The notes beneath the pieces were generated by a model that did not search any database, had not been told where the DNA came from, and saw only the letters and a list, made by a program, of their open reading frames with translations. Below are positions 1 to 64,000 of a stretch of DNA of 64,000 nt, piece by piece (positions within the stretch are counted from its first letter, which is position 1; the number at the start of each line of letters is the position of its first letter). Made by a program: the position numbers and the translations under genes. The stretch is from sequence record OR228459.1, one strand, 5' to 3'.

Positions 1-2
1 CT

Positions 3-95
3 ATCCGCACGTTGAATGGTCAAATACAAGACATGAATCGTGAAATTGATCAACTAAAAGGGATATTGAAAATAAATGGAAACAACTACTTATAA
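3..95 (+). CDS. 3' end of an upstream ORF (partial, coiled-coil-like)
   Basis: Open frame from window edge (IRTLNGQIQDMNREIDQLKG...) to TAA at 93-95, overlapping the next start. Confidence 0.4.
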   Translation: MRTLNGQIQDMNREIDQLKGILKINGNNYL

Positions 96-708
96 GAAAG
101 CTAGAACTGACGTTGATATAGACGTTCGCAATTCCAAAGAAGTAATTGAACAATTACCATGTGTGAGAAGTGTTGAAATCATTAATGAAGATGGTTTTCT
201 AGTACATAAGAGTGGGATTCATTTTGATAACATACCAGTAGACCCTATTACTGGATATGCGAGCATACCATATAAAGAAGCCGAAAGATTAGGATATCAA
301 AAGGTTGATATACTGTCTCAATCGGCTTATATGTATGTTCGTGATCGTGAACATTTAAAAGAATTAATGGCACGTGAGCCAGATTGGTCATTATTATTAG
401 TTCCAGAAATTGTTGAACAATTATCTCAGATTAAAAAACATATTTCATTATTACAAATATGGAAACCAAGTTCTGTTGACGAATTAGCTATGTTTATTGC
501 TATGATTCGTCCGGGCAAACGCCAATGTCAGAGCATGAATAGTTGGGATGAAGTTAGGGCTACGATTTGGGATTATAGTACAATAGGGCTTGACGGGGAA
601 GGTAAGAAACAACGTTATTTCAAAAAACCACATGCTTATGCATACAGTCTAATGATTGTTGTGCAATTAAATGCTTTAGTTGAGCATCTTATGTCTTCCT
701 CTTCTTGA
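76..708 (+). CDS. dnaE: DNA polymerase III alpha (DnaE)-like protein, C-terminal half of a split enzyme
   Basis: TDVDIDV (cf. PDFDVDF), HKSGI (HAGGV), KVDIL (KFDFL), IAMIRPG (ALFRPG) and FKKPHAYAY (FNKSHSAAY) occur in DnaE order. Confidence 0.8.
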   Translation: METTTYKKARTDVDIDVRNSKEVIEQLPCVRSVEIINEDGFLVHKSGIHFDNIPVDPITGYASIPYKEAERLGYQKVDILSQSAYMYVRDREHLKELMAREPDWSLLLVPEIVEQLSQIKKHISLLQIWKPSSVDELAMFIAMIRPGKRQCQSMNSWDEVRATIWDYSTIGLDGEGKKQRYFKKPHAYAYSLMIVVQLNALVEHLMSSSS

Positions 709-1042
709 GGGTAATATTTCTTCGTTTGATTCGTTTAGTTGGCAAATCACTAAGTGATATTGCCGGGCCTGATATAAAGGTGACACTATCGGTATTAAAA
801 CGTTGAGTATAATTTTCGTAAGTCTCCATCTCTTCTTGCATAAAGAGGCAGATGGGGATTGACCGATTGCTTTGCCACCACCAAGTATCAGCTAGATCTA
901 GCAGATCTTTTTGATGGGATTCTTCCATTAGATGGAAACAGTATAAAGTTGTATATTGTTTACTCTTAATCTTTATAATCCCATAATAGATATTCCCGTC
1001 ATGTTCCAGTACTGTAACATACGGTGGGTAAGTTTTACACAT
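689..1042 (-). CDS. hypothetical protein (probably late)
   Basis: ORF; start moved to ATG 1042 because a GGAG SD lies 8 nt upstream; TATAAATA on the minus strand upstream. Confidence 0.7.
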   Translation of the reverse strand: MCKTYPPYVTVLEHDGNIYYGIIKIKSKQYTTLYCFHLMEESHQKDLLDLADTWWWQSNRSIPICLFMQEEMETYENYTQRFNTDSVTFISGPAISLSDLPTKRIKRRNITLKKRKT

Positions 1043-1085
1043 TAATAGGACTCCCATAAATATTATATAGTTTAAAAGTACATAG

Positions 1086-1093
1086 TATTTATA
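1086..1093 (-). promoter_or_regulatory. T4-type late promoter TATAAATA
   Basis: Exact TATAAATA on the minus strand about 45 nt upstream of the 1042 start. Confidence 0.55.
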
Positions 1094-1104
1094 GAGGTAA
1101 ACTA

Positions 1105-2076
1105 ATGGCACATTACGGCGTTTATACGTACCCGACTAATAATGAAGTAGCACTTGGCAACTTCAACTTACCTTTCAATCAAGAAAAGGTTGTAATTTAT
1201 CGTGGTGCAAACAATTCATTATCCTTTTCAGTACATAACGCTGATGGTAAGTATACCTTACTACGAGACGATGAATATTTAATTTTTGCAATTTTTGATG
1301 CTCGAAACAATACAAAGATTTATGATGTATTGCTAGAGAAAATATTACCCTCATGGGTATCTGAAGCTGGTCAAGCAAGGCCAACATTAAGTAATAAGAA
1401 AAAAGTGTATTACGGTTGCGTAGTCCCTGCTGGCGTTATTCAAGATTTAAGCCCCGGTTCGAAGTATCGTTGGACAATTCACAAAGTTCGTCTAAATGGT
1501 GATCTTGTCGAACCAACAGAATTTCTGTATACTGGATTAGGTTTTGAAGCTAGTGCAGAATTGATTATTAGTGATCAAGCTGCACCGGTATTTGTTGCAT
1601 CCCAAGAGATTAGTGCGGCGAAGAATTCTTCATGGCTACCGATTGCACACAAATCAGAGCAACCCATTGCAAATGGGGTAAAAGGGGATTACGAAGTATT
1701 ACACTCTTCAGCTATACGTGCTGGTTGCCAGTACGGTTTGGTTGAGGGCTTAAGTACTATCGCATTCTATTTTCAAAACTTTATCGGTCGAATTCAACTT
1801 CAAGGTTGTTTGGCTAATAATTCTCCAAATGATAACGAGGAATACAAGTGGTTCATCATTAAGCTAGATGGAAAAGAGTACATCGAAAGTGGCTGGGATG
1901 AACATGGTGCACCAAAATCTATTGATGGAATCCAAGCCTTTAACTTCAAGGGGAATTATATGTGGGTACGTGCGGTTTGCTGCATCCCGCCGTTAGTACG
2001 ACACTATGAACCAAACGAGGTGGTCAAGTATTACGAACCGTTGAAGACTGTCCCTAAAATTTTAATCAGACGATAA
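1105..2076 (+). CDS. hypothetical protein, possible virion structural protein
   Basis: 323-aa beta-rich ORF with GAGG SD; no catalytic motif recognised. Confidence 0.6.
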   Translation: MAHYGVYTYPTNNEVALGNFNLPFNQEKVVIYRGANNSLSFSVHNADGKYTLLRDDEYLIFAIFDARNNTKIYDVLLEKILPSWVSEAGQARPTLSNKKKVYYGCVVPAGVIQDLSPGSKYRWTIHKVRLNGDLVEPTEFLYTGLGFEASAELIISDQAAPVFVASQEISAAKNSSWLPIAHKSEQPIANGVKGDYEVLHSSAIRAGCQYGLVEGLSTIAFYFQNFIGRIQLQGCLANNSPNDNEEYKWFIIKLDGKEYIESGWDEHGAPKSIDGIQAFNFKGNYMWVRAVCCIPPLVRHYEPNEVVKYYEPLKTVPKILIRR

Positions 2077-2078
2077 AG

Positions 2079-2109
2079 TTGGGATGAACCTGAAAAAATG
2101 TGATATAAT
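2079..2109 (+). promoter_or_regulatory. phage-specific GGGACA-class promoter (variant) upstream of primase
   Basis: TTGGGATGAA-N9-ATGTGA-TATAAT; 17-bp spacer. Confidence 0.7.
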
Positions 2110-2133
2110 CAACCTATATGCGAGGATGAAATT

Positions 2134-3192
2134 ATGAATCAGGTTCAAATTATTGTGGCAAACTTGATGCAAGATCCTGTACCAGCAATGGGAGCATGGA
2201 AGCATCATAATTGCCCTGCATGTGTATTCAAAGGTCAACCACGCCCTGATACACGTGGACGTGGGAACCACGTCTTTAATAATGATGGTGGAATAGGTTA
2301 TAACTGTTTCAACTGTGGTATTAAAGTAAACTGGCAACCCGGAAGGTATATGAGCAACGATATGGAAACGTTGCTCATTTCGTATGGTGCGTCAGATAAA
2401 GATATTGCCTTTATTAAACTTTTCATTGATGAAATGGTTAAGAGTGGAGAATACGAGGTTGAGGAATCCGCCTCGAATAAGTTATTCCAGCGAATAACAA
2501 AACGCGAGTTACCACCTGATGCAAAGAGTTTTGCAGAGTGGGCGAGTACTCCAGATATTGAACGCTTACAGCCTAAGTTCATTAGTGTTCTAGAAGCTGT
2601 TAATATGCGTAATCCATATCTACTGGACTTAGATATCTACTGGAGTCCATCAAAAGAACATCGTATGTATGATAGGTTTATTATACCTTATTATATGCAC
2701 GGTGAAGTAATAGGTTACACTGCTAGACACAAAGATATGGATAGTGATTATCGCTATGTCAATCAAGTAAGTACTAGCCTTCTTTATAACTTTGATTTGC
2801 TCAATGATGAAAGAATTAAAGTTATATTTGTGGCAGAAGGCCCGATTGATGCTGCCTTAATGTGCGGTGTATCTGCCAATAACTATTACCTCACAACTGC
2901 TCAAATAGAACTATTGAAAGCAGCACAACAAAGAGGTAAAAAAATAGTTATAGTACCAGACCGTGACAAAGATGGTTTGAAAGCGATTGACCAAGCAAAG
3001 GAACATGGATTTGCAGTATCGTTCCCTGATTATGGTACAGTCAGACAACCTGACGGAAGGGGAATCCGTCACATAAAAGATTTAGATGAAGCATGTGCTA
3101 AGTATGGTAGGTTATTCTGTGTGCAGTTAATACACGCTAGCATAGTAGAAGACCCATTTTACATTGAAGTACAAAAGGGCAAATGGATTTGA
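2134..3192 (+). CDS. DNA primase (T4 gp61/DnaG-like)
   Basis: Zn finger CPAC...CFNC, TOPRIM motifs EGPIDA and PDRDKDG; directly upstream of helicase. Confidence 0.9.
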   Translation: MNQVQIIVANLMQDPVPAMGAWKHHNCPACVFKGQPRPDTRGRGNHVFNNDGGIGYNCFNCGIKVNWQPGRYMSNDMETLLISYGASDKDIAFIKLFIDEMVKSGEYEVEESASNKLFQRITKRELPPDAKSFAEWASTPDIERLQPKFISVLEAVNMRNPYLLDLDIYWSPSKEHRMYDRFIIPYYMHGEVIGYTARHKDMDSDYRYVNQVSTSLLYNFDLLNDERIKVIFVAEGPIDAALMCGVSANNYYLTTAQIELLKAAQQRGKKIVIVPDRDKDGLKAIDQAKEHGFAVSFPDYGTVRQPDGRGIRHIKDLDEACAKYGRLFCVQLIHASIVEDPFYIEVQKGKWI

Positions 3193-3203
3193 GGAAAGAA
3201 TAA

Positions 3204-4748
3204 ATGGCTTTAGTAAACACGGACGTTAAACAATATGGAATTAACTATCAAGAGTATCTACTTTCACAGGTTCTAAGCAATCCAGACATTTTTGTACGTT
3301 GTAAGGGTATTCTTAAACCTGATTATTTTGATAAGGAATTTCATAGCAGTATTACTTTTGTGCATGAGCACTCACAAAAATATAATACCACTCCTACCTT
3401 AGATGATATTGAGTTTAAAGGTGGTTATCGTTATCGACATACACCTGTGGATGCATTAGGTGAGCAAGCAGTACTGGATGATATTGGTCAGTTTTGTCGT
3501 CACAAAGCACTAGCTCTAGCAATTCAACAAGGTATGGAATTAGTAAATCAGAAGAAGTATGGTGGAATTGAAGAACTTATTCGTGAAGCAATGCTAGTAA
3601 GTGTTCAAAACGAATTAGGTCTAGACATTTATGAAAACCCAGAAGAAGTAATCCGTTCATTGAATATGAATCAAGGTTCATTCAAGACTGGTTGGGAAAC
3701 ATTAGATTTTAAACTATACGGTGGATTCGGTCGTCAAGAACTAGAAATCTTCGCTGCGGCATCAGGTGGTGGTAAATCTGTAGTACTACAAAACTTAGCA
3801 GTTAACTTCTCCAAACAAGGTAAAGTTGGTGCTTATATATCTCTAGAGCTAGCAGAAGAACTTGTTGCAGTTCGTATCTATTCAATGATGGTGAACAAAG
3901 ATAACAAGTCTATTAAATCTTCACCCGAAAATGCAAGTATTCAGATTAAACTAGAAGAGAAGACAAATGGTTCTTTACGTATTCATCGTATGCCAGAATC
4001 GGTTACTACCGTAAATGATATTGAAAGTTATCTTCGTGAACTACAAATTAAAACTGGTCTAAAGTTAGATTATGTTTGCGTGGACTATCTTGATCTATTA
4101 ACATCAGACCGTTGTGGCCCAAATGATAAATCTAATGCGTTCGTTAAAGATAAGTTTGTATCAGAAGAATTACGTGCACTTGCTATGAAAATGGATATCA
4201 CAGTCGTCACTGCTTGTCAGTTTAACCGTAGTGGTATTAGTGAAGAGAAGAAAAGCCAATCACAAATCGCTGGTGGTATTTCTAAAATCTACACAGCAGA
4301 TAACGTAATCTATATTGAAGCTCGCCGCGAAACTGGTGAAATGTGGTTCGACTTCCAGAAAACTCGTAACAGTGGTGCAGTAGGATCTCGTCTACGTATG
4401 TCATATAATACTGACAGTCTACGTGTACTTGACCATAGCATTACAGTACAGCAAATGGAAATCGATGGTTCTGGTTTCAAACACTCAGATGGTTCTAACC
4501 CTGCGAAAGTAGGTGGTGGAAACGTCACTGGAGCACCCGGAGTGCCACTACAGCAATCTCCAATGCAGATGCTACATAGTCACTTCCAAAGCTGTCAAGC
4601 AGCTTCTACGGCGGCTCCAGATGCCCCTGTACCCCAATCTCCCGGTATTCAAGATACTTCTAAATCATCTAGTATAAATACTACAAATGACGCTAGCATT
4701 AACAATGAAAACATGTTAGCCATCAGGAGTTTATTGAATAGGAAATAA
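3204..4748 (+). CDS. dnaB: replicative DNA helicase (DnaB/T4 gp41 family)
   Basis: Walker A ASGGGKS, ISLEL, VDYLDLL, TACQFNRSG, KTRN arginine finger; low-complexity C-terminal tail. Confidence 0.92.
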   Translation: MALVNTDVKQYGINYQEYLLSQVLSNPDIFVRCKGILKPDYFDKEFHSSITFVHEHSQKYNTTPTLDDIEFKGGYRYRHTPVDALGEQAVLDDIGQFCRHKALALAIQQGMELVNQKKYGGIEELIREAMLVSVQNELGLDIYENPEEVIRSLNMNQGSFKTGWETLDFKLYGGFGRQELEIFAAASGGGKSVVLQNLAVNFSKQGKVGAYISLELAEELVAVRIYSMMVNKDNKSIKSSPENASIQIKLEEKTNGSLRIHRMPESVTTVNDIESYLRELQIKTGLKLDYVCVDYLDLLTSDRCGPNDKSNAFVKDKFVSEELRALAMKMDITVVTACQFNRSGISEEKKSQSQIAGGISKIYTADNVIYIEARRETGEMWFDFQKTRNSGAVGSRLRMSYNTDSLRVLDHSITVQQMEIDGSGFKHSDGSNPAKVGGGNVTGAPGVPLQQSPMQMLHSHFQSCQAASTAAPDAPVPQSPGIQDTSKSSSINTTNDASINNENMLAIRSLLNRK

Positions 4749-4751
4749 TAC

Positions 4752-5033
4752 ATGTCGAGTGATAAGAAAACACTTCTTGATAGTATCTTTAACTATACGC
4801 CAGAAAAAAGTAAATTACAGAATTTTAGTACTAAAGCAGATCATGCGATTAATTCTGTAATTAATTTGCTTGAGTATATTGATACTGAATTTGGACAAGA
4901 CGATGCAGACGATCTTAAAAAGCGATTGTTTCTAAGTATTAAAAACAGGGATTATAAAAAATTCCAACGTGGATTAGATAACATAGCTCTTGATGAAAAA
5001 CGACAATCCAAGGGAGGACGATTAGATGAGTAA
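4752..5033 (+). CDS. hypothetical protein
   Basis: 93-aa ORF tightly packed after helicase. Confidence 0.7.
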   Translation: MSSDKKTLLDSIFNYTPEKSKLQNFSTKADHAINSVINLLEYIDTEFGQDDADDLKKRLFLSIKNRDYKKFQRGLDNIALDEKRQSKGGRLDE

Positions 5034-5190
5034 GAAACTCAAAGAAAATGCTTCTTCTGGTGCGACGAGTGCAGGGAGTATTGCATCTGTTAGTACTGGA
5101 TTACATTTTCCACTAATGAAACGTTTACCGAAGACAATACTCTTTGGTGGCTATACTGAAGTGAATATGGAGAAAAAAGATAAGAAATGA
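5026..5190 (+). CDS. small 54-aa protein not in ORF track (MSKKLKENASSGATSAGSIA...)
   Basis: GGAGG SD, ATG 5026, TGA 5188-5190 overlapping next ATG (ATGA); fills the gap exactly. Confidence 0.75.
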   Translation: MSKKLKENASSGATSAGSIASVSTGLHFPLMKRLPKTILFGGYTEVNMEKKDKK

Positions 5191-5588
5191 AACCATACAC
5201 ATTCTACACGATAAACACGATTGTAGATATTGGTGATGGTAGTACTCCCGCAATTATTGATGGAAAGTTTACTGGTGCGATGAATCTAACACGGATTGTA
5301 CAATCTGTGATGGAATATGACTATCCAATGATGGTCAGCATAGTAAGGAATGAAGTTGATTTGTCCAAGGGTAACAATTCTGATTTCTACGCATTACCTG
5401 CATCATGGGGTAAATGTATTGTTAGTACTTTAAAATTTGCATTACCTGTTGATGTGCATATACAATTGACTGGAATACCATTAGTACTCCCCACTGTAGT
5501 TAATAAAACGAGAATCACAAGATTTAATCTAGCATCAAGTACTCGTAATACAAGCATAACTAAACAAACTTTTTCTATGAGTAAATAA
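5187..5588 (+). CDS. hypothetical protein
   Basis: 133-aa ORF, ATGA coupling. Confidence 0.7.
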   Translation: MKPYTFYTINTIVDIGDGSTPAIIDGKFTGAMNLTRIVQSVMEYDYPMMVSIVRNEVDLSKGNNSDFYALPASWGKCIVSTLKFALPVDVHIQLTGIPLVLPTVVNKTRITRFNLASSTRNTSITKQTFSMSK

Positions 5589-5615
5589 CGGAAAGGTTTT
5601 CTTTTTGGAGATACA

Positions 5616-6551
5616 ATGGATATTCAACAAACTGCAACGGAATTGCAAAAGTTCGCAGATGCGAATGGTTTGCAGATGGATGTATCTACAGTTTTAGATA
5701 GTATGGATGCAGGGGATTTTGTTGCCCTAAACCAAGCTATGGATAATTCTGATAATCATTCCATTCTTAAAATTTTACAAAAATATAAATCTCGTATATT
5801 CGAGAGTTATCAATATTTTAGTGGTATGTTACTAACTGAAGATGAAAGTATAAATTTAGTTAATGACATGACACCAGATGAATTGATTGAACATTACCGT
5901 ACTATGGAAGGTATGATTCATGAAGTTGATCACTTAACTTTACAAGAAATTCGCACTTTAGTTTATGAAGATTTAACTACACAGTTACGTGCTAATCAGA
6001 TTGTTGGTCGTAATACTACTACACAGCAACAGCAAGTAAATCCTCAAACACAAGCTAAAGTTAAACAAGCTAATATTCAGCGTAATGCGAATAATAGTTC
6101 GTTTAAAGTTTCAGTACCGGGCAATCAACAAGGTACGCAGGAAATTGAGCCAGTGGTCGGTATTGATCCGGGGCCAACTCCACAACAAACATTGGTTGTA
6201 ACCAAAGATCAAAATAAACCTAATGAACTAAGTGTTTATGGTTTAGATGATGTTGAAACTGTACAAAATCAAGGTACTACCACAATCAGTGAAGAATTAT
6301 CGCCCCAAGAAGCCAATGATGAAGTAATGGGGCCACCATCTGGTAGAGATAATATTGGTGGAGGCCCAACAACCTTTACTAATACTGCTGCTGGTATGGG
6401 AGCAATTCGACAAGCGATTGACGATGCTGTATCATCTGAAGTTGAAAATACTGATGGTGAACAAAGTCCATTGGGTAATGATGCTACCGAAGCTGGTAAT
6501 GATATGATTGACCAGATTATTGACTTCTGCACTAGAATGAGAGGTAGATAA
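5616..6551 (+). CDS. acidic Q/N-rich protein, possible prohead core/internal protein
   Basis: GGAG SD, upstream AGTAAATA, several L-x-E sites. Confidence 0.55.
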   Translation: MDIQQTATELQKFADANGLQMDVSTVLDSMDAGDFVALNQAMDNSDNHSILKILQKYKSRIFESYQYFSGMLLTEDESINLVNDMTPDELIEHYRTMEGMIHEVDHLTLQEIRTLVYEDLTTQLRANQIVGRNTTTQQQQVNPQTQAKVKQANIQRNANNSSFKVSVPGNQQGTQEIEPVVGIDPGPTPQQTLVVTKDQNKPNELSVYGLDDVETVQNQGTTTISEELSPQEANDEVMGPPSGRDNIGGGPTTFTNTAAGMGAIRQAIDDAVSSEVENTDGEQSPLGNDATEAGNDMIDQIIDFCTRMRGR

Positions 6552-6772
6552 TGAGAATAGCCAAAAGTGAATTTGGCGTTTCGGTAATGGTATCTAATGA
6601 AGAATATCGTGTTATTCGTAAAATAAAATCATTGGGCCGTGTCAATCGTGACATGGTTCCTGATTACTATCAGGAAATTGCTGATAAATTAGTATCTCGT
6701 GGAGTTCTAAATAGAATAGAAATTGGCGAGAAAGAATACTATGAACCAGTGAGGATAAAGAAAAATGATTGA
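6551..6772 (+). CDS. hypothetical protein
   Basis: 73-aa coupled ORF. Confidence 0.65.
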   Translation: MRIAKSEFGVSVMVSNEEYRVIRKIKSLGRVNRDMVPDYYQEIADKLVSRGVLNRIEIGEKEYYEPVRIKKND

Positions 6773-7505
6773 TAGAAACGAAGTTAACAACATTATGGAT
6801 ATGCTTGGTTCTCTAGATGAAATCGAAGCAGGAACTAATGCACCCGTAGCGTCACAAGAATCTTTTAATGCAACTCGTGATCTTCTAAGTGGACTAAATG
6901 ATATTGGTCTAGCGTATGGTAACTTATTAACACCAGAAAATGCAGTACCAGATCAAATAAGTGAATCTCAATTATATGAGAACTATGACGATTTCGAAGC
7001 ACAAGAAAGATTAAACCACATTTATGGACAAGACCCTAATGGCGTTATTAATTACGAACAGGGTAAACCACAAACTAAATCAGTACAACAAACTTTTAAA
7101 CCAAGTATTGGTTCACCTAAAACTGCATGGTCATTGGTGGAAGAAGTTGCTCCCGGAACAAAGAGTACTAAAGTCTATAGTATTCAATCCAACCATAGTG
7201 GACAAAAGATTATGGATGGTATCATGATGTACGAAGCAGCCTTGACTCTAACTAATCTTCTAAATGAAGGTCGTAAGATTAATGATACTAAGATGCTAGG
7301 CATTATTAGTTCAGGATTGCAGTACACTAATGTTGTAAACGAAGGCATTAAAGCCGCTCGCGAACGACAAAAAGTACTTAAAGAATCTCGTTATGATGAT
7401 GCGAAAGACCTTGATATTATTATTGCAGAAAAGAAAGCGGAAGCGTACAAGTTAAAAGAACGAGTACTTACCTTTTTGCAAAAAGAAGGTTACATTAGTA
7501 AATAA
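6765..7505 (+). CDS. hypothetical protein, possible head-associated
   Basis: 246-aa ORF overlapping the previous stop. Confidence 0.65.
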   Translation: MIDRNEVNNIMDMLGSLDEIEAGTNAPVASQESFNATRDLLSGLNDIGLAYGNLLTPENAVPDQISESQLYENYDDFEAQERLNHIYGQDPNGVINYEQGKPQTKSVQQTFKPSIGSPKTAWSLVEEVAPGTKSTKVYSIQSNHSGQKIMDGIMMYEAALTLTNLLNEGRKINDTKMLGIISSGLQYTNVVNEGIKAARERQKVLKESRYDDAKDLDIIIAEKKAEAYKLKERVLTFLQKEGYISK

Positions 7506-7536
7506 ATTAGAATTTAATCTTATAAGGAAATAAGGA

Positions 7537-8157
7537 ATGTCTAAACAATTCAAAAAAATGATGGAAGCCGAGTCGAAAGCAGAAGCTCTAACTCTTGTTA
7601 AACTAACCGAATCTAACATTGAGAAAGCAGAAATTGTACTCGCAGTTAAAGGTGAAATCGTGGATAAACTTCAACGCCAAGCTGAAGTAATTAACAACAT
7701 GGGTGTTGACGTACTAGGCCCACTACTTGATCGTATTAAAGCAGAACATGGTATTGAGAGTGCTGATGCATTTCGCAATAATATCAGTGGACTACTTGAA
7801 CAAGCCGTTAAAACTCTAATGGATGTTAAAGACAAGATCAGTACTGAAACTCTAAAACTAACTGGTGATATTACTAATGCACCAGACGTTTCTGATATTG
7901 GCGGTGAAGATGTATCTCTAGATATTGATACCCCTGATTTTGATTTCGAAGGTGATGCTGAATTCAGCGATGATCTAGTAGAACCAGTTCCAGCAGAACG
8001 TGAAATGCGTGAAAGTGTTAAACCACGTATTGGGTTAAAACTTGAAAGCAACAAAGGCACTATCGGTACTAAATTCTTCGAATCTAAGACTGAAGCTAAA
8101 AAGTGGCTAACTGAAAACCAAAATAAAGTAAAACGTGTAATTGGTTTCACCAAATAA
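7537..8157 (+). CDS. acidic helical protein, possible prohead scaffold/core
   Basis: AAGGA SD, upstream AGTAAATA, N-terminal KKMMEAE leader. Confidence 0.55.
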   Translation: MSKQFKKMMEAESKAEALTLVKLTESNIEKAEIVLAVKGEIVDKLQRQAEVINNMGVDVLGPLLDRIKAEHGIESADAFRNNISGLLEQAVKTLMDVKDKISTETLKLTGDITNAPDVSDIGGEDVSLDIDTPDFDFEGDAEFSDDLVEPVPAEREMRESVKPRIGLKLESNKGTIGTKFFESKTEAKKWLTENQNKVKRVIGFTK

Positions 8158-8169
8158 GAGAGGTGCTAA

Positions 8170-8499
8170 ATGAGATTCAGTGATTTAACTGAAGAAGCAC
8201 CCGCAAAAGATATTCGCAACATGATTACCAGTGTTGCGTTATCTCTAGTAGCTAGTGGGCGTGAAAATGTTAGTGTGCAATCTCTAATTGCAGAAATTAA
8301 AAAACGTACTAACATTGATGTTCCTTATAATGTTATGATGGATATCTTAAACTCTTTGCCATTTGTACAGGATGCCAATTCTGATATGGTACAATTTGCT
8401 GGTGCTGATGAAAGCAGTAGTGAAGAGGGTGAAAGCTCAGAAGACATTGTAAGCGATATGGCTACAAAAGCTGCAACCAGCAGCATGAACCAAAAATAA
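8170..8499 (+). CDS. hypothetical protein
   Basis: GAGG SD; MRFSDLTEE leader. Confidence 0.65.
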   Translation: MRFSDLTEEAPAKDIRNMITSVALSLVASGRENVSVQSLIAEIKKRTNIDVPYNVMMDILNSLPFVQDANSDMVQFAGADESSSEEGESSEDIVSDMATKAATSSMNQK

Positions 8500-8530
8500 T
8501 TGAGACAAAACAGAATAAATGTGCTATAAT
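8500..8530 (+). promoter_or_regulatory. phage-specific GGGACA-class promoter upstream of exonuclease
   Basis: TTGAGACAAA-N9-ATGTGC-TATAAT; 17-bp spacer. Confidence 0.8.
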
Positions 8531-8543
8531 AGGAGTACAACGG

Positions 8544-9251
8544 ATGTACACACCACCTATGATTGAACGGTACACTTATCTCGGTTATGATCGTATCGAA
8601 GGCGGCCCAGAAGGTCGCCTTTATGCTACCCCTACCGGGAATCTACCGTCAGTTACTACCATCTTGAGTGCTACCTCAGATGATGAAGGACTAAAACAGT
8701 GGCGAGCATTCGTCGGTGAACAAAAAGCAAATGAAATAACATTGGAAGCAACAACTATCGGTACGTTCATGCATGAGAATTTAGAACGCCGTTTGATTGG
8801 AGAAGAAGATCATTTGGGCGGTATGCCAATTCGAGTGTTAGCTCGTAACATGGCAGACGTTATTCAGCGTGAAGCATGGCCTAAAATCAATGAAGTATGG
8901 GGGCAAGAAGTTCCTTTATTTTATGAAGGTCTTTGGGCTGGAACTACTGACTTAGTAGGAATGCACGATGGTATACCAACGATAATGGATTACAAAAACT
9001 CTCGTAAACCTAAGAAATGGGATAAGATTGAGAACTACAGATTACAGACCGCAGCATATGCATTAGCACATAATCAAATGTTCGGTACTGATATACAACG
9101 TGGAGTAATCTTTATCTGTGTTCGAGAAGACCCAAACAATCTTCAGTACCAAGAATTCGTAATTGAAGGACAGGACTTTGAAGATGCGAAAAAAGGTTGG
9201 ATTGAAAGAGTAGAGCAATACTATATTATGAGAGGCGATATTACAAAATGA
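8544..9251 (+). CDS. PD-(D/E)XK exonuclease (Cas4/MGME1-like, no Fe-S cysteines)
   Basis: LPSVTTIL, GTFMH, AGTTDLVG, IMDYKNS, QTAAY motifs. Confidence 0.85.
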   Translation: MYTPPMIERYTYLGYDRIEGGPEGRLYATPTGNLPSVTTILSATSDDEGLKQWRAFVGEQKANEITLEATTIGTFMHENLERRLIGEEDHLGGMPIRVLARNMADVIQREAWPKINEVWGQEVPLFYEGLWAGTTDLVGMHDGIPTIMDYKNSRKPKKWDKIENYRLQTAAYALAHNQMFGTDIQRGVIFICVREDPNNLQYQEFVIEGQDFEDAKKGWIERVEQYYIMRGDITK

Positions 9252-9805
9252 ACAGAGCTATGAAAGAAGATATTTTTACAATTAAAGCAATCGAAAGTAA
9301 AGGTTATAAAATGGAAGAACTAATTGTTCTATCCGATGAAGAACTTGATGAATTACCAATTTCTCAACGTCTAATCGATGGCATTAAAACTGTTAAAGCA
9401 CGTGGAGGAAAAACGGCTGATCAAATCGCAGAAGAGATTGCCGATTTAATGACGAAAGACGTCACTAGTACTGAAGAAGTTGATGTTCCTGAAGTCGTTG
9501 AAGTTTACGAAACTCTATCTCCAGAACACATTGCTATTCAAGAAGAAATCATTGAAGAAGCTCTTGAAGAAGAAATTGCTGAAGATGAAGTTCAAATTGT
9601 TCGTGTTGAATCTGCACCAGAAGATATTAAAACTGTAGAAGAAGTTCTAGAGACTAAATCTTATAAATCATTCCAACCATACATCAAACTACTACAATCT
9701 GAAGTTCCTAAAGTTATTTTGGATGCAGTTGATAGTACGCTAATTTCAGAACTAATTGAAAAGCGTATCACTGCTGTTAAACAAGCAGCGAAAAAAACTA
9801 AATAA
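9248..9805 (+). CDS. acidic hypothetical protein
   Basis: 185-aa Glu-rich coupled ORF. Confidence 0.65.
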   Translation: MNRAMKEDIFTIKAIESKGYKMEELIVLSDEELDELPISQRLIDGIKTVKARGGKTADQIAEEIADLMTKDVTSTEEVDVPEVVEVYETLSPEHIAIQEEIIEEALEEEIAEDEVQIVRVESAPEDIKTVEEVLETKSYKSFQPYIKLLQSEVPKVILDAVDSTLISELIEKRITAVKQAAKKTK

Positions 9806-9833
9806 TCCTATACTATATTAGGAGAATTTAGGT

Positions 9834-10406
9834 ATGGCACAAAAACAAATTGCCTTACAACAAGTACGTTCGGGTAAACAGCGTGATTTACCCGATGCTC
9901 TTGCGAAAGGCCAGATTGGATTCAGTACTGACGTGGGTCGTTTATTCATTGGACTACCGAGTAGTTCAGAACCAGCATCATTAGTTGCTGGTCGTAACTG
10001 GACTAATGCACCAAACAGCGGGAAAGAAAACGTAGAAATCATTACTGAATTTACACCTTGGGAAATTATTAACAGTGTGGTTAATAAACCTAATGTATTA
10101 ACACTTCCAGCTAACCAAAAAACTACTACAACTATTCGTACATCGTCTCGCGTATTCCTTGAGTATGTTGCATACGATAATGATAAATTGTTAGAAACTG
10201 GTTCAGTTCAATTGGTAGCAGTTGATACAACGAATGTATTAATCTCTCAACAAAACAACACTAACAAATCTGATGGTATCGTTGCGATAGATTTTGAACA
10301 ACCATCATATGACGTAGGTACTAAACGTTTAACTATTACTATTAACAATCGAAGTAGTACCGCAATAACACTTGAATTTATTATAAGAGGGTGGGATAAG
10401 CAATAA
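9834..10406 (+). CDS. probable virion protein with Mtd_N/hyaluronidase-N-like motif
   Basis: QVRSG...LAKGQIGFSTDVGRLFIG resembles the RRG...GE-G-TD...L-IG tail-protein motif. Confidence 0.5.
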   Translation: MAQKQIALQQVRSGKQRDLPDALAKGQIGFSTDVGRLFIGLPSSSEPASLVAGRNWTNAPNSGKENVEIITEFTPWEIINSVVNKPNVLTLPANQKTTTTIRTSSRVFLEYVAYDNDKLLETGSVQLVAVDTTNVLISQQNNTNKSDGIVAIDFEQPSYDVGTKRLTITINNRSSTAITLEFIIRGWDKQ

Positions 10407-10424
10407 AGGCGAATCCCGCCTTTT
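10406..10424 (+). terminator. Rho-independent terminator
   Basis: AAGGCG-aatcc-CGCCTT followed by TT. Confidence 0.65.
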
Positions 10425-10433
10425 ATTTCCCCT

Positions 10434-10441
10434 TATAAATA
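10434..10441 (+). promoter_or_regulatory. T4-type late promoter-like TATAAATA upstream of nrdA
   Basis: Exact octamer 34 nt upstream of ATG; could be chance in AT-rich DNA. Confidence 0.4.
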
Positions 10442-10474
10442 TAAAACTGAAAATAATTAACACAAGGAAGTCAA

Positions 10475-12820
10475 ATGATCAACGTTACGAAACGTAATGG
10501 TGCTAAGGAAGCACTTAATCTTGAAAAAATTCACCAAATTCTATTTTTCGCTTGCGAAGGACTAACTGGAGTGTCCGTATCAGAAATTGAGGTTCGAGCA
10601 CAGTTACAGTTCTATGAAGGTATCGAAACTAATGCAATTCATGATATTCTAATTAAAGCTGCTTCTGAACTAATTACAGTTGATACCCCTAACTATCAAT
10701 ATGTAGCAGGTCGTCTAATTAACTATTCACTACGTAAGAAAGTGTATGGTAATTATGAACCACCAAAATTCGCTGCACATGTTCAAGATCTAATCGATCG
10801 TGATGTATATGACAAAGAAATTCTTGAAAAATATACGCTAACTGAAATCGAAGAACTAGGTAAGTACATCAAACATAAACGTGATGATAGATTCACTTTC
10901 GTTGCAATGAAGCAATGGGAAGGGAAATATCTTTGTAAGCACCGTGTTACTAAGCAAATTTACGAAACCCCACAAATGGCTTACATGATGATTGCAGCAA
11001 TCGTCTTTATGGAGTACAATCGTGATGTTCGTATGAGCTATGTAAAACGTTTTTATGATGCAATCAGTAATTTTGATATTAGTCTTCCAACACCAATCAT
11101 GGCTGGTCTTCGTACTAATACACGTCAGTTTAGTTCATGTGTGGTTCTAAACGTGGGTGATAGCCTCGATAGTATCGGTGCTTCCAACCATGCTATTTTA
11201 CGTTATATCTCACGTAAAGCTGGTCTAGGAATTAACTACGGTCGTGTTCGTGCAATCGATTCAGAAATACGTGGTGGTGATGCGGTACATACAGGTTTAA
11301 TTCCTTTCATTACTGCAAGTACTAAAACTGTTAAATCATGCTCTCAAGGCGGTGTACGTGGTGGTGCAGCAACTATTCACTTCCCACTTTGGCATCTAGA
11401 ATTTGAAAATCTTGTAGTACTTAAGAACAACAAAGGAACCGAGTTTAACCGTGTTCGTCAAAGTGACTACTGCTTCCAAATCAACAAAACTTTATACGAG
11501 CGTCTAACCAAAAAAGGTGATATTACTTTCTTCTCACCTAGTGACGTACCCGGTCTATATGATGCATTCTGCTCAGACCAAAAAGAATTCGCACGTTTGT
11601 ATAAGAAGTATGAAGCAGACCCTACTATTCGTAAGAAAGTACTACCAGCGATTGACGTATTCACTGTTCTAATGCAACAACGTGCAGAGACAGGACGTAT
11701 CTACGTTCAGAACATTGATTTGACTAACGAACACTCACCATTCGATCCTAAAGTGGCACCAGTTGAGCAAAGTAATCTTTGCCAAGAAATTGCATTACCT
11801 TCAGTTCCATTTGATGATGTAAACAGTGGTGAAGATGGTCTAATCAGCCTTTGCACACTAAGTGCAATTAATTGGGGCAACTTTGACAAACCTGAAGATA
11901 TGGAAAATGCTTGCGATCTAGCTGTTCGTGCGTTAGACTCTCTACTTGATTATCAGGACTACCCTGTAATCCACGCAGAACGAGCTACACGAGCTTATCG
12001 ACCACTAGGTGTAGGTATCATCAACTTGGCATATTTCCTTGCTAAACGTGGCCTACGTTACGATGATGGTGCATTGGAAACAGTAAACACATGGGCTGAA
12101 GCATGGTCTTATTACCTACTTAAATCTTCCGTTCAACTAGCGAAAGAAAAAGGTAAATGTGAATGGTTTGATAATCTAAAATATGCACAAGGTATTCTAC
12201 CAATTGACACTTATAAAAAGTCCGTCGATGATCTAGTAGGTACTGAACTAAAAATGGATTGGGATTCCCTACGTGCTGATATTGCACAATACGGTATTCG
12301 TAATGCTACTACTATGGCTCTAATGCCAGCAGAAACCAGTGCTCAAATTAGTAACAGTACTAATGGTATTGAACCACCACGTAGTCTAGTATCCGTTAAA
12401 GCATCTAAAGATGGTATTCTAAAACAAGTTGTTCCTGAAATTGGTAAATTGAAGAACAAATACACCCTACTATGGGATCAAAAGAACAACGAAGGTTATA
12501 TTAAAATTTGTGGTGTACTACAAAAATATATTGACCAAAGTATCAGTGCAAATACCAGTTATAACCCAGAACACTTCCCAGATAAGAAACTATCAATGAA
12601 AGTACTTCTAGGTGAACTACTAATGTGCTATAAGTATGGGCTTAAAAACCTATACTATATGAACACCAACGATGGTAGTGGTGAAATTGATATTGAACTA
12701 CTAGAGAAGTCTCAGTCAGAACAAAAGGCTGAAGCGGAAGAACTAGTACCAACAGGTGGATTCATTCTACCAAACCTATCAATGCTACCAGATGATGATT
12801 GCGATAGTTGCAAAATCTAA
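10475..12820 (+). CDS. nrdA: ribonucleotide reductase class Ia alpha subunit
   Basis: ATP cone (VTKRNG), QFSSC, QSNLCQEI, LYY, C-terminal CDSC. Confidence 0.98.
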   Translation: MINVTKRNGAKEALNLEKIHQILFFACEGLTGVSVSEIEVRAQLQFYEGIETNAIHDILIKAASELITVDTPNYQYVAGRLINYSLRKKVYGNYEPPKFAAHVQDLIDRDVYDKEILEKYTLTEIEELGKYIKHKRDDRFTFVAMKQWEGKYLCKHRVTKQIYETPQMAYMMIAAIVFMEYNRDVRMSYVKRFYDAISNFDISLPTPIMAGLRTNTRQFSSCVVLNVGDSLDSIGASNHAILRYISRKAGLGINYGRVRAIDSEIRGGDAVHTGLIPFITASTKTVKSCSQGGVRGGAATIHFPLWHLEFENLVVLKNNKGTEFNRVRQSDYCFQINKTLYERLTKKGDITFFSPSDVPGLYDAFCSDQKEFARLYKKYEADPTIRKKVLPAIDVFTVLMQQRAETGRIYVQNIDLTNEHSPFDPKVAPVEQSNLCQEIALPSVPFDDVNSGEDGLISLCTLSAINWGNFDKPEDMENACDLAVRALDSLLDYQDYPVIHAERATRAYRPLGVGIINLAYFLAKRGLRYDDGALETVNTWAEAWSYYLLKSSVQLAKEKGKCEWFDNLKYAQGILPIDTYKKSVDDLVGTELKMDWDSLRADIAQYGIRNATTMALMPAETSAQISNSTNGIEPPRSLVSVKASKDGILKQVVPEIGKLKNKYTLLWDQKNNEGYIKICGVLQKYIDQSISANTSYNPEHFPDKKLSMKVLLGELLMCYKYGLKNLYYMNTNDGSGEIDIELLEKSQSEQKAEAEELVPTGGFILPNLSMLPDDDCDSCKI

Positions 12821-12828
12821 TTAAAAAG

Positions 12829-12856
12829 AGTCCCACATGAAGTGGGACTTTTCTTT
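12829..12856 (+). terminator. Rho-independent terminator/hairpin between nrdA and nrdB
   Basis: AGTCCCAC-atgaa-GTGGGACT then TTTCTTT. Confidence 0.7.
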
Positions 12857-12883
12857 CACAGAAATAAACAAAAGGAATTGTAA

Positions 12884-14008
12884 ATGTCAGTATTTAAAAT
12901 TAACGAGAAATCACACTTAGAAAAGCATATGTTTTTTGATGAGTCTGTTGATATTCAACGTTTTGAATCCGTAAAGTATCCAGCATTGGAAAAATTAACA
13001 GAACAGCAAAAGAGTTTCTTCTGGACACCAGAAGAAGTAGATGTGACTCGTGATAAAATTGACTTCTCCGGTTTGAGTGATAATGAGAAACATATCTTCA
13101 CATCGAACCTTAAACGTCAAATCCTTCTAGATTCAGTACAAGGACGTGGCCCAAACTTAATGCTACTACCTTATGCATCCCTACCTGAACTAGAAAACTT
13201 TATTGAAACTTGGGCTTTCTTTGAAGGTGCTATCCATAGTCGTTCATATACGCATATTATTCGTAACGTATATCCAAACCCATCCGAAGTGTTTGATACT
13301 ATGCTCGACATTCCTGAGATTACTTCTTGTGCTGCTGATATTGCAAAGTACTATGATGATCTTGATGTAGCTGGCACTTACTATAAGATGCTAGGACTCG
13401 GTACTCATATTATCAATGGTGAAACTGTTGAAGTTAGCGAGTATGAACTCAAGAAGAAACTATGGCTATGCTTGAACAGCATTAACGTACTAGAAGGTAT
13501 TCGCTTCTATGTATCCTTTGCATGTTCATGGGCTTTTGCAGAAAACAAACTAATGGAAGGGAATGCTAAAATCATCCGTCTAATTTGTCGTGATGAGAAC
13601 CTTCATTTAGCAGCTACCCAAATGATTCTTCGCCTACTCAAGAAAGAAGATCCAGACTTCGCTAAAATTGCAGAAGAATGCCATGAAGAAGTACAAACAA
13701 TGTTCATGGATGCAATTCGTCAAGAAGAAGAATGGGCTGACTATCTATTCAAAGATGGTTCTATTATTGGATTGAACGCTCAAATTCTAAAAGATTATAT
13801 TCGTTGGATTGGTTCTAAACGTATGATTGCAATTGGCGTTAAATGTCCATTCAGTGTATCCAAAAACAATCCACTACCTTGGACTGTAGAATGGATCAGT
13901 AGTGCTGATGTACAAGTGGCACCACAAGAAACTGAAATAAGTTCTTATATTATTGGTGGTATCACTAATGATATTGAAGAAAATGATTTTTCAGATTACG
14001 ATTTATAA
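12884..14008 (+). CDS. nrdB: ribonucleotide reductase class Ia beta subunit
   Basis: FFWTPEEV, LDSVQGR, IHSRSY, LEGIRFY, RDENLH, PQETEISSY. Confidence 0.98.
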   Translation: MSVFKINEKSHLEKHMFFDESVDIQRFESVKYPALEKLTEQQKSFFWTPEEVDVTRDKIDFSGLSDNEKHIFTSNLKRQILLDSVQGRGPNLMLLPYASLPELENFIETWAFFEGAIHSRSYTHIIRNVYPNPSEVFDTMLDIPEITSCAADIAKYYDDLDVAGTYYKMLGLGTHIINGETVEVSEYELKKKLWLCLNSINVLEGIRFYVSFACSWAFAENKLMEGNAKIIRLICRDENLHLAATQMILRLLKKEDPDFAKIAEECHEEVQTMFMDAIRQEEEWADYLFKDGSIIGLNAQILKDYIRWIGSKRMIAIGVKCPFSVSKNNPLPWTVEWISSADVQVAPQETEISSYIIGGITNDIEENDFSDYDL

Positions 14009-14013
14009 TACTT

Positions 14014-14036
14014 AGGGACACAATGTGTCCCTTTTT
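14014..14036 (+). terminator. Rho-independent terminator
   Basis: AGGGACA-caatg-TGTCCCT then TTTT. Confidence 0.75.
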
Positions 14037-14050
14037 CATTGGAGTTATAT

Positions 14051-14233
14051 ATGAGCGACGTTTTTTCTTTTATGAGAGATGTTGAGTACGTAATAGTACT
14101 AGAAGGTTCTATTCAATTAACAGGTATGGTTGAAGAAACTTATGATAACGGTATTCAGTTACATGATGGAACCTGCATCCCACAGGATAAAATTTTATTT
14201 TTCAAAGCAAATCTTGGGACAAATCCCGAATAA
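14051..14233 (+). CDS. small hypothetical protein
   Basis: GGAG SD before ATG 14051. Confidence 0.6.
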   Translation: MSDVFSFMRDVEYVIVLEGSIQLTGMVEETYDNGIQLHDGTCIPQDKILFFKANLGTNPE

Positions 14234-14244
14234 TGTGATATAAT
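14214..14244 (+). promoter_or_regulatory. phage-specific GGGACA-class promoter
   Basis: TTGGGACAAA-N9-ATGTGA-TATAAT. Confidence 0.85.
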
Positions 14245-14272
14245 AAACACATCAATAACACAGGAGAAAAAA

Positions 14273-14506
14273 ATGGATAAGAACGCACTAAACGAAATGG
14301 TAGAAGAAAGCATTGAAACCGCTGGTAAAGAAGTTGGATACACTCTAAGCGAAGAAGAACTAGAATATTCTAAAAAAATCATTGCTCAACTATCTGGCTA
14401 TTACGCTCGTAAAGATGCTAAGAAAGTAGAATATCGCAAAATCAAACAGCGTCGTCGTGCTGCAAACAAAACTGCAAAAGCATCTCGTCGTAAGAACCGC
14501 AAATAA
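14273..14506 (+). CDS. hypothetical protein with basic C-terminus
   Basis: AGGAG SD; KQRRRAANKTAKASRRKNRK tail. Confidence 0.7.
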   Translation: MDKNALNEMVEESIETAGKEVGYTLSEEELEYSKKIIAQLSGYYARKDAKKVEYRKIKQRRRAANKTAKASRRKNRK

Positions 14507-14515
14507 GAGGTATTG

Positions 14516-14908
14516 ATGAATTTCACTTTTGAACAAATTCAAGAGACTTTTCCTAAACACGCCAACCGCACTAAGCGGTTGCGTAAGAAGTTACATGTAG
14601 ATGACTTCGCGGAAATTATGTTTTCGTTTACATTAAAAATTCCAGTATTTGATTTATCACCCAAACTACAGGATGCTTGTTTGGATATCATGTGTGAACA
14701 TGATGCTGGATGTTTTATCTTTTCTGATAGTTCATCTGCATCATTCAGTGTATTGTCTGGATTATTAAAGAAAAGTGTAAAAAATCAAGAAGAAATTATT
14801 TCGTACATTACGAATTTGATTTCAAAACTTTCAGAAGTAGAAAAAGAATTTAGGAATATTGACGCAGTACATGTAACATATGGTGATGCGTATTATGGAG
14901 AATGGTAA
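14516..14908 (+). CDS. yggL: YggL/DUF469-like ribosome-binding protein
   Basis: NRTKRLRKKLHVDDF matches the NRSRRLRKKMHIDEF signature; ends DAYYGEW. Confidence 0.7.
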   Translation: MNFTFEQIQETFPKHANRTKRLRKKLHVDDFAEIMFSFTLKIPVFDLSPKLQDACLDIMCEHDAGCFIFSDSSSASFSVLSGLLKKSVKNQEEIISYITNLISKLSEVEKEFRNIDAVHVTYGDAYYGEW

Positions 14909-15600
14909 TGAATGTACAAACCCAAATTGCACAAGTAGCTAATTTTATGAAAGCTGCTGGTCAAGAAATCAATATTACACCAACAGCAGTAAGTCTAGGT
15001 GTTGCAAATCTACGTTATAATCTAATCATTGAAGAGATCGCAGGTAGGAATGAATTTCAATACTGTTCCGAACGTGACGACATTGTTGGTATGCTAGATG
15101 GTCTATGTGATATTCTTTATGTTGTATATGGTGCAGCACTAACTTTTGGTGTTAAAATTAAAAGTACTGAAGTAGCTCATGGCATCGCGGCTGGTAAATT
15201 AGCTCCTGCACATATTTCAATTGACGCAGCTAAGAATATGATTTTCGATAGTGATCAATTTGTAGTAGGATACAAAACAGGAAATCTACATCTAGTAGAA
15301 CAATCATTAACGAACATTGTTAATGTTGTTTATGAGTATGCTCGTGTGATTAATGTTGATTTATCTGGTGCATTCAATGAAGTTCATCAATCTAACATGA
15401 GCAAGTTCAGCCCTACTAAAGAACACGCAGAAGAAAGTGCAGCGACTCGTCTAATTAAAGGTGATGAGAAATATCGCAATATTTATGTTGACAGTGTAAC
15501 TATTGATGGTGAAACATTGTGGATGATCAAACGCACTGAAGATAACAAGATTCTAAAAAGTCTTAATTTCTTTGAGCCTGATCTAAAAAAATATGTATAA
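14908..15600 (+). CDS. MazG-like nucleotide pyrophosphohydrolase (PRA-PH/dUTPase-like)
   Basis: LIIEEI, DGLCDILYV, FNEVHQSNMSK. Confidence 0.8.
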   Translation: MNVQTQIAQVANFMKAAGQEINITPTAVSLGVANLRYNLIIEEIAGRNEFQYCSERDDIVGMLDGLCDILYVVYGAALTFGVKIKSTEVAHGIAAGKLAPAHISIDAAKNMIFDSDQFVVGYKTGNLHLVEQSLTNIVNVVYEYARVINVDLSGAFNEVHQSNMSKFSPTKEHAEESAATRLIKGDEKYRNIYVDSVTIDGETLWMIKRTEDNKILKSLNFFEPDLKKYV

Positions 15601-15604
15601 AGAA

Positions 15605-15626
15605 AAAGGAGGCTTTTGCCTCCTTT
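15605..15626. terminator. bidirectional terminator between convergent genes
   Basis: AAAGGAGGC-tttt-GCCTCCTTT with A/T runs on both sides. Confidence 0.85.
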
Positions 15627-15633
15627 AATTATG

Positions 15634-17037
<1,404 letters not shown>

Positions 17038-17084
17038 TTATTTTGTTTTTGTTATGTAACTATTTAGCAACAAAATATGATTTT

Positions 17085-17115
17085 TTGGGACAAATCGGAA
17101 ATGATGTGATATAAT
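17085..17115 (+). promoter_or_regulatory. phage-specific GGGACA-class promoter for the DHFR-RNaseH-Dda operon
   Basis: TTGGGACAAA-N9-ATGTGA-TATAAT. Confidence 0.85.
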
Positions 17116-17145
17116 ATAAAAACATACAACTAACGAGGAACATAT

Positions 17146-17559
17146 ATGTTGGATATTGTTGTAAATCTTATAGGTATAATATTCTTTACAATATTAGCGG
17201 CTTCTGGCTTTACACTAACTGCACAAATATTTTTGTGGGTGAGTGTCTTTGTTTTTTCTGTTCTAACATTCATCGCATGGATTACGGTAGAACATAACAA
17301 AAATCTTTATAAAAGTGGAAAAAGATTATCAAAAGATTTTATTCAAATGATACCACTTTTAGCAAATACAGATTTTGATACAAAATGTGCACACATTTTC
17401 TGTGCAAGTATTATTATTGCAATCATTGCATTTTACTTACTACATGTTGTATTTCTATCAATTGCAGTTATAGCAGTAATGATTTTACGCATTGTAGTAC
17501 TACAGAATATAAAGGAGTTTATTCGTAATGTCGAAAATGATCCTAGCCACGAACAGTAA
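17146..17559 (+). CDS. integral membrane protein
   Basis: Several hydrophobic helices; GAGG SD. Confidence 0.7.
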   Translation: MLDIVVNLIGIIFFTILAASGFTLTAQIFLWVSVFVFSVLTFIAWITVEHNKNLYKSGKRLSKDFIQMIPLLANTDFDTKCAHIFCASIIIAIIAFYLLHVVFLSIAVIAVMILRIVVLQNIKEFIRNVENDPSHEQ

Positions 17560-18031
17560 TGGTGGAATTGGTATAAACAATACGATTCCTTGGCATAGTT
17601 CAGCAGATTTTAAACACTTCAAAGAAGAGACTATGGATAAAATCGTTATTATGGGTTTTAACACTTGGAAGTCTCTACCTAAACGCCCACTACCCGGACG
17701 ATTAAACATCGTCCTTCTTTCTCGCGAGTACAGTAAAGAGAACCGTGATGATGTTGACAAAGACACTTCGGTACTCTTTCTTGATATCGAAAATTTAGAA
17801 AGTATTATTGCTAATAACCCCGATTGTGTTGTCATCGGTGGAGCTAAAATTTATGAAGAAGCAATAAAGTATGTTGATACAATTGTACTAAGTATAATTG
17901 AGGGGGAGCATGAGTGTGATACCTTTTTTAATATTCACACCCATGCAAGGGAAGAGAATGTTCATTTAGAATTGGGTTTGGTTAAAATGTTAGATGATGG
18001 AACTATGGTAGAATATTGGAATACTATATAA
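17528..18031 (+). CDS. folA: dihydrofolate reductase
   Basis: [51 protein letters not shown], CDTFF. Confidence 0.95.
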   Translation: [167 protein letters not shown]

Positions 18032-18045
18032 TTGGGGTATAAAGG

Positions 18046-18480
18046 ATGTATACGATTTACACTGATGGATCATGTTTAGGCAATCCGGGGCCGGGTGGTG
18101 TTGGGATTGTAGTACTTAAAGATGGAGAGGAAATTGGTCGCTTCTCTTTTGGTGAGAAGCACACCACTAACAACCGAATGGAACTACTTGCAGCCATGAG
18201 TGGAATTGCATACGTTAAAGAAACTTTTGGTTATGATAGTAAGATAAAGGTAATAACTGATTCTCAATATGTCGTGAACGGAATGACACAATGGAGACAT
18301 GGTTGGAAGAAAACAAATTGGAAAGGTTGTAAAAAGAATCTAGATTTGTGGAAAGAGATTGATGTTTTGGGGGATGATTGTGAATTTGGATGGGTTCGCG
18401 GTCATAACAAAGACCATTACAATGAAATAGCTGATGACTTAGCACAAGCAGCAGCACATGAGGCGAAGGAGACGCAATGA
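18046..18480 (+). CDS. rnhA: ribonuclease HI
   Basis: IYTDGSCLGNPGPGG, TTNNRMEL, TDSQYV, WVRGH, NEIADDLA. Confidence 0.96.
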   Translation: MYTIYTDGSCLGNPGPGGVGIVVLKDGEEIGRFSFGEKHTTNNRMELLAAMSGIAYVKETFGYDSKIKVITDSQYVVNGMTQWRHGWKKTNWKGCKKNLDLWKEIDVLGDDCEFGWVRGHNKDHYNEIADDLAQAAAHEAKETQ

Positions 18481-19823
18481 GTAATATCACGCTTACGGAC
18501 AAGCAACAAGAAGTATATGATGATTTCATAGACCGAGTACACAACTTTCCGGGTCGTTCCGAATGTGTTCTAGTTGGTTATGCTGGTACTGGTAAAACAA
18601 CACTAGTAGCTGAAATTGTCGAAAGTTTATATAGAGGCTATAATATAGCTGTAACATCACCAACACATAAAGCAAACTCGGTCATCCGAAAAATGCTTAC
18701 ACAAAATGTTGGCCTAAGTGCACAAGATGCACAAGTAAGTACTATCCATTCTTTTTTAGGATTGAAACTAGTTTATGAAAAAAATCGTCAAGTACTAAAG
18801 CATGATCCACAATCGAAAAATAGTACATCTATGGTTGATGTTCTTATCGTCGATGAATGTTCTATGATTTCTGAAGAATTGTATCAGCATATCGTTGACC
18901 AGATGTATCGTGTTCGACGTGCTATTTTGTTCGTGGGAGATTCCTGTCAGTTACCACCCGTTGAAGCGGAAGGTACTATTGGTGAATCTAAACTAAGTCC
19001 GACCTTTAATGTACCAGTAAAATATGAACTTACTGAAGTACTTCGTCAAGCGTTGGATAATCCAATTATTAGTATCGCAACTGCGATTCGTGAGTGTATT
19101 GGAACTAATGGTGATCCATTGTCAATCCTTGATACAACTTACGGACTTGATACCATCATCCCAATAGATGATGAACAAGTATTCTTGGATGTATATAAAG
19201 AAATGATTCTTGAGCATAAGGGTTCGTCTAAGAAAATCTTTGATTTTGTTCAAGAAAATAAGATTATTGCGTACACAAACTATCGTGTTAGCCTTTCTAA
19301 TATTTATATCCGAAGCGAATTATTTGATAAACATCAAGACGTTGAATTCGTAAAAGGTGAACCAATTGTCTTTGATACTGTTACTGAGAACTGCCCCTAT
19401 GCGAATCAGGAAATTATTCAATGTCCTGAAGTACGCAAAGAGAGTTTCTTGGGGATTGATTGTTGGCAATTCAAACTACCTAATGGTAACTATATTCTAG
19501 GTGTTGGGCCAGAGTCAAAACAAGGTCTCGACGACTACTTAGATGATTTGGTGAAGAAGATTGAAAAGAAAGATATGAATCCTCTAACCAAACGTGCATA
19601 TCAATGGCAAGACTATTACATTATCAAAAACAAAATCAACATCATTAACTATCCATATGCTACGACAGCACATAAATCACAAGGTAGTACTTTTGATAAT
19701 ATTTGGTTTGATACTGATTTCATCGAACGCATTCGTAATAATGATACCAAATGTCGTATCATTTATACTGCGATGACTCGCCCACGATACAATGTTATGT
19801 TCCGTAAAAATGGAATGTTCTAA
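18477..19823 (+). CDS. dda: Dda/RecD-like SF1B helicase
   Basis: GYAGTGKT, PTHKA, VDECSM, GDSCQLPPV, TAHKSQGSTF, YTAMTR. Confidence 0.9.
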   Translation: MSNITLTDKQQEVYDDFIDRVHNFPGRSECVLVGYAGTGKTTLVAEIVESLYRGYNIAVTSPTHKANSVIRKMLTQNVGLSAQDAQVSTIHSFLGLKLVYEKNRQVLKHDPQSKNSTSMVDVLIVDECSMISEELYQHIVDQMYRVRRAILFVGDSCQLPPVEAEGTIGESKLSPTFNVPVKYELTEVLRQALDNPIISIATAIRECIGTNGDPLSILDTTYGLDTIIPIDDEQVFLDVYKEMILEHKGSSKKIFDFVQENKIIAYTNYRVSLSNIYIRSELFDKHQDVEFVKGEPIVFDTVTENCPYANQEIIQCPEVRKESFLGIDCWQFKLPNGNYILGVGPESKQGLDDYLDDLVKKIEKKDMNPLTKRAYQWQDYYIIKNKINIINYPYATTAHKSQGSTFDNIWFDTDFIERIRNNDTKCRIIYTAMTRPRYNVMFRKNGMF

Positions 19824-20026
19824 TGAAAGATAAAGAAGAATATGAATATCAAGCTCATAAATTCGTGTTCAGTAAAACCGTTGGTAAACAGTACTGCGTA
19901 TATTGTGGTTTAGTGAATACCAATAATGATTTCACGAAATGGGCGGTAGGAAAAGGGTGTTTGAATGCTTTACACCCTTCATATAAAAGTGTTAAACGGA
20001 AATACACTAATCGTTTTGATTTTTAA
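19823..20026 (+). CDS. small Cys/His-containing protein
   Basis: YCVYCG motif; coupled to the helicase stop. Confidence 0.65.
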   Translation: MKDKEEYEYQAHKFVFSKTVGKQYCVYCGLVNTNNDFTKWAVGKGCLNALHPSYKSVKRKYTNRFDF

Positions 20027-20064
20027 AAATAAATAAGAAAAAGTGTTCTTTATGGAGAAATAAG

Positions 20065-20604
20065 ATGAACAATTTATTCAAAGCATTTACAATCAAGGTT
20101 CCCGGTCAAGATCTAGATGATAAGCGTTTCTTCGAGTATGAAGATTTCGATTCATCCGATATGACCACACCAACTGACGAACAAGTGCTAGCGAAAGCTA
20201 TCGCTTATACTCGTATGCAACAAATCAAGCGTAAGCTATCAGAACTAACTGTACCAATTTATTGCACTGTTGAATTTGCAACAGAAGGTACAGCAAGTAC
20301 TGTTCCATCAGATGCTACTATTACTGTTGGTTACATTAGCTACGAGCCATTTGTTAGTACTGCTGACCCGATTCCAGATGAAGAATCTGCACAAATTACT
20401 GCTGCTGAAGAGGCAATCAAGAAAATCATTGATGATGCAATGGGTAGTGAACTAGTTCAAGAAATGGCTGCTGTACAGAAAATCACATCACGTACTATTA
20501 CGCCTCTACTAACTAAGGAAGAAAGTTATCGTGATGTATATATGGATTACATTGATGTACCTTCCGTCACCGTATCCAGTACTGTAGCATTCGTTAAACT
20601 ATAA
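20065..20604 (+). CDS. hypothetical protein, possible virion component
   Basis: GGAG SD; upstream AATAAATA. Confidence 0.65.
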   Translation: MNNLFKAFTIKVPGQDLDDKRFFEYEDFDSSDMTTPTDEQVLAKAIAYTRMQQIKRKLSELTVPIYCTVEFATEGTASTVPSDATITVGYISYEPFVSTADPIPDEESAQITAAEEAIKKIIDDAMGSELVQEMAAVQKITSRTITPLLTKEESYRDVYMDYIDVPSVTVSSTVAFVKL

Positions 20605-20629
20605 TATTTTTAGCATGGAGTCTATTGAC

Positions 20630-20827
20630 ATGGAACAGAAAGCCTTTTATAATCGTATGTATGAAAACCGTGAAGCATTTGAAAAAGTGATTTACGAGTT
20701 GGAACAAATGATTGACCAAGCACCTAATGCTCGCACACGCACCCAAGCTGAGTTGGCTAAGAACCAACTTATTCAGGTACAAATGATTGCTGATGCATTT
20801 CGTGAATATAGTAACAAAAAGGGTTGA
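20630..20827 (+). CDS. hypothetical helical protein
   Basis: GGAG SD favours ATG 20630. Confidence 0.6.
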   Translation: MEQKAFYNRMYENREAFEKVIYELEQMIDQAPNARTRTQAELAKNQLIQVQMIADAFREYSNKKG

Positions 20828-20852
20828 CAGCCCTTTTTAAATGACATATAAT
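20824..20852 (+). promoter_or_regulatory. sigma70 consensus promoter upstream of infC, overlapping a terminator hairpin
   Basis: TTGACA-N17-TATAAT; -35 sits in the loop of AAAAAGGG...CCCTTTTT. Confidence 0.85.
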
Positions 20853-20886
20853 ATACATAACTTAATACGACTGGAGTCTATAATAC

Positions 20887-21393
20887 ATGAAAGAAATTAT
20901 TGCCAATAAAGAAATCAAAGCTAAAACTGTTCGTCTAGTCACTGGCAGTGGTAGTGATGTAGTGGCAATTTCAGAAGCACTTAACCGTGCTGACGCATTG
21001 GGTCTTGACCTCATTCAAGTGAATGATGGTGATGTGCCTGTGGTTAAAATTGTGGATTTGAACAAACACAAGTTCGAACTCAAACAAGCAGAAAAAGAAG
21101 CACAACGTAAGCAGCGTCAGAACGTAACGCAAGTTAAAGAAGTTCAGTTCTCTTTCAAAACACAAGAGAATGATCTTAAAGTAAAAGCGAAATCTGCTTC
21201 CAAATTCCTTTCAGAAGGAAAACATGTTCGTGTCGTAATGGCAGTTGAAGGGCGTATCGCTGGTAACCAAGCACTACTAGAACAGAATACATCCTTCTTG
21301 AAACAATTCGTAAATCGTCTCGGTGATGTAGAATTTGTTCAAAATGTTGAAGTACAGGGCAAAAAAGCCACGTGTGTAATCAAGAACAAATAA
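20887..21393 (+). CDS. infC: translation initiation factor IF-3
   Basis: ANKEIKAKTVRLV, ALNRADALGLDLIQV, PVVKIVDLNKHKF, KEVQF, FLSEGKHVRV two-domain layout. Confidence 0.9.
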   Translation: MKEIIANKEIKAKTVRLVTGSGSDVVAISEALNRADALGLDLIQVNDGDVPVVKIVDLNKHKFELKQAEKEAQRKQRQNVTQVKEVQFSFKTQENDLKVKAKSASKFLSEGKHVRVVMAVEGRIAGNQALLEQNTSFLKQFVNRLGDVEFVQNVEVQGKKATCVIKNK

Positions 21394-21405
21394 CGAGGTA
21401 TTAAT

Positions 21406-21957
21406 ATGAAACAACTTGAAGTACAGGAAGTATTCTCCCTAGATTCATATAGTGTTATCAAAGCATCTTATGGGGAATCTAATTATTACATCGCTGGTAA
21501 ACATGACATTACTGACTACGTTAATGCTGTAGCACGTGGTTCACAAGAGCGTAATGTCAATAAGAATGTACTTGAAGAAGGTTTACGTTTATTCTTCAGG
21601 CATAATCCCGAAAAAGATGTACTTAATGTACCCACATTCGACCTAGTACTGTATGATGACCCAAACACTTCTGCTGAATATGTTATGGAAATGTGTATGG
21701 ATCTATTTCATTACAATGAGGAACAGGCAGAAGCAGTTGTTAAAGCTCTAAACGGTAAAGAACATTGCTATGCAGTTGGCTCTTTCACTGAAGAAATGTG
21801 TATTACTTATGCATCAATGTTCATGAATGGAAATCAGCAGCTAAATCAAAATCTTGGGGTTGACTATATCCCCAATCCAATTAAGCCTCAAAGCTATGAA
21901 GCAGCGATGGCAACGTTAGAAAACTTAATCCGTCGCGATTACCCTAACGATATCTAA
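21406..21957 (+). CDS. clpS: ClpS-like N-degron adaptor with N-terminal extension
   Basis: LVLYDDPNTSAEYVMEMCMDLFHYNEEQAEAVV...GSFTEE resembles the ClpS core. Confidence 0.7.
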   Translation: MKQLEVQEVFSLDSYSVIKASYGESNYYIAGKHDITDYVNAVARGSQERNVNKNVLEEGLRLFFRHNPEKDVLNVPTFDLVLYDDPNTSAEYVMEMCMDLFHYNEEQAEAVVKALNGKEHCYAVGSFTEEMCITYASMFMNGNQQLNQNLGVDYIPNPIKPQSYEAAMATLENLIRRDYPNDI

Positions 21958-21963
21958 TCAAAT

Positions 21964-24119
<2,156 letters not shown>

Positions 24120-26756
24120 ATGCCTAGTAAATCAAAAGCACAAGCAAGATTCTTCGCGGCAGCAGCACACAACCCTGACTTTGCTAAAAAAGCAGGGATT
24201 TCATCTAGTGCAGCCAAAGAATGGAATCAGGCAGATAAAAAAGCAGGAACTCTCAAGAAAGGTTCCAAAAAACCAGAACGTGTTAAAGAAGAAATCCTCG
24301 ACGAAGAAATTCTAGATGAAGCGAGTGGTGTTGGTAATTTTCCAGTACCACCATCTTCAATGAAGTTAATTAGAAAATATGCTTCATCTATTCTTTTAAC
24401 ATATGCATATAAATCCTATCAGAAATATGCTAACAGTACTGACGATGATGAATTGGATAAGCTAGCAGCTAAGAAGATTTTACCATTCTTACAACGTTTC
24501 CAGAAGAAATTCGATGCTTCAGTACTAAATGATGCAAGTATGAAGCGTTATGTTAACCAAAGTATTAGTGTACCATTAGATCACGAAGCTGTGTTTAATG
24601 AGTTGCCTAAATCTTTGCAAACAGAAAAAGTTCATGCTATTATTAATAAAATGCGTCTATTCATTACATTCGATGCACGATATGGCAGTAGGGCTGGTGG
24701 TCATGCTAGACAGATCAATGCAAACACAACAGAAATTGTATTGGCACTACATCCAAGTTATTATGAATTTAGCGTTGCTGGTGGTACTGATAGTCTAGAA
24801 AATACTATGCACCAATTACAATATTTCATGAGCGGAATTGACCATGAAGTACAACATGCTTTTCAACAGATTGTAACTGCTCAAGTAAGTTCTGAAAATG
24901 ATAAGAATAGAGAACAGAAACAAGGTTATGGTAGTATGGACGATGCATATTTTGCAAGTGGTGTTGAATTTGGCCCACAAACACAAGATATGATTAACAT
25001 TGCCAATCACTGGCTTGAAATTCAAAATGATGAAGGGAAACTATCCGGTAAGCCAAATGTGGATATTTCAAACGCGATTAAGTACGTTATGAATCGCATG
25101 AAAACAACACAGGGTCGTATCTATAAAGCATTAATGAATTATAAAGAAGATGGTAGAGCCAAAAAACACTTAGCATTAATTTATAAAGGTATTGCTAAAG
25201 AGTACGAAAATATTTTAAATCAAGAAGAACACGGTGATTTAGATTTAGAACCAAAAGAAGTTGATGGTGGTGATGCAGAAAATCGCGTATACCATTCAAA
25301 TACAAATGGCCCAGATGATGAAGCTGATCCAAATAATCCGATGGTTAAGATTTATCGCAAGTTAGAACGCTACGGCATGTTGCCATATAGTATAGAAGAG
25401 AAACGTGAACATGGTAAAAGAGTTGATATAACTCAAAACCCATATAACGACCCATCTAATATGGTTTATGCAACAACTGATGGCGGTATTGTGCGTTTCT
25501 GGCATCGCAATAACGTAATTGAAATTCAAGCGTGGTCTGATGGTAAAAACCCTTCAGATGGAAATATGGTTTCAGTTAATATTCCTGAAGATAAAGTATC
25601 TATTGTCATTGATAATTCAAATATGTTTGATAATTTTAAATCCATTGAGAACTTCACAAAAACTGCGGAACAAGATATGAATGCAGTTACTATGTCTATC
25701 GATGAAATAGCAGATCAATTCCAATCATGGTACGATAATGCGGCTTTCTGGTATGATGATACTGAAGGTAAAGGTTTAAACTTTGAATTAGATGAAGGAA
25801 CAGTGTTCTTTAATTTAAAAGGAACACGTTATTCAATGTATATTCAAGAAGCATTAAAAGATGCAGCAGTACTTTACAATACTACAACAGAAGAAGAAAT
25901 TGGATACATTAAGTACTCAGATCTTGAAGAGGTAATGACTTCTATTTTCTCTTTATATTTCCAAGGAACAGAACGTCAATTCAACAGGCTAATTAAAAAT
26001 CTAGGAACAAGCTCAGGATATATTGATATGAAATCTTTAGATGAAACATGGAAATATGTTGTTGATAGTTCCAAGAAGCCAGTAGAAGAATCGTCTATGC
26101 GTGGTTTCATGGATTTAGTACAAGATGCGGAAATTGCAGATAGTATTGATCAAGCTGATAAAATGACACTTTCAAATCTAGAGCGTCGTAAAGCTAAAAA
26201 AAGTAATGATAATATCAATCAATTAGGAGAAGAAGAACAATTAGATGAAATGCCACAGCGTTTTGATTCATTCCAAGATCAAAATCCTGATGAATTTGTT
26301 GATAAAACCGCTGAACTAACTGGTAAGAGTAATTTAGTTCCTTTTTCCGAGCATCCAAACTTTACCGTAATGCGTAATAAGAACTATACTGGTTTTATTG
26401 CATTTGATAAAGAAGGTAAGCAAATTGCTGTAGTTAGTGGTTATCTATCACAAGATGCTGTACTAGGTGTTAAGAATGTATTTGAAGTAGCTGCGACCGC
26501 ATCTAAGACTTCAGTTAAAGGTGTTATGTATCAAATCTTCATGGATATGATTAACGCTGGTATTTCAGTACTAAGCGACACTTTACATTCTGATAGTGCT
26601 ATTAAATTCTGGACTCGCTTAATCAGTTCACATAATGTATATGTTGTGGGTGATGGTGAAGTTCTAGCAAAAGCAACACCAGAAAAAGTACACAAGTACT
26701 GGAGTGATGATGAGAACAGCCCAAGTGCTGAACTTCAACTTCTCTTAACGAAGTGA
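24120..26756 (+). CDS. multidomain polyvalent protein: small N-domain, zincin domain, C-terminal GNAT-like domain
   Basis: MPSKSKAQARFFAAAAHNP N-terminus, HEVQH plus YFASGVE, SDTLHSDSAIKFW; ILDE/QLDE linkers. Confidence 0.65.
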   Translation: MPSKSKAQARFFAAAAHNPDFAKKAGISSSAAKEWNQADKKAGTLKKGSKKPERVKEEILDEEILDEASGVGNFPVPPSSMKLIRKYASSILLTYAYKSYQKYANSTDDDELDKLAAKKILPFLQRFQKKFDASVLNDASMKRYVNQSISVPLDHEAVFNELPKSLQTEKVHAIINKMRLFITFDARYGSRAGGHARQINANTTEIVLALHPSYYEFSVAGGTDSLENTMHQLQYFMSGIDHEVQHAFQQIVTAQVSSENDKNREQKQGYGSMDDAYFASGVEFGPQTQDMINIANHWLEIQNDEGKLSGKPNVDISNAIKYVMNRMKTTQGRIYKALMNYKEDGRAKKHLALIYKGIAKEYENILNQEEHGDLDLEPKEVDGGDAENRVYHSNTNGPDDEADPNNPMVKIYRKLERYGMLPYSIEEKREHGKRVDITQNPYNDPSNMVYATTDGGIVRFWHRNNVIEIQAWSDGKNPSDGNMVSVNIPEDKVSIVIDNSNMFDNFKSIENFTKTAEQDMNAVTMSIDEIADQFQSWYDNAAFWYDDTEGKGLNFELDEGTVFFNLKGTRYSMYIQEALKDAAVLYNTTTEEEIGYIKYSDLEEVMTSIFSLYFQGTERQFNRLIKNLGTSSGYIDMKSLDETWKYVVDSSKKPVEESSMRGFMDLVQDAEIADSIDQADKMTLSNLERRKAKKSNDNINQLGEEEQLDEMPQRFDSFQDQNPDEFVDKTAELTGKSNLVPFSEHPNFTVMRNKNYTGFIAFDKEGKQIAVVSGYLSQDAVLGVKNVFEVAATASKTSVKGVMYQIFMDMINAGISVLSDTLHSDSAIKFWTRLISSHNVYVVGDGEVLAKATPEKVHKYWSDDENSPSAELQLLLTK

Positions 26757-26776
26757 AAATCTGAAAGATAAATAAA

Positions 26777-26812
26777 ATCGGAAGCATCCTGTGATGTTTC
26801 CGATATTTTTTT
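26777..26812 (+). terminator. Rho-independent terminator
   Basis: ATCGGAAGCATC-ctgt-GATGTTTCCGAT then a T-run. Confidence 0.75.
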
Positions 26813-26841
26813 GAGACAAAGAAGCAAAAATGTGATATAAT
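26811..26841 (+). promoter_or_regulatory. phage-specific GGGACA-class promoter upstream of topoisomerase
   Basis: TTGAGACAAA-N9-ATGTGA-TATAAT. Confidence 0.85.
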
Positions 26842-26878
26842 ATTAGAGCTAAGAAACAAAGAGACAAGGACAGCAAAA

Positions 26879-28852
26879 ATGGCAAAAGAAAAGAAATCCT
26901 CATCCGTGCTTTCTGAACATGACGTTCAGCGACTTAACGATTATCAACATGCTCGCATTCGTACTGAAATGTACTTAGGTTCACGTTCTGTTCACGAACA
27001 CCAAGTGGTGCTTTTCAGCGAAGAAGGCTATAACGTCCAGAACCTAGAATGGGTTCCAGCACTTGTTACAGCATTTCGTGAGATTATTGATAACTCTTTA
27101 GATGAGTTCAAAAAGGCTGGTACAAAAGATCCAGTACTTAAAATTCAATACAATGAAGAAGACCTATCATTTGAAATCAGTGATAATGGTCGTGGGATTC
27201 CAATTGACTATGTACCAGAGTTTGATGTACATCTATGTACAATGGTACTAACCGAGACTAAAACAGGTCGTAACTTCGATGACTCAAAACGCGAAGGTAC
27301 TATCGGTCAAAACGGTCTAGGGGGTTCAATTACGATGTGTGTGAGTTCTAAAGCAGAAATCGAAATCCATCGTAAAGGTCGCCCATACAAAACTGTTTCA
27401 TCCAATGACGGTTATGATGGCGTATATAAGTTCACCCAGAAGTTCAAAGAAGGTACTCTACTATTCCCTGAACTAGATATTCAAGAACCTACTATTCGCA
27501 AAGTACAAGCAGATAAAACAGGTACTTCTATTAGCTTTACGCTAAGTCCTGAAGTATTCAAGAATCGTAAACTTCCTATGGAACTTGTTTACAGTATTCT
27601 AAAAGAAATTGCTTCTGCTAACCCATCATATAAAATCATTCTTAATGGTAAGAAGATTGCCACTAAGACTAGCCCAGAGAAAACACTCTTTGGTGTAAAC
27701 AAAATGATGAATCTACATGTCGTAGATGAAAGCATTGGCTTTGACAGTACTTTCTACATTGTTCCAAATGCTGTTACTGGTATGAATACAAACTTCCATA
27801 TGCAAGGTATTGTAAATAATGCTCCAGCATTTGATGGTGGTACTCACCTCGAAACGTTCAAGAAACATTTTGCACTAGGTGTAAGTACTGCACTAGAAAA
27901 AGAATCTAAAAAGCGTAAGATGAATCCTAACCGGGCAGATATCGAAGAAGGTTTGATGATTTATAATGTGACAACAATGAATGCTCCTTCATTCAACTCA
28001 CAAATTAAATCCAAACTAACGAACGAAAACGTAGTACGTCCAGTACAGAAAGCGATGACACCAGAGTTCTTTGAAGAACTAGTTAAGAAGAATCGTGATT
28101 GGGTGGAAGAGATTTTCGAACGTACCGCTGCTCGTACAAACAAAAAAGACGCAGAAGAAGATCGTCGTTTAGCCAAGAAACTACTAAAGGCTAAAGTTGC
28201 AAAACTTCTCGATGCTACTGGTACTGATCGCAGTTCCTGTATCCTTCTAATTGCAGAAGGTGATTCCGCAGTAAGTAACATGTCTGCTGCTCGTGATTCA
28301 AAAGTACATGGCATTCTACCGTTACGTGGTAAAATTAAAAACGTAAACGGTACTGAGAAAACTAAAGACCTAATGGACAGTGATGCACTAAAAGATATTA
28401 TGGCTTCACTAAACCTTGTACCCGGACAGAAAGCAATACGTTCAGAATTGAACTACGGTAAACTTTATATCTGTGCCGACGAAGATGAGGATGGTAAAAA
28501 CATTGGTGCATTAGTTTGTAACTTCCTATTTAAATTCTGGCCTGAACTATTCGAAGATCCAGAAAATCCATTTGTTTATATCTTTAAAACTCCATTTATT
28601 ATTTTGGAGAAAGGTAAAGAAAGTCGTTATTACTATGGTCACAACGTAGATGAATACGTACCAGAAGAATGGAAAGGATGGAAAGCAACACGTGCTAAAG
28701 GTTTGGGTACTCTAGAAAAGAGTAACTTCCGTGATGCTTTAACTAACGGCGTAGCAATCGCGATTATTGACGATGGCAATCTAGGTACAACCCTAGACCT
28801 AATCTTTAACAAAGAACGTGCTGATGACCGTAAAGAATGGATGAAAGACTAA
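26879..28852 (+). CDS. type II DNA topoisomerase ATPase/TOPRIM subunit (T4 gp39+gp60 equivalent, GyrB/ParE-like)
   Basis: EIIDNSLDE, DNGRGIP, GQNGLG, EGDSA, PLRGK, DEDEDG, KGLG. Confidence 0.95.
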   Translation: MAKEKKSSSVLSEHDVQRLNDYQHARIRTEMYLGSRSVHEHQVVLFSEEGYNVQNLEWVPALVTAFREIIDNSLDEFKKAGTKDPVLKIQYNEEDLSFEISDNGRGIPIDYVPEFDVHLCTMVLTETKTGRNFDDSKREGTIGQNGLGGSITMCVSSKAEIEIHRKGRPYKTVSSNDGYDGVYKFTQKFKEGTLLFPELDIQEPTIRKVQADKTGTSISFTLSPEVFKNRKLPMELVYSILKEIASANPSYKIILNGKKIATKTSPEKTLFGVNKMMNLHVVDESIGFDSTFYIVPNAVTGMNTNFHMQGIVNNAPAFDGGTHLETFKKHFALGVSTALEKESKKRKMNPNRADIEEGLMIYNVTTMNAPSFNSQIKSKLTNENVVRPVQKAMTPEFFEELVKKNRDWVEEIFERTAARTNKKDAEEDRRLAKKLLKAKVAKLLDATGTDRSSCILLIAEGDSAVSNMSAARDSKVHGILPLRGKIKNVNGTEKTKDLMDSDALKDIMASLNLVPGQKAIRSELNYGKLYICADEDEDGKNIGALVCNFLFKFWPELFEDPENPFVYIFKTPFIILEKGKESRYYYGHNVDEYVPEEWKGWKATRAKGLGTLEKSNFRDALTNGVAIAIIDDGNLGTTLDLIFNKERADDRKEWMKD

Positions 28853-28862
28853 GATAAGAAAA

Positions 28863-28882
28863 GGGGTACTTGGATGTACCCC
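28863..28882 (+). other. intergenic hairpin between topoisomerase subunits
   Basis: GGGGTAC-ttggat-GTACCCC, no T-tail. Confidence 0.55.
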
Positions 28883-28904
28883 GAAATAACAAAGAGGCAA
28901 AGGA

Positions 28905-30323
28905 ATGGCTAAATCTACAAAGAAACAATCGTCTAATGCAATTGAAAATGCAACACTAACACTACTAAAATATAATAGTTCTGACTACATCAACCAATCG
29001 TCATTGGAATATGCTGTCAGTACTCTTGATCGGGGTATTCCCGGAATTGATGGCTTGAAAAGCTCTCAACGTAAAGCGATTTTTACGCTCAGTAAAATCT
29101 CAGGTGAGATTAAAACCGTATCAGCAGCAGGTCGCATGATTAGTGACGGTATCTACCTTCACGGTGATGCATCAGCATCCGGTACGCTACAAAACCTCGC
29201 AAGTCCCGTAGCAAACAACTATCCACTAATCGGCAAACGTGGTGGTTTCGGTACACAAGTCAATACCACTCCAGCTAGTGCTCGTTACACTTACGTTAAA
29301 CGTACCGCAGTAACTGAAGCGTTGGTTTTACGTGATATGGATATTGTACCAATGCAGGAAAACTACGATGGTACAACAATGGAACCAACTCACTTCCTAC
29401 CAATTATACCATTATCTTTATTCGGAAACGATAGTATGTCGGTTGGTTATAAGAGTTTGATTCTACCTTACAAGATTGAAGAAATTATTGATAACTGCAT
29501 TCGTGTTATCAATAAGAAAGAACTAAAAGAAATGACTCCATGCTTTACCTACCTAGGTGCAAGCGACGTAGTTGGAAAACTCGATGAGAATAAGTATGAG
29601 TTTTATGGACGTGCAGAAGTAATTGATGCAAGTACTGTAAAAATTCTAGGTCTACCACCTCGTGTAAAAATCGAAGCATTCATTGAAAAACTCATCGCAA
29701 TGCAAGACAGTGGTGAGATTCGTGACTACGATAATGACAGTACTGATACTATCGACATTACAATTAAACTACCACGTGGTACATGTGCCAAGTGGACGGA
29801 AAAGGATGTTATAAAGTACTTTGGACTTTCTAGTAAGCTAACACAATCTCTAGTTGTGTTAGGAGAAAACGGTTTAGTTAAAGTGTATAGTAGTACATCT
29901 GACTTAATTCGTGATTTCGTAAACTTCCGTTTCAAATATTACGTGAAGCGTTATGAGAATCTATTAGCGAAAGCAGAAGCAGAAGTACGTTATAAAGCAC
30001 TAGTAGCTAAATGTTTTGAGAACGAAATGGTTACGAAGATTAAAGATTTTCAAAACCGCCAAGAACTAGTTGAGTTTGTTACATCATTAAATGATGACAT
30101 TGGTGCAACCGATGAGAATATTCAAAACATCGTAAACTACGCATCATATCGTTGGACACAAGAGAACTATGATAAGACACTAGAAGAAATTCAAGCAGCT
30201 TTAGCCTTGATGAGTCAATATCAAGAACTACTTGATGACAAAGAACAAATTTGGCAAATTTATGCATCCGAACTTCGTGAACTACGTAAGATGGATTGCA
30301 CACCAAAAGCTGAAAAAGACTAA
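28905..30323 (+). CDS. type II DNA topoisomerase breakage-reunion subunit (T4 gp52, GyrA/ParC-like)
   Basis: DGLKSSQRK, YLHGDAS, catalytic ASARYT. Confidence 0.95.
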   Translation: MAKSTKKQSSNAIENATLTLLKYNSSDYINQSSLEYAVSTLDRGIPGIDGLKSSQRKAIFTLSKISGEIKTVSAAGRMISDGIYLHGDASASGTLQNLASPVANNYPLIGKRGGFGTQVNTTPASARYTYVKRTAVTEALVLRDMDIVPMQENYDGTTMEPTHFLPIIPLSLFGNDSMSVGYKSLILPYKIEEIIDNCIRVINKKELKEMTPCFTYLGASDVVGKLDENKYEFYGRAEVIDASTVKILGLPPRVKIEAFIEKLIAMQDSGEIRDYDNDSTDTIDITIKLPRGTCAKWTEKDVIKYFGLSSKLTQSLVVLGENGLVKVYSSTSDLIRDFVNFRFKYYVKRYENLLAKAEAEVRYKALVAKCFENEMVTKIKDFQNRQELVEFVTSLNDDIGATDENIQNIVNYASYRWTQENYDKTLEEIQAALALMSQYQELLDDKEQIWQIYASELRELRKMDCTPKAEKD

Positions 30324-30329
30324 TTATTA

Positions 30330-30350
30330 AAGGATGCCTAGTGCATCCTT
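30330..30350 (+). terminator. terminator-like hairpin after the topoisomerase operon
   Basis: AAGGATGC-ctagt-GCATCCTT. Confidence 0.6.
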
Positions 30351-30356
30351 TACTAT

Positions 30357-30364
30357 TATAAATA
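30357..30364 (+). promoter_or_regulatory. T4-type late promoter TATAAATA
   Basis: Exact octamer 33 nt upstream of ATG 30397. Confidence 0.6.
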
Positions 30365-30396
30365 CGTTAGCTTTTAAATATTTTGGAGAATTAAAT

Positions 30397-32781
30397 ATGG
30401 CAAATTTTCAGCCTCGCTGGGACTTGAAAGCTGATACAACTGTGATTTCGGAAGGTGAGCAAACTTATGTTCGCATTCAATTAAGAAAAAATGATGACGG
30501 TACTAGCCTTGAGTATAAATTAAAAGATGAACAGTACTTAGAATTAACCTATACTATTTCTGGAAGCGGAGAAACATTAGACGAACGTGATTTTGAACTT
30601 TATGTTGGTGAAGATATAAGTAAGCTAGTTAATATTAAAGATGGTACAACGGGCATTAGAACAATCTTTGGTCAGCATGTAGTTAAATTGTCTAAAAAAC
30701 AATTCAATCTTGCTAGTAATACTCAAATAATTGATGTATACTATATGAAGTTAGTTTGTGTTGATGACGGTATTTGGGATGGCCCTGAAAAACTTCAATT
30801 CACATTAAACACAATGGATGAGGTAACATTAACAGATGACCAAATTTCAAACCAAGAATCAGCAGGTACTATTGGTAATAATCGAGTTGAAATAAATTAT
30901 AATGACAGTAATGAAATATGGGTTACACCAAGTGTGATTGCACGTGGAGAAAAGTACACGATTGGTGCGTTAGGATATGGTTCAGATAGTCGTTTATTCG
31001 TTGATTCATTTGGACGTACTCGTATTTTTGATGATGAAATTGATATCAATGAATATCCCAATGATAGCTCGAATCGAGTATTTTATCCTACATATAAAAT
31101 TGAAAGAATTTCAATGAATAGTATACCTACTGAACATATAACAGGTAGCGGTACTATTTTAGTTCCACAAACTTCAGATTTAATTGAAGAAACTGACATT
31201 GTTATTATGGATACATTGGGTAATTTTGTGAGTACTGGATTGAAGTTTAATGCAAATGGTCAAATATTACAAACTATGATATATGAATCAGACCCAATTG
31301 ATGCTTATTTCAGGGCGACGATTGTACCATTAACTTCCTACTATAAATCACCATCTGATGCATTTTATGTTGGTAAAAGATTCAAAGCATATCAAATGTG
31401 GGTTTGTCCAGATGATCACACATACATTAAGGGTAATGTACAACCGGGACATTTGTACCAATTAAAAGATAACGTTATCTATCCGTATGTTATTAAATCA
31501 GAATATATCAATGGTGTAGAATATGCATTATTCGAAGAAGAAATGTGGAATGATTTAGGTGTATATTCGGTTAAACTTGGTGGTGATATTATTAATCAAA
31601 CACGCCTATTCCGTATATTAGTAAATGCTAGTACAGGTGGTGGTATCGATTTTGAAACTGATGCCAACTTAGGTAGAATTCATGTTGGTGAGTACTTTGG
31701 TCATACAGTTTATCCTGTCATCAAAGCAAGTGGTACTTTTGTTACCTACCGAGTAGACTATGATTCATCGCCTGATGACATTAGAAAGTACGGTATTGAT
31801 TTAACGGCTGATGGATTTATGGTCGGTACTGCATATGCTAGAAGTAATGATTTCTCAGCTAACGATGATATTAAACTTGAATTTGATGTTATAGCAAACG
31901 AAAAGAGTGGTACAACTGTTACTAAACGATTCAACATTACAATTATTCGTGGTTTTGGACAGAACTTTCTAACTGCACACATTGCACCAAGTAAGACTTT
32001 CGAACGTGCATGGTTTGCTAGCATTGCAACATCAAACTATTATTTAAACAAAACTTACTACCGGGAAAGTGATGATAGATATGGAATACAAAAGATTCCA
32101 CGTCTGCTATTGAAAGAAAACTTTGTCTCCCAGAACTTTAATTTTGTTTCCATTAAAGAAACTAAAAAGTTGTTATCAAAGACTATTGTTGACCCAGATT
32201 TTGGTGCTCCAGTACCGAATGGTGTCTTCTCATTAGTAATGGGTAATTATAAGATAACATCTGCACTTGACAATCTCGGAAATGTGGTGTATGATTTACT
32301 CTACCGTGAACTTCATCCATCAGGTACACGTGTTGATGTGAGCATGAATCCTCATGTTTATACGACAACGAACAATGATGTGTTTGCTGAAATATTTGGT
32401 TTGCGTCAGAATGTATTCAAGGCGGTTGGGGAAGATGTAACAAACCTATACACTGACCCTGATGACTTCCGTGATCGTGCATTGGTAGTTCCTCCAATAG
32501 CTGGATTATCAGATGAAATGACTGATACAGTCCCACGTTTCATGAATCACCCGTATGAAGAATATGGTTTAAAACCACAATTCATGCCTATACTACCTGT
32601 TGCGTATTTCAAACCCGGTCAAGCAGAAGCATTCTTTACTAAACTTGTGCAAAGTAATGAGCACAGTACTTTAGTAAATACCGAGTTCGAAGTACATGGT
32701 GTGGAATTTACTTTCCACACTTCTGAATATGAATTATATGTGAAAGATAAATTTATTATTCCATTAGTAGGTAAGCAATAA
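30397..32781 (+). CDS. large virion structural protein (baseplate/tail-like, Calx-beta-like segment)
   Basis: Late promoter, GGAG SD at ATG 30397, beta-rich, DDGIWDGPEKLQFTL. Confidence 0.55.
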   Translation: MANFQPRWDLKADTTVISEGEQTYVRIQLRKNDDGTSLEYKLKDEQYLELTYTISGSGETLDERDFELYVGEDISKLVNIKDGTTGIRTIFGQHVVKLSKKQFNLASNTQIIDVYYMKLVCVDDGIWDGPEKLQFTLNTMDEVTLTDDQISNQESAGTIGNNRVEINYNDSNEIWVTPSVIARGEKYTIGALGYGSDSRLFVDSFGRTRIFDDEIDINEYPNDSSNRVFYPTYKIERISMNSIPTEHITGSGTILVPQTSDLIEETDIVIMDTLGNFVSTGLKFNANGQILQTMIYESDPIDAYFRATIVPLTSYYKSPSDAFYVGKRFKAYQMWVCPDDHTYIKGNVQPGHLYQLKDNVIYPYVIKSEYINGVEYALFEEEMWNDLGVYSVKLGGDIINQTRLFRILVNASTGGGIDFETDANLGRIHVGEYFGHTVYPVIKASGTFVTYRVDYDSSPDDIRKYGIDLTADGFMVGTAYARSNDFSANDDIKLEFDVIANEKSGTTVTKRFNITIIRGFGQNFLTAHIAPSKTFERAWFASIATSNYYLNKTYYRESDDRYGIQKIPRLLLKENFVSQNFNFVSIKETKKLLSKTIVDPDFGAPVPNGVFSLVMGNYKITSALDNLGNVVYDLLYRELHPSGTRVDVSMNPHVYTTTNNDVFAEIFGLRQNVFKAVGEDVTNLYTDPDDFRDRALVVPPIAGLSDEMTDTVPRFMNHPYEEYGLKPQFMPILPVAYFKPGQAEAFFTKLVQSNEHSTLVNTEFEVHGVEFTFHTSEYELYVKDKFIIPLVGKQ

Positions 32782-32790
32782 GGAGATTGT

Positions 32791-33099
32791 ATGTTTGATC
32801 CATTTTTTGACCCATCGGGTATGACTGATAAGGAATTACAACAAAAAATCTTTGATATGAGTAATCGTATAACACAAGCACGTAATGCTGGAATGCCATC
32901 AGACATGATAGTACGTATGTACCTTGTTATTGATGCATGTGATGAAGAAATGTTATTTCGTGCATCTAGAAAGGAATACGAACAACTCGAAGATGAAGAT
33001 ACATGTGTATTCGATACCGAGTCTTACTTGAATAAAGAAGAGGATAAGAATAAAAAACATGAAAGTCCAAGGAAACAGATATATAAATCAGGATGGTGA
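32791..33099 (+). CDS. hypothetical protein
   Basis: AGGAG SD; 102 aa. Confidence 0.7.
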   Translation: MFDPFFDPSGMTDKELQQKIFDMSNRITQARNAGMPSDMIVRMYLVIDACDEEMLFRASRKEYEQLEDEDTCVFDTESYLNKEEDKNKKHESPRKQIYKSGW

Positions 33100-33577
33100 G
33101 GTATACTGCAATTTAAATGCAGTAGTCTACGCTATGAATTGTGGTTCAGATTTGCAATATCTCAAATTAATGGAGATGGATGAATTTGAACGTGAAAAAT
33201 TCAATGATAACTGTAAGAAGTTTGGATTAGAATATCGTATGCTCGATTACACAATCGAGCACGATAAGAATCATGAGCTATGGCGATATGACCCAGCTTA
33301 TGATAATATAAATTTAGAAGAGTACTTTCTAAACTTGTGTGAAACTGATGCACAAAAGCAGAGAGTACTGGAAGAACTTAGCTTATATGAACAATACAAC
33401 ATGACTAAGCTACTACGCTGCATGATGTGGTTAGTTGATTACCTTGAAGAACATAATATCTTTTGGGGTTTAGGTCGTGGTAGTTCAGTGAGTAGTTATT
33501 GCTTATTTTTACTAGGATTGCATTTGGTTGACAGTCTTAAATATGAGCTTGATGTAAATGAGTTCTTGAAATGGTAA
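33059..33577 (+). CDS. dnaE: DNA polymerase III alpha (DnaE)-like protein, N-terminal half of a split enzyme
   Basis: RVLEEL...WGLGRGSSVSSYCLFLLGLHLVDSLKYEL...EFL matches the DnaE segment RL..EL...GPGRGS.AGSLVAYAL.IT..DP...L.FERFL. Confidence 0.8.
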   Translation: MKVQGNRYINQDGEVYCNLNAVVYAMNCGSDLQYLKLMEMDEFEREKFNDNCKKFGLEYRMLDYTIEHDKNHELWRYDPAYDNINLEEYFLNLCETDAQKQRVLEELSLYEQYNMTKLLRCMMWLVDYLEEHNIFWGLGRGSSVSSYCLFLLGLHLVDSLKYELDVNEFLKW

Positions 33578-33607
33578 ACTAACTGTGCTAATATAAGGAT
33601 ATATTTT

Positions 33608-34000
33608 ATGGCAAAACACACCTCTTATCGTGGTCAGACCATTGATATGGATATGATGAAATATCAAAATCAGACTGCGACTGCTCTTGGCAATGCAAAC
33701 ATGAATGCACGTGGTGATAAAATCGGTCAAGGTGGCACTGTCATCAAGACTCGTGAAGAACTACTTGCTGAACGTGAACGTCAAATGCAACTACCAGATT
33801 TCATTCCAGAACATACTAGCCACTCAGTAGCAGTACAAACTGCTGATGAAGGATTTGATGATTCTATGTTCGAACTACCAGAACAAGAACCGGTAGCTGC
33901 ACCTGTACAGCCTGTACAGGAAGCTAAAGAAGAACCAGCTAAAGAAGCAGTGGAGAAAGTTTCCCCACGCAGAGTACGTACTAAGAAAGACGGAGAGTAA
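33608..34000 (+). CDS. hypothetical protein
   Basis: 130-aa ORF, GNANMNARGD motif, acidic Pro-rich tail. Confidence 0.7.
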   Translation: MAKHTSYRGQTIDMDMMKYQNQTATALGNANMNARGDKIGQGGTVIKTREELLAERERQMQLPDFIPEHTSHSVAVQTADEGFDDSMFELPEQEPVAAPVQPVQEAKEEPAKEAVEKVSPRRVRTKKDGE

Positions 34001-34005
34001 TAATC

Positions 34006-34329
34006 ATGGAGTCAAAAGTTATTACAGCTTTTAAAGGTAAAGTTTTAGTTACCAATTTAGACAGTGGTGAACAAAAAACTGCTGGTGGTATTATTCTATC
34101 AGATGATGATGGTAAACTACGTGGTATCCATAGCCGTTGGGCTAAAGTATATAGCGTTGGTGAAGATATCACTGATATTAAAGAAGGTGAATGGATTCTA
34201 GTTGAACATGGTCGTTGGTCACGTACCATTACAGTAGATGGTATTCAAATGAACCTAGTAGATTATCCAAAAGGTGTACTATGTTCATCCCCAGAACGTC
34301 CAGAAGGTTATGTTGGACTAGGAAAATAA
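34006..34329 (+). CDS. groES: GroES-like co-chaperonin
   Basis: KVLV...EQKTAGGIILS mobile loop, KVYSVG, IKEGEWIL. Confidence 0.8.
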   Translation: MESKVITAFKGKVLVTNLDSGEQKTAGGIILSDDDGKLRGIHSRWAKVYSVGEDITDIKEGEWILVEHGRWSRTITVDGIQMNLVDYPKGVLCSSPERPEGYVGLGK

Positions 34330-34336
34330 TTCAAAT

Positions 34337-34360
34337 GCCCGAAGTTTTTCGGGCTTTATT
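34337..34360 (+). terminator. Rho-independent terminator
   Basis: GCCCGAA-gttt-TTCGGGC then TTTATT. Confidence 0.75.
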
Positions 34361-34374
34361 TTTGAAGGTACTTT

Positions 34375-34650
34375 ATGATCACAGAAGACGGTAAAGTAGA
34401 TTTTAATTTTGTTAAGTTAGAATCGAAAAACGGTAAGTTCTATTTTGAACATCCAAAAAATAAAAAATTAGTTTATGAAGTTAATCACGATCAATTCCGA
34501 ACGTTATTCGTGAAAATGGCACAAGATAATGCTCGTGGTATTGAGTTACCAAATCGTTCTAATTCTTTTGAGTACTTAATGAGTCAATTAGAAATGAACG
34601 AAGATCTATTTCAAGCAATGTTATACCCAAATGAAGATTGGACAATTTAG
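34375..34650 (+). CDS. hypothetical protein
   Basis: 91-aa ORF with GAAGG SD. Confidence 0.65.
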   Translation: MITEDGKVDFNFVKLESKNGKFYFEHPKNKKLVYEVNHDQFRTLFVKMAQDNARGIELPNRSNSFEYLMSQLEMNEDLFQAMLYPNEDWTI

Positions 34651-34659
34651 GAGTTAATT

Positions 34660-35616
34660 ATGAGTAATGCACTATGGACAGAAAAGTATCGCCCACAAGA
34701 TATGGAAAACTACGTATTCAAAAACCCAGCTTTTAAAGAAAAGATGGATGAATGGATTCGTACTGGTGATATTCCACACATTGGCTTTTTTGGGCCAGCA
34801 GGTACAGGTAAAACATCTGCAATCGGTGTTCTAATTAACGGCCTAGAAAAGAATGGTCACATTGATCGTTTTGACGTTATGGTACTTAACATGTCCGATG
34901 AAGGTATCGACGCAGTTCGTGAAAAGATTGACCAAGCAGCACGTCTAGCACCTAATGGTAAGTACCGCATCTTTGTACTAGAAGAAATGGAACAGATGCA
35001 CCAAAAAGCACAAGGTTCCCTAAAACGTACAATGGAAGACTATGCCGAAAATGCTCGTTTCATTCTAACATCAAACGAACCTCACAAGATTCTAAAACCA
35101 ATCCTATCGCGTGTTCAAACTATCATGATTGAGAAGCACGACCGCGAGGCGTATATGACTCGTGTAATCAATATTCTACTAGCTGAAAACGTAGACTTGA
35201 GTACTGATGAATCTATCGAACTTGTTGAAAAATACATCAATGCAACCTATCCTGATTTCCGTAAAACACTAAACACGTTGCAAAGCAGTATCGTTGATGG
35301 TAAACTACTAAAACTTGAGGATAGCATTGATAGCACAGCGAACTACCGTTCACTCATCATTGATGCACTAAAGAACAACAACATTCGTGAGATGCGTGAA
35401 CTCATTGTTCAAAACATTCCAGAAGATGAAATGGATGGGTTCTTTACATATCTTTCACAGAATGTTAAAATGTTCTCAGATGACGAAATCACTCGTATGA
35501 AGATTATCGTTAAAATTCGTGATGCAATGGTGAAACAAGCGTCTGTATCAGACCGTGAACTCAACCTAAGTGCATTGCTATGTGAAATCGACCTAATCTG
35601 CACAGGAAACTGGTAA
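34660..35616 (+). CDS. clamp loader AAA+ subunit (T4 gp44/RFC small subunit-like)
   Basis: LWTEKYRP, GPAGTGKT, LNMSDE, LEEME, FILTSN, ILSR. Confidence 0.92.
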   Translation: MSNALWTEKYRPQDMENYVFKNPAFKEKMDEWIRTGDIPHIGFFGPAGTGKTSAIGVLINGLEKNGHIDRFDVMVLNMSDEGIDAVREKIDQAARLAPNGKYRIFVLEEMEQMHQKAQGSLKRTMEDYAENARFILTSNEPHKILKPILSRVQTIMIEKHDREAYMTRVINILLAENVDLSTDESIELVEKYINATYPDFRKTLNTLQSSIVDGKLLKLEDSIDSTANYRSLIIDALKNNNIREMRELIVQNIPEDEMDGFFTYLSQNVKMFSDDEITRMKIIVKIRDAMVKQASVSDRELNLSALLCEIDLICTGNW

Positions 35617-36236
35617 TGACTAAACAAAAAGTTGTCGTATTTGATTGTGATGAAATTTTACTAGACCACTTAGGTGGTCTTCGTGAATATGTTAAAGACC
35701 ACTTTGATATTGTCACAAAAACGGAATACCCTACTGAATATTGCCTAGAAGAATGGCTAGGACTTGACGCCGTACAAGTACAAGAAGTAATCAAACAATT
35801 CAATCAGACAGCTTATGAGTTTGGATTGCTAAAACCTCTAGAGGGTGCACAATCCCTTCTTTGTGCATTGCGTCATACATACCCAGATGTAGTATTCGCA
35901 GTACTAACAAAGTCTGGTACATTCGGTCATGGTGAAGTACTTCGCCATGTTAATATTCATAATGTATACCCTAATATCTTCGATGAGATTCACATTGTAG
36001 AAATGTATGAATCAAAACGTGGTGTTCTATCTAAACTCAAACAACAATATGATGTTGTATGTTTAGTAGACGATTACATTATGAATATCGAAACAGCATT
36101 GGCATTGGAAATTCCCGGTATCATGTTGAAACGCCCACACAATGAAAAGTACAAAGTTCGTACAGATTTCACTTTTGTTGAAAATTGGGCTGGAATTATA
36201 CATAGTGTAATTACTTTGATGAATAAAGGGGAGTAA
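35616..36236 (+). CDS. HAD-superfamily 5'(3')-deoxyribonucleotidase-like phosphatase
   Basis: FDCDEILLD motif I, LVDDY motif IV, PHN. Confidence 0.8.
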   Translation: MTKQKVVVFDCDEILLDHLGGLREYVKDHFDIVTKTEYPTEYCLEEWLGLDAVQVQEVIKQFNQTAYEFGLLKPLEGAQSLLCALRHTYPDVVFAVLTKSGTFGHGEVLRHVNIHNVYPNIFDEIHIVEMYESKRGVLSKLKQQYDVVCLVDDYIMNIETALALEIPGIMLKRPHNEKYKVRTDFTFVENWAGIIHSVITLMNKGE

Positions 36237-36246
36237 TCCCCTTTTG
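36225..36246 (+). terminator. Rho-independent terminator
   Basis: AAAGGGG-agtaat-CCCCTTT. Confidence 0.7.
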
Positions 36247-36302
36247 TTGTTTTCATATTCAGTAAATAAGAATATAATTATGTAACATAAAGGAACATAA
36301 AC

Positions 36303-36875
36303 ATGGAAGAAAATTCAGCTATTCAAAACTTGTATGATCAAGATGGTCTTCTAGATATCCTTATTGGTGTTGAGAAGTACTTTGACGATATGGACTTGTT
36401 TGCTTATAAGAACTGGATTTACGGTGAACTAGTAGAGGGGCCATTCGTTAGTAAGTATTGGGTTGAAGTAACTTTCAAATACGACCACGACACATTCCCA
36501 GACCCAATGGGTACTAAGGTTCTAGAGCAGCAAGGTACTAAAATTTCTATTAAGCGTGATTTTGAAAATACTCCTATTGCTTTCCCACGTAACCGTAATG
36601 ATATGGAAGTTGTAGGTACACAAAGCGGTTCGGTCTCTTTACCAAAAGATGAACGAATTCCAATTATACTTTATAAATTTCAAATTCCTCGTCGCATTGT
36701 CAATCCAGAAAGTTTTGATGAGTACAAACTACTTGCGAGTACTTTTAATAAAAATGCAGAAATGGATGAAGGTGAAGAACAACCAGCACCAGATATGAGC
36801 ATGGAAGATGATCAAGAAGTCCAGCAGATGGATGATCAATTCGGCTTAGACGATGAAAACCAAGGAGGTATGTAA
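36303..36875 (+). CDS. hypothetical protein (probably late/virion), acidic tail
   Basis: AGTAAATA upstream; AAGGA SD. Confidence 0.65.
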   Translation: MEENSAIQNLYDQDGLLDILIGVEKYFDDMDLFAYKNWIYGELVEGPFVSKYWVEVTFKYDHDTFPDPMGTKVLEQQGTKISIKRDFENTPIAFPRNRNDMEVVGTQSGSVSLPKDERIPIILYKFQIPRRIVNPESFDEYKLLASTFNKNAEMDEGEEQPAPDMSMEDDQEVQQMDDQFGLDDENQGGM

Positions 36876-37555
36876 TGAAGCAACTTAATGAGAGAGCATT
36901 ACGCCCCGACATTTTAAAAGATTTAATTCACCCAATCGTTAGTGTGGATGAATACACTTCTAAGATTGGAGAGAACAATGTAGTAGTAGCTTTTCAAGTA
37001 CTAGATAATTTTGATGCAGCTTATGACCTAAGCTCCTTTATCGAAAAATCACCTATTGGAGTAATAGATACTGAAGCAAGTGAAACTCCAAACGTTGATG
37101 GTCGATATGTAGTTTTTTCTGAATTCGAACGTAACGGTGAGTTTCCAGAGAAGCTACTAAAGCTATTAAAAACCATTGAAAACATTTGTCCTAATCCGGG
37201 ATGGAAAATTCAACTATACGGAATCAACGATCCAATTGATGTAGATTTTGATATTATTACTCAAAAAATGGAATTAGTTGAACCTGAAAAGGTACTAGAA
37301 TTCTTCGACCCAGCAGGAGTTAGCGTCGATGTACTACCTGAAACCATTCGTCTAAACACCATTTATGGTGCATTACACTTCCAGCGTGGTAGTGGTATGG
37401 TTTCCGAAAGTTATGTAAAATCTTTACTTGGTGACAAGCCACAGCTTGACAATACTCGTTTGAGTGCTATACTAGGTGAAGACTATGATGTGCTAAGATC
37501 TGGTCAACAGTATATCGTAGGAAATCGTACAGGTCAATATATTGTACTTCGCTAA
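36875..37555 (+). CDS. hypothetical protein (probably late/virion)
   Basis: Coupled start; MKQLNE leader. Confidence 0.65.
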   Translation: MKQLNERALRPDILKDLIHPIVSVDEYTSKIGENNVVVAFQVLDNFDAAYDLSSFIEKSPIGVIDTEASETPNVDGRYVVFSEFERNGEFPEKLLKLLKTIENICPNPGWKIQLYGINDPIDVDFDIITQKMELVEPEKVLEFFDPAGVSVDVLPETIRLNTIYGALHFQRGSGMVSESYVKSLLGDKPQLDNTRLSAILGEDYDVLRSGQQYIVGNRTGQYIVLR

Positions 37556-38352
37556 TGAGAGTACTAAACACTTTATTAGCACTACATGAAACAACAAAAT
37601 GCAGTAATCAAAAATCTGGTAGAGTTGGACTTAGTAAACGTTTATACGTTCGAACCTATGAAATAAATCGTATAGGTAAAGGATATGATAATATTAAACG
37701 TTTAGATGTTGGCACTGAATTAATTCTCAAAGCCTATCTTGCACGTAAAGTCTATATAAATGAAAAAAACCTACGAAATGGATTCTTCTTCGAGATTGAG
37801 GATTATCATAACGAAGTAGAGTTCACAAAAGGTCTTTGGAAGATCTTTTGTATTGAAGTGTTTGGAACATACATGCCAGAATTACCCGTTCCTGAAACCT
37901 ATTCAGAGTTAGAGAAAATCTTTCGTAATGATGAATTGTACTTTTCATTTTCATTGTACAAAACGGTGAAGGAAGCAGTAATACACAACCAGATAAAGAA
38001 CTCAAAACATTTCCAGACTATTAAGGACTTTGATTTGTTTTGTTCATTACCGGGTATTCCCGGATGGACTGCACAGCAACATGGTGCTATGTTGGCTGAT
38101 GGTAGAGTAGAGGCACCACAAAGACTAATGCAGGTTGCATTAGGTATGTTCAAACTTGAACACTTAGGATGCCCAGAACCGTACCAGTACTTTTGGAAAG
38201 AACGTGCAAACGCAGCAATGAATAAAGCGATTGCAGTACTACAAAAGTCATATATAGTAAAATTTAGAAATGCCACAATGTATGATAAATCAGTCTTACC
38301 AGAAAGATTTGAACCAATCGAGACATTTGTATGGAACAAGAAAAGAGCGTAA
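37555..38352 (+). CDS. hypothetical protein
   Basis: 265-aa coupled ORF ending at a terminator. Confidence 0.65.
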   Translation: MRVLNTLLALHETTKCSNQKSGRVGLSKRLYVRTYEINRIGKGYDNIKRLDVGTELILKAYLARKVYINEKNLRNGFFFEIEDYHNEVEFTKGLWKIFCIEVFGTYMPELPVPETYSELEKIFRNDELYFSFSLYKTVKEAVIHNQIKNSKHFQTIKDFDLFCSLPGIPGWTAQQHGAMLADGRVEAPQRLMQVALGMFKLEHLGCPEPYQYFWKERANAAMNKAIAVLQKSYIVKFRNATMYDKSVLPERFEPIETFVWNKKRA

Positions 38353-38370
38353 AAAATTACGCTCTTTTTG
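38341..38370 (+). terminator. Rho-independent terminator
   Basis: AAAAGAGCGTAA-aaaa-TTACGCTCTTTT. Confidence 0.8.
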
Positions 38371-38380
38371 TTTTTAGGGG

Positions 38381-38409
38381 TTGACAAGCCAACCAGATAT
38401 AGATATAAT
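38381..38409 (+). promoter_or_regulatory. sigma70 consensus (early) promoter
   Basis: TTGACA-N17-TATAAT. Confidence 0.85.
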
Positions 38410-38471
38410 TATCTCACTTTATTGAAGTACACACTTTTACTATCGAATAATCAAAAAGAGGGAAATCTCAC

Positions 38472-38906
38472 ATGACAGCTAAAATCGAATTCTTCTATAC
38501 CCACGGTCACCACTACACTGCATCTGGCGTTATTGATGACAGCATTGTAACTGATGGTGATATTCTATCATATTCTTCTACTATTGAAAAAGAAAACCTT
38601 GACATTCGTACTATCGGTGTTACTGAAGTTAAAATGAAAGATCTTAAATTTGCCATTGTAACTTATAGTGCTGGTTCAATGTATGAAGGTTGTACTCAAA
38701 TCATTCACGGTCTAGTTGAGAAGTTCGATATTATGGCAACTTTCACTGAAGCGGAAAAGATTCGTAAGCTAGAAGAATCCGAGCGTGAAGCTGAAGAACG
38801 TGCACAGTACCGCCGCCAGCGTGAAGCAGAGAAGTACGTAGAACGCCGCAAAAAACGTGCTGCTGAACGTAAAGCAGAACGTACTAAAAATGGTGCATCT
38901 AACTAA
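38472..38906 (+). CDS. hypothetical protein with charged C-terminal helix
   Basis: 144-aa ORF after a strong promoter. Confidence 0.7.
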   Translation: MTAKIEFFYTHGHHYTASGVIDDSIVTDGDILSYSSTIEKENLDIRTIGVTEVKMKDLKFAIVTYSAGSMYEGCTQIIHGLVEKFDIMATFTEAEKIRKLEESEREAEERAQYRRQREAEKYVERRKKRAAERKAERTKNGASN

Positions 38907-38912
38907 AAAGTA

Positions 38913-38941
38913 TTGACACCGTTTTAGTACTGACATATAAT
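38913..38941 (+). promoter_or_regulatory. sigma70 consensus (early) promoter
   Basis: TTGACA-N17-TATAAT. Confidence 0.85.
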
Positions 38942-38950
38942 ACTGTCATC

Positions 38951-38972
38951 AAGGGGAGCATCGTGCTCCCTT
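38951..38972 (+). terminator. hairpin/terminator in the 5' leader
   Basis: AAGGGGAGCA-tc-GTGCTCCCTT region, GGGAGCA/TGCTCCC stem. Confidence 0.55.
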
Positions 38973-38994
38973 ATTAATCAACAAAGGAATCGAA

Positions 38995-40128
38995 ATGAAA
39001 GGCAAATACTTTTTTATTGAAAACAGAAAAGAAATTGAAATTGCAGAATTTGATTACAAATATGTGCGGAACGCCTTTCTAAAAGAATATGATCGTTCTG
39101 CAAACCGCAAATACTGCTACACAGTTATTGTAAGTCGTACATACGATCCAACTGGTGAACCAATTTTTGATGTTCGGGTTCTAGACCTCAATGACATTTA
39201 CTTTGACAATACTCGCTTACGTATGTTGGAAGTGATGATTGACGAAATTGGTTTTGCTAATAAACCTGAAGATCGTCGTATTCAAAATCTTCCTATGCCT
39301 CCACTCCAGAAAGAATATCAGGAGTACTTGGAAGGTAAAAAGCGTAAAGCTGTAGTAACTGAAGTTTCTAATCAGCTTATCGAGGTTCCACCTCCACCAG
39401 AACTTAAACGTGTTCCAGTGGCAGAAGATGATTCTCGCATCATGGCAGTGGAAGCTATGTTTTCTGATAATGATGTAGAAGTTAAACCATTAGTAGTGCT
39501 AGATTGGGTTGATAACTTCCCTATTGCTAATCATGAAGTTACGGTTAAAATGCGTAACATGACTGAAAAGCAAATCAAAATGGCATCATCTATTAGTGCA
39601 CATAGCGAGTACTTACATGGCGTTATGAATAATATCGGTTCAGTACTTGAAGAGATTTTTCCTGTTAATCCGGGGTTCTTCAAGAAAGTGTTCGGGAATA
39701 CTGATTTTAAAATCGAAAAAAAGAATGTTGATTCTGTCATTGAACGTTTGACTAATGCTGTTAAAATCGACTCTCGTCGTTTTGCTGGTTTACAGACGAA
39801 TTTTGATGAAATCAAAGAAATGGCATCTGAAATCAAAGAAAACCTTGAGCAAGGTGTTATGGGCTGTAAGTTTGCCGTGGCAAGCATTGAAGATGCATAC
39901 GAATTTGACATTCGTGAAGAACGTCTCATGAAAATGGGTATCGTGGCAAACCAGACACGTGCATCAATGATGGAAGCTGAAATGAAGTTCAACATGGATA
40001 TGGAACGTTTTAACGAAATCCAAACTGTGTTGCTTCCAATCCTAGTGATTCGCATTCAGTCCAGTGCAAATTCCAAGTTGGATGATGATACGGTTAAGAT
40101 TATTCGTAACATTGCAAAAAAAGATTAA
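38995..40128 (+). CDS. possible divergent TelA-like coiled-coil protein with N-terminal extension
   Basis: FFKKVFG and REERLMKMGIVANQT...FNEIQTVLLP parallel TelA helices. Confidence 0.45.
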   Translation: MKGKYFFIENRKEIEIAEFDYKYVRNAFLKEYDRSANRKYCYTVIVSRTYDPTGEPIFDVRVLDLNDIYFDNTRLRMLEVMIDEIGFANKPEDRRIQNLPMPPLQKEYQEYLEGKKRKAVVTEVSNQLIEVPPPPELKRVPVAEDDSRIMAVEAMFSDNDVEVKPLVVLDWVDNFPIANHEVTVKMRNMTEKQIKMASSISAHSEYLHGVMNNIGSVLEEIFPVNPGFFKKVFGNTDFKIEKKNVDSVIERLTNAVKIDSRRFAGLQTNFDEIKEMASEIKENLEQGVMGCKFAVASIEDAYEFDIREERLMKMGIVANQTRASMMEAEMKFNMDMERFNEIQTVLLPILVIRIQSSANSKLDDDTVKIIRNIAKKD

Positions 40129-40136
40129 AATTGTAG

Positions 40137-40164
40137 TTGACACCATTTTGTAGTGCTGTATAAT
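40137..40164 (+). promoter_or_regulatory. sigma70 consensus (early) promoter
   Basis: TTGACA-N16-TATAAT. Confidence 0.75.
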
Positions 40165-40217
40165 GTTTACATCAAGACAAGCAGCACTACTTATTAACTA
40201 AACATGAGGAATACATA

Positions 40218-41360
40218 ATGTCCGAAAAAGATATCACTCCAGCAACTAAACCTGTTCGCAAATCTGCTACTCGTAAAACTACTACCAAAGCGAAAGCGAA
40301 AGATAAAGTAGTTGTTCAGAGTGATGTTATCGAACAATCTGAAAAGCAGCTTCCAGCACTCGTCACTTCCAAAGGTGAGAAAATGGAACTAACTATCTCT
40401 AATATTCATCAGTTTGGTATGGATGCAGGTGCAAGCATTTCTACCCTAAACGACCAAATCCTTAACCGTGTTAAAGTTGCGGATAGTGGTGAATTTGGCG
40501 AGAGCGTGAATAACATTCTTGCATTGACTCGTAGTGTTGATATCGAATCACTTGGTACACCACGTAAAGGTATTGTTGGAAAATTCCTTGGTTTTTTCCG
40601 TGATGCAAAACGTCAAGTTACTGATCAGCTTAACACCAGCTACGATCAAATTCAGGAAATTGTTAAAACCCTTGATGGTGGCGTAGCTCGTATGGAAGAT
40701 GAATCACGTTGGCTTGAGCGTGTATACAATGCAAACATCGAAAACCTTCATGAATTGAAAGCATCGCTTGCTAGCATTGAAGACGTAAAAGGCCCACAAG
40801 AAGAACTGCTCAATCAAATGCGTTTGAATGATGATATTGAAGTTGAGAAGTTTGAAGAACAAAAACTAATCGTTGAAGCACTAGATAAACAAGCTGATAA
40901 GGTACGTCGCTTGATTACTCTATCTCAACTCATGGCACCACAGATTATGTCCATGCGTAAAGTTAACACCAACACGCATGAGAAGTACCAGACTCTAATC
41001 ACCACGACTATTCCAGCGTGGAAAACACAGATGAGCCTTGGTCTAATCAGTGATGCACAACGTAAAGATAACGAGCTTTCTGATAAGATTGACAACCAGA
41101 CTAACCTACTACTATCTACCAACGCAGATACTGTAGCTAAGAACATGGTTGATTCTGCGAAAGCTAACCAACGTGGGGTGGTTGATTTGGATACACTACG
41201 TAAAGTACAGAACACTATGCTCAAAGGTATTACCGATACCATTGCAGTTGAACAAAGTGGTGCTGCTGAACGTGAAAAAGCAAAACTCGAAATGGAAGCA
41301 ATGGATCGTGATTTGAAAAATGCTCTATTAGAGATTGCTGAAAAAACTCACAAGAAATAA
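40218..41360 (+). CDS. telA: toxic anion resistance protein (TelA/KlaA family)
   Basis: IHQFG, GKFLGFF, QLMAPQIMSM..VN, TTTIPAWKTQM, NQRGVVDLDTL. Confidence 0.85.
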   Translation: MSEKDITPATKPVRKSATRKTTTKAKAKDKVVVQSDVIEQSEKQLPALVTSKGEKMELTISNIHQFGMDAGASISTLNDQILNRVKVADSGEFGESVNNILALTRSVDIESLGTPRKGIVGKFLGFFRDAKRQVTDQLNTSYDQIQEIVKTLDGGVARMEDESRWLERVYNANIENLHELKASLASIEDVKGPQEELLNQMRLNDDIEVEKFEEQKLIVEALDKQADKVRRLITLSQLMAPQIMSMRKVNTNTHEKYQTLITTTIPAWKTQMSLGLISDAQRKDNELSDKIDNQTNLLLSTNADTVAKNMVDSAKANQRGVVDLDTLRKVQNTMLKGITDTIAVEQSGAAEREKAKLEMEAMDRDLKNALLEIAEKTHKK

Positions 41361-41366
41361 TAAAAT

Positions 41367-41390
41367 AAAGGAGGCGAAAGCCTCCTTTTT
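41367..41390 (+). terminator. Rho-independent terminator
   Basis: AAAGGAGGC-gaaa-GCCTCCTTT then TT. Confidence 0.85.
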
Positions 41391-41404
41391 CGTAGGAGAA
41401 AAAA

Positions 41405-42103
41405 ATGGAAAGACGTGATGTAACAATTGATATTGAAACATGGGGTACTCCAGAGAATAGTGGATATAACATTATTATCCCAAACTATGCATTAGTTGTA
41501 GTACCTGAAGAACCAAGAACATATGATCTAGAATGGATGTATGTTCAAATGCCAATTCAACCACAAATCAATAAAGGTTTATCCCTAGATGCAGATGCAC
41601 TTTCTTTCTGGCACGATATGTGTGCAAAAGAATATTCACGTGCCTATGAGGAAATGAAAAAATCTCTTACATTGAATACGTGTGAGATTCGTACACGCAA
41701 CTATGCACCAACTGCTAGTAAAGGTGATAGTCCGATGAAAGTGAATGACCCTACTACTATGGTAGAGTTCTTTATTTCCAACTACAGTAGAAATACTGGC
41801 AAACTATGGGGTAATGGTTGTAACTTCGATTGCAGCATTCTTCAAGAGAATCACCGTGTAATGTACAATAACGGTAAAATGTGGCGATATGACGCACCAC
41901 AGAACGCTAGGAGCCTTAAAGACCTTCTAAGTGATGAAGAACGTGCTGAAATGGATAGCATCGTACAGGACTATCTAGGACGTTTTGAGACCACTGTTCG
42001 TGTGGAATGTGGCTTGACAAATCTTCAATTACACCATCCCCTTTATGATGCAGCACGGGAAGCCCTTCAAGTTTCATATTGTCGTATGAAGAAAAAAGGT
42101 TGA
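41405..42103 (+). CDS. DEDDh 3'-5' exonuclease (Rv2179c/exonuclease VIII-like)
   Basis: IDIETWG, WGNGCNFDCSIL, HHPLYDA. Confidence 0.85.
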   Translation: MERRDVTIDIETWGTPENSGYNIIIPNYALVVVPEEPRTYDLEWMYVQMPIQPQINKGLSLDADALSFWHDMCAKEYSRAYEEMKKSLTLNTCEIRTRNYAPTASKGDSPMKVNDPTTMVEFFISNYSRNTGKLWGNGCNFDCSILQENHRVMYNNGKMWRYDAPQNARSLKDLLSDEERAEMDSIVQDYLGRFETTVRVECGLTNLQLHHPLYDAAREALQVSYCRMKKKG

Positions 42104-42128
42104 CAGTACTAGCAGGGTGGGCTATAAT
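42100..42128 (+). promoter_or_regulatory. sigma70 consensus (early) promoter
   Basis: TTGACA-N17-TATAAT. Confidence 0.85.
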
Positions 42129-42158
42129 CTTAGCTCACCCAAATTAAGAGGATAAATC

Positions 42159-43256
42159 ATGCTTGATTTCGCCATTCTCTTCATACCAGCATTTCTTGTT
42201 ATGGTTGGTATGAAGATGCTGTACGATCATAAGATTACACCAAAAGAATTAGGTATTCATTTAGCTGCAATCATTGTTGGTGCTGCTGTTATATTAGGAA
42301 TCAACTACTACTTTCTGTATAGTGATTTACAAGATATTGAAGTACTGAACGGTGAAGTAACAGGTAAGTACAAACATACTGAAATTTGTTCTGAATATAG
42401 TTCTTGTAAGAATTATCATTACAAAGAAAAATGCAGAACTACCTACGACAGCAAAGGACGTTCGCATCGTAGTTGTGTATCATATAAAGTTTTTGACTAC
42501 CCAACTGAATACGATTGGTACGTTACTACTTCAATAGGTGAAATTGAAATAAAGCGTGTTAACCGCCGGGGTGATGTAATGCCGGATCGCTATCGTATCG
42601 CAATGATTGGTGAACCTGCATCAGTACCACATCAATACACAAACTATCTTTGGGCTGATAAACATTCTTTGTTTGCACCTGAAGACTTTGAAACAAAGTA
42701 TCCAGATGATTACAAGAAAGGAATTCCAAGTTATCCATTAGTTTATGATTATTATAGGACTAATCACGTTGTTAACTTGACCAATATTCCATCATTAGGG
42801 TATAATGAATATATATCTGAAGTACTTAAAAAAGCCGGAAAAGACAAACAATTGAATATGACTATTGTTATGTACGATAGTTCTGACCATGAGTTTGTTG
42901 ATGCCACGATGACCAAATGGCGTGGCGGTAAGAAGAATGATGTACTTATGTTCTTTGGTGTTGATAAAGAAGGTAATGTAAACAAATTCTTCAGCACATC
43001 TTTCGCTGGTGGTATGAAAAACGAAATGCTTCACGCAACTATGCGTATTGATGCATTGAGCGAGAAAATGTCGCTTGACTTATTGAAGAAACAGGTATAT
43101 ACTGTACTTCAGAAATACGAAAGATTACCTAACGAGGAATTCAAGTACATGAAATATAAACTTGAACCTAAGAAGGAAATCATCGTGGCATGTAGCGTAG
43201 TGCTACTACTTATCTCACTGTTTATTGGTTTTTATATGAGGGACAATGATCTATGA
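42159..43256 (+). CDS. membrane protein with large periplasmic domain
   Basis: Two N-terminal TM helices, Cys-containing periplasmic region, C-terminal TM; WRGGKKNDV. Confidence 0.75.
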   Translation: MLDFAILFIPAFLVMVGMKMLYDHKITPKELGIHLAAIIVGAAVILGINYYFLYSDLQDIEVLNGEVTGKYKHTEICSEYSSCKNYHYKEKCRTTYDSKGRSHRSCVSYKVFDYPTEYDWYVTTSIGEIEIKRVNRRGDVMPDRYRIAMIGEPASVPHQYTNYLWADKHSLFAPEDFETKYPDDYKKGIPSYPLVYDYYRTNHVVNLTNIPSLGYNEYISEVLKKAGKDKQLNMTIVMYDSSDHEFVDATMTKWRGGKKNDVLMFFGVDKEGNVNKFFSTSFAGGMKNEMLHATMRIDALSEKMSLDLLKKQVYTVLQKYERLPNEEFKYMKYKLEPKKEIIVACSVVLLLISLFIGFYMRDNDL

Positions 43257-43813
43257 AAAACGCACTTATCGCCGTTATCGCACTATTCGTCGTGATTGTA
43301 CTTGGCGTAGCAGGTGTAGTTGGTATGTACAGCAGCAAGCATGATCAGGCTGTTAGTTTCGAAAGTAACATTAAACGCTATTACGATGCTTCCGAAAATG
43401 ATTTGAGTACTTACACACTAACCATCAAAGAGAAAACACAAATTTCCGATATGTATGTTAGTGACCTACGTTCAGTAATTGGTGAGTACTTTAACGGTAA
43501 GCAAGGTGTTACTGAAAAACAAGTAATGTCCTTTATCCAACAACACATTCCAAACTTGGATAGCAAGATTTATCAAGAACTAATGGCAACAATTGAAGCG
43601 GGACGTAAACAGTTCAGCAATACACAAAAGATGAAAATTGATCAGTGTGCGTCATATGATAAATTCCTAAAAGGTTTCTGGAACAGTAAGATCGTTGACC
43701 GTACACAGTTCCCGTCTGCAAACATTTCTAAGTACTGTGTAGTAGTTTCAGATAAGCAGACTCGTACTGCAATGGAAACTGGTATTCAAGAACCAATTAG
43801 TTTGAAAAAGTAA
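43253..43813 (+). CDS. membrane-anchored helical (LemA-like) protein
   Basis: N-terminal signal/TM, IEAGRKQFSNTQ; coupled to the previous gene. Confidence 0.65.
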   Translation: MKNALIAVIALFVVIVLGVAGVVGMYSSKHDQAVSFESNIKRYYDASENDLSTYTLTIKEKTQISDMYVSDLRSVIGEYFNGKQGVTEKQVMSFIQQHIPNLDSKIYQELMATIEAGRKQFSNTQKMKIDQCASYDKFLKGFWNSKIVDRTQFPSANISKYCVVVSDKQTRTAMETGIQEPISLKK

Positions 43814-43821
43814 TTTAATAT

Positions 43822-43850
43822 GCGAGTGCTTAGAGGCACTCGTTTTTTTT
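43822..43850 (+). terminator. Rho-independent terminator
   Basis: GCGAGTGCT-taga-GGCACTCGT then a T-run. Confidence 0.85.
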
Positions 43851-43863
43851 ATATAGGTGAAAT

Positions 43864-44460
43864 ATGAAAATAAATTTTGATACATGGATGGATTGTACTT
43901 ATAAAGCTATTCAACTAGTTCAGGATATAGGTCGTAATGTTTTCTATCATAATCCATTTTACAAATCTCCACACGTATCGTTTGAAAGAATAGATGGTCG
44001 ATACCACATTACTATTTCTAGAGAACTTACACGCGAAGAACAATTAGAAAGTGAAAAAGATTCACTTTCATCTAATTCAGTTGGATGGGCAATCGGTACT
44101 ATTACCTCTACTACAATATCAAGTAATACAATCACTTTACCACCTATCATTACAATTAAACTTGTCATCGATGGTTGCTGGAGAATACAATCCATTCAAT
44201 GGATTAAAAAAACTGGTCGTGGGTTGGCGATTATCAACACCTATTCGAGTGAATATGATTCATGGAAACTTGCAGATGGTGGCGGTGAAATTGTAAACTC
44301 TATTCTTTTTATTGAAAAAGGAATTGTTGTAGACGGAAAAGTATATACTGACGAAAACCCAGATGCGTTTATGAATGATATTAGTACTGATGAAGTACGA
44401 TGCTTAGATTTACTTCATATGCGTGAAAAATATAAAGAATCATTGTTTGGAACAGACTAA
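43864..44460 (+). CDS. hypothetical protein
   Basis: 198-aa ORF with AGGTG SD. Confidence 0.65.
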   Translation: MKINFDTWMDCTYKAIQLVQDIGRNVFYHNPFYKSPHVSFERIDGRYHITISRELTREEQLESEKDSLSSNSVGWAIGTITSTTISSNTITLPPIITIKLVIDGCWRIQSIQWIKKTGRGLAIINTYSSEYDSWKLADGGGEIVNSILFIEKGIVVDGKVYTDENPDAFMNDISTDEVRCLDLLHMREKYKESLFGTD

Positions 44461-44461
44461 T

Positions 44462-45016
44462 ATGAATTTTTTACCAACTCTTAATAGTATTATGAGAAAA
44501 TCTCTATATAATAAACTAGAGGCAACTTTAGCAATTATCGAAGCATTTGATTTTAGTGTTTTTGAAAATCTTGATGAAGAACAATTATCTATTCATGATA
44601 TTAATATAACAATATCAAAAGAAAATAGATTTATATTTAGTAAGACTTATCGTATTGAAATTGTTTCTGATGCTAGTGATCATTATTATCGATATGAAAA
44701 CCCACATAATCTTTACATAAATGGTAGATATGAACCAATGTTTGTTGATGTGACATTTAAAGCCCTAATCAATGATTGTAAATTAAAACGCATTGAAATG
44801 CGAATACAAGGCCAGTCATACAACAATGACCGATTGTTGAATATTTTGGTTGGGAAAGAAAAAATCTTGATTAACAGCGAATGGTTTGATATAATGGGTC
44901 TCGAAGAGAAGATTTTTCAAATGAGTACTGTTAAGTCACCTGAACCATTTGACTTACCATCCATTGGGGAAATGTTCAGAAAACTCCACTTATTCAACGA
45001 CAGAGGCGAAAAATGA
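44462..45016 (+). CDS. hypothetical protein, FQxST paralogue family
   Basis: EEKIFQMSTV near the C-terminus. Confidence 0.6.
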   Translation: MNFLPTLNSIMRKSLYNKLEATLAIIEAFDFSVFENLDEEQLSIHDINITISKENRFIFSKTYRIEIVSDASDHYYRYENPHNLYINGRYEPMFVDVTFKALINDCKLKRIEMRIQGQSYNNDRLLNILVGKEKILINSEWFDIMGLEEKIFQMSTVKSPEPFDLPSIGEMFRKLHLFNDRGEK

Positions 45017-45390
45017 TTTGGATTGCATTGATAGTTGTAGTATCTCTATATTTTCTATATTTTGTACTACGCAGTTGTGCAGTACTACAAGGTCTTTATT
45101 TCAAAACTGACACTAAATCAGTTGCAGGTTTAATTGGTGACTATCCAAAAATCTGTATTGGTGTCGTAATATTCTTTGTACTAATCAACATCTATGATTA
45201 CAAGAAACACGTAGTCAGTATGTATGATTGTTCAGTACAGAAGACTATTCACAAAGCAGCAAATAGTGAATACTCATGGTATAATGGAGAGTGCAACTTC
45301 CAAGATAAGAATGGTGTATTCATTAACATGAAGCGTGTACGTGGTCTACCCGAAGGTACTGCTGACCACGCAGATGATGATTTACAATAA
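45013..45390 (+). CDS. membrane protein
   Basis: Two TM helices; Cys pair in the C-terminal domain. Confidence 0.7.
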   Translation: MIWIALIVVVSLYFLYFVLRSCAVLQGLYFKTDTKSVAGLIGDYPKICIGVVIFFVLINIYDYKKHVVSMYDCSVQKTIHKAANSEYSWYNGECNFQDKNGVFINMKRVRGLPEGTADHADDDLQ

Positions 45391-45399
45391 GGTAAAAAT

Positions 45400-45894
45400 A
45401 TGTTTGAATGGGATCAAGAGAAGTACTTTGATCCTACCGAGGACGGTTTAACTCACATCAATACATATAGTAAAGGAAGAACCGTATTGGGGAGGATGCT
45501 ATCAAATTTTGCATACTCCCCTTTTGTGTATGAACCATACGGGAAATTTGATTCAGTTGAGGGATTCTGGTACTGGTACTTAACTGGACAGAAGCATGAA
45601 GACTTGAGAACAGTAAGTGGTTCATATGCTAAAGTACTTGGTAGGAAATATGAAAGTGATAGGGTAGAACATTCTCTCACTGAAGAAACAATTGAAGTAA
45701 TGCAAGGTGCAATGATTAGTAAGATTGCACAGAATAAAGAACTACAGGAAATGTTAATTAGTAGTACTTTGCCTCTATGTCATTACTATTTCATGTATGG
45801 ACGTGTCATAAATCCCTTTGATGGTCATGATTGGTTCTCCGAGACATTGGAGGATATTCGGACGGTATTGAAACTTGGGACAAATGATGTTTAA
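45400..45894 (+). CDS. NADAR-family ADP-ribose hydrolase (T4 gp30.3-like)
   Basis: HINTYSKG.T.LGRMLSNFAYSPF, FDSVEGFW, LR..SG..AK..G. Confidence 0.7.
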   Translation: MFEWDQEKYFDPTEDGLTHINTYSKGRTVLGRMLSNFAYSPFVYEPYGKFDSVEGFWYWYLTGQKHEDLRTVSGSYAKVLGRKYESDRVEHSLTEETIEVMQGAMISKIAQNKELQEMLISSTLPLCHYYFMYGRVINPFDGHDWFSETLEDIRTVLKLGTNDV

Positions 45895-45905
45895 TGTGAT
45901 ATAAT
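45875..45905 (+). promoter_or_regulatory. phage-specific GGGACA-class promoter driving the candidate ncRNA
   Basis: TTGGGACAAA-N9-ATGTGA-TATAAT inside the last codons of the NADAR gene. Confidence 0.85.
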
Positions 45906-45910
45906 ATGTG

Positions 45911-46261
45911 TAGATATAACAATTGTGGCTGCTTTATGCAGACGTACTAAAACCGAAACCCTTGAAAACGTAAAGGGACGATGAGCATGACCACACATGC
46001 GAAGTGCAGATGAAACCCGCTCGGCGGCAATGCGGCACTATAAAAGGACACGTAAGGCACGTTAAGTCCTCTTGATAGACATATGAGGTCACTCACCAAA
46101 ATGCTAAGGGAGACGTTTATACGTCGCATATAGAGCTTGATCGAATAGGCTTTGTATGATGTGGACTAAGACCCCGACCGTTGCATATGACTGTGATAGA
46201 GAGAAACAGAGCAACCCGCTTTCGTTCTTTGACCAGTTTTAGTACGCTATAGTTGTATCTA
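45911..46261 (+). ncRNA. candidate ~350-nt structured non-coding RNA, family unassigned
   Basis: Starts 6 nt after a -10 box; about 46% GC by hand count; ends pair (45911-45920 with 46252-46261; 45943-45953 with 46236-46246); at least 6 internal hairpins; no credible ORF. Confidence 0.7.
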
Positions 46262-46516
46262 AAATTCAGAGAAATTCACAATTCGATAATTCCGAGGCTA
46301 CCAGCGTCAGAATCAATAATCAATAATCAGTACTTTAATTAGTACTTTTTTATTGTCTTCATTCCCCAATGGGGGGATGAAATTGCCTCTACAAACCTCG
46401 TCAGGAATAAAAGTACAATATGAATTGAGTTACGATAATACGAACGTAGTGAGTATTAAGAGTAACGAAAATTCTTAGACAATCGTAGATTGGCTAATTA
46501 GACAATAGGAACAATA

Positions 46517-47482
46517 ATGAATAAATTAAACAGATCACAAGGTTGTTTAATGGGACTAGCTGTAGGTGATGCAGTAGGAACTACCTTAGAATTTAAACAA
46601 AGAGATTCAGAGAATATCACTGATATGGTAGGTGGTGGCCCATTCCAATTAGAAGTAGGTCAATGGACTGATGATACCAGTATGGCATTATGTTTAGGCT
46701 ATGCATTGCTAGAAGATCATAAAGTAGAAACTTCTGATTGGTCTAGATTGCAATTAGTTAATTACGTTGATTGGTACAAAAATGGTTATTGTAGTTCTAA
46801 TGGATACTGCTTTGATATTGGCGGTACTACTAGTAATGCATTACTAAATTTCATCCGTAATGGTACACTTGTTAACAACGATCATTTTCTTGATTCTGGT
46901 AATGGTAGTTTAATGCGTTTAGCTCCAATCCCAATCTATTATAATACTGGTGCTGATGTTGATAAGTTCACCTATTTGTGTTATGCAGCCGATATGAGCA
47001 GTTCAACTACACATGCAAGTACTTTATGTCGTCAGTCATGTGTTGCGTTTGCTGTACTACTTAATCGTGCTTTAAATGGCCCGATTGAATTAGAAAATGT
47101 TGAACATGATGTATTACAATCAAAGCGTTCATTACTTTCTTTCCCAGAAAAAGTTTGGGAAGGTCTTGTGAGTGAACCTTTAGTACTAGAAATCATGAAT
47201 GGTTCTTATAAGAATAAGTCACGTGATGAAATTAGTTCTAGTGGGTATGTTATTGATAGCTTAGAAGCCGCTCTATGGTGCTTCTGGAACACCGAAAACT
47301 TCCGTGACGCAATCCTATTAGCTGCTAACTTAGGTGACGATGCAGACACCGTAGCGGCAATTACAGGGCAGATTGCAGGTGCTTTCTATGGTCTTGATGG
47401 TATACCAGATGAATGGGTACAGAAGATTGCCAAGAAAGATGAAATTTTACAATTAGCAGAGGACTTGACAGATGGGAATTAA
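46517..47482 (+). CDS. ADP-ribosylglycohydrolase (DraG/ARH family)
   Basis: LAVGDAVG, GQWTDDTSMAL, GNGSLMRLAP, TTH, GDDADTVAAITGQIAGA. Confidence 0.93.
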   Translation: MNKLNRSQGCLMGLAVGDAVGTTLEFKQRDSENITDMVGGGPFQLEVGQWTDDTSMALCLGYALLEDHKVETSDWSRLQLVNYVDWYKNGYCSSNGYCFDIGGTTSNALLNFIRNGTLVNNDHFLDSGNGSLMRLAPIPIYYNTGADVDKFTYLCYAADMSSSTTHASTLCRQSCVAFAVLLNRALNGPIELENVEHDVLQSKRSLLSFPEKVWEGLVSEPLVLEIMNGSYKNKSRDEISSSGYVIDSLEAALWCFWNTENFRDAILLAANLGDDADTVAAITGQIAGAFYGLDGIPDEWVQKIAKKDEILQLAEDLTDGN

Positions 47483-47693
47483 TATGTCATATTGCATGTT
47501 CGAGAATACATCGGCTGCAATGCAAGAAATTATTGACAAAATGTATGAAGATGACTTTGATCCAAACGAACTATCTTCATACGAAAAACGTGCTTTCGAT
47601 GCTCTATACGATCAAGTACAAACAATTAAAGACCGCCTAGATGAGCTAGAAGAACGTGAATGGTTAGATGAGGATGAAGACAGTGAAGAATGA
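47472..47693 (+). CDS. small acidic protein
   Basis: MSYCMFENT motif, D/E-rich tail. Confidence 0.7.
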   Translation: MGINMSYCMFENTSAAMQEIIDKMYEDDFDPNELSSYEKRAFDALYDQVQTIKDRLDELEEREWLDEDEDSEE

Positions 47694-47886
47694 TGAACTA
47701 CCATATATTGTAACAGAACGAACTGTTATTGATTTAGCATATAACCCAAACTATGGAGATAATCGTCTTTGTACGTGCGGTCATTCATATCATCGCCATT
47801 TCGATTCATATGAAGATATGGAACCAGTAGGTTGCAAATATTGTGGTTGCTTTGAATTCGTAGAAAAACTTGACAACGACAAATAA
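47683..47886 (+). CDS. small Cys/His-rich (metal-binding) protein
   Basis: CTCGHSYHRH...CKYCGC; GTG start inferred. Confidence 0.7.
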   Translation: MKNDELPYIVTERTVIDLAYNPNYGDNRLCTCGHSYHRHFDSYEDMEPVGCKYCGCFEFVEKLDNDK

Positions 47887-47898
47887 AGAGGATATAAT
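47870..47898 (+). promoter_or_regulatory. sigma70 consensus promoter
   Basis: TTGACA-N17-TATAAT, but the -10 abuts ATG 47899, so it would serve downstream genes. Confidence 0.55.
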
Positions 47899-48090
47899 AT
47901 GCATCCAATATTAAAAATTATTTTTGTTATAGTTATTTTTAATACTATTATGGGTGCTATTAATGTATTTTTCATTGATAACATCGAAATCAAAACAACG
48001 TTGAACGTTATCATGTTTGTACTCATAGGTATTGAACTCATCCTATGTAGTATTTGTTGGCATTCACCACTCGGAGAGAAAATAAAATGA
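47899..48090 (+). CDS. small two-TM membrane protein
   Basis: Two hydrophobic helices; GAGG SD. Confidence 0.6.
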   Translation: MHPILKIIFVIVIFNTIMGAINVFFIDNIEIKTTLNVIMFVLIGIELILCSICWHSPLGEKIK

Positions 48091-48581
48091 AATATTACAT
48101 GGTAAATGAAACGGATGCTAGTGGTGCTGGACGCACGAACTTCACATACTATAAACTTTCAGATTCCAGCACTTTAGAAGATGCTAAAGAAATTTACACT
48201 GATGAAAATCCTTGGGTTAAGTATCAAGAATGTTCTCGTATGAAAGCCTTTGAAATTGATGAAAGTACTTACAACGCTGGTTTAGCTTTCAATCGTTACA
48301 ATGAAGTATGTAACGAATCATACAATCGTGAGTGGAAAGAAGGAACTAAGCAATACCACAATGGTTATCTAGCAGAACATTATAACTTCTTTGCTACTCG
48401 CAAATGGGCCGAAATGTTTGCTAATCCAAATAAGATTGTGCGTATTGGTTATCCTAAATTACACAATGTTTATAAAATGGATGAAAACCGTAATTTACAT
48501 TTCGTCTATCATTACTGTAATGATATAGATTTTCGTGATGATACACGTGGTCGTGAAGTAATAAGCTGGTATAAAAAATGA
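48087..48581 (+). CDS. hypothetical protein
   Basis: GGAG SD before ATG 48087. Confidence 0.7.
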   Translation: MKYYMVNETDASGAGRTNFTYYKLSDSSTLEDAKEIYTDENPWVKYQECSRMKAFEIDESTYNAGLAFNRYNEVCNESYNREWKEGTKQYHNGYLAEHYNFFATRKWAEMFANPNKIVRIGYPKLHNVYKMDENRNLHFVYHYCNDIDFRDDTRGREVISWYKK

Positions 48582-48778
48582 AAAAAGAACCTGTTTACGA
48601 ACAGAAACTTTATTGTCCTCAATGTAAGAATGTGTACCAGTACAGAACGAATGAATGTGAAGTCTGTGGCTTCGCTATTCACAATCATTTTTGGGTCGAT
48701 GAACGGTTTAAGGAATTACGCTCTTTCCGTGCTATCCGCTCAATGGAAAAATACATGGAAAATATGAGGAACGAATGA
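48578..48778 (+). CDS. small zinc-ribbon protein
   Basis: CPQC...CEVC. Confidence 0.7.
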   Translation: MKKEPVYEQKLYCPQCKNVYQYRTNECEVCGFAIHNHFWVDERFKELRSFRAIRSMEKYMENMRNE

Positions 48779-49155
48779 ATATTACAGAACAAATGAAAAC
48801 CATCCCATTTTTAAGTACTCGTATCTTCATTGAGGATGGTTATGAAAAAACTGTGAGTATTATCGCTTACCGTGATAGTGAAGATTCACCATATAGTAAT
48901 ATTATTGCATGTCCACAATGCAATGGTATTGGTGCAATGGTAACTCTATTCACGAATGGTTGCATGGTCAAGTTAGATATGAATAAACTAATAATCACTG
49001 TTAACATTCCCGGTGATGAACCGTCTATTGCAACCTTTCCTCTTAATGTTGATGAGGGTGGCTTTTTCCAAGAAACAGTACTTCATGATTTCAAGGATAT
49101 TACGTTCGAGCACCTAAAGGCTGTTCGTGATGTAGTGGAACTATATAATGACTAA
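48775..49155 (+). CDS. hypothetical protein, FQxST paralogue family
   Basis: DEGGFFQETVLHDFKDITFEHL. Confidence 0.65.
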   Translation: MNITEQMKTIPFLSTRIFIEDGYEKTVSIIAYRDSEDSPYSNIIACPQCNGIGAMVTLFTNGCMVKLDMNKLIITVNIPGDEPSIATFPLNVDEGGFFQETVLHDFKDITFEHLKAVRDVVELYND

Positions 49156-49582
49156 TTCTGAAAAGTTAAACAAGATGTTGTATACATTCTTTTTAGCTGA
49201 TGATGGGATTTACAATGAAGAACGTATCTTTTCTTACATGTCTTGTAATGCAACGAGATCAAAAGAATCATTTGACACATTCTATTATATGGATGCAAGA
49301 TGTTCATTGAATTTTGATTGTATTGAGGGTGTATTCAATAAGTTAATACTTTATCCTGATAGTTATAATTCAGACGTACCATTTTTGAGTATTGATAGGG
49401 ATGGTATGATTATTGGTGGTTGTGCAGGTAATGATAAAGATCTTTTCTTTTATAAAGATTGCATTCCTACCAGTACTGAATTAAAGAAAATTGGTATGAA
49501 TTGCGAAACATTGGATTTACTTAATTTCATATTGATTAAATTCAAACCAATCATGGATAGGATACAGAAGAAATTTAAATAA
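49148..49582 (+). CDS. hypothetical protein
   Basis: 144-aa coupled ORF. Confidence 0.65.
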   Translation: MTNSEKLNKMLYTFFLADDGIYNEERIFSYMSCNATRSKESFDTFYYMDARCSLNFDCIEGVFNKLILYPDSYNSDVPFLSIDRDGMIIGGCAGNDKDLFFYKDCIPTSTELKKIGMNCETLDLLNFILIKFKPIMDRIQKKFK

Positions 49583-49585
49583 ATC

Positions 49586-49616
49586 TTGGGACAAACTAGG
49601 ATTTATGTGATATAAT
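49586..49616 (+). promoter_or_regulatory. phage-specific GGGACA-class promoter upstream of tRNA-Ser
   Basis: TTGGGACAAA-N9-ATGTGA-TATAAT. Confidence 0.85.
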
Positions 49617-49624
49617 ATAATTAC

Positions 49625-49715
<91 letters not shown>

Positions 49716-49733
49716 TTTTAAAACGAGGTTTAT

Positions 49734-51005
49734 ATGGGTAGCTTTAATGCATCATGTGCAGTAAGTAAGTGTAGTATTAACCCCGGAGATCGTGTAAAAT
49801 TGATCCCAATTGTAAGTACCACATCATTGAATACCGAATATAGCTCCCAAATGCATTTAGGTTTTGGATGCTATTGTTATGATTATTTCAAATTCTTAGG
49901 TTTACCTATGGATGCGACATATGAAGATTATGGTAATTTTGATGTATTACCGGGATTTGCATCGAACTACAATTTGAGTATTATTAAACAAAATTATACT
50001 CAAACGCCATTACCAACAGATGCAGAAGAACGTAGATATCTCGATCGTGAACCATATGAAACCACGGCTGATGATTTAGATTGGGAAACTATTGGTAAGA
50101 TGATCCATTACGGAACTATCTTCCTTGATAGCAATCAAGATTTTTCCCGTCGCAAACATCTAGGGTTTTTTCCTATTCTAGAATGCGTATACAACGTTAT
50201 GATGGAACGCACACACGAGATGTACTTTGACAACCATTATTCTCGCGTAACACTAGATCAGTACTACGAAAGTCAAGTACAAGAACTTTCTGGATTCTCA
50301 AAAGAACTTGAAGCTAAGATTTCTGAATATATGGAACTTTTTGGTGATAGTATTGGTGAGATTGGTAAATCTGGTAAGGTAATCACTGCCGAAGAGATTT
50401 ATGAAAAAGCTGTACGCATGGCAGAGTTTAGTATTGGTAGTCATACCAATCGTGATGAGTACTCATATAAGAATACGTCAAGTATGACAACTATCCGTGA
50501 ATCATATCAAGATTTGTACTCAAAACCATTGACTGATAATGAAGAACTTGCTATCATTAGACTTAAGGTTGAATTGCTTTTTGTGGTATGTGCACTAAAT
50601 GCATTCCAGATTCCAATTCTACCTCCTATGACAGCAGGACAGCAGTACGATAAAACTGAACATGCATCTTTCTTGATTCGTATTGGTCAAGAGATTATGA
50701 ACATGCAAAATAAAGACAATGATGAATCCGAGTTCAACGAATGGGAATTCAACACCACTGTTTCAGCGGTAGTTCAGGTTTCTTTGCAGAAATTGAGAGC
50801 ACGTGCTGATAATGATTATCAGAATGAACGTGGTAAAAAAGCACTTGAACTAATTGATGATTTCGTGTTAGAATACCCTAATGGTATGGAAATGAATACT
50901 TCTGAACTTATGAACAGTAAGTATGCATTATTCACTGAGTACTTTGAAAGTAACCTACTTAACTTCAAATTCATTGTTGACTTAACTGATGAAGATGGGG
51001 TATAA
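49734..51005 (+). CDS. conserved hypothetical phage protein
   Basis: 423 aa; MGSFNASCAVS start; GAGG SD. Confidence 0.75.
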   Translation: MGSFNASCAVSKCSINPGDRVKLIPIVSTTSLNTEYSSQMHLGFGCYCYDYFKFLGLPMDATYEDYGNFDVLPGFASNYNLSIIKQNYTQTPLPTDAEERRYLDREPYETTADDLDWETIGKMIHYGTIFLDSNQDFSRRKHLGFFPILECVYNVMMERTHEMYFDNHYSRVTLDQYYESQVQELSGFSKELEAKISEYMELFGDSIGEIGKSGKVITAEEIYEKAVRMAEFSIGSHTNRDEYSYKNTSSMTTIRESYQDLYSKPLTDNEELAIIRLKVELLFVVCALNAFQIPILPPMTAGQQYDKTEHASFLIRIGQEIMNMQNKDNDESEFNEWEFNTTVSAVVQVSLQKLRARADNDYQNERGKKALELIDDFVLEYPNGMEMNTSELMNSKYALFTEYFESNLLNFKFIVDLTDEDGV

Positions 51006-51010
51006 TAAAT

Positions 51011-51364
51011 ATGAAAGTCGGTGAACTTTTAGAGATTTTGAAACAATTACCACCACAAGCTGAGGTTGTAATTCCAGTAAAATCCACATTAGATACTATT
51101 GGGCCAACCCCAAGCACTAAAATACATGCTGTATATAATGGTTTTGATTGGGATTCTGGGACTGTTCAAATTTGGACTGATGACGTTTTAGTACGTTTCA
51201 CACCAGAGCAGCTTGAAGCATTCAAAGTAATGCAAAATGAAGCTCGTATGGTACGCCGTTCTGCATGGGCTGAGGCTCGTAATAAAGGTACAGACTATAA
51301 TGCGGCAATGCATGACACAGAAAAAGATGTACACCCGTTGTTCAGGGTAACAAAGGATAAGTAA
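51011..51364 (+). CDS. hypothetical protein
   Basis: MKVGELLEILKQLPPQAEV start typical of small phage proteins. Confidence 0.7.
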   Translation: MKVGELLEILKQLPPQAEVVIPVKSTLDTIGPTPSTKIHAVYNGFDWDSGTVQIWTDDVLVRFTPEQLEAFKVMQNEARMVRRSAWAEARNKGTDYNAAMHDTEKDVHPLFRVTKDK

Positions 51365-51906
51365 TGGTAAAAGATATTCAACAACTAATTTCTCAGATTG
51401 AAGAATTCCTTAGTGATAAAGAAGGATTCAGTACTGAAGTAACAAATAATAAATGTGTAATTAAGATTACCAATCCCGGTGATCGTGAAGTTCAATATGA
51501 TGGTTATGAACTACTACTTTACACACTAGGTACACGTAAACTTGGAAGTGATATTGAACTAAATATTCATGACACTGAAGATGGTAAGGTATTTGCAATT
51601 AATACTGAAGCTAAACTTGACCTACGTCAATATATGGCTGATGTGAATGCTGAACTATGCACAATTGATGATGAAGACGTACAAAGTATTGTTGTATGTG
51701 ATCAAACTGCGGAAGTTCCCCATCCTTATTGTGTACTAACGATTTTCAAAAACGGGAATTGGCTACGTCAAGACTTGACTATGGCAGAACTACTTTATGC
51801 AGCAACGCATGAACTTGTCGTTGAGAAAGTTGATGGTGCGTATGTTTATCCTAAACTACGTGAGCTAGCAAATCGTGTGATTTCCGAAGTCCAAGAAAAT
51901 AAATAA
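51364..51906 (+). CDS. hypothetical protein
   Basis: 180-aa coupled ORF. Confidence 0.7.
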   Translation: MVKDIQQLISQIEEFLSDKEGFSTEVTNNKCVIKITNPGDREVQYDGYELLLYTLGTRKLGSDIELNIHDTEDGKVFAINTEAKLDLRQYMADVNAELCTIDDEDVQSIVVCDQTAEVPHPYCVLTIFKNGNWLRQDLTMAELLYAATHELVVEKVDGAYVYPKLRELANRVISEVQENK

Positions 51907-51913
51907 AAAAAAC

Positions 51914-51944
51914 TTGGGACAAATCACTGAAAATGTGATATAAT
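51914..51944 (+). promoter_or_regulatory. phage-specific GGGACA-class promoter upstream of tRNA-Thr
   Basis: TTGGGACAAA-N9-ATGTGA-TATAAT. Confidence 0.85.
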
Positions 51945-51992
51945 ATAATTATGATAAGGAACGTGTTTGTGTTATTATCCTTATCATTTTCT

Positions 51993-52068
51993 GCTGCAAT
52001 AGCTCAGTAGGTAGAGCAACTCACTTGTAATGAGAAGGTCGCGGGTTCGATTCCTGCTTGCAGCACCA
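51993..52068 (+). tRNA. tRNA-Thr (UGU)
   Basis: GCTGCAA/TTGCAGC acceptor, CTCA-CTTGTAA-TGAG, GCGGG-TTCGATT-CCTGC, ACCA. Confidence 0.95.
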
Positions 52069-52132
52069 ATATCCAGCGTTGTTTAGTTTTTTCTCCTTTT
52101 TAGGCTAAACAACATTCCCTTTAATTTTGTTA

Positions 52133-52161
52133 TTGACTTTTGCCCGAACATGTGTTACAAT
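52133..52161 (+). promoter_or_regulatory. sigma70-like promoter
   Basis: TTGACT-N17-TACAAT with extended TG. Confidence 0.7.
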
Positions 52162-52188
52162 ATGAACGGGCTTTCTTTTGGAGAAAAA

Positions 52189-52374
52189 ATGTCAAATATG
52201 ATGAAGAAGTGGCTTGTAGGATTCTGTATTGTTCTTTACGTCCTACTCGTAATGTTTAACGTAGTACCCGGAATGATATCGGCTCCCGATACTCTCCAAA
52301 ACGTGCTCGGAAGTGCAATCTTTGTATTCAGTTTCCCAGCAATCTATGTAATTATCAAGAAGGTATTCAAATAA
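52189..52374 (+). CDS. small two-TM membrane protein
   Basis: GGAG SD before ATG 52189; two hydrophobic helices. Confidence 0.7.
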   Translation: MSNMMKKWLVGFCIVLYVLLVMFNVVPGMISAPDTLQNVLGSAIFVFSFPAIYVIIKKVFK

Positions 52375-53213
52375 TGTTCAAGAAAATTCTACTAGCAGTT
52401 GGTCTTATGGTTGGTGCACTAACCCTATCAGGTTGTGACCGTGTTGAACCGGGTTTTGTTGGTATTAAAGTCAACAAACTAGGTGATGATAAAGGTGTTG
52501 GTGAAGTTGTTGGTGTGGGCCGTGTATGGACTGGTATTAATACTGACCTATACGTTTTCCCAATGTTCAAACAAATGAAATCATATGATGATGTGTTTAC
52601 TTTCCAAATGCGTGACGGTACTACAATCGGTTATCATATTGGCGTTTCCTATAAAGTTGACCCAACTAAAGTTAAAACTGTTTTCCAAACGTATCGTAAA
52701 GGTGTAGATGATATTACCGATACTGACCTACGTATGAAAATCAGTGATTCACTAACTAGCCTAGCTAGTAAAATGACTACTGACCAATTTATCGACGGTG
52801 GTAAAGCTGCACTACTAGACGATGCACTAAAAGCTCTACAAGCTGAAATGAATCCAATTGGTATTCAAATCATGAGTCTATCTTGGATTGGTAAACCAGA
52901 GTATCCACCAAGTGTTATTGATTCTATCAATGCTAAAGTAACGGCTAACCAGAAAACGCTACAACGTCAGCAAGAAGTACAGCAACGTGAAGCGGAAGCT
53001 AACATGAAACGTGCTGAAGCAGCAGGTGAAGCAGATGCTAAACTACGTCTAGCACAAGCGGAAGCTAAGAGTATCGAGATTCTAGGTGAAGCACTACGCC
53101 GCAACCCAGATGTTAAAGAACTTAAAGCTATTGAGAAGTGGGATGGTAAGCTACCCGGTATGATGGGTTCCCAAGCTGTGCCATTTGTACAAATTCCAAA
53201 TTCTGCTAATTAA
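52374..53213 (+). CDS. SPFH/Band 7 (prohibitin-like) lipoprotein
   Basis: Lipobox LSGC, RVEPGFVGIKV, coiled coil QQREAEAN...AEA, IEKWDGKLP. Confidence 0.9.
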   Translation: MFKKILLAVGLMVGALTLSGCDRVEPGFVGIKVNKLGDDKGVGEVVGVGRVWTGINTDLYVFPMFKQMKSYDDVFTFQMRDGTTIGYHIGVSYKVDPTKVKTVFQTYRKGVDDITDTDLRMKISDSLTSLASKMTTDQFIDGGKAALLDDALKALQAEMNPIGIQIMSLSWIGKPEYPPSVIDSINAKVTANQKTLQRQQEVQQREAEANMKRAEAAGEADAKLRLAQAEAKSIEILGEALRRNPDVKELKAIEKWDGKLPGMMGSQAVPFVQIPNSAN

Positions 53214-53229
53214 CAATTTGTGAATTCCT

Positions 53230-53260
53230 AAGCTCCTTCAGATGAAGGGGCTTTTATTTT
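53230..53260 (+). terminator. Rho-independent terminator
   Basis: AAGCTCCTTCA-ga-TGAAGGGGCTT then TTATTTT. Confidence 0.8.
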
Positions 53261-53279
53261 ACCCATAGGAAATAACCTT

Positions 53280-53672
53280 ATGTTTGATGTGGAAAATTTT
53301 ATTAGTTCTCTTGAAGTTTTTGCTAGTCAAGAATCAATCAATTATACTATGATGAAAAAGAGTTTTGATTGTACTAAACATCTAGAAATTGATTCTTTCT
53401 CATCTAAAATGAAAATACGAATTAAAAAAAATGATCCAGAACTAGAGTATGAGTTGATCTATGACCCAGATATGGATTGGATTATATATGGATGTAGAAA
53501 AACACGATATATTTCCATTTATGGGGATTCAAGAAATATAGTATGTAGAAAATATTTTAAACAGATTAGTACTAAACATTATGAATATGTTCCACCTGCG
53601 ATCATAGAACTAATCAAACAACTTCATGAGCATATTATTATTTCAATTAAACTTAGGGAAAGAAATGGATAA
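53280..53672 (+). CDS. hypothetical protein
   Basis: 130-aa ORF. Confidence 0.6.
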   Translation: MFDVENFISSLEVFASQESINYTMMKKSFDCTKHLEIDSFSSKMKIRIKKNDPELEYELIYDPDMDWIIYGCRKTRYISIYGDSRNIVCRKYFKQISTKHYEYVPPAIIELIKQLHEHIIISIKLRERNG

Positions 53673-54090
53673 ATTTAAACAATATACAATACAACTATAT
53701 AATAACTGTACAGAATTAATAGCCGATGTTCATCGCGGTCGTCGTAAATTTAGAAATATTTACGAATCAACACAAAAAGTGATCTTTGAAGACTTAGCTA
53801 TGCGTACAGTGCAATTATCATCTAACGAGTTAGTACTTAAGTTTGAAAATATCTCAATATATTTCAGGGATAATATCATTCAGTTTTGTCTTAATCAGAT
53901 TTCTTATGTTCATGATGTAATATACATACCGAACAACAAAGATTTTTCTTTTTATGAAATTTATAGCGAATGTGATCTATTTCAGTTAAGTACAGTAGTG
54001 GATACTAAATTAATCCGTTTCGAAGATATTGATTTATTGAATCGCATCAAATCATATTTTGAATACCGCCATTTAGAAAATAATATTTGA
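53665..54090 (+). CDS. hypothetical protein, FQxST paralogue family
   Basis: SECDLFQLSTVVD; start at ATG 53665. Confidence 0.65.
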   Translation: MDKFKQYTIQLYNNCTELIADVHRGRRKFRNIYESTQKVIFEDLAMRTVQLSSNELVLKFENISIYFRDNIIQFCLNQISYVHDVIYIPNNKDFSFYEIYSECDLFQLSTVVDTKLIRFEDIDLLNRIKSYFEYRHLENNI

Positions 54091-54115
54091 TTATACCCGG
54101 CACATATGCTATAGT
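54087..54115 (+). promoter_or_regulatory. sigma70-like promoter
   Basis: TTGATT-N17-TATAGT with extended TG. Confidence 0.55.
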
Positions 54116-54136
54116 GTATGAAAAAAGGAGATATGT

Positions 54137-54595
54137 ATGAATATGCAAGAATACATGAAGTTGTTTACTGACGTTGATTTTTCAGCGTGGACAATATTGA
54201 GAAATCGCAATAATAATATTATTTGGCTAAATCAGAATATTGATGGTTTAAAAATTCATATCAACCTCGCTAATGAACCGAGTGTCCGTTTTTATCAATT
54301 TAAAAAAGATGAAAAGAATGTCAGTACTGAACGTATGACAATAACAAACAACTATATCAGATTTGAGGAAATGGTTGTTCACTATAATGAAGAAACTAAA
54401 AAACACACTAGTGAAGAAAACATTATTGCATACGTACCTAAGTACAAAGAAATATTTTCAGAAGAACAATTCTTCCAAGAAAGTCTAGTTAATGATTATG
54501 GTGATTTGGGATATAACGACATTCTAGTATTATCAGATCTAAGAGACCGTGCGGTTGATATTGCTAAGAAGGAATTAGAAAATGTCGGAGCATGA
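54137..54595 (+). CDS. hypothetical protein, FQxST paralogue family
   Basis: SEEQFFQESLVNDYGDL. Confidence 0.7.
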   Translation: MNMQEYMKLFTDVDFSAWTILRNRNNNIIWLNQNIDGLKIHINLANEPSVRFYQFKKDEKNVSTERMTITNNYIRFEEMVVHYNEETKKHTSEENIIAYVPKYKEIFSEEQFFQESLVNDYGDLGYNDILVLSDLRDRAVDIAKKELENVGA

Positions 54596-55130
54596 TATTA
54601 TCAAAATGATTCCTAGTACTGCTAAAACTCTTCTCCGTAATATTTCATTCAAGAAGATGAAACGTACTACCCGTCAAAAAGGCCGTTATTATTATCGTGG
54701 GAAACTATATGATTGTTTACGTGTAATTATTGATGTAAATGAACACACGATTAAGTTTGCTCGTGAGTTGAAAGTTGGTTATGGTATGCGTAATGAATCA
54801 TTGACATATGATTATAAGAATGGTACAGTACTAAAATACTTTCATGAACCATCAGCCTATGATGCTGATTATAATAAAGTACAATACCCTTTTATTGATG
54901 ATGAAGCCATGCATTTTATGGAAAGCACAATGCAAGATAAGTACTTTCCAACGGTAGAAGACTTTGCTAAAATAAAAGAACTTAAAGAACATTTTTATGA
55001 GGATGCAAAAGCATGGGAGAACGAACTTTACCAGAAAGAACAGGAACGACGAAAGAAGAGTTGGAACGAATGGCAAGCCAAATTAAAAGTAACCCAGAAG
55101 AAATCATCGGGAAAGCATACATCCTTCTAA
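54582..55130 (+). CDS. hypothetical protein, probable FQxST paralogue
   Basis: DDEAMHFMESTMQD. Confidence 0.65.
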   Translation: MSEHDIIKMIPSTAKTLLRNISFKKMKRTTRQKGRYYYRGKLYDCLRVIIDVNEHTIKFARELKVGYGMRNESLTYDYKNGTVLKYFHEPSAYDADYNKVQYPFIDDEAMHFMESTMQDKYFPTVEDFAKIKELKEHFYEDAKAWENELYQKEQERRKKSWNEWQAKLKVTQKKSSGKHTSF

Positions 55131-55459
55131 GGAAAGATTTGGAAATGCCTGAAGGTAAACTTGCTGCTCAAGCTGGACACGCTATGGATCTGCTATGGGA
55201 TTATATGCGTACTGACGCCAGTGATGAAGAAATTGAAGAGTTTGATAAATGGCATGATTCAGGTCGTCGTAAAATTATCTTGCGTTTAAAAGACGAAAGT
55301 GATATGATTAAGATTAATAATAAACTCATCGAAGAAGGGTTTAAACCGCATTTAATCTACGACTACGGAATCAACTTCTTTGATGGTTTGACATTCACTG
55401 GTTTAGTACTACTCAGTACTAAAGAAGTTAAAACTTTAAAACGTGTGAGGGTTTACTAA
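55070..55459 (+). CDS. peptidyl-tRNA hydrolase, Pth2 family
   Basis: YILLRKDLEMPEGKLAAQAGHA, RKIILR, DYG..F....TFTGL. Confidence 0.85.
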   Translation: MASQIKSNPEEIIGKAYILLRKDLEMPEGKLAAQAGHAMDLLWDYMRTDASDEEIEEFDKWHDSGRRKIILRLKDESDMIKINNKLIEEGFKPHLIYDYGINFFDGLTFTGLVLLSTKEVKTLKRVRVY

Positions 55460-55833
55460 TGAGACTTGAACGTCATGGCGGTTTTTTTATTGGGTTTCTT
55501 TTAGCAATTTGGGTAGTTGGTAACTTGGCACATTATGCAATTGATGTATTAGCACCAAATGAGGAATTGGTTAAAAAAGCTGAACGTGAAAACAAACAGT
55601 TTGAAACATTACGTAATGATAGTGGTTTGTACGCTGAAGTACTAGAGCTAATCAAAACATGTAATGTTAATGTTGAAGAAAAGACTGGTAATAAATTTTA
55701 TATTTGTCCTAATGGTGAAAAAATTACCCAAATTAATTGGGAACGCGATCAAAAGACACGTGTCGGTGTAGTAACACGCTATTATGATAATAAAGGTAAT
55801 TTACGTTTAATATACGGGCATCCAGACGATTAA
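55459..55833 (+). CDS. membrane-anchored hypothetical protein
   Basis: N-terminal TM, Cys pair. Confidence 0.7.
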   Translation: MRLERHGGFFIGFLLAIWVVGNLAHYAIDVLAPNEELVKKAERENKQFETLRNDSGLYAEVLELIKTCNVNVEEKTGNKFYICPNGEKITQINWERDQKTRVGVVTRYYDNKGNLRLIYGHPDD

Positions 55834-55842
55834 GGATAACAT

Positions 55843-56136
55843 ATGTTTAAAGAAATTAAACACAACACAAAAGAACACATTAGTGAAAATTTACTATATC
55901 ATCCAGCAGAAGTTATGGTCAAAACTACATCTGGTTATAAAGTACTACCACTATATGTACGGGAAAGCAATGGACATGTTTACGCAAAGAATGGTCAATT
56001 TTACATTGCACTTATGAAGCAAAGCATCACAAGCAACTCAAAAATTACATGGGTTGAGCTAGATGGGCTTGACGAAGTGTATGAAAAATGTTATCTTGTA
56101 TATAAATCTGACAAAGGCGAAGCAGTTAAGGAGTGA
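55843..56136 (+). CDS. hypothetical protein
   Basis: AGGA SD; 97 aa. Confidence 0.7.
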   Translation: MFKEIKHNTKEHISENLLYHPAEVMVKTTSGYKVLPLYVRESNGHVYAKNGQFYIALMKQSITSNSKITWVELDGLDEVYEKCYLVYKSDKGEAVKE

Positions 56137-56138
56137 GT

Positions 56139-56327
56139 ATGAAAAAGATTCAAAGTACTGAAAAGTACACGCTAAATTGCAATGAGCTTGATGAATTACT
56201 TCGTGAAAAACACTTTACAGACCTAGCACCAAATGCTAAAATAACCATCGAACCGGAATATGATTCGTATTATGATGCTAATGTTTTCCGTGGCCTTAAA
56301 ATCACAGTAGTAACCGAAGGAGAGTAA
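56139..56327 (+). CDS. hypothetical protein
   Basis: AAGGAG SD before ATG 56139. Confidence 0.65.
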   Translation: MKKIQSTEKYTLNCNELDELLREKHFTDLAPNAKITIEPEYDSYYDANVFRGLKITVVTEGE

Positions 56328-56329
56328 TA

Positions 56330-56581
56330 GTGGCTAACGTTGTTCGTGCTCGTAAAATGATAAGTGGTGATGATCTTCGTATTCTTAACAATTATCGTGC
56401 CATCTTCCAGAAACTTTGTGCTGGTGTTCATATGACAATTGTTACTGATACGGCACAAGAACCTGAAGCAGTGTTTGGTAACTATGCTAAAGTGTTCAAT
56501 ATGTATATCAAGCGTGGACAACTTGACCTTATTACAATTGCTGAAGCACCAGACGATTTAGAAAACTTTTTCTTCCTGTGA
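56330..56581 (+). CDS. hypothetical protein
   Basis: GTG start with GGAG SD. Confidence 0.65.
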   Translation: MANVVRARKMISGDDLRILNNYRAIFQKLCAGVHMTIVTDTAQEPEAVFGNYAKVFNMYIKRGQLDLITIAEAPDDLENFFFL

Positions 56582-56588
56582 GGATATT

Positions 56589-56654
56589 ATGAAAGAACCG
56601 TTAGACCGTGATGACGATTTCCTTGATGAACGTTATGGAGAAGATGATGAGTAA
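56589..56654 (+). CDS. 21-aa acidic micro-peptide not in ORF track (MKEPLDRDDDFLDERYGEDDE)
   Basis: GAGGA SD, ATG 56589, TAA 56652-56654 overlapping the next start. Confidence 0.55.
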   Translation: MKEPLDRDDDFLDERYGEDDE

Positions 56655-57135
56655 ATTACTAACCTTACCGGAAGTTCTGAAAGAATTTAATAATTACTTA
56701 GATTCTAACCCATCATTTGAAAAACATTCAAATGGTAACATTTCTGCTTTTTTGAAAAATAGTTCCATTTTTAAAGGATATGATGATATAGTTGAAGTGT
56801 TTGGGTGTGACAGATATATGCGTATTAAATTACGTAATCCAGAAATTCTAGTAGAATATCAATTAGATATGATGCCTTGGAGTAATGGATTTAATTTTAA
56901 ATGTTGGCACGATGGTTCTGATAGTGAATGTCCGTGGACACCAAAAACCAATCCAAATCGTTCGTCCTTCTATATTGAAACGGAAGAAGAATACTTTCAA
57001 TTGAGTACCTTAAAAAATCTCAAAGATTTAACATTGGAAACTATTACTTCAGTTAAAAAGTTACAAGATCGGTTATTTGAATATTACAACATTGTACCTG
57101 ATACCACAATTTATGGAGACAGTAATGGAAAATAA
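56647..57135 (+). CDS. hypothetical protein, FQxST paralogue family
   Basis: TEEEYFQLSTLKNLKDLTLETI. Confidence 0.7.
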   Translation: MSKLLTLPEVLKEFNNYLDSNPSFEKHSNGNISAFLKNSSIFKGYDDIVEVFGCDRYMRIKLRNPEILVEYQLDMMPWSNGFNFKCWHDGSDSECPWTPKTNPNRSSFYIETEEEYFQLSTLKNLKDLTLETITSVKKLQDRLFEYYNIVPDTTIYGDSNGK

Positions 57136-57508
57136 ACCGGAGTGGTTAAAAAAGGCACTGGAATATATTGATAGTTTAAGTCCAGAAGAACTTTATGAAA
57201 GTGTATATGGATTTAAAAAAGATGACTTTGAACAGTACTGTACGGATAAAACCTATGAGTTTGAAGCACAGTATGTGATAGATGCCATGAATAAACTTGG
57301 TGTTAAAGAAATTAATATTTATAATGGTGATATTCAGCCACCAAGTAACATGTTTTTCCATTACCTACGTGAGTTTGCTGAAAGTGGAACTGATTTGGAG
57401 TTCTGGAATGGTTGGGGTGCTGATACGCTAGATGTTCCCGGCTTCAACCTACGTTACCTTTGGGTCAATGGACAAGGTACAGAGCATTTCTTTCAGATAA
57501 TTGAATAG
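57125..57508 (+). CDS. hypothetical protein
   Basis: GGAG SD before ATG 57125. Confidence 0.7.
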   Translation: MENKPEWLKKALEYIDSLSPEELYESVYGFKKDDFEQYCTDKTYEFEAQYVIDAMNKLGVKEINIYNGDIQPPSNMFFHYLREFAESGTDLEFWNGWGADTLDVPGFNLRYLWVNGQGTEHFFQIIE

Positions 57509-57516
57509 GGGTTGAT

Positions 57517-57876
57517 ATGGAACTACACGATGAACATGTTATCGCTTATAGTATTGAAAAATTAAAACAAATGTTTGGTGGTAAAACCCCATATGAACAC
57601 AAACAGGATTCACTCTTTCGTCAATCTAAAGCGGAGAAAGAATTTTGGGATACCGAACCGACTGTAGGTGAACGTGTTCATTTCCGTAGTAAGAGTGTAG
57701 TGAATGATAGTGTATTTGAAGGGTATGGGGAAGTACTAAGTATTATTGTAAAAGACTATTTCACTCATTATGCACTTTATAGAATTAAAGCAGATCATGG
57801 TATGAATTATGAAGCGTACTTAAATGATCCAAATGACGTAGAACCAAAGGAGTTTATTAAACATGCCGAAAAATAA
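57517..57876 (+). CDS. hypothetical protein
   Basis: 119-aa ORF. Confidence 0.7.
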   Translation: MELHDEHVIAYSIEKLKQMFGGKTPYEHKQDSLFRQSKAEKEFWDTEPTVGERVHFRSKSVVNDSVFEGYGEVLSIIVKDYFTHYALYRIKADHGMNYEAYLNDPNDVEPKEFIKHAEK

Positions 57877-58072
57877 TGTATATTTTGTAGGGTACAACAC
57901 TCTTAATAAAGAAGTGTTTAAAGAAACCATGAATACATATCGTGCAGATACCGAAGATGCCATGCAAAAAGAATTTGGTTCAGATTGGAAAGAAGTACGT
58001 CCGTATCTAATTATTACAAAATGCAAGGTGGTAGTTGATGAGCAAAGTGAAGATAAAGGGAACAGTAACTGA
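57863..58072 (+). CDS. hypothetical protein
   Basis: AAGGAG SD; 69 aa. Confidence 0.65.
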   Translation: MPKNNVYFVGYNTLNKEVFKETMNTYRADTEDAMQKEFGSDWKEVRPYLIITKCKVVVDEQSEDKGNSN

Positions 58073-58370
58073 AGTTAAACCAGTAGAAATTGATATTTAT
58101 ATTGGAGAATTAGTTAAATCTGCTATTCCTCATATGACAATTGAAGATGTAGAAAAAGTATTACGCATCTTAGTTGAACAAAAATTTCGTGAAAATGATC
58201 CTACGATCCCAAAAGATGCAGAAATGAATCTTTATTTTAAATTGTGGGAAAAATATAGCTTCACCGATTATCATAAGAATGAAGATGTATATTCCACTGT
58301 TCGTAAATTTAACGAAGAAGAATTGCAGTACTTGATTGCTATTGAAGCTGTAATGTCTGTATTCAAATAA
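58038..58370 (+). CDS. hypothetical protein
   Basis: GGTGG SD before ATG 58038. Confidence 0.65.
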   Translation: MSKVKIKGTVTEVKPVEIDIYIGELVKSAIPHMTIEDVEKVLRILVEQKFRENDPTIPKDAEMNLYFKLWEKYSFTDYHKNEDVYSTVRKFNEEELQYLIAIEAVMSVFK

Positions 58371-58390
58371 TGCCGCTATGCGGCATTTTT
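58369..58390 (+). terminator. Rho-independent terminator
   Basis: TGCCGC-tat-GCGGCA then TTTTT. Confidence 0.8.
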
Positions 58391-58391
58391 C

Positions 58392-58422
58392 TTGGGACAA
58401 AATCAGGTTCATGTGATATAAT
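58392..58422 (+). promoter_or_regulatory. phage-specific GGGACA-class promoter upstream of the tRNA-like RNA
   Basis: TTGGGACAAA-N9-ATGTGA-TATAAT. Confidence 0.85.
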
Positions 58423-58431
58423 ATAATTATC

Positions 58432-58517
58432 GGGGCGTATCTCAACGAGCTTCTAACTCGTCTTTAATCGAGTAACTGGAGTATGCGGGTTCGAGTCCTG
58501 CCGCCATCGCCCAGCCA
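58432..58517 (+). ncRNA. non-canonical tRNA-like RNA (UCU anticodon-like loop, no D-arm)
   Basis: ACGAG-CTTCTAA-CTCGT stem-loop, canonical T-arm GCGGG-TTCGAGT-CCTGC, 3' GCCA; D-arm absent and acceptor irregular. Confidence 0.65.
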
Positions 58518-58533
58518 AACCGGTACTGAAGCC

Positions 58534-58776
58534 ATGCAAATAAAACGTGAACAAACGAATTTTGATGATGATAAGTTTAAGCTCGTGAAAATATCATTAT
58601 CTCATGATAATGATGTACTTGACAGGCGTGGTATGTGTGCTACAATGTACCCACTTTACGAGAAGTGTATTACATTAAAACTAAACTCAGCAGGTCTAGG
58701 ATTTACACTTAATGTTGATGAAGCCAATGACTTATTGACATTATTAACTACTGCCCTTAACGAATTCAAGGAGTAA
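58534..58776 (+). CDS. hypothetical protein
   Basis: ATG 58534 downstream of the RNA; the track's 58483 start lies inside the RNA. Confidence 0.6.
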   Translation: MQIKREQTNFDDDKFKLVKISLSHDNDVLDRRGMCATMYPLYEKCITLKLNSAGLGFTLNVDEANDLLTLLTTALNEFKE

Positions 58777-58779
58777 CCT

Positions 58780-58941
58780 ATGTTTAAACGTGTCCTAAAA
58801 TCTTTTATCACCCCATTCGAAGAAGCACTGAAAGCATGGGATGTTCGTACTGAACAGTCCATCAAAGCTGGTGGTACTACTCCGGTATATGATCGTTATG
58901 ACCCTGCTCACGGTCTTCATTCGGAGTCTAACCGTGACTAA
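58780..58941 (+). CDS. 53-aa hypothetical protein not in ORF track (MFKRVLKSFITPF...)
   Basis: AGGAG SD, ATG 58780, TAA 58939-58941. Confidence 0.65.
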   Translation: MFKRVLKSFITPFEEALKAWDVRTEQSIKAGGTTPVYDRYDPAHGLHSESNRD

Positions 58942-59131
58942 GGCTGAACTTATTGCACAACTAGAAGACTATCCCGATGATGCAATAATGGAAGTGGTTC
59001 AATGTGGGGAACACTATGACATTACGTGCGTTGTACCATATGATGATCATGGTGTTCCAATTCTTGAATTGGGTATCTATAAACCCAAAACAGTACCGGA
59101 ATCAACAAAGAGGACAAATAATGTCAATTAA
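58934..59131 (+). CDS. hypothetical protein
   Basis: GTG start (MTKAELIAQLEDYPDD) with GGAG SD. Confidence 0.65.
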   Translation: MTKAELIAQLEDYPDDAIMEVVQCGEHYDITCVVPYDDHGVPILELGIYKPKTVPESTKRTNNVN

Positions 59132-59261
59132 GATTGATCCAGAAACTGATAAAGCAGTAGACCCGCAAAGCATTGGGAAGGATATGTCTAAACGTGCTAT
59201 TCTTGCAGTAATTGCGGTATGTGTTTTTGTGGCTGTTTGGAAATTTATGAAATATATGTAA
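59121..59261 (+). CDS. small single-TM protein
   Basis: GAGG SD before ATG 59121; C-terminal hydrophobic helix. Confidence 0.65.
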   Translation: MSIKIDPETDKAVDPQSIGKDMSKRAILAVIAVCVFVAVWKFMKYM

Positions 59262-59267
59262 TTATGC

Positions 59268-59296
59268 TTGACAAGCATCCCTATTTCTAGTATTAT
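59268..59296 (+). promoter_or_regulatory. sigma70-like promoter
   Basis: TTGACA-N17-TATTAT. Confidence 0.7.
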
Positions 59297-59325
59297 ACTC
59301 ACATACACAAAAATGAGGTAATCAT

Positions 59326-59538
59326 ATGAAAGCTCAGATTCTATTTTCCATCGATGATGTTACTGGACAAAACAATAACGTTAATAAAAATATAATCAAT
59401 CATTTTTACAAAAATGCTGCTGGTATCGAAATGCGTACAAAAGTTGTAGTAAAGGACAATGTTATTAAACGTCTTCGTCCACGTGGAAAAGCATATTTCA
59501 ATATGTGGATTACTCAGGTTGACAAACACGGTCTTTAA
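59326..59538 (+). CDS. hypothetical protein
   Basis: GAGG SD; 70 aa. Confidence 0.65.
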   Translation: MKAQILFSIDDVTGQNNNVNKNIINHFYKNAAGIEMRTKVVVKDNVIKRLRPRGKAYFNMWITQVDKHGL

Positions 59539-59547
59539 TGGTATTAT
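59519..59547 (+). promoter_or_regulatory. sigma70-like promoter
   Basis: TTGACA-N17-TATTAT. Confidence 0.7.
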
Positions 59548-59586
59548 ACTCTCATCTTGTGATGAGAGTTTTTAAGAGGAAATATA

Positions 59587-59769
59587 ATGAAACGTTACAC
59601 TCCATTCTTGGAACTTTGTGATTATACTGGTGAACCTGATGCTAGTATGAAAGTACATCCTTTTGGGGATTGGGTGCGTTATGAGGGTCATCAACAGACA
59701 GTACTAGATCTTCAAAAAGCACAAGAACGTATCAAAGAATTGGAAGCTAAATTACAGGAGCATAAATAA
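59587..59769 (+). CDS. hypothetical protein
   Basis: GAGGA SD; 60 aa. Confidence 0.65.
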   Translation: MKRYTPFLELCDYTGEPDASMKVHPFGDWVRYEGHQQTVLDLQKAQERIKELEAKLQEHK

Positions 59770-59924
59770 TGGGTCTGGTATATTTCAGAGTACAATATTC
59801 GGTTGACGGCGAAATGCGTGATGAACGTATTGCTGGTATGAATAAATATGATGTAGCTGCAAATCTAGGTTCTAAGTACTACAAAGGTAACGAACTGGTA
59901 ATTTTCAATATCCAGCTAGCATAA
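59769..59924 (+). CDS. 51-aa hypothetical protein not in ORF track (MGLVYFRVQY...)
   Basis: AGGAG SD, TAATG coupling, TAA 59922-59924. Confidence 0.65.
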   Translation: MGLVYFRVQYSVDGEMRDERIAGMNKYDVAANLGSKYYKGNELVIFNIQLA

Positions 59925-59934
59925 ATAACAAATA

Positions 59935-60010
59935 GGGCCAGTAGCTCACGTGCGGTTAGAGCAGACCCCTCATAAGGGTAAGGTACGGTGTTCGACTCAC
60001 CGCTGGCTCA
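59935..60010 (+). tRNA. tRNA with CAU anticodon, most likely tRNA-Ile2 (lysidine type); CCA not encoded
   Basis: GGGCCAG/CTGGCTC acceptor, ACCC-CTCATAA-GGGT arm (Ile-like), CGGTG-TTCGACT-CACCG T-arm, followed by A-CTA. Confidence 0.85.
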
Positions 60011-60044
60011 CTACATAACATTATATACAATTTGAAGAATCAAT

Positions 60045-60068
60045 AAGGAAAGCAATTGCTTTCCTTTT
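60045..60068 (+). terminator. Rho-independent terminator (perfect palindrome)
   Basis: AAGGAAAGCAATTGCTTTCCTT then TT. Confidence 0.75.
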
Positions 60069-60090
60069 CTTTTAACTATGGAAAACTACA

Positions 60091-60492
60091 ATGCGAAAGA
60101 ATGCACTAATCAAAATGCTACAAGAGATTGAAGGTAATCCAGAGATCGTTATCTGGAATGGTTATGTAGATGATTACATGAACATCGATAAAGAAACCTT
60201 CAAAATCACTTTAGTGAAAGAAACGGAAGAATTTATATTCAATGCTCTCAAGTATGAATGGTGTCAAATGAATAATACATTTGATGTACCAGAAGAACAG
60301 TTAGCGAAGATTGCTGAACGTGCTAAAGAAGTACACAAAAAACGGGAGTATGATTTCGCCAATCCACATGTAACACCTGAAGAGTACGAACAATGGTACG
60401 GTAAAAAGACCTTGACAAAATATGTTATTTCCCCTAAACTACGTGGTAAAACATCATTAGGTGTATTCAACGCCGCTGACTTAGAATACTAA
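60091..60492 (+). CDS. hypothetical protein
   Basis: 133-aa ORF. Confidence 0.7.
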   Translation: MRKNALIKMLQEIEGNPEIVIWNGYVDDYMNIDKETFKITLVKETEEFIFNALKYEWCQMNNTFDVPEEQLAKIAERAKEVHKKREYDFANPHVTPEEYEQWYGKKTLTKYVISPKLRGKTSLGVFNAADLEY

Positions 60493-60501
60493 GAGGTTAG
60501 A

Positions 60502-60909
60502 ATGAACGAACTGATTGACAATTGGATGAAAAATGTTAAAACTTACCCGCCTTCTGAAATTTTCTATGCTAAGTATGGCAAAGAAGCAAAGGCTGAAACA
60601 CGCATTCAGAACATCTGTGAAGACCTTTATCGTTTTTGCTATCCAGAGGGTGAAGTTAACGTTTTATCTGAACTAGGAGCTTCCTATCGCGAATTTGAGG
60701 TGCTATGCATCATGGGTTTGTCTGAGATTAAGCCTGAACGTGTATTAGAAGTAAGTACTAAATTCTTGAATTGTGCAAAAGTTGCCTGTACTGCATTAGA
60801 AAAAATGCACAAGAAAGATCAACTACTAAACGAGTACTACAAGTCTTGGAAGGTTAAGTATCAAGATATTAGTACTGAAGTTTATAAACTAACTAAGGAG
60901 TTCCGCTAA
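60502..60909 (+). CDS. hypothetical protein
   Basis: GAGG SD; 135 aa. Confidence 0.7.
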   Translation: MNELIDNWMKNVKTYPPSEIFYAKYGKEAKAETRIQNICEDLYRFCYPEGEVNVLSELGASYREFEVLCIMGLSEIKPERVLEVSTKFLNCAKVACTALEKMHKKDQLLNEYYKSWKVKYQDISTEVYKLTKEFR

Positions 60910-61454
60910 TGCCTGAACTATTCCGTCCGGGAGCACATATTCCAAAAGGTTATACTGTTTGTATTACATCATGGGAAAATGATGGTGATGATTACGACAA
61001 TAACTTTATTCGTGGTATTCAAACAAAAGAAGAAGTAAATCAATTGCTTCATATCATGACTTGGTTTAGTCATCGTGAAGAAGATATGGGTAATGAAGAT
61101 ATTCAACATGAAGAAATCCTAGAACGCTTGCATCAAGGTCACATTGATGGTATCTTTACACCAGAATTTGTTAATAAACACTTTGATCTAGAACTTCCCG
61201 CAGTTGATTGTACTGATGAAGAATTCGATGATTGGTTAGATTCCGTTGTGTCGAATAACGGATACAATGATGTTGAAGATTTTATTCATCAAACACTTGG
61301 TTATCCAGTACAATACGATTCTGACTTTGCACGTATGGTAGAACGTGTTCATGTTTATTTCTTTGAAGAAGATTTGCATATTCCTGATGCACCAAAACCT
61401 ATTACCACATTTGATGGTGCATATCGTGCTGATAAAGTAGACTGGAAAATGTAA
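60909..61454 (+). CDS. acidic hypothetical protein
   Basis: ITSWENDGDDY motif; coupled. Confidence 0.7.
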   Translation: MPELFRPGAHIPKGYTVCITSWENDGDDYDNNFIRGIQTKEEVNQLLHIMTWFSHREEDMGNEDIQHEEILERLHQGHIDGIFTPEFVNKHFDLELPAVDCTDEEFDDWLDSVVSNNGYNDVEDFIHQTLGYPVQYDSDFARMVERVHVYFFEEDLHIPDAPKPITTFDGAYRADKVDWKM

Positions 61455-61469
61455 TATAGGAGAGCACTC

Positions 61470-62165
61470 ATGATAAAATATATTAAAGAAAATTTGTATA
61501 TTCCCGTGGGTGCTCTTTTAGTACTAATGTTATTAACTATAATAATTAATGGGATTTATGCTGGATATGTTCAGTATAGTGAAAATGAGGATACTACTAT
61601 GTATGGCTTAATGTATGTTGGTTCTGATGGAGAACGACTATATGTAACTAATACCGGGCGTGGAACAACGTCTGAGGATATTAGCAACATTGCTGAATTA
61701 GCACAGCATAAAACGGCGGTAACTGCTGCTAAAGCATTACTAAAGAATGGTTGGCTTGATGACGATGATGGTGAACTTTATGTTGTTGAAATTGCTAAAG
61801 TGGCAGTGAATATTGAGAAGATGGATAAACCTAAAAAGAAAGAAGGTTTCTTTATTTGCTATGATGTTTACGATAACAATGGGAAGTTAGTAACTGAATA
61901 CTATCGTGGCCCACAAAACCGAGAATATTATTCTAGTAATGAGTTTACTGATTCAATTACCCCAAGTACTGCTTTCAAAACTGAAAAGAAAGCATTAGCT
62001 GCATGGGAACGTATTTTTAAATCCATGAGAGAATCAGAAGGTTATTACAACGATAATATGAAACGTTGGGGTCGTCCATACAGCAATAACTACAAAGATT
62101 ACACCGAACGTAATGATCACATAGAAAGAACAGCTAGGATTTTAAACTATGCGTCGTGTAATTAA
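61470..62165 (+). CDS. membrane-anchored hypothetical protein
   Basis: N-terminal TM helix; AGGAG SD. Confidence 0.7.
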   Translation: MIKYIKENLYIPVGALLVLMLLTIIINGIYAGYVQYSENEDTTMYGLMYVGSDGERLYVTNTGRGTTSEDISNIAELAQHKTAVTAAKALLKNGWLDDDDGELYVVEIAKVAVNIEKMDKPKKKEGFFICYDVYDNNGKLVTEYYRGPQNREYYSSNEFTDSITPSTAFKTEKKALAAWERIFKSMRESEGYYNDNMKRWGRPYSNNYKDYTERNDHIERTARILNYASCN

Positions 62166-62364
62166 TTTCTTGACATTCTGTACTGTATCAATTATAATGA
62201 TTGCATTAACATTGATAGTTGGTTTTATTCCACTAGCACTATCTTCCTTCTTCGGGTATTCTGAAATAGAGATGGTTGCTAGATTGCTGGGATGTGTTTT
62301 AGTAATCCCAATGCTCCGATTAACATTTAAAGCAATCGACTATACATTTGATAAAACTCATTAG
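62149..62364 (+). CDS. small two-TM membrane protein
   Basis: Two hydrophobic helices. Confidence 0.65.
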   Translation: MRRVINFLTFCTVSIIMIALTLIVGFIPLALSSFFGYSEIEMVARLLGCVLVIPMLRLTFKAIDYTFDKTH

Positions 62365-62372
62365 GAGAACGT

Positions 62373-62816
62373 ATGCAAAAGGGTGTGTCTATTTTTTACG
62401 AATTTCACGATCAAGGCTGTCCACATGTGATAGCTGGTATCTATTCCCCGTACATGAAAACAGAAGAAGAAATGCGTACTCAATTGTTGAGTCTCATTGG
62501 TCATGACTCTTTTCATGAACGTGATGAACCAATCTTCGTTAATCATACTCATGTATATGCTAAATCTCTATTGGGTGAAGAAATGGATAAGGAACTAACT
62601 AACTTATTCAATAAGTTCTTCCCACAAGCACTAAATCCTAACGAACTACCAGTATCCCCAATGAAATTCTATCATACTGAAGTGGGTGCATATGAGTTCA
62701 TTTGGAATAATCGTTACAGTACTGAACTACATGAGCACCGTGTTGAATTACAAAGAAAAGCAGCGGAAGAATATCGCCGGAAACGGGCAGAACGTAAACG
62801 CCAAGAAGGTGAATAA
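62373..62816 (+). CDS. hypothetical protein
   Basis: AGGAG SD; 147 aa. Confidence 0.7.
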   Translation: MQKGVSIFYEFHDQGCPHVIAGIYSPYMKTEEEMRTQLLSLIGHDSFHERDEPIFVNHTHVYAKSLLGEEMDKELTNLFNKFFPQALNPNELPVSPMKFYHTEVGAYEFIWNNRYSTELHEHRVELQRKAAEEYRRKRAERKRQEGE

Positions 62817-63634
62817 TGTTAGAAGAACATATTATCAAACGAATACAAATCAGTATCAATAATTCTGAACGTGAAGTACAACGCATGATTAATCATGCGT
62901 TGGAACGGTCTAAGTACATTTTAGTATTTCCGGTATCTTCGAATGAAGAGGAAGATGATCCGGTATACGATAGTGTCTATGTGAGTTTCGATATTGATAA
63001 TGAGAAAGTACCTAAATTTGTTCCTAAACATAGACCAAATGATATTTGGCATTATGAACTAAACGATAATTGTACTTTTGATATGGATTGGTGTGATATT
63101 GCTGTACACATGCAAGGTTCAGTATGGATTGAAAGTTCTCGTATTAAAAAACCAGAACTGGAACATGTTCCATTCACAGTACTTGATGATATACCAGTAC
63201 TCAAACGTGGAGATAATTCCCTATTTGCATCAACTATTATGACATACTTACGGATGTATGATAATGAATCTTATGAGATGGAAGAAACTATTTGTAATTA
63301 TCTAGATTCACTACCTCCAGAAGATATGAGTATTGATAATGTGTACATTGATGTCACTGATGATGATATTCCATATGGTCGCATTAGCAGTGTAATTCGT
63401 GTAAATGGAGAAACAATAGGGTATATGTCTCAGAGAGGTCGTGAATTACTTGATGTAAGAATTTATGCTTACGACAACAAAAAATGCGTAAAATTCATTG
63501 AAGATGTTATTGACAAACTCAAGTTACGTGATAAAATGATATTCGATTCAATCAATGATATTGATCCGAATTCTGATGCTGATGAATTTTTACCAGTACC
63601 GGGATATACTACAAAAAGACATGAAGGTAATTGA
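62816..63634 (+). CDS. acidic hypothetical protein
   Basis: 272-aa coupled ORF. Confidence 0.7.
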   Translation: MLEEHIIKRIQISINNSEREVQRMINHALERSKYILVFPVSSNEEEDDPVYDSVYVSFDIDNEKVPKFVPKHRPNDIWHYELNDNCTFDMDWCDIAVHMQGSVWIESSRIKKPELEHVPFTVLDDIPVLKRGDNSLFASTIMTYLRMYDNESYEMEETICNYLDSLPPEDMSIDNVYIDVTDDDIPYGRISSVIRVNGETIGYMSQRGRELLDVRIYAYDNKKCVKFIEDVIDKLKLRDKMIFDSINDIDPNSDADEFLPVPGYTTKRHEGN

Positions 63635-63635
63635 C

Positions 63636-63896
63636 ATGAGTAAAATTATTGTGTTACAATGTTTTTCAGATAGCGGATTCAGTACTGATCATATTTTTGA
63701 GGGAAATGAATTTTCACGCGATCCAGCAGATATGATTCAGTTAATAAGTGAGCAATTTACTTGTACAGAAAGTAATGGACACCTCCATGTTCTTCATGAT
63801 ACAATAAATTGGTCACCAAAAGTATCTGAAGATGTTATTCATGTACTCCGTAAAAACGGGTATGTACTTCTTAATCCTAAGAGGGTCATAGTATGA
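63636..63896 (+). CDS. hypothetical protein
   Basis: GAAGG SD before ATG 63636. Confidence 0.6.
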   Translation: MSKIIVLQCFSDSGFSTDHIFEGNEFSRDPADMIQLISEQFTCTESNGHLHVLHDTINWSPKVSEDVIHVLRKNGYVLLNPKRVIV

Positions 63897-64000
63897 AACT
63901 ATATTCCATTAATGGGAATGTATATGCTAGTACTGATGAACATTTAACGGATTATAAAATAATTCAACACATGATGAACCGTACAGGTTCATCAGTTAGT
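63893..64000 (+). CDS. 5' part of an ORF running off the window
   Basis: ATG 63893 overlapping the previous stop; open to the window end. Confidence 0.5.
   Translation, partial: MKLYSINGNVYASTDEHLTDYKIIQHMMNRTGSSVS

Follow-up and report, generated by a model that had tools for sequence, protein, structure and literature searches.

The closest described system is a minimal Pol III alpha of phages that is split into two proteins encoded by distant genes (Iyer, Anantharaman, Krishnan, Burroughs and Aravind, Viruses 2021, 13:63; PMC7824862). In its passages on this enzyme, the article recognizes an N-terminal part that binds NTP and a C-terminal part that binds Mg2+ and the template, which together accompany a family B polymerase in jumbo phages of group 2.2, and it notes the absence of other Pol III domains from those genomes. 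The same passages suggest a role in the synthesis of one strand or in repair, and present the enzyme as a model of the ancestral polymerase (PMC7824862). Our literature searches found no biochemical or later experimental work on the split minimal Pol III alpha. The supplement of the paper on the Klebsiella phage fENko-Kae01 contains nothing on the two genes, a 2026 review of jumbo phages does not mention DNA polymerases, the paper on phage PaBG deals with other Pol III subunits, and the term "split DnaE" led to intein papers only.

DnaE of cyanobacteria is likewise a family C enzyme made from two distant genes, but its halves carry intein fragments and are ligated to full-length DnaE, whereas the phage pair lacks an intein and is divided within the palm. 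The cyanobacterial split site also lies elsewhere in the protein than the phage one. Other polymerases of large phages are assembled from separately encoded fragments as well: the family B polymerase gp43 is split in some T4-related phages, and the multisubunit RNA polymerases are split in phiKZ-like jumbo phages. These enzymes belong to different polymerase families and, unlike the system considered here, keep their full domain sets.

The DNA analyzed here is a stretch of 64,000 nucleotides (henceforth the window) from the genome of the Klebsiella jumbo phage fENko-Kae01 (OR228459.1; 360,105 bp), corresponding to bases 218830-282829 of the record; bases 1-5000 and 32500-35000 of the window matched this phage at 100%. 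The nearest relatives of fENko-Kae01 are the Salmonella phages Munch, 7t3, PHA46 and SE_PL (99.4-99.7%), and further ones are the RaK2/GAP32/CBB/121Q-like jumbo phages; the phage belongs to the RaK2/GAP32/121Q-like group covered by Iyer et al. (2021). It encodes two stand-alone products from distant genes, comprising only the core and the template-binding part of the polymerase, beside a T4-like family B replisome. As far as the account in that article extends, the split enzyme of fENko-Kae01 is the split minimal Pol III alpha of Iyer et al. (2021), with no difference in kind. The finding is already known, having been predicted in 2021, and the GenBank record covers both genes: ENKO_357, the gene of the N-terminal half (N-half), is annotated as "DNA polymerase III subunit alpha", and ENKO_317, the gene of the C-terminal half (C-half), as "hypothetical protein" with a note citing an HHpred match of 100% to E. 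coli Pol III alpha. Relative to the passages of the 2021 article on the enzyme, our analysis adds rare fused forms from metagenomes, a phage of 141 kb that possesses both halves, and a separate conserved neighbourhood for each half.

Translation of the window reproduced both ORFs as the first-pass annotation had described them, in coordinates, ends and motif positions (Table 1). The C-half product starts METTTYKKARTDVDIDV and the N-half product ends GLGRGSS...NEFLKW; together they amount to 382 aa, and 32,350 bases lie between the two genes. Each of the half genes overlaps the end of the preceding gene, by 20 bases (window 76-95) and 41 bases (33059-33099), respectively, and this position of the starts suggests that each half is translated within its own operon.

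Table 1. Genes and motifs of the split polymerase and its neighbourhoods (window positions)
Feature	Position	Strand	Assignment and evidence
C-half gene, ENKO_317	76..708	+	210 aa; C-terminal half of minimal Pol III alpha; palm metal-binding strands and shortened fingers
DVDID (D12, D14, D16)	109..123	+	invariant in 25 sequences; aligns with "PDIDIDF" of M. tuberculosis DnaE1 412-424
YQKVDIL strand, third catalytic Asp D78	295..315	+	K76 and D78 invariant; D78 equivalent to E. coli D555
RPGK fingers motif	508..519	+	R145, P146 and K148 invariant; aligns with RPG of E. coli and M. tuberculosis DnaE
KKPHAYAY fingers motif	622..645	+	K183, H186 and Y190 invariant; equivalent to KSHxxxY of DnaE
Small antisense gene, ENKO_318c	689..1042	-	PHROG 11637 (1.9e-49); 3' end overlaps 3' end of C-half gene
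DnaG-like primase	2134..3192	+	conserved neighbourhood downstream of C-half
DnaB-like helicase	3204..4748	+	conserved neighbourhood downstream of C-half
N-half gene, ENKO_357	33059..33577	+	172 aa; N-terminal half of minimal Pol III alpha
GRGSS	33473..33487	+	Gly-Ser motif for nucleotide binding in the Pol-beta-like nucleotidyltransferase fold; aligns with the GPGRGS motif of E. coli DnaE
RFC-like clamp loader	34660..35616	+	conserved neighbourhood downstream of N-half

Both products fall into phage protein families annotated as "DNA polymerase", the N-half into PHROG 11127 (E 4e-82) and the C-half into PHROG 11778 (E 2.9e-103), and the matches of both halves are far beyond chance. The N-half also matches PF07733 above threshold (1.7e-08, profile positions 20-95 of 260), and a profile of 26 sequences of its family matches the Pol III alpha chains of E. 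coli, Thermus and M. tuberculosis in the PDB (best E 2.7e-04). Its residues ~95-172 are the nucleotide-binding part of the Pol-beta-like palm, while residues 1 to ~75 form a family-specific extension, missing from one of the fused proteins described below (P0359). A search of PDB sequences with the single C-half sequence gave no polymerase match, since the C-half is too diverged. The profile of 25 C-half sequences aligned with M. tuberculosis DnaE1 (E 0.034) as four collinear segments, all of them falling on catalytic or fingers motifs: DIDID at 412-424, the region from the third-Asp strand to RPG at 568-673, and KSH at 773-788. The fingers family PF17657 reaches 12.3 bits on the C-half, under the threshold, and the fingers region is shortened. 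The proposed alignment of both halves to E. coli DnaE stood for the N-half (hhalign, residues 317-396, probability 92%), whereas the C-half family fell into the same, correct register on the single E. coli sequence (535-642) with a weak probability of 3.7%.

The fold predictions agree with this assignment. The AlphaFold2 models of the separately modelled halves are confident, with pLDDT values of 92.6 (C-half) and 85.7 (N-half), and in Foldseek searches of the PDB the top ten matches of the C-half and the top thirteen of the N-half are all family C polymerases (Pol III alpha of Thermus, E. coli and M. tuberculosis, and PolC of Geobacillus; probability up to 0.99), followed by unrelated noise. 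The TM-scores are low (~0.35-0.49; C-half ~0.36), as is to be expected when small fragments are compared with a large, domain-interrupted template. Three features characteristic of family C were found: a Pol-beta-like palm with the GS motif, three catalytic acidic residues, and the RPG and KSHxxxY motifs.

The active-site motifs originally read from the letters of the window, namely DxD, the third Asp, RPG and KxHAxAY in the C-half and GRGS in the N-half, are present and invariant across 25-26 homologues. The invariant residues of the C-half (25 homologues) are D12, D14, D16, H44, G47, K76, D78, R145, P146, K148, K183, H186 and Y190, and those of the N-half (26 diverse homologues) are G137, G139, R140, G141, S142, S143 and V144. 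The YQKVDIL strand was placed by hhalign on the "VKFDFL" segment within E. coli 535-642 and by hmmsearch on 5lew 568-673, and a profile search aligned KKPHAYAY to "FNKSHAAGY" at 5lew 773-788. Counting on from the hhalign register of the N-half, D12 and D14 match D401 and D403, the catalytic pair in E. coli DnaE, a numbering that also draws on the established catalytic triad. The first-pass annotation had also expected the halves to abut, and they do so, without overlap or gap, both in the DnaE profile alignments and in the fused metagenomic proteins. In the alignment to M. tuberculosis DnaE1, the N-half profile runs to residue 406, two positions short of its end, and the C-half profile sets in at residue 412, its first four positions being unaligned; in the hhalign alignment to E. 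coli DnaE, the N-half extends to residue ~394-396. The split point is a loop of ~10 residues in the palm, between the nucleotide-binding loop and the metal-binding strand.

Bacterial DnaE (Pol III alpha) and PolC have the same palm, GS motif, three Asp residues, RPG and KSHxxxY, in the same order, but they are single chains of 1,000-1,400 aa, whereas the phage enzyme has ~382 aa in two chains, is devoid of the PHP, clamp-binding, HhH and OB parts, and has a thumb reduced to a tight hairpin and shortened fingers. That no PHP, clamp-binding or OB domains would be found in these ~380 aa was borne out by Pfam scans, in which neither half matched a PHP domain and no match to clamp-binding, HhH or OB parts appeared in the halves. 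As to the thumb, there are ~43 profile positions between the DxD and third-Asp strands, versus ~143 residues in M. tuberculosis DnaE1, and the AlphaFold2 model of the C-half shows a beta-hairpin where the DnaE thumb sits. Relative to DnaE, ~85 fingers residues between RPG and KxH are gone, and the C-half stops ~20 residues past the KxH motif, so the remaining fingers are absent.

We consider it likely that the two genes specify complementary halves of a single minimal nucleotidyltransferase core of family C, specific to phages and probably an accessory two-subunit polymerase; homology, abutment, conservation, co-occurrence and fusions all argue for the initial reading of the two ORFs as halves of a split minimal family C polymerase. 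In the predicted enzyme, the 172-aa product would contribute helices and the GRGSS loop that holds the triphosphate of the incoming nucleotide, and the 210-aa product would contribute the beta-strands with the metal-binding residues D12, D14 and D78, together with the shortened fingers (RPGK and KKPHAYAY). The cut would lie between the FERFL-like helix and the DxD strand, in a short loop inside the catalytic palm fold, so that neither half would form an active site alone and a post-translational, non-covalent association would be needed. The single active site would then be shared between the two subunits at their interface, and the enzyme would work alongside the T4-like family B replisome. 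Given the presence of that complete replisome, which comprises the family B polymerase with its exonuclease, a gp45-like clamp, a clamp loader, a primase and a helicase, and the lack of PHP, thumb, clamp-binding and OB parts in the mini enzyme, the latter is most likely accessory and poorly processive. As to its role, our preferred guess is that it extends primers synthesized by the primase encoded nearby, or else that it fills gaps and takes part in repair.

The main replicase is encoded outside the window. ENKO_293 is a family B polymerase of 1006 aa with an exonuclease domain (PF00136 1.8e-22, PF03104 6.4e-19), and a gp45-like clamp is annotated in the record. The record carries an LC-MS/MS note on the family B polymerase and on neither half, i.e. 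the halves were not detected in that assay; according to the fENko-Kae01 paper, LC-MS/MS also recovered non-structural proteins. The product of ENKO_310 (record 213711-214529), annotated as "nuclease", is a stand-alone 3'-5' exonuclease of the DnaQ/RNase T type (PF00929 5.7e-14); the gene lies 4.4 kb upstream of that of the C-half, and a UvsW-like helicase gene comes next.

Within the window, each half has a conserved neighbourhood of its own. The C-half was described from the outset as lying upstream of a primase-helicase pair, which ORFs, Pfam and PHROG matches confirm; the full order downstream of it, i.e. the antisense gene of PHROG 11637, a gene for a virion structural protein, the primase and the DnaB-like helicase, is shared with phages Paride, Atu_ph07 and Slicko01. 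Downstream of the N-half come a small gene, a GroES-like gene and the gene of the RFC-like clamp loader, as in Paride and Atu_ph07. These primase and clamp-loader neighbourhoods may simply be the core gene order of the phage group. In Slicko01 the clamp-loader block adjoins the C-half/primase/helicase block, whereas the two are far apart in the jumbo phages examined. In the protein encoded by the antisense gene (ENKO_318c), a WWW-x-SNR-x-IP motif is conserved and the C-terminal tail is basic; the protein matches no Pfam family. Paride, Atu_ph07 and Slicko01 each have a gene placed and oriented likewise; homology to ENKO_318c is clear for the products in Paride and Atu_ph07, while the Slicko01 protein aligns weakly. 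ENKO_318c may be an accessory factor or partner of the mini polymerase, or its position may reflect just conserved core gene order.

A more specific version of the proposed role, which we regard as rather unlikely, is that the mini enzyme is a dedicated primer-extension polymerase that takes primers from the primase and hands them off to the family B polymerase, in the manner of DnaE to PolC or Pol alpha to Pol delta, with possible proofreading by ENKO_310 and ENKO_318c as a possible third subunit. An exonuclease domain is already part of the family B polymerase, hence ENKO_310 could, speculatively, proofread for the mini polymerase.

The lack of the thumb and of most of the fingers that hold DNA means that templated synthesis is not assured. 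The halves could share one active site and yet be no template-directed DNA polymerase; the enzyme might instead carry out untemplated nucleotide addition or form a product derived from nucleotides, for instance in host takeover or counter-defence. The Pol-beta-like nucleotidyltransferase fold is common to many enzymes other than polymerases, and the missing thumb and ~85 fingers residues, as well as the missing clamp-binding and OB parts, would be in keeping with such an activity. Against it, the halves resemble Pol III alpha and PolC specifically and not other enzymes of the Pol-beta fold, the DnaE fingers motifs RPG and KxHxxxY are invariant, and both genes reside within blocks of replication genes; we judge such a non-polymerase activity to be improbable.

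Returning to the split polymerase, its two halves occur together in ~95 phage genomes, always as separate genes, which lie 4 to 182 kb apart where the pairs were located. Searches with tblastn gave 96 phage records for the C-half and 101 for the N-half, with nearly equal counts for C-half and N-half by host genus: Escherichia 34/34, Pseudomonas 11/11, Salmonella 8/8, Erwinia 8/8 and Klebsiella 11/10. At least six of the N-half matches are weak and partial and come from small unrelated records (Clostridium and Thomasclavelia phages and one fecal contig), and such weak partial matches outside the family account for the surplus of the N-half over the C-half. N-half matches by tblastn were also obtained in Salicola phage SCTP-2 and Vibrio phage 2.275.O. 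HMM scans detected both halves in Alishewanella phage Slicko01 (141 kb), with the N-half 11 kb upstream of the C-half, and in Ralstonia phage RsoM2USA, where they are 4.2 kb apart. The co-occurrence suggested by the first-pass annotation thus holds in relatives, and neither half is absent or degenerate: the two record counts (96 and 101) nearly coincide, the catalytic residues are intact, and Slicko01 and RsoM2USA extend the pattern.

The order of the halves differs between phages. The C-half precedes the N-half by 32-44 kb in fENko-Kae01, GAP32 and the PA5oct group, the N-half comes first in RsoM2USA, Slicko01 and XacN1, and in Agrobacterium phage Atu_ph07 the two are 182 kb apart; this variation rules out a recent insertion into an intact gene. 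The lengths are constant within the families (N-half ~170-190 aa, C-half ~190-215 aa). In Atu_ph07 (NC_042013.1), the RefSeq CDS of the C-half starts at locus base 5067 and omits the catalytic DIDID, while an in-frame ATG at locus base 4986 gives a 191-aa product that includes it (4986-5561); the start given in RefSeq is probably a misannotation.

We searched 1.84 billion cluster representatives exhaustively with HMMER and obtained 520 family members at E <= 0.001. Among the best 150 of these 520, nearly all full-length proteins have ~185-235 aa, and two are longer and turned out to be fusions, both on real metagenomic contigs and both with the N-half preceding the C-half across a linker of ~9 residues. 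In the first (P0267, 375 aa), residues 10-180 correspond to the N-half (36% identity, 9e-29) and residues 190-374 to the C-half (34% identity, 1e-28); both family HMMs and both PHROGs match side by side, and a single PF07733 match (residues 97-207, profile 12-121) crosses the junction, from GRGS through DxD. The second (P0359, 336 aa) has a shorter N-terminal part. The gene of P0359, on a JGI metagenome contig of 8 kb (1516-4181 region), overlaps by 4 bases the end of a gene for a 552-aa protein with a PF03090 replicase domain and a helix-turn-helix, and an endolysin-like gene is nearby. PF03090 includes plasmid initiators that make primers. The contig looks like a small phage or plasmid, on which the mini polymerase may be the sole polymerase.

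In a quick maximum-likelihood tree of the C-half domains, the two fusions fall into different, well-supported clades (SH-aLRT 97 and 98), each among stand-alone C-halves. This unrooted tree tentatively suggests two separate secondary fusions, and the nesting of the fused forms in clades of stand-alone C-halves is a hint that the family has long existed in split form. We rejected a fission intermediate, as the stand-alone C-halves nearest to the fusions have no N-half gene directly upstream.

The fused proteins also bear on whether the halves work together at all. The two proteins could instead act independently, one serving for example as a scaffold or a regulator, and their resemblance to complementary parts of DnaE would then be a historical relic; in cultured phages the genes indeed never stand side by side, and each belongs to a different conserved block. 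Yet neither half has a whole active site while the active-site residues are invariant in both, the co-occurrence is near-perfect, and fusions in the native order arose in two separate clades, so that we deem independent action very improbable and reject it. That the ORFs are decaying, functionless fragments of a captured bacterial dnaE, as could be read from the 2017 paper on phage CBB, which named a 172-aa protein (the N-half) "truncated" Pol III alpha, is hardly credible and is refuted by the conservation pattern, i.e. full-length families with hundreds of diverged members, invariant catalytic residues and constant lengths, and by the absence of stops or frameshifts in the window.

Covalent joining of the halves by a split intein has a precedent in cyanobacterial dnaE, where the products of two distant genes are joined by protein trans-splicing, but in the phage pair the part at the split end that does not align with the fused homologue is a single residue in the N-half and 10 residues in the C-half, which leaves no room for intein fragments of ~100 and 35 residues, and no intein end motifs are present at the split (the N-half ends FLKW and the C-half starts METTT), as the initial inspection had also noted; we reject trans-splicing, the chance of which we consider negligible. 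With no space for intein fragments, the halves would have to associate non-covalently, an assembly that we infer from the fused forms and the co-occurrence as well.

If the pair is active, it would be the smallest family C polymerase core, with ~380 residues and no thumb, PHP or clamp-binding part. It would also lead one to ask why a second polymerase, of the bacterial type, is retained by phages whose T4-like replisome is complete. The hand-off of primers to the family B polymerase, if true, would make the pair the smallest working family C catalytic core and would bear on the origin of the polymerase family. An active pair would be a useful model for the workings and the origin of bacterial replicases.

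Follow-up and report, generated by a model that had tools for sequence, protein, structure and literature searches.

A family of large, three-domain pseudoknotted RNAs in Rak2-type jumbo phages and Enterobacterales chromosomal islands

The stretch of DNA analysed here (64,000 nt, hereafter the window) is 100% identical in a sequence search to record OR228459.1, the genome of Klebsiella phage fENko-Kae01 (Kae01), a jumbo myovirus of 360 kb from the Rak2/121Q/GAP32 group. The record has no annotation at 45895-46516, a gap flanked by a hypothetical gene and an ADP-ribosylglycohydrolase gene. A sequence-only reading of the window had flagged 45911-46261 in this gap as a structured RNA of about 350 nt with its own promoter, elevated GC content and no credible ORF, and the latter three features were borne out. 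The promoter scan found a sigma-70-type promoter on the + strand at 45877-45905 with 10 of 12 matches, consisting of the -35 element GGGACA, a 17-nt spacer and the extended -10 element TGATATAAT, i.e., TATAAT with an upstream TG; judged from the promoter position, the 5' end of the RNA would lie near 45912. No + strand ORF overlaps the flagged region and those on the - strand reach at most 60 aa, and GC content reaches 0.44-0.47 there versus approximately 0.33-0.37 in the flanks. The promoter is part of a conserved box, CTTGGGACAAA-N9-ATGTGATATAAT, present in six copies in the window, the five others being at 14210, 17085, 49582, 51910 and 58391. The box at 49582 stands directly before tRNA-Ser (49625) and ends 7 nt upstream of it, and the sharing of the box with a tRNA gene fits a promoter for a stable RNA. 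A -10-like element is also found 255-390 nt upstream of the core in nearly every member of the family described below.

The predicted minimum free energy of the flagged region is -103.5 kcal/mol (z = -3.8 versus shuffles); the reverse strand is nearly equally stable (z = -3.15), so the folding energy alone decides little. GC skew is about 0 across the RNA and negative at 46200-46399, with +0.2 to +0.3 in the flanks. Comparison with relatives, presented below, defines the gene better: it is an RNA gene of about 600 nt that extends roughly from 45912 to 46495, and the flagged stretch is its 5' two-thirds. The proposed length of about 350 nt was thus too short, as the conserved, covarying RNA runs on to 46311 and is followed by a third domain to about 46495. 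In the window copy, the third domain reaches up to the ADP-ribosylglycohydrolase gene, which starts at 46517.

Covariance models were built for two domains, R2 for Domain 1 (D1) and R1 for Domain 2 (D2), and all copies were realigned to them; anchor-split MAFFT alignments (46 sequences) were poorer than the plain alignment, and the covariance-model alignments were used. All parts of the RNA described here are on the + strand. The 5' leader (45912-45954) comprises the 5' strands of two closing helices (45911-45920 and 45943-45953) and a variable hairpin GGCTGC...GCAGAC, and its sequence differs in the alignment of the other paralogue groups. D1 (45948-46113) consists of H1 with the loop GAAAAYGUA, an invariant GAUGAG, H2, H3 enclosing H4, H5, a small hairpin UGAG-GUCA-CUCA and an invariant AAGGGAG. 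The variable hairpin GACGT/ACGTC (46112-46125) follows, and other copies have inserts of up to about 60 nt at the same site (alignments A5 and A8). D2 (46118-46311) contains the H6 hairpin (46127-46158), H7, the invariant GACCGTTGCA (46176-46185), a three-way junction of H9, H10 and H11, and a tail ending in CGTCAG. The junction helix H9 pairs 46192-46196 (TGTGA) with 46276-46280 (TCACA), while H10 pairs 46199-46203 with 46219-46223 (GAGAG/CTTTC) and closes an invariant loop of 15 nt. A pseudoknot joins ATCGAAT in the apical loop of H6 (46140-46146) to ATTCGAT (46281-46287), located directly 3' of the H9 3' strand. The window copy scores 153.2 bits with R2 (E 5.6e-44, 45948-46113) and 162.7 bits with R1 (E 2.5e-42, 46118-46311), being the sole R1 copy in the window; since it is in the seed alignments of both models, these matches arise partly by construction.

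Between D2 and Domain 3 (D3) lies a variable hairpin with AGTACT arms followed by a T-run (46328-46352), which has the look of a weak intrinsic terminator. Its pairs covary (alignment columns 630-633 with 640-643); it has just two G-C pairs, and the terminator scan made no call at this position. We read the hairpin with its U-tract as a weak or partial terminator. It is present in most phage copies and missing in EJP2, L039, L047, L048 and the island copy L185; no conserved antiterminator competing with it was identified. D3 (about 46358-46495) is kept in all phage and island copies in the alignments and comprises a CCCC/GGGG hairpin (46364-46376), in which an invariant run of six G follows a run of four C, a GAUGA...UCGUC stem (about 46376-46404), the segment GAATTGAG...CGAAAATTC (46422-46474) and a distal hairpin CAATC-GTA-GATTG (46480-46492), of which all five pairs covary. 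A small ORF that starts from the ATG after the G-run (46378) was rejected as coding: it spans anything between 1 and 62 aa depending on the copy, is read in two different frames, and lacks its start codon in several copies.

The covariation is decisive for a real RNA structure on the + strand. In D1 (45948-46113), 98.5% of the cells are paired across 58 distinct sequences, versus 33-41% when slid by 1-3 columns, and 17 of 21 pairs have changed on both sides; the corresponding values for D2 (46118-46311) are 97.7% across 72 distinct sequences versus 35-52%, with 22 of 29 pairs. Compensatory double changes thus occur in 39 of the 50 modelled pairs of D1 and D2, and the observed values were reached in none of 500 shuffles for either domain. 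RNAalifold predicted 72 pairs from 30 non-redundant copies, 47 of them with compensatory double changes. Every pair of the 7-bp pseudoknot covaries (7/7, with 99.4% of cells paired), the partner sets including UUGUAU/AUACAA, UUCAUGU/ACAUGAA, CUGUAU/AUACAG, CUUGAAU/AUUCAAG and UUCGCAU/AUGCGAA. The D2 model has many G-U pairs, which would appear as A-C mismatches on the opposite strand, and this identifies the + strand as the RNA strand. Indels sit in the hairpin tips, and their lengths are not multiples of three. Long unpaired stretches of the junctions and loops are invariant, namely GAUGAG, AAGGGAG, GACCGUUGCA, which precedes H10, and the H10 loop itself. Besides its R2 and R1 matches, the window copy carries the motifs GAUGAG, AAGGGAG, GACCGUUGCA and GCAACCCGC and the H6 loop-tail pseudoknot by which the family is recognised. 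Further candidate pairings, GUUGC with GCAAC, GAUGAG with CUCGUC or CGUC, and the H6 loop with CGACC, fall at invariant or non-compensating positions. A hammerhead-like reading of CAGAUGAG...CGAAG was rejected, its GAA part not being conserved and its core U4 being A.

Most hairpins drawn from the single sequence survive this comparison. The hairpins GCATG/CATGC (H2), CCGC/GCGG (H4), AGGAC.../...GTCCT (H5) and CATATAGAGC/GCTTTGTATG (H6) covary across relatives, and two more coincide with the variable hairpins GGCTGC...GCAGAC and GACGT/ACGTC. The bases of the suggested CTGT/ACAG helix belong instead to H9 and H10, and the alternative AGTCC/GGACT pairing found no support. The helix TAGATATAAC/GTTGTATCTA, which had been taken to close the molecule, is real, with 9 to 10 of its 10 positions pairing in the closest relatives and in the insert-bearing copies of the BF/GAP32/Yen9-04 type and with compensatory variants such as TAGATGTAAC/GTTACGTCTA, but it does not mark the end of the molecule. 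The 3' strands of both closing helices (46236-46246 and 46252-46261) are carried by an insert in H11 (46233-46262) that is specific to one paralogue group and missing from 14 of 30 aligned copies, in which H11 is a short hairpin. Since they join the leader to this insert, the two long closing helices are a peripheral clamp of one paralogue group.

BLASTN located the region in about 70 jumbo-phage records, including phages of Escherichia, Klebsiella, Salmonella, Erwinia, Serratia, Yersinia, Cronobacter, Pectobacterium and 'Xanthomonas', and in each record the match lies in a geneless gap of 570-910 nt or beneath spurious small ORFs. The alignments show invariant blocks separated by length-variable hairpins from the -10 element to about 46495. 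With a core pattern made up of the two best-conserved motifs, 2-4 copies per phage genome were found in IMG/VR, and the paralogues are approximately 35-45% identical over 600 nt outside the core. The four copies of Kae01, at about 39, 181, 265 (the window copy) and 312 kb, share one strand; in phages of other genera, their orthologues are found at corresponding positions and cluster together in the tree. The family occurs in all Rak2/121Q/GAP32/BF-type jumbo phages with about four copies each.

The genes next to the RNA vary from copy to copy, and those downstream have no feature in common. The sequence-only reading had linked the RNA to the flanking enzymes that remove ADP-ribose, with which it would work, e.g., by sensing an ADP-ribosylating toxin or acting as its decoy. 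The ADP-ribosylglycohydrolase gene downstream of the window copy was confirmed, and this paralogue lies upstream of such a gene in six phages (Kae01, BF, XbC2, EJP2, Hallingskeid and Kaldavass). However, its orthologues in GAP32, CBB, 121Q, SNUABM_12 and Yen9-04 have other neighbours, no ADP-ribose genes were seen near the other three Kae01 paralogues or the island copies, and the ORF upstream of the window copy has just a sub-threshold NADAR match (17 bits versus a cut-off of 35). The varying gene neighbourhoods largely refute the proposed functional tie, which we regard as very improbable.

The RNA is also found on bacterial chromosomes. Matches of 77% identity are present on two complete E. 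coli chromosomes, out of 5426 complete E. coli genomes, and full D1 and D2 were detected in E. coli LR-29-1, Citrobacter amalonaticus P55, Silvania hatchlandensis, Serratia sp. 2723, Enterobacteriaceae RIT714 and two MAGs; these copies were found later, are outside the seed alignments and score 143-171 bits with R1 and R2. The E. coli copy resides in a 10.8-kb island adjoining ffs, with a tyrosine integrase split by IS3. A recurring module of the bacterial and metagenome loci includes a tyrosine integrase or a large serine recombinase, the RNA and a convergent gene for a CI-like repressor (HTH and S24 peptidase), at whose 3' end the RNA points, together with a winged-helix protein, a membrane protein of 257-286 aa, an LprI-like protein and cargo, which in the metagenome contig L185 is the KwaA/KwaB pair of Kiwa. 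The island copy carries all three domains. In the tree, the island copies fall among the paralogue groups of the phages in two or more separate clades, which indicates repeated exchange between phages and islands. The plasmid search found no copy of the RNA, and no recognisable replication gene was seen in the integrative islands. The membrane protein of the islands has no homologue in the phage records and no Pfam, PHROG or PADLOC match. A universal bacterial RNA was also considered: a loose 19-base core pattern hit at least 120 loci in 596 Gb of bacterial genomes, where by our own estimate about 117 are expected by chance, and model R1 confirmed just six of them (four of the first 99 screened, L165 and L170), for which reason the idea was dropped.

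Three of the four Kae01 copies run into co-oriented genes, and the RNA could be viewed as a cis-regulatory leader, such as a very large riboswitch, a T-box or a processive antiterminator, in which D1 and D2 would sense a ligand, an RNA or a protein and gate the passage of polymerase through the hairpin and U-tract into D3. The proposed targets are the downstream genes in some copies and, by antisense, the CI-like repressor gene of the islands and the baseplate genes at the 181-kb copy. The promoter, the large conserved fold and the hairpin with its U-run ahead of co-oriented genes agree with this layout, which is repeated in some relatives, and the island RNA aims at the 3' end of the repressor gene. 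Even so, we consider a leader unlikely. The phage and island copies devoid of the hairpin and U-tract keep everything else, and the scan did not call the element in the window as a terminator. D3 is downstream of the supposed switch, yet it is conserved and structured. The 181-kb copy of Kae01 and the 174-kb copy of BF lie between opposite-strand genes and end at a bidirectional terminator of their own with no gene behind, and neither they nor the island copies have the co-oriented downstream gene that the placement of a riboswitch or T-box calls for. The lack of anything common among the downstream genes also speaks against a leader.

The RNA is a member of a previously undescribed family of three-domain, pseudoknotted RNAs. 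With the window copy, a cmscan search of Rfam 15 (4227 families) gave no match at the gathering score, nor with the threshold relaxed to E 10; 16 further copies were searched up to E 5, likewise with no match; the island copy L068 had no match at the gathering score, and a search with 18 bacterial loci returned nothing relevant. ARAGORN found no tmRNA and three tRNAs only in the window. As the sequence-only reading had supposed, the RNA follows no tRNA, tmRNA or intron pattern, matches no Rfam family and is uncharacterised; our literature searches found no description of it. Its size and association with mobile elements, which recall GOLLD and ROOL, and short resemblances to E. coli RNase P RNA, CGACC..GCA..AGAGAG..CAAMCCGC and AUGACUGU..ACAGA..ACCCGCUU, could suggest instead that it has diverged from one of the known classes (RNase P RNA, tmRNA, group I or II intron, 6S, GOLLD, ROOL or HEARO). 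We give this explanation scarcely any credence. The RNase P-like segments are in other structural contexts here, GAGAG being a strand of H10 and TGTGA pairing with TCACA, so that the CR-V-like segment is formed by the H9 and H10 helices, and the CR-I motif GAGGAAAGUCC is absent from the sequence. The resemblance to RNase P noted earlier found no support, and the Rfam covariance models did not match. Type A RNase P RNA is comparable in size to D1 and D2 and likewise has a pseudoknotted core and a few short motifs in common with the new RNA, which differs in lacking the CR-I motif and the P4 helix and in its helix order. The RNA is intergenic and lies directly after its own promoter rather than being inserted in a gene, and no Rfam intron family matched, which argues against a group I or II intron.

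Close parallels are GOLLD and ROOL (Rfam RF01998 and RF03087), large 'ornate' RNAs of prophages and phages with structures from cryo-EM (PMC12286853). They share with the new RNA a length of about 0.6-0.8 kb, an intricate fold with many conserved junctions, a phage or prophage location, often near tRNA genes, and a stand-alone character. However, there is no detectable similarity in sequence or structure, and no covariance-model match was obtained to GOLLD, ROOL, HEARO or OLE (E up to 10 for the window copy and up to 5 for the 16 others). GOLLD and ROOL are hosted mainly by Firmicutes and environmental bacteria, while the new RNA belongs to Enterobacterales jumbo phages and islands and, unlike them, has four diverged paralogues per genome. 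The phi29 pRNA is likewise a structured RNA encoded by a phage, transcribed from an early promoter of its own, and shows covarying loop-loop pairing; it differs in its size (about 120-174 nt), its single copy, the absence of homology and its pairing between molecules, whereas the loop-tail helix of the new RNA can form intramolecularly. Two RNAs of Pseudomonas phage PA5oct, ncRNA001 and ncRNA002 (PMC7318152), were rejected as homologues, as neither exceeded 12.5 bits, i.e., noise, with either model and with filters off.

Four diverged paralogues at positions conserved across genera fit a role in cis at least as well as one in trans, and the maintenance of four paralogues is the strongest argument for a position-dependent function. 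The RNA might be part of a cis-acting replication origin, at which an early transcript would fold and form a persistent hybrid with its template to prime the leading strand, as in ColE1 RNA II or T4 oriF/oriG. By carrying a copy, the islands would then have themselves replicated by the machinery of the phage or host, and their capture of the RNA with no recognisable replication gene suits a cis element. T4 has about five origins. The new RNA resembles these systems in being a transcript of several hundred nucleotides made by the host polymerase from a strong promoter; its unit of about 600-750 nt is similar to RNA II, whose function needs a folded RNA, each of its copies has a host-type early promoter, the copies are dispersed in the genome, as are the several sites of T4, and it has the invariant G-run at 46364-46376. 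The several conserved positions speak weakly in favour of an origin. An origin is nevertheless rather unlikely in our view. R-loop primers are usually G-rich, whereas the new transcript shows no such skew, although this is a weak argument; no iterons or AT-rich unwinding element were identified, and there is no homology to ColE1 RNA II or to the T4 origins. T4-type origins need no conserved tertiary fold and have no counterpart of the pseudoknotted core, with its invariant junctions and loops and covarying pseudoknot.

We tentatively favour, with somewhat less than even confidence, a self-contained folded RNA that would be made from the start of infection and act in trans in the conflict between phage, host and islands, rather than as a leader of neighbouring genes. 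Such an RNA might serve as a scaffold to which proteins bind, form a ribozyme-like core or act as a decoy. A stand-alone gene is indicated by the 181-kb and 174-kb copies that end at a terminator between opposite-strand genes, by the varied neighbours and by the convergent orientation of the RNA and the repressor gene in the islands, and the long invariant unpaired stretches in junctions and loops suggest a precise three-dimensional core. The setting in a conflict is suggested by full copies in integrase-bearing islands, one of them with KwaA and KwaB, and by the distribution of island copies over at least two clades. Judging from the sequence, the host sigma-70 RNA polymerase would start at the extended -10 promoter, which is of the same type as the promoters of the phage tRNA genes, and D1 and D2 would fold to compact multi-helix junctions locked by the pseudoknot of the H6 loop with the strand 3' of H9. 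Some transcripts probably stop at the weak hairpin and U-tract at 46328-46352, and the remainder would pass through D3 and, in the window copy, continue into the ADP-ribosylglycohydrolase mRNA. Against a role in trans stand, besides the conserved positions of the paralogues, the absence from phages of the membrane protein that accompanies the RNA in islands and the fact that no candidate partner protein was found; the co-oriented genes downstream of three of the four Kae01 copies count against independence of the neighbours, and a leader role is possible there.

To our knowledge, the large structured RNAs described from bacteria and phages are very few in number, namely ribosomal RNAs, RNase P, tmRNA, group I and II introns, OLE, GOLLD, ROOL and HEARO. 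Each of these revealed new biology or a new RNA architecture. The comparative support for the present family is unusually strong, with about 60-70 distinct sequences in which nearly every modelled helix and the pseudoknot covary, and its carriers include phages of E. coli, Klebsiella, Salmonella, Serratia and Erwinia that can be cultured. Our results also call for a correction of annotations, as many records place spurious small 'hypothetical proteins' across the RNA. We know of no described RNA family that combines four ancient paralogues per genome, positions conserved across phage genera and independent transfer to chromosomal islands. The upkeep of the paralogues, their conserved positions and the transfer to islands that also bear defence genes, integrases and a CI-like repressor suggest a function contested among mobile elements. 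It is possible, although at present doubtful, that these large, pseudoknotted 'ornate' RNAs form a new class of their own around which a three-way conflict turns, being needed by Rak2-type jumbo phages, with their four specialised paralogues, and captured at least twice by small defence-carrying islands of Enterobacterales. If this were true, the invariant core could be a new ribozyme or protein-binding site, and the islands could use the RNA either to take over a process for which the phage requires it (for example replication, transcription or assembly) or to deploy a decoy or sensor against these phages.

The window contains six copies, all on the + strand, of a conserved promoter box, CTTGGGACAAA-N9-ATGTGATATAAT, which spans about 30 nt (14210-14245, 17085-17117, 45871-45907, 49582-49618, 51910-51946 and 58391-58424). 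The end of one copy lies 7 nt upstream of the tRNA-Ser gene, and another copy precedes the tRNA-Thr gene by about 45 nt. The box probably represents the strong promoter class of the phage, early or stable-RNA, for the host polymerase. The phage tRNA-Ser itself (49625-49715) was assigned the anticodon ACT by ARAGORN, i.e., with A at position 34. An A at this position is unusual in bacterial-type tRNAs; the assignment may imply inosine modification or a miscalled anticodon.

The sequence-only reading described the two genes flanking the RNA as ADP-ribose erasers, a label that is only half supported, since the downstream gene (46517-47482) is a clear ADP-ribosylglycohydrolase (227 bits), but the NADAR match of the upstream ORF (45400-45894), at 17 bits, does not reach the cut-off of 35. 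Immediately upstream of one RNA copy in phage RaK2 lies ORF244 (L006:221-1117), whose annotation is RNA polymerase sigma factor; the other copies examined do not have this gene beside them. Several deposited phage genomes, among them records L002, L013, L017, L005 and L018, carry annotations of "hypothetical proteins" of 23-86 aa across the RNA on either strand, which are almost certainly false gene calls.

The RNA of the E. coli LR-29-1 island has no overlying annotation. This 10.8-kb element (NZ_AP027515.1, about 3473.2-3483.7 kb; locus L235:1474-12024), with ybaA and ffs on either side, carries, besides the RNA, a tyrosine integrase gene that IS3 interrupts, together with genes for a membrane protein, DUF4326, DUF488 and dual-OB proteins and a resolvase. 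Two RNA-bearing islands on metagenome contigs (L185:3733-14625 and L202:6968-13745) share the gene order large serine recombinase, RNA, CI-like repressor, winged-helix protein, 286-aa membrane protein, LprI-like protein and invertase. The Kiwa defence pair KwaA/KwaB comes next in the L185 island, and the insertion site of the L202 island adjoins genes for a pilin and a type II/IV secretion ATPase.

In the alignment of RNA copies (A5), a hairpin of the UACAAUAUAG type, or its variant GAUCCGUCC, forms a short module that is inserted at two separate sites, after the invariant AAGGGAG motif and inside helix H11 (columns about 335-395 and 527-565), as exemplified by the copies L042, BF_b, 121Q_b, L039 and XaC1. 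Its presence at both sites suggests that the module is a movable peripheral element of the RNA.
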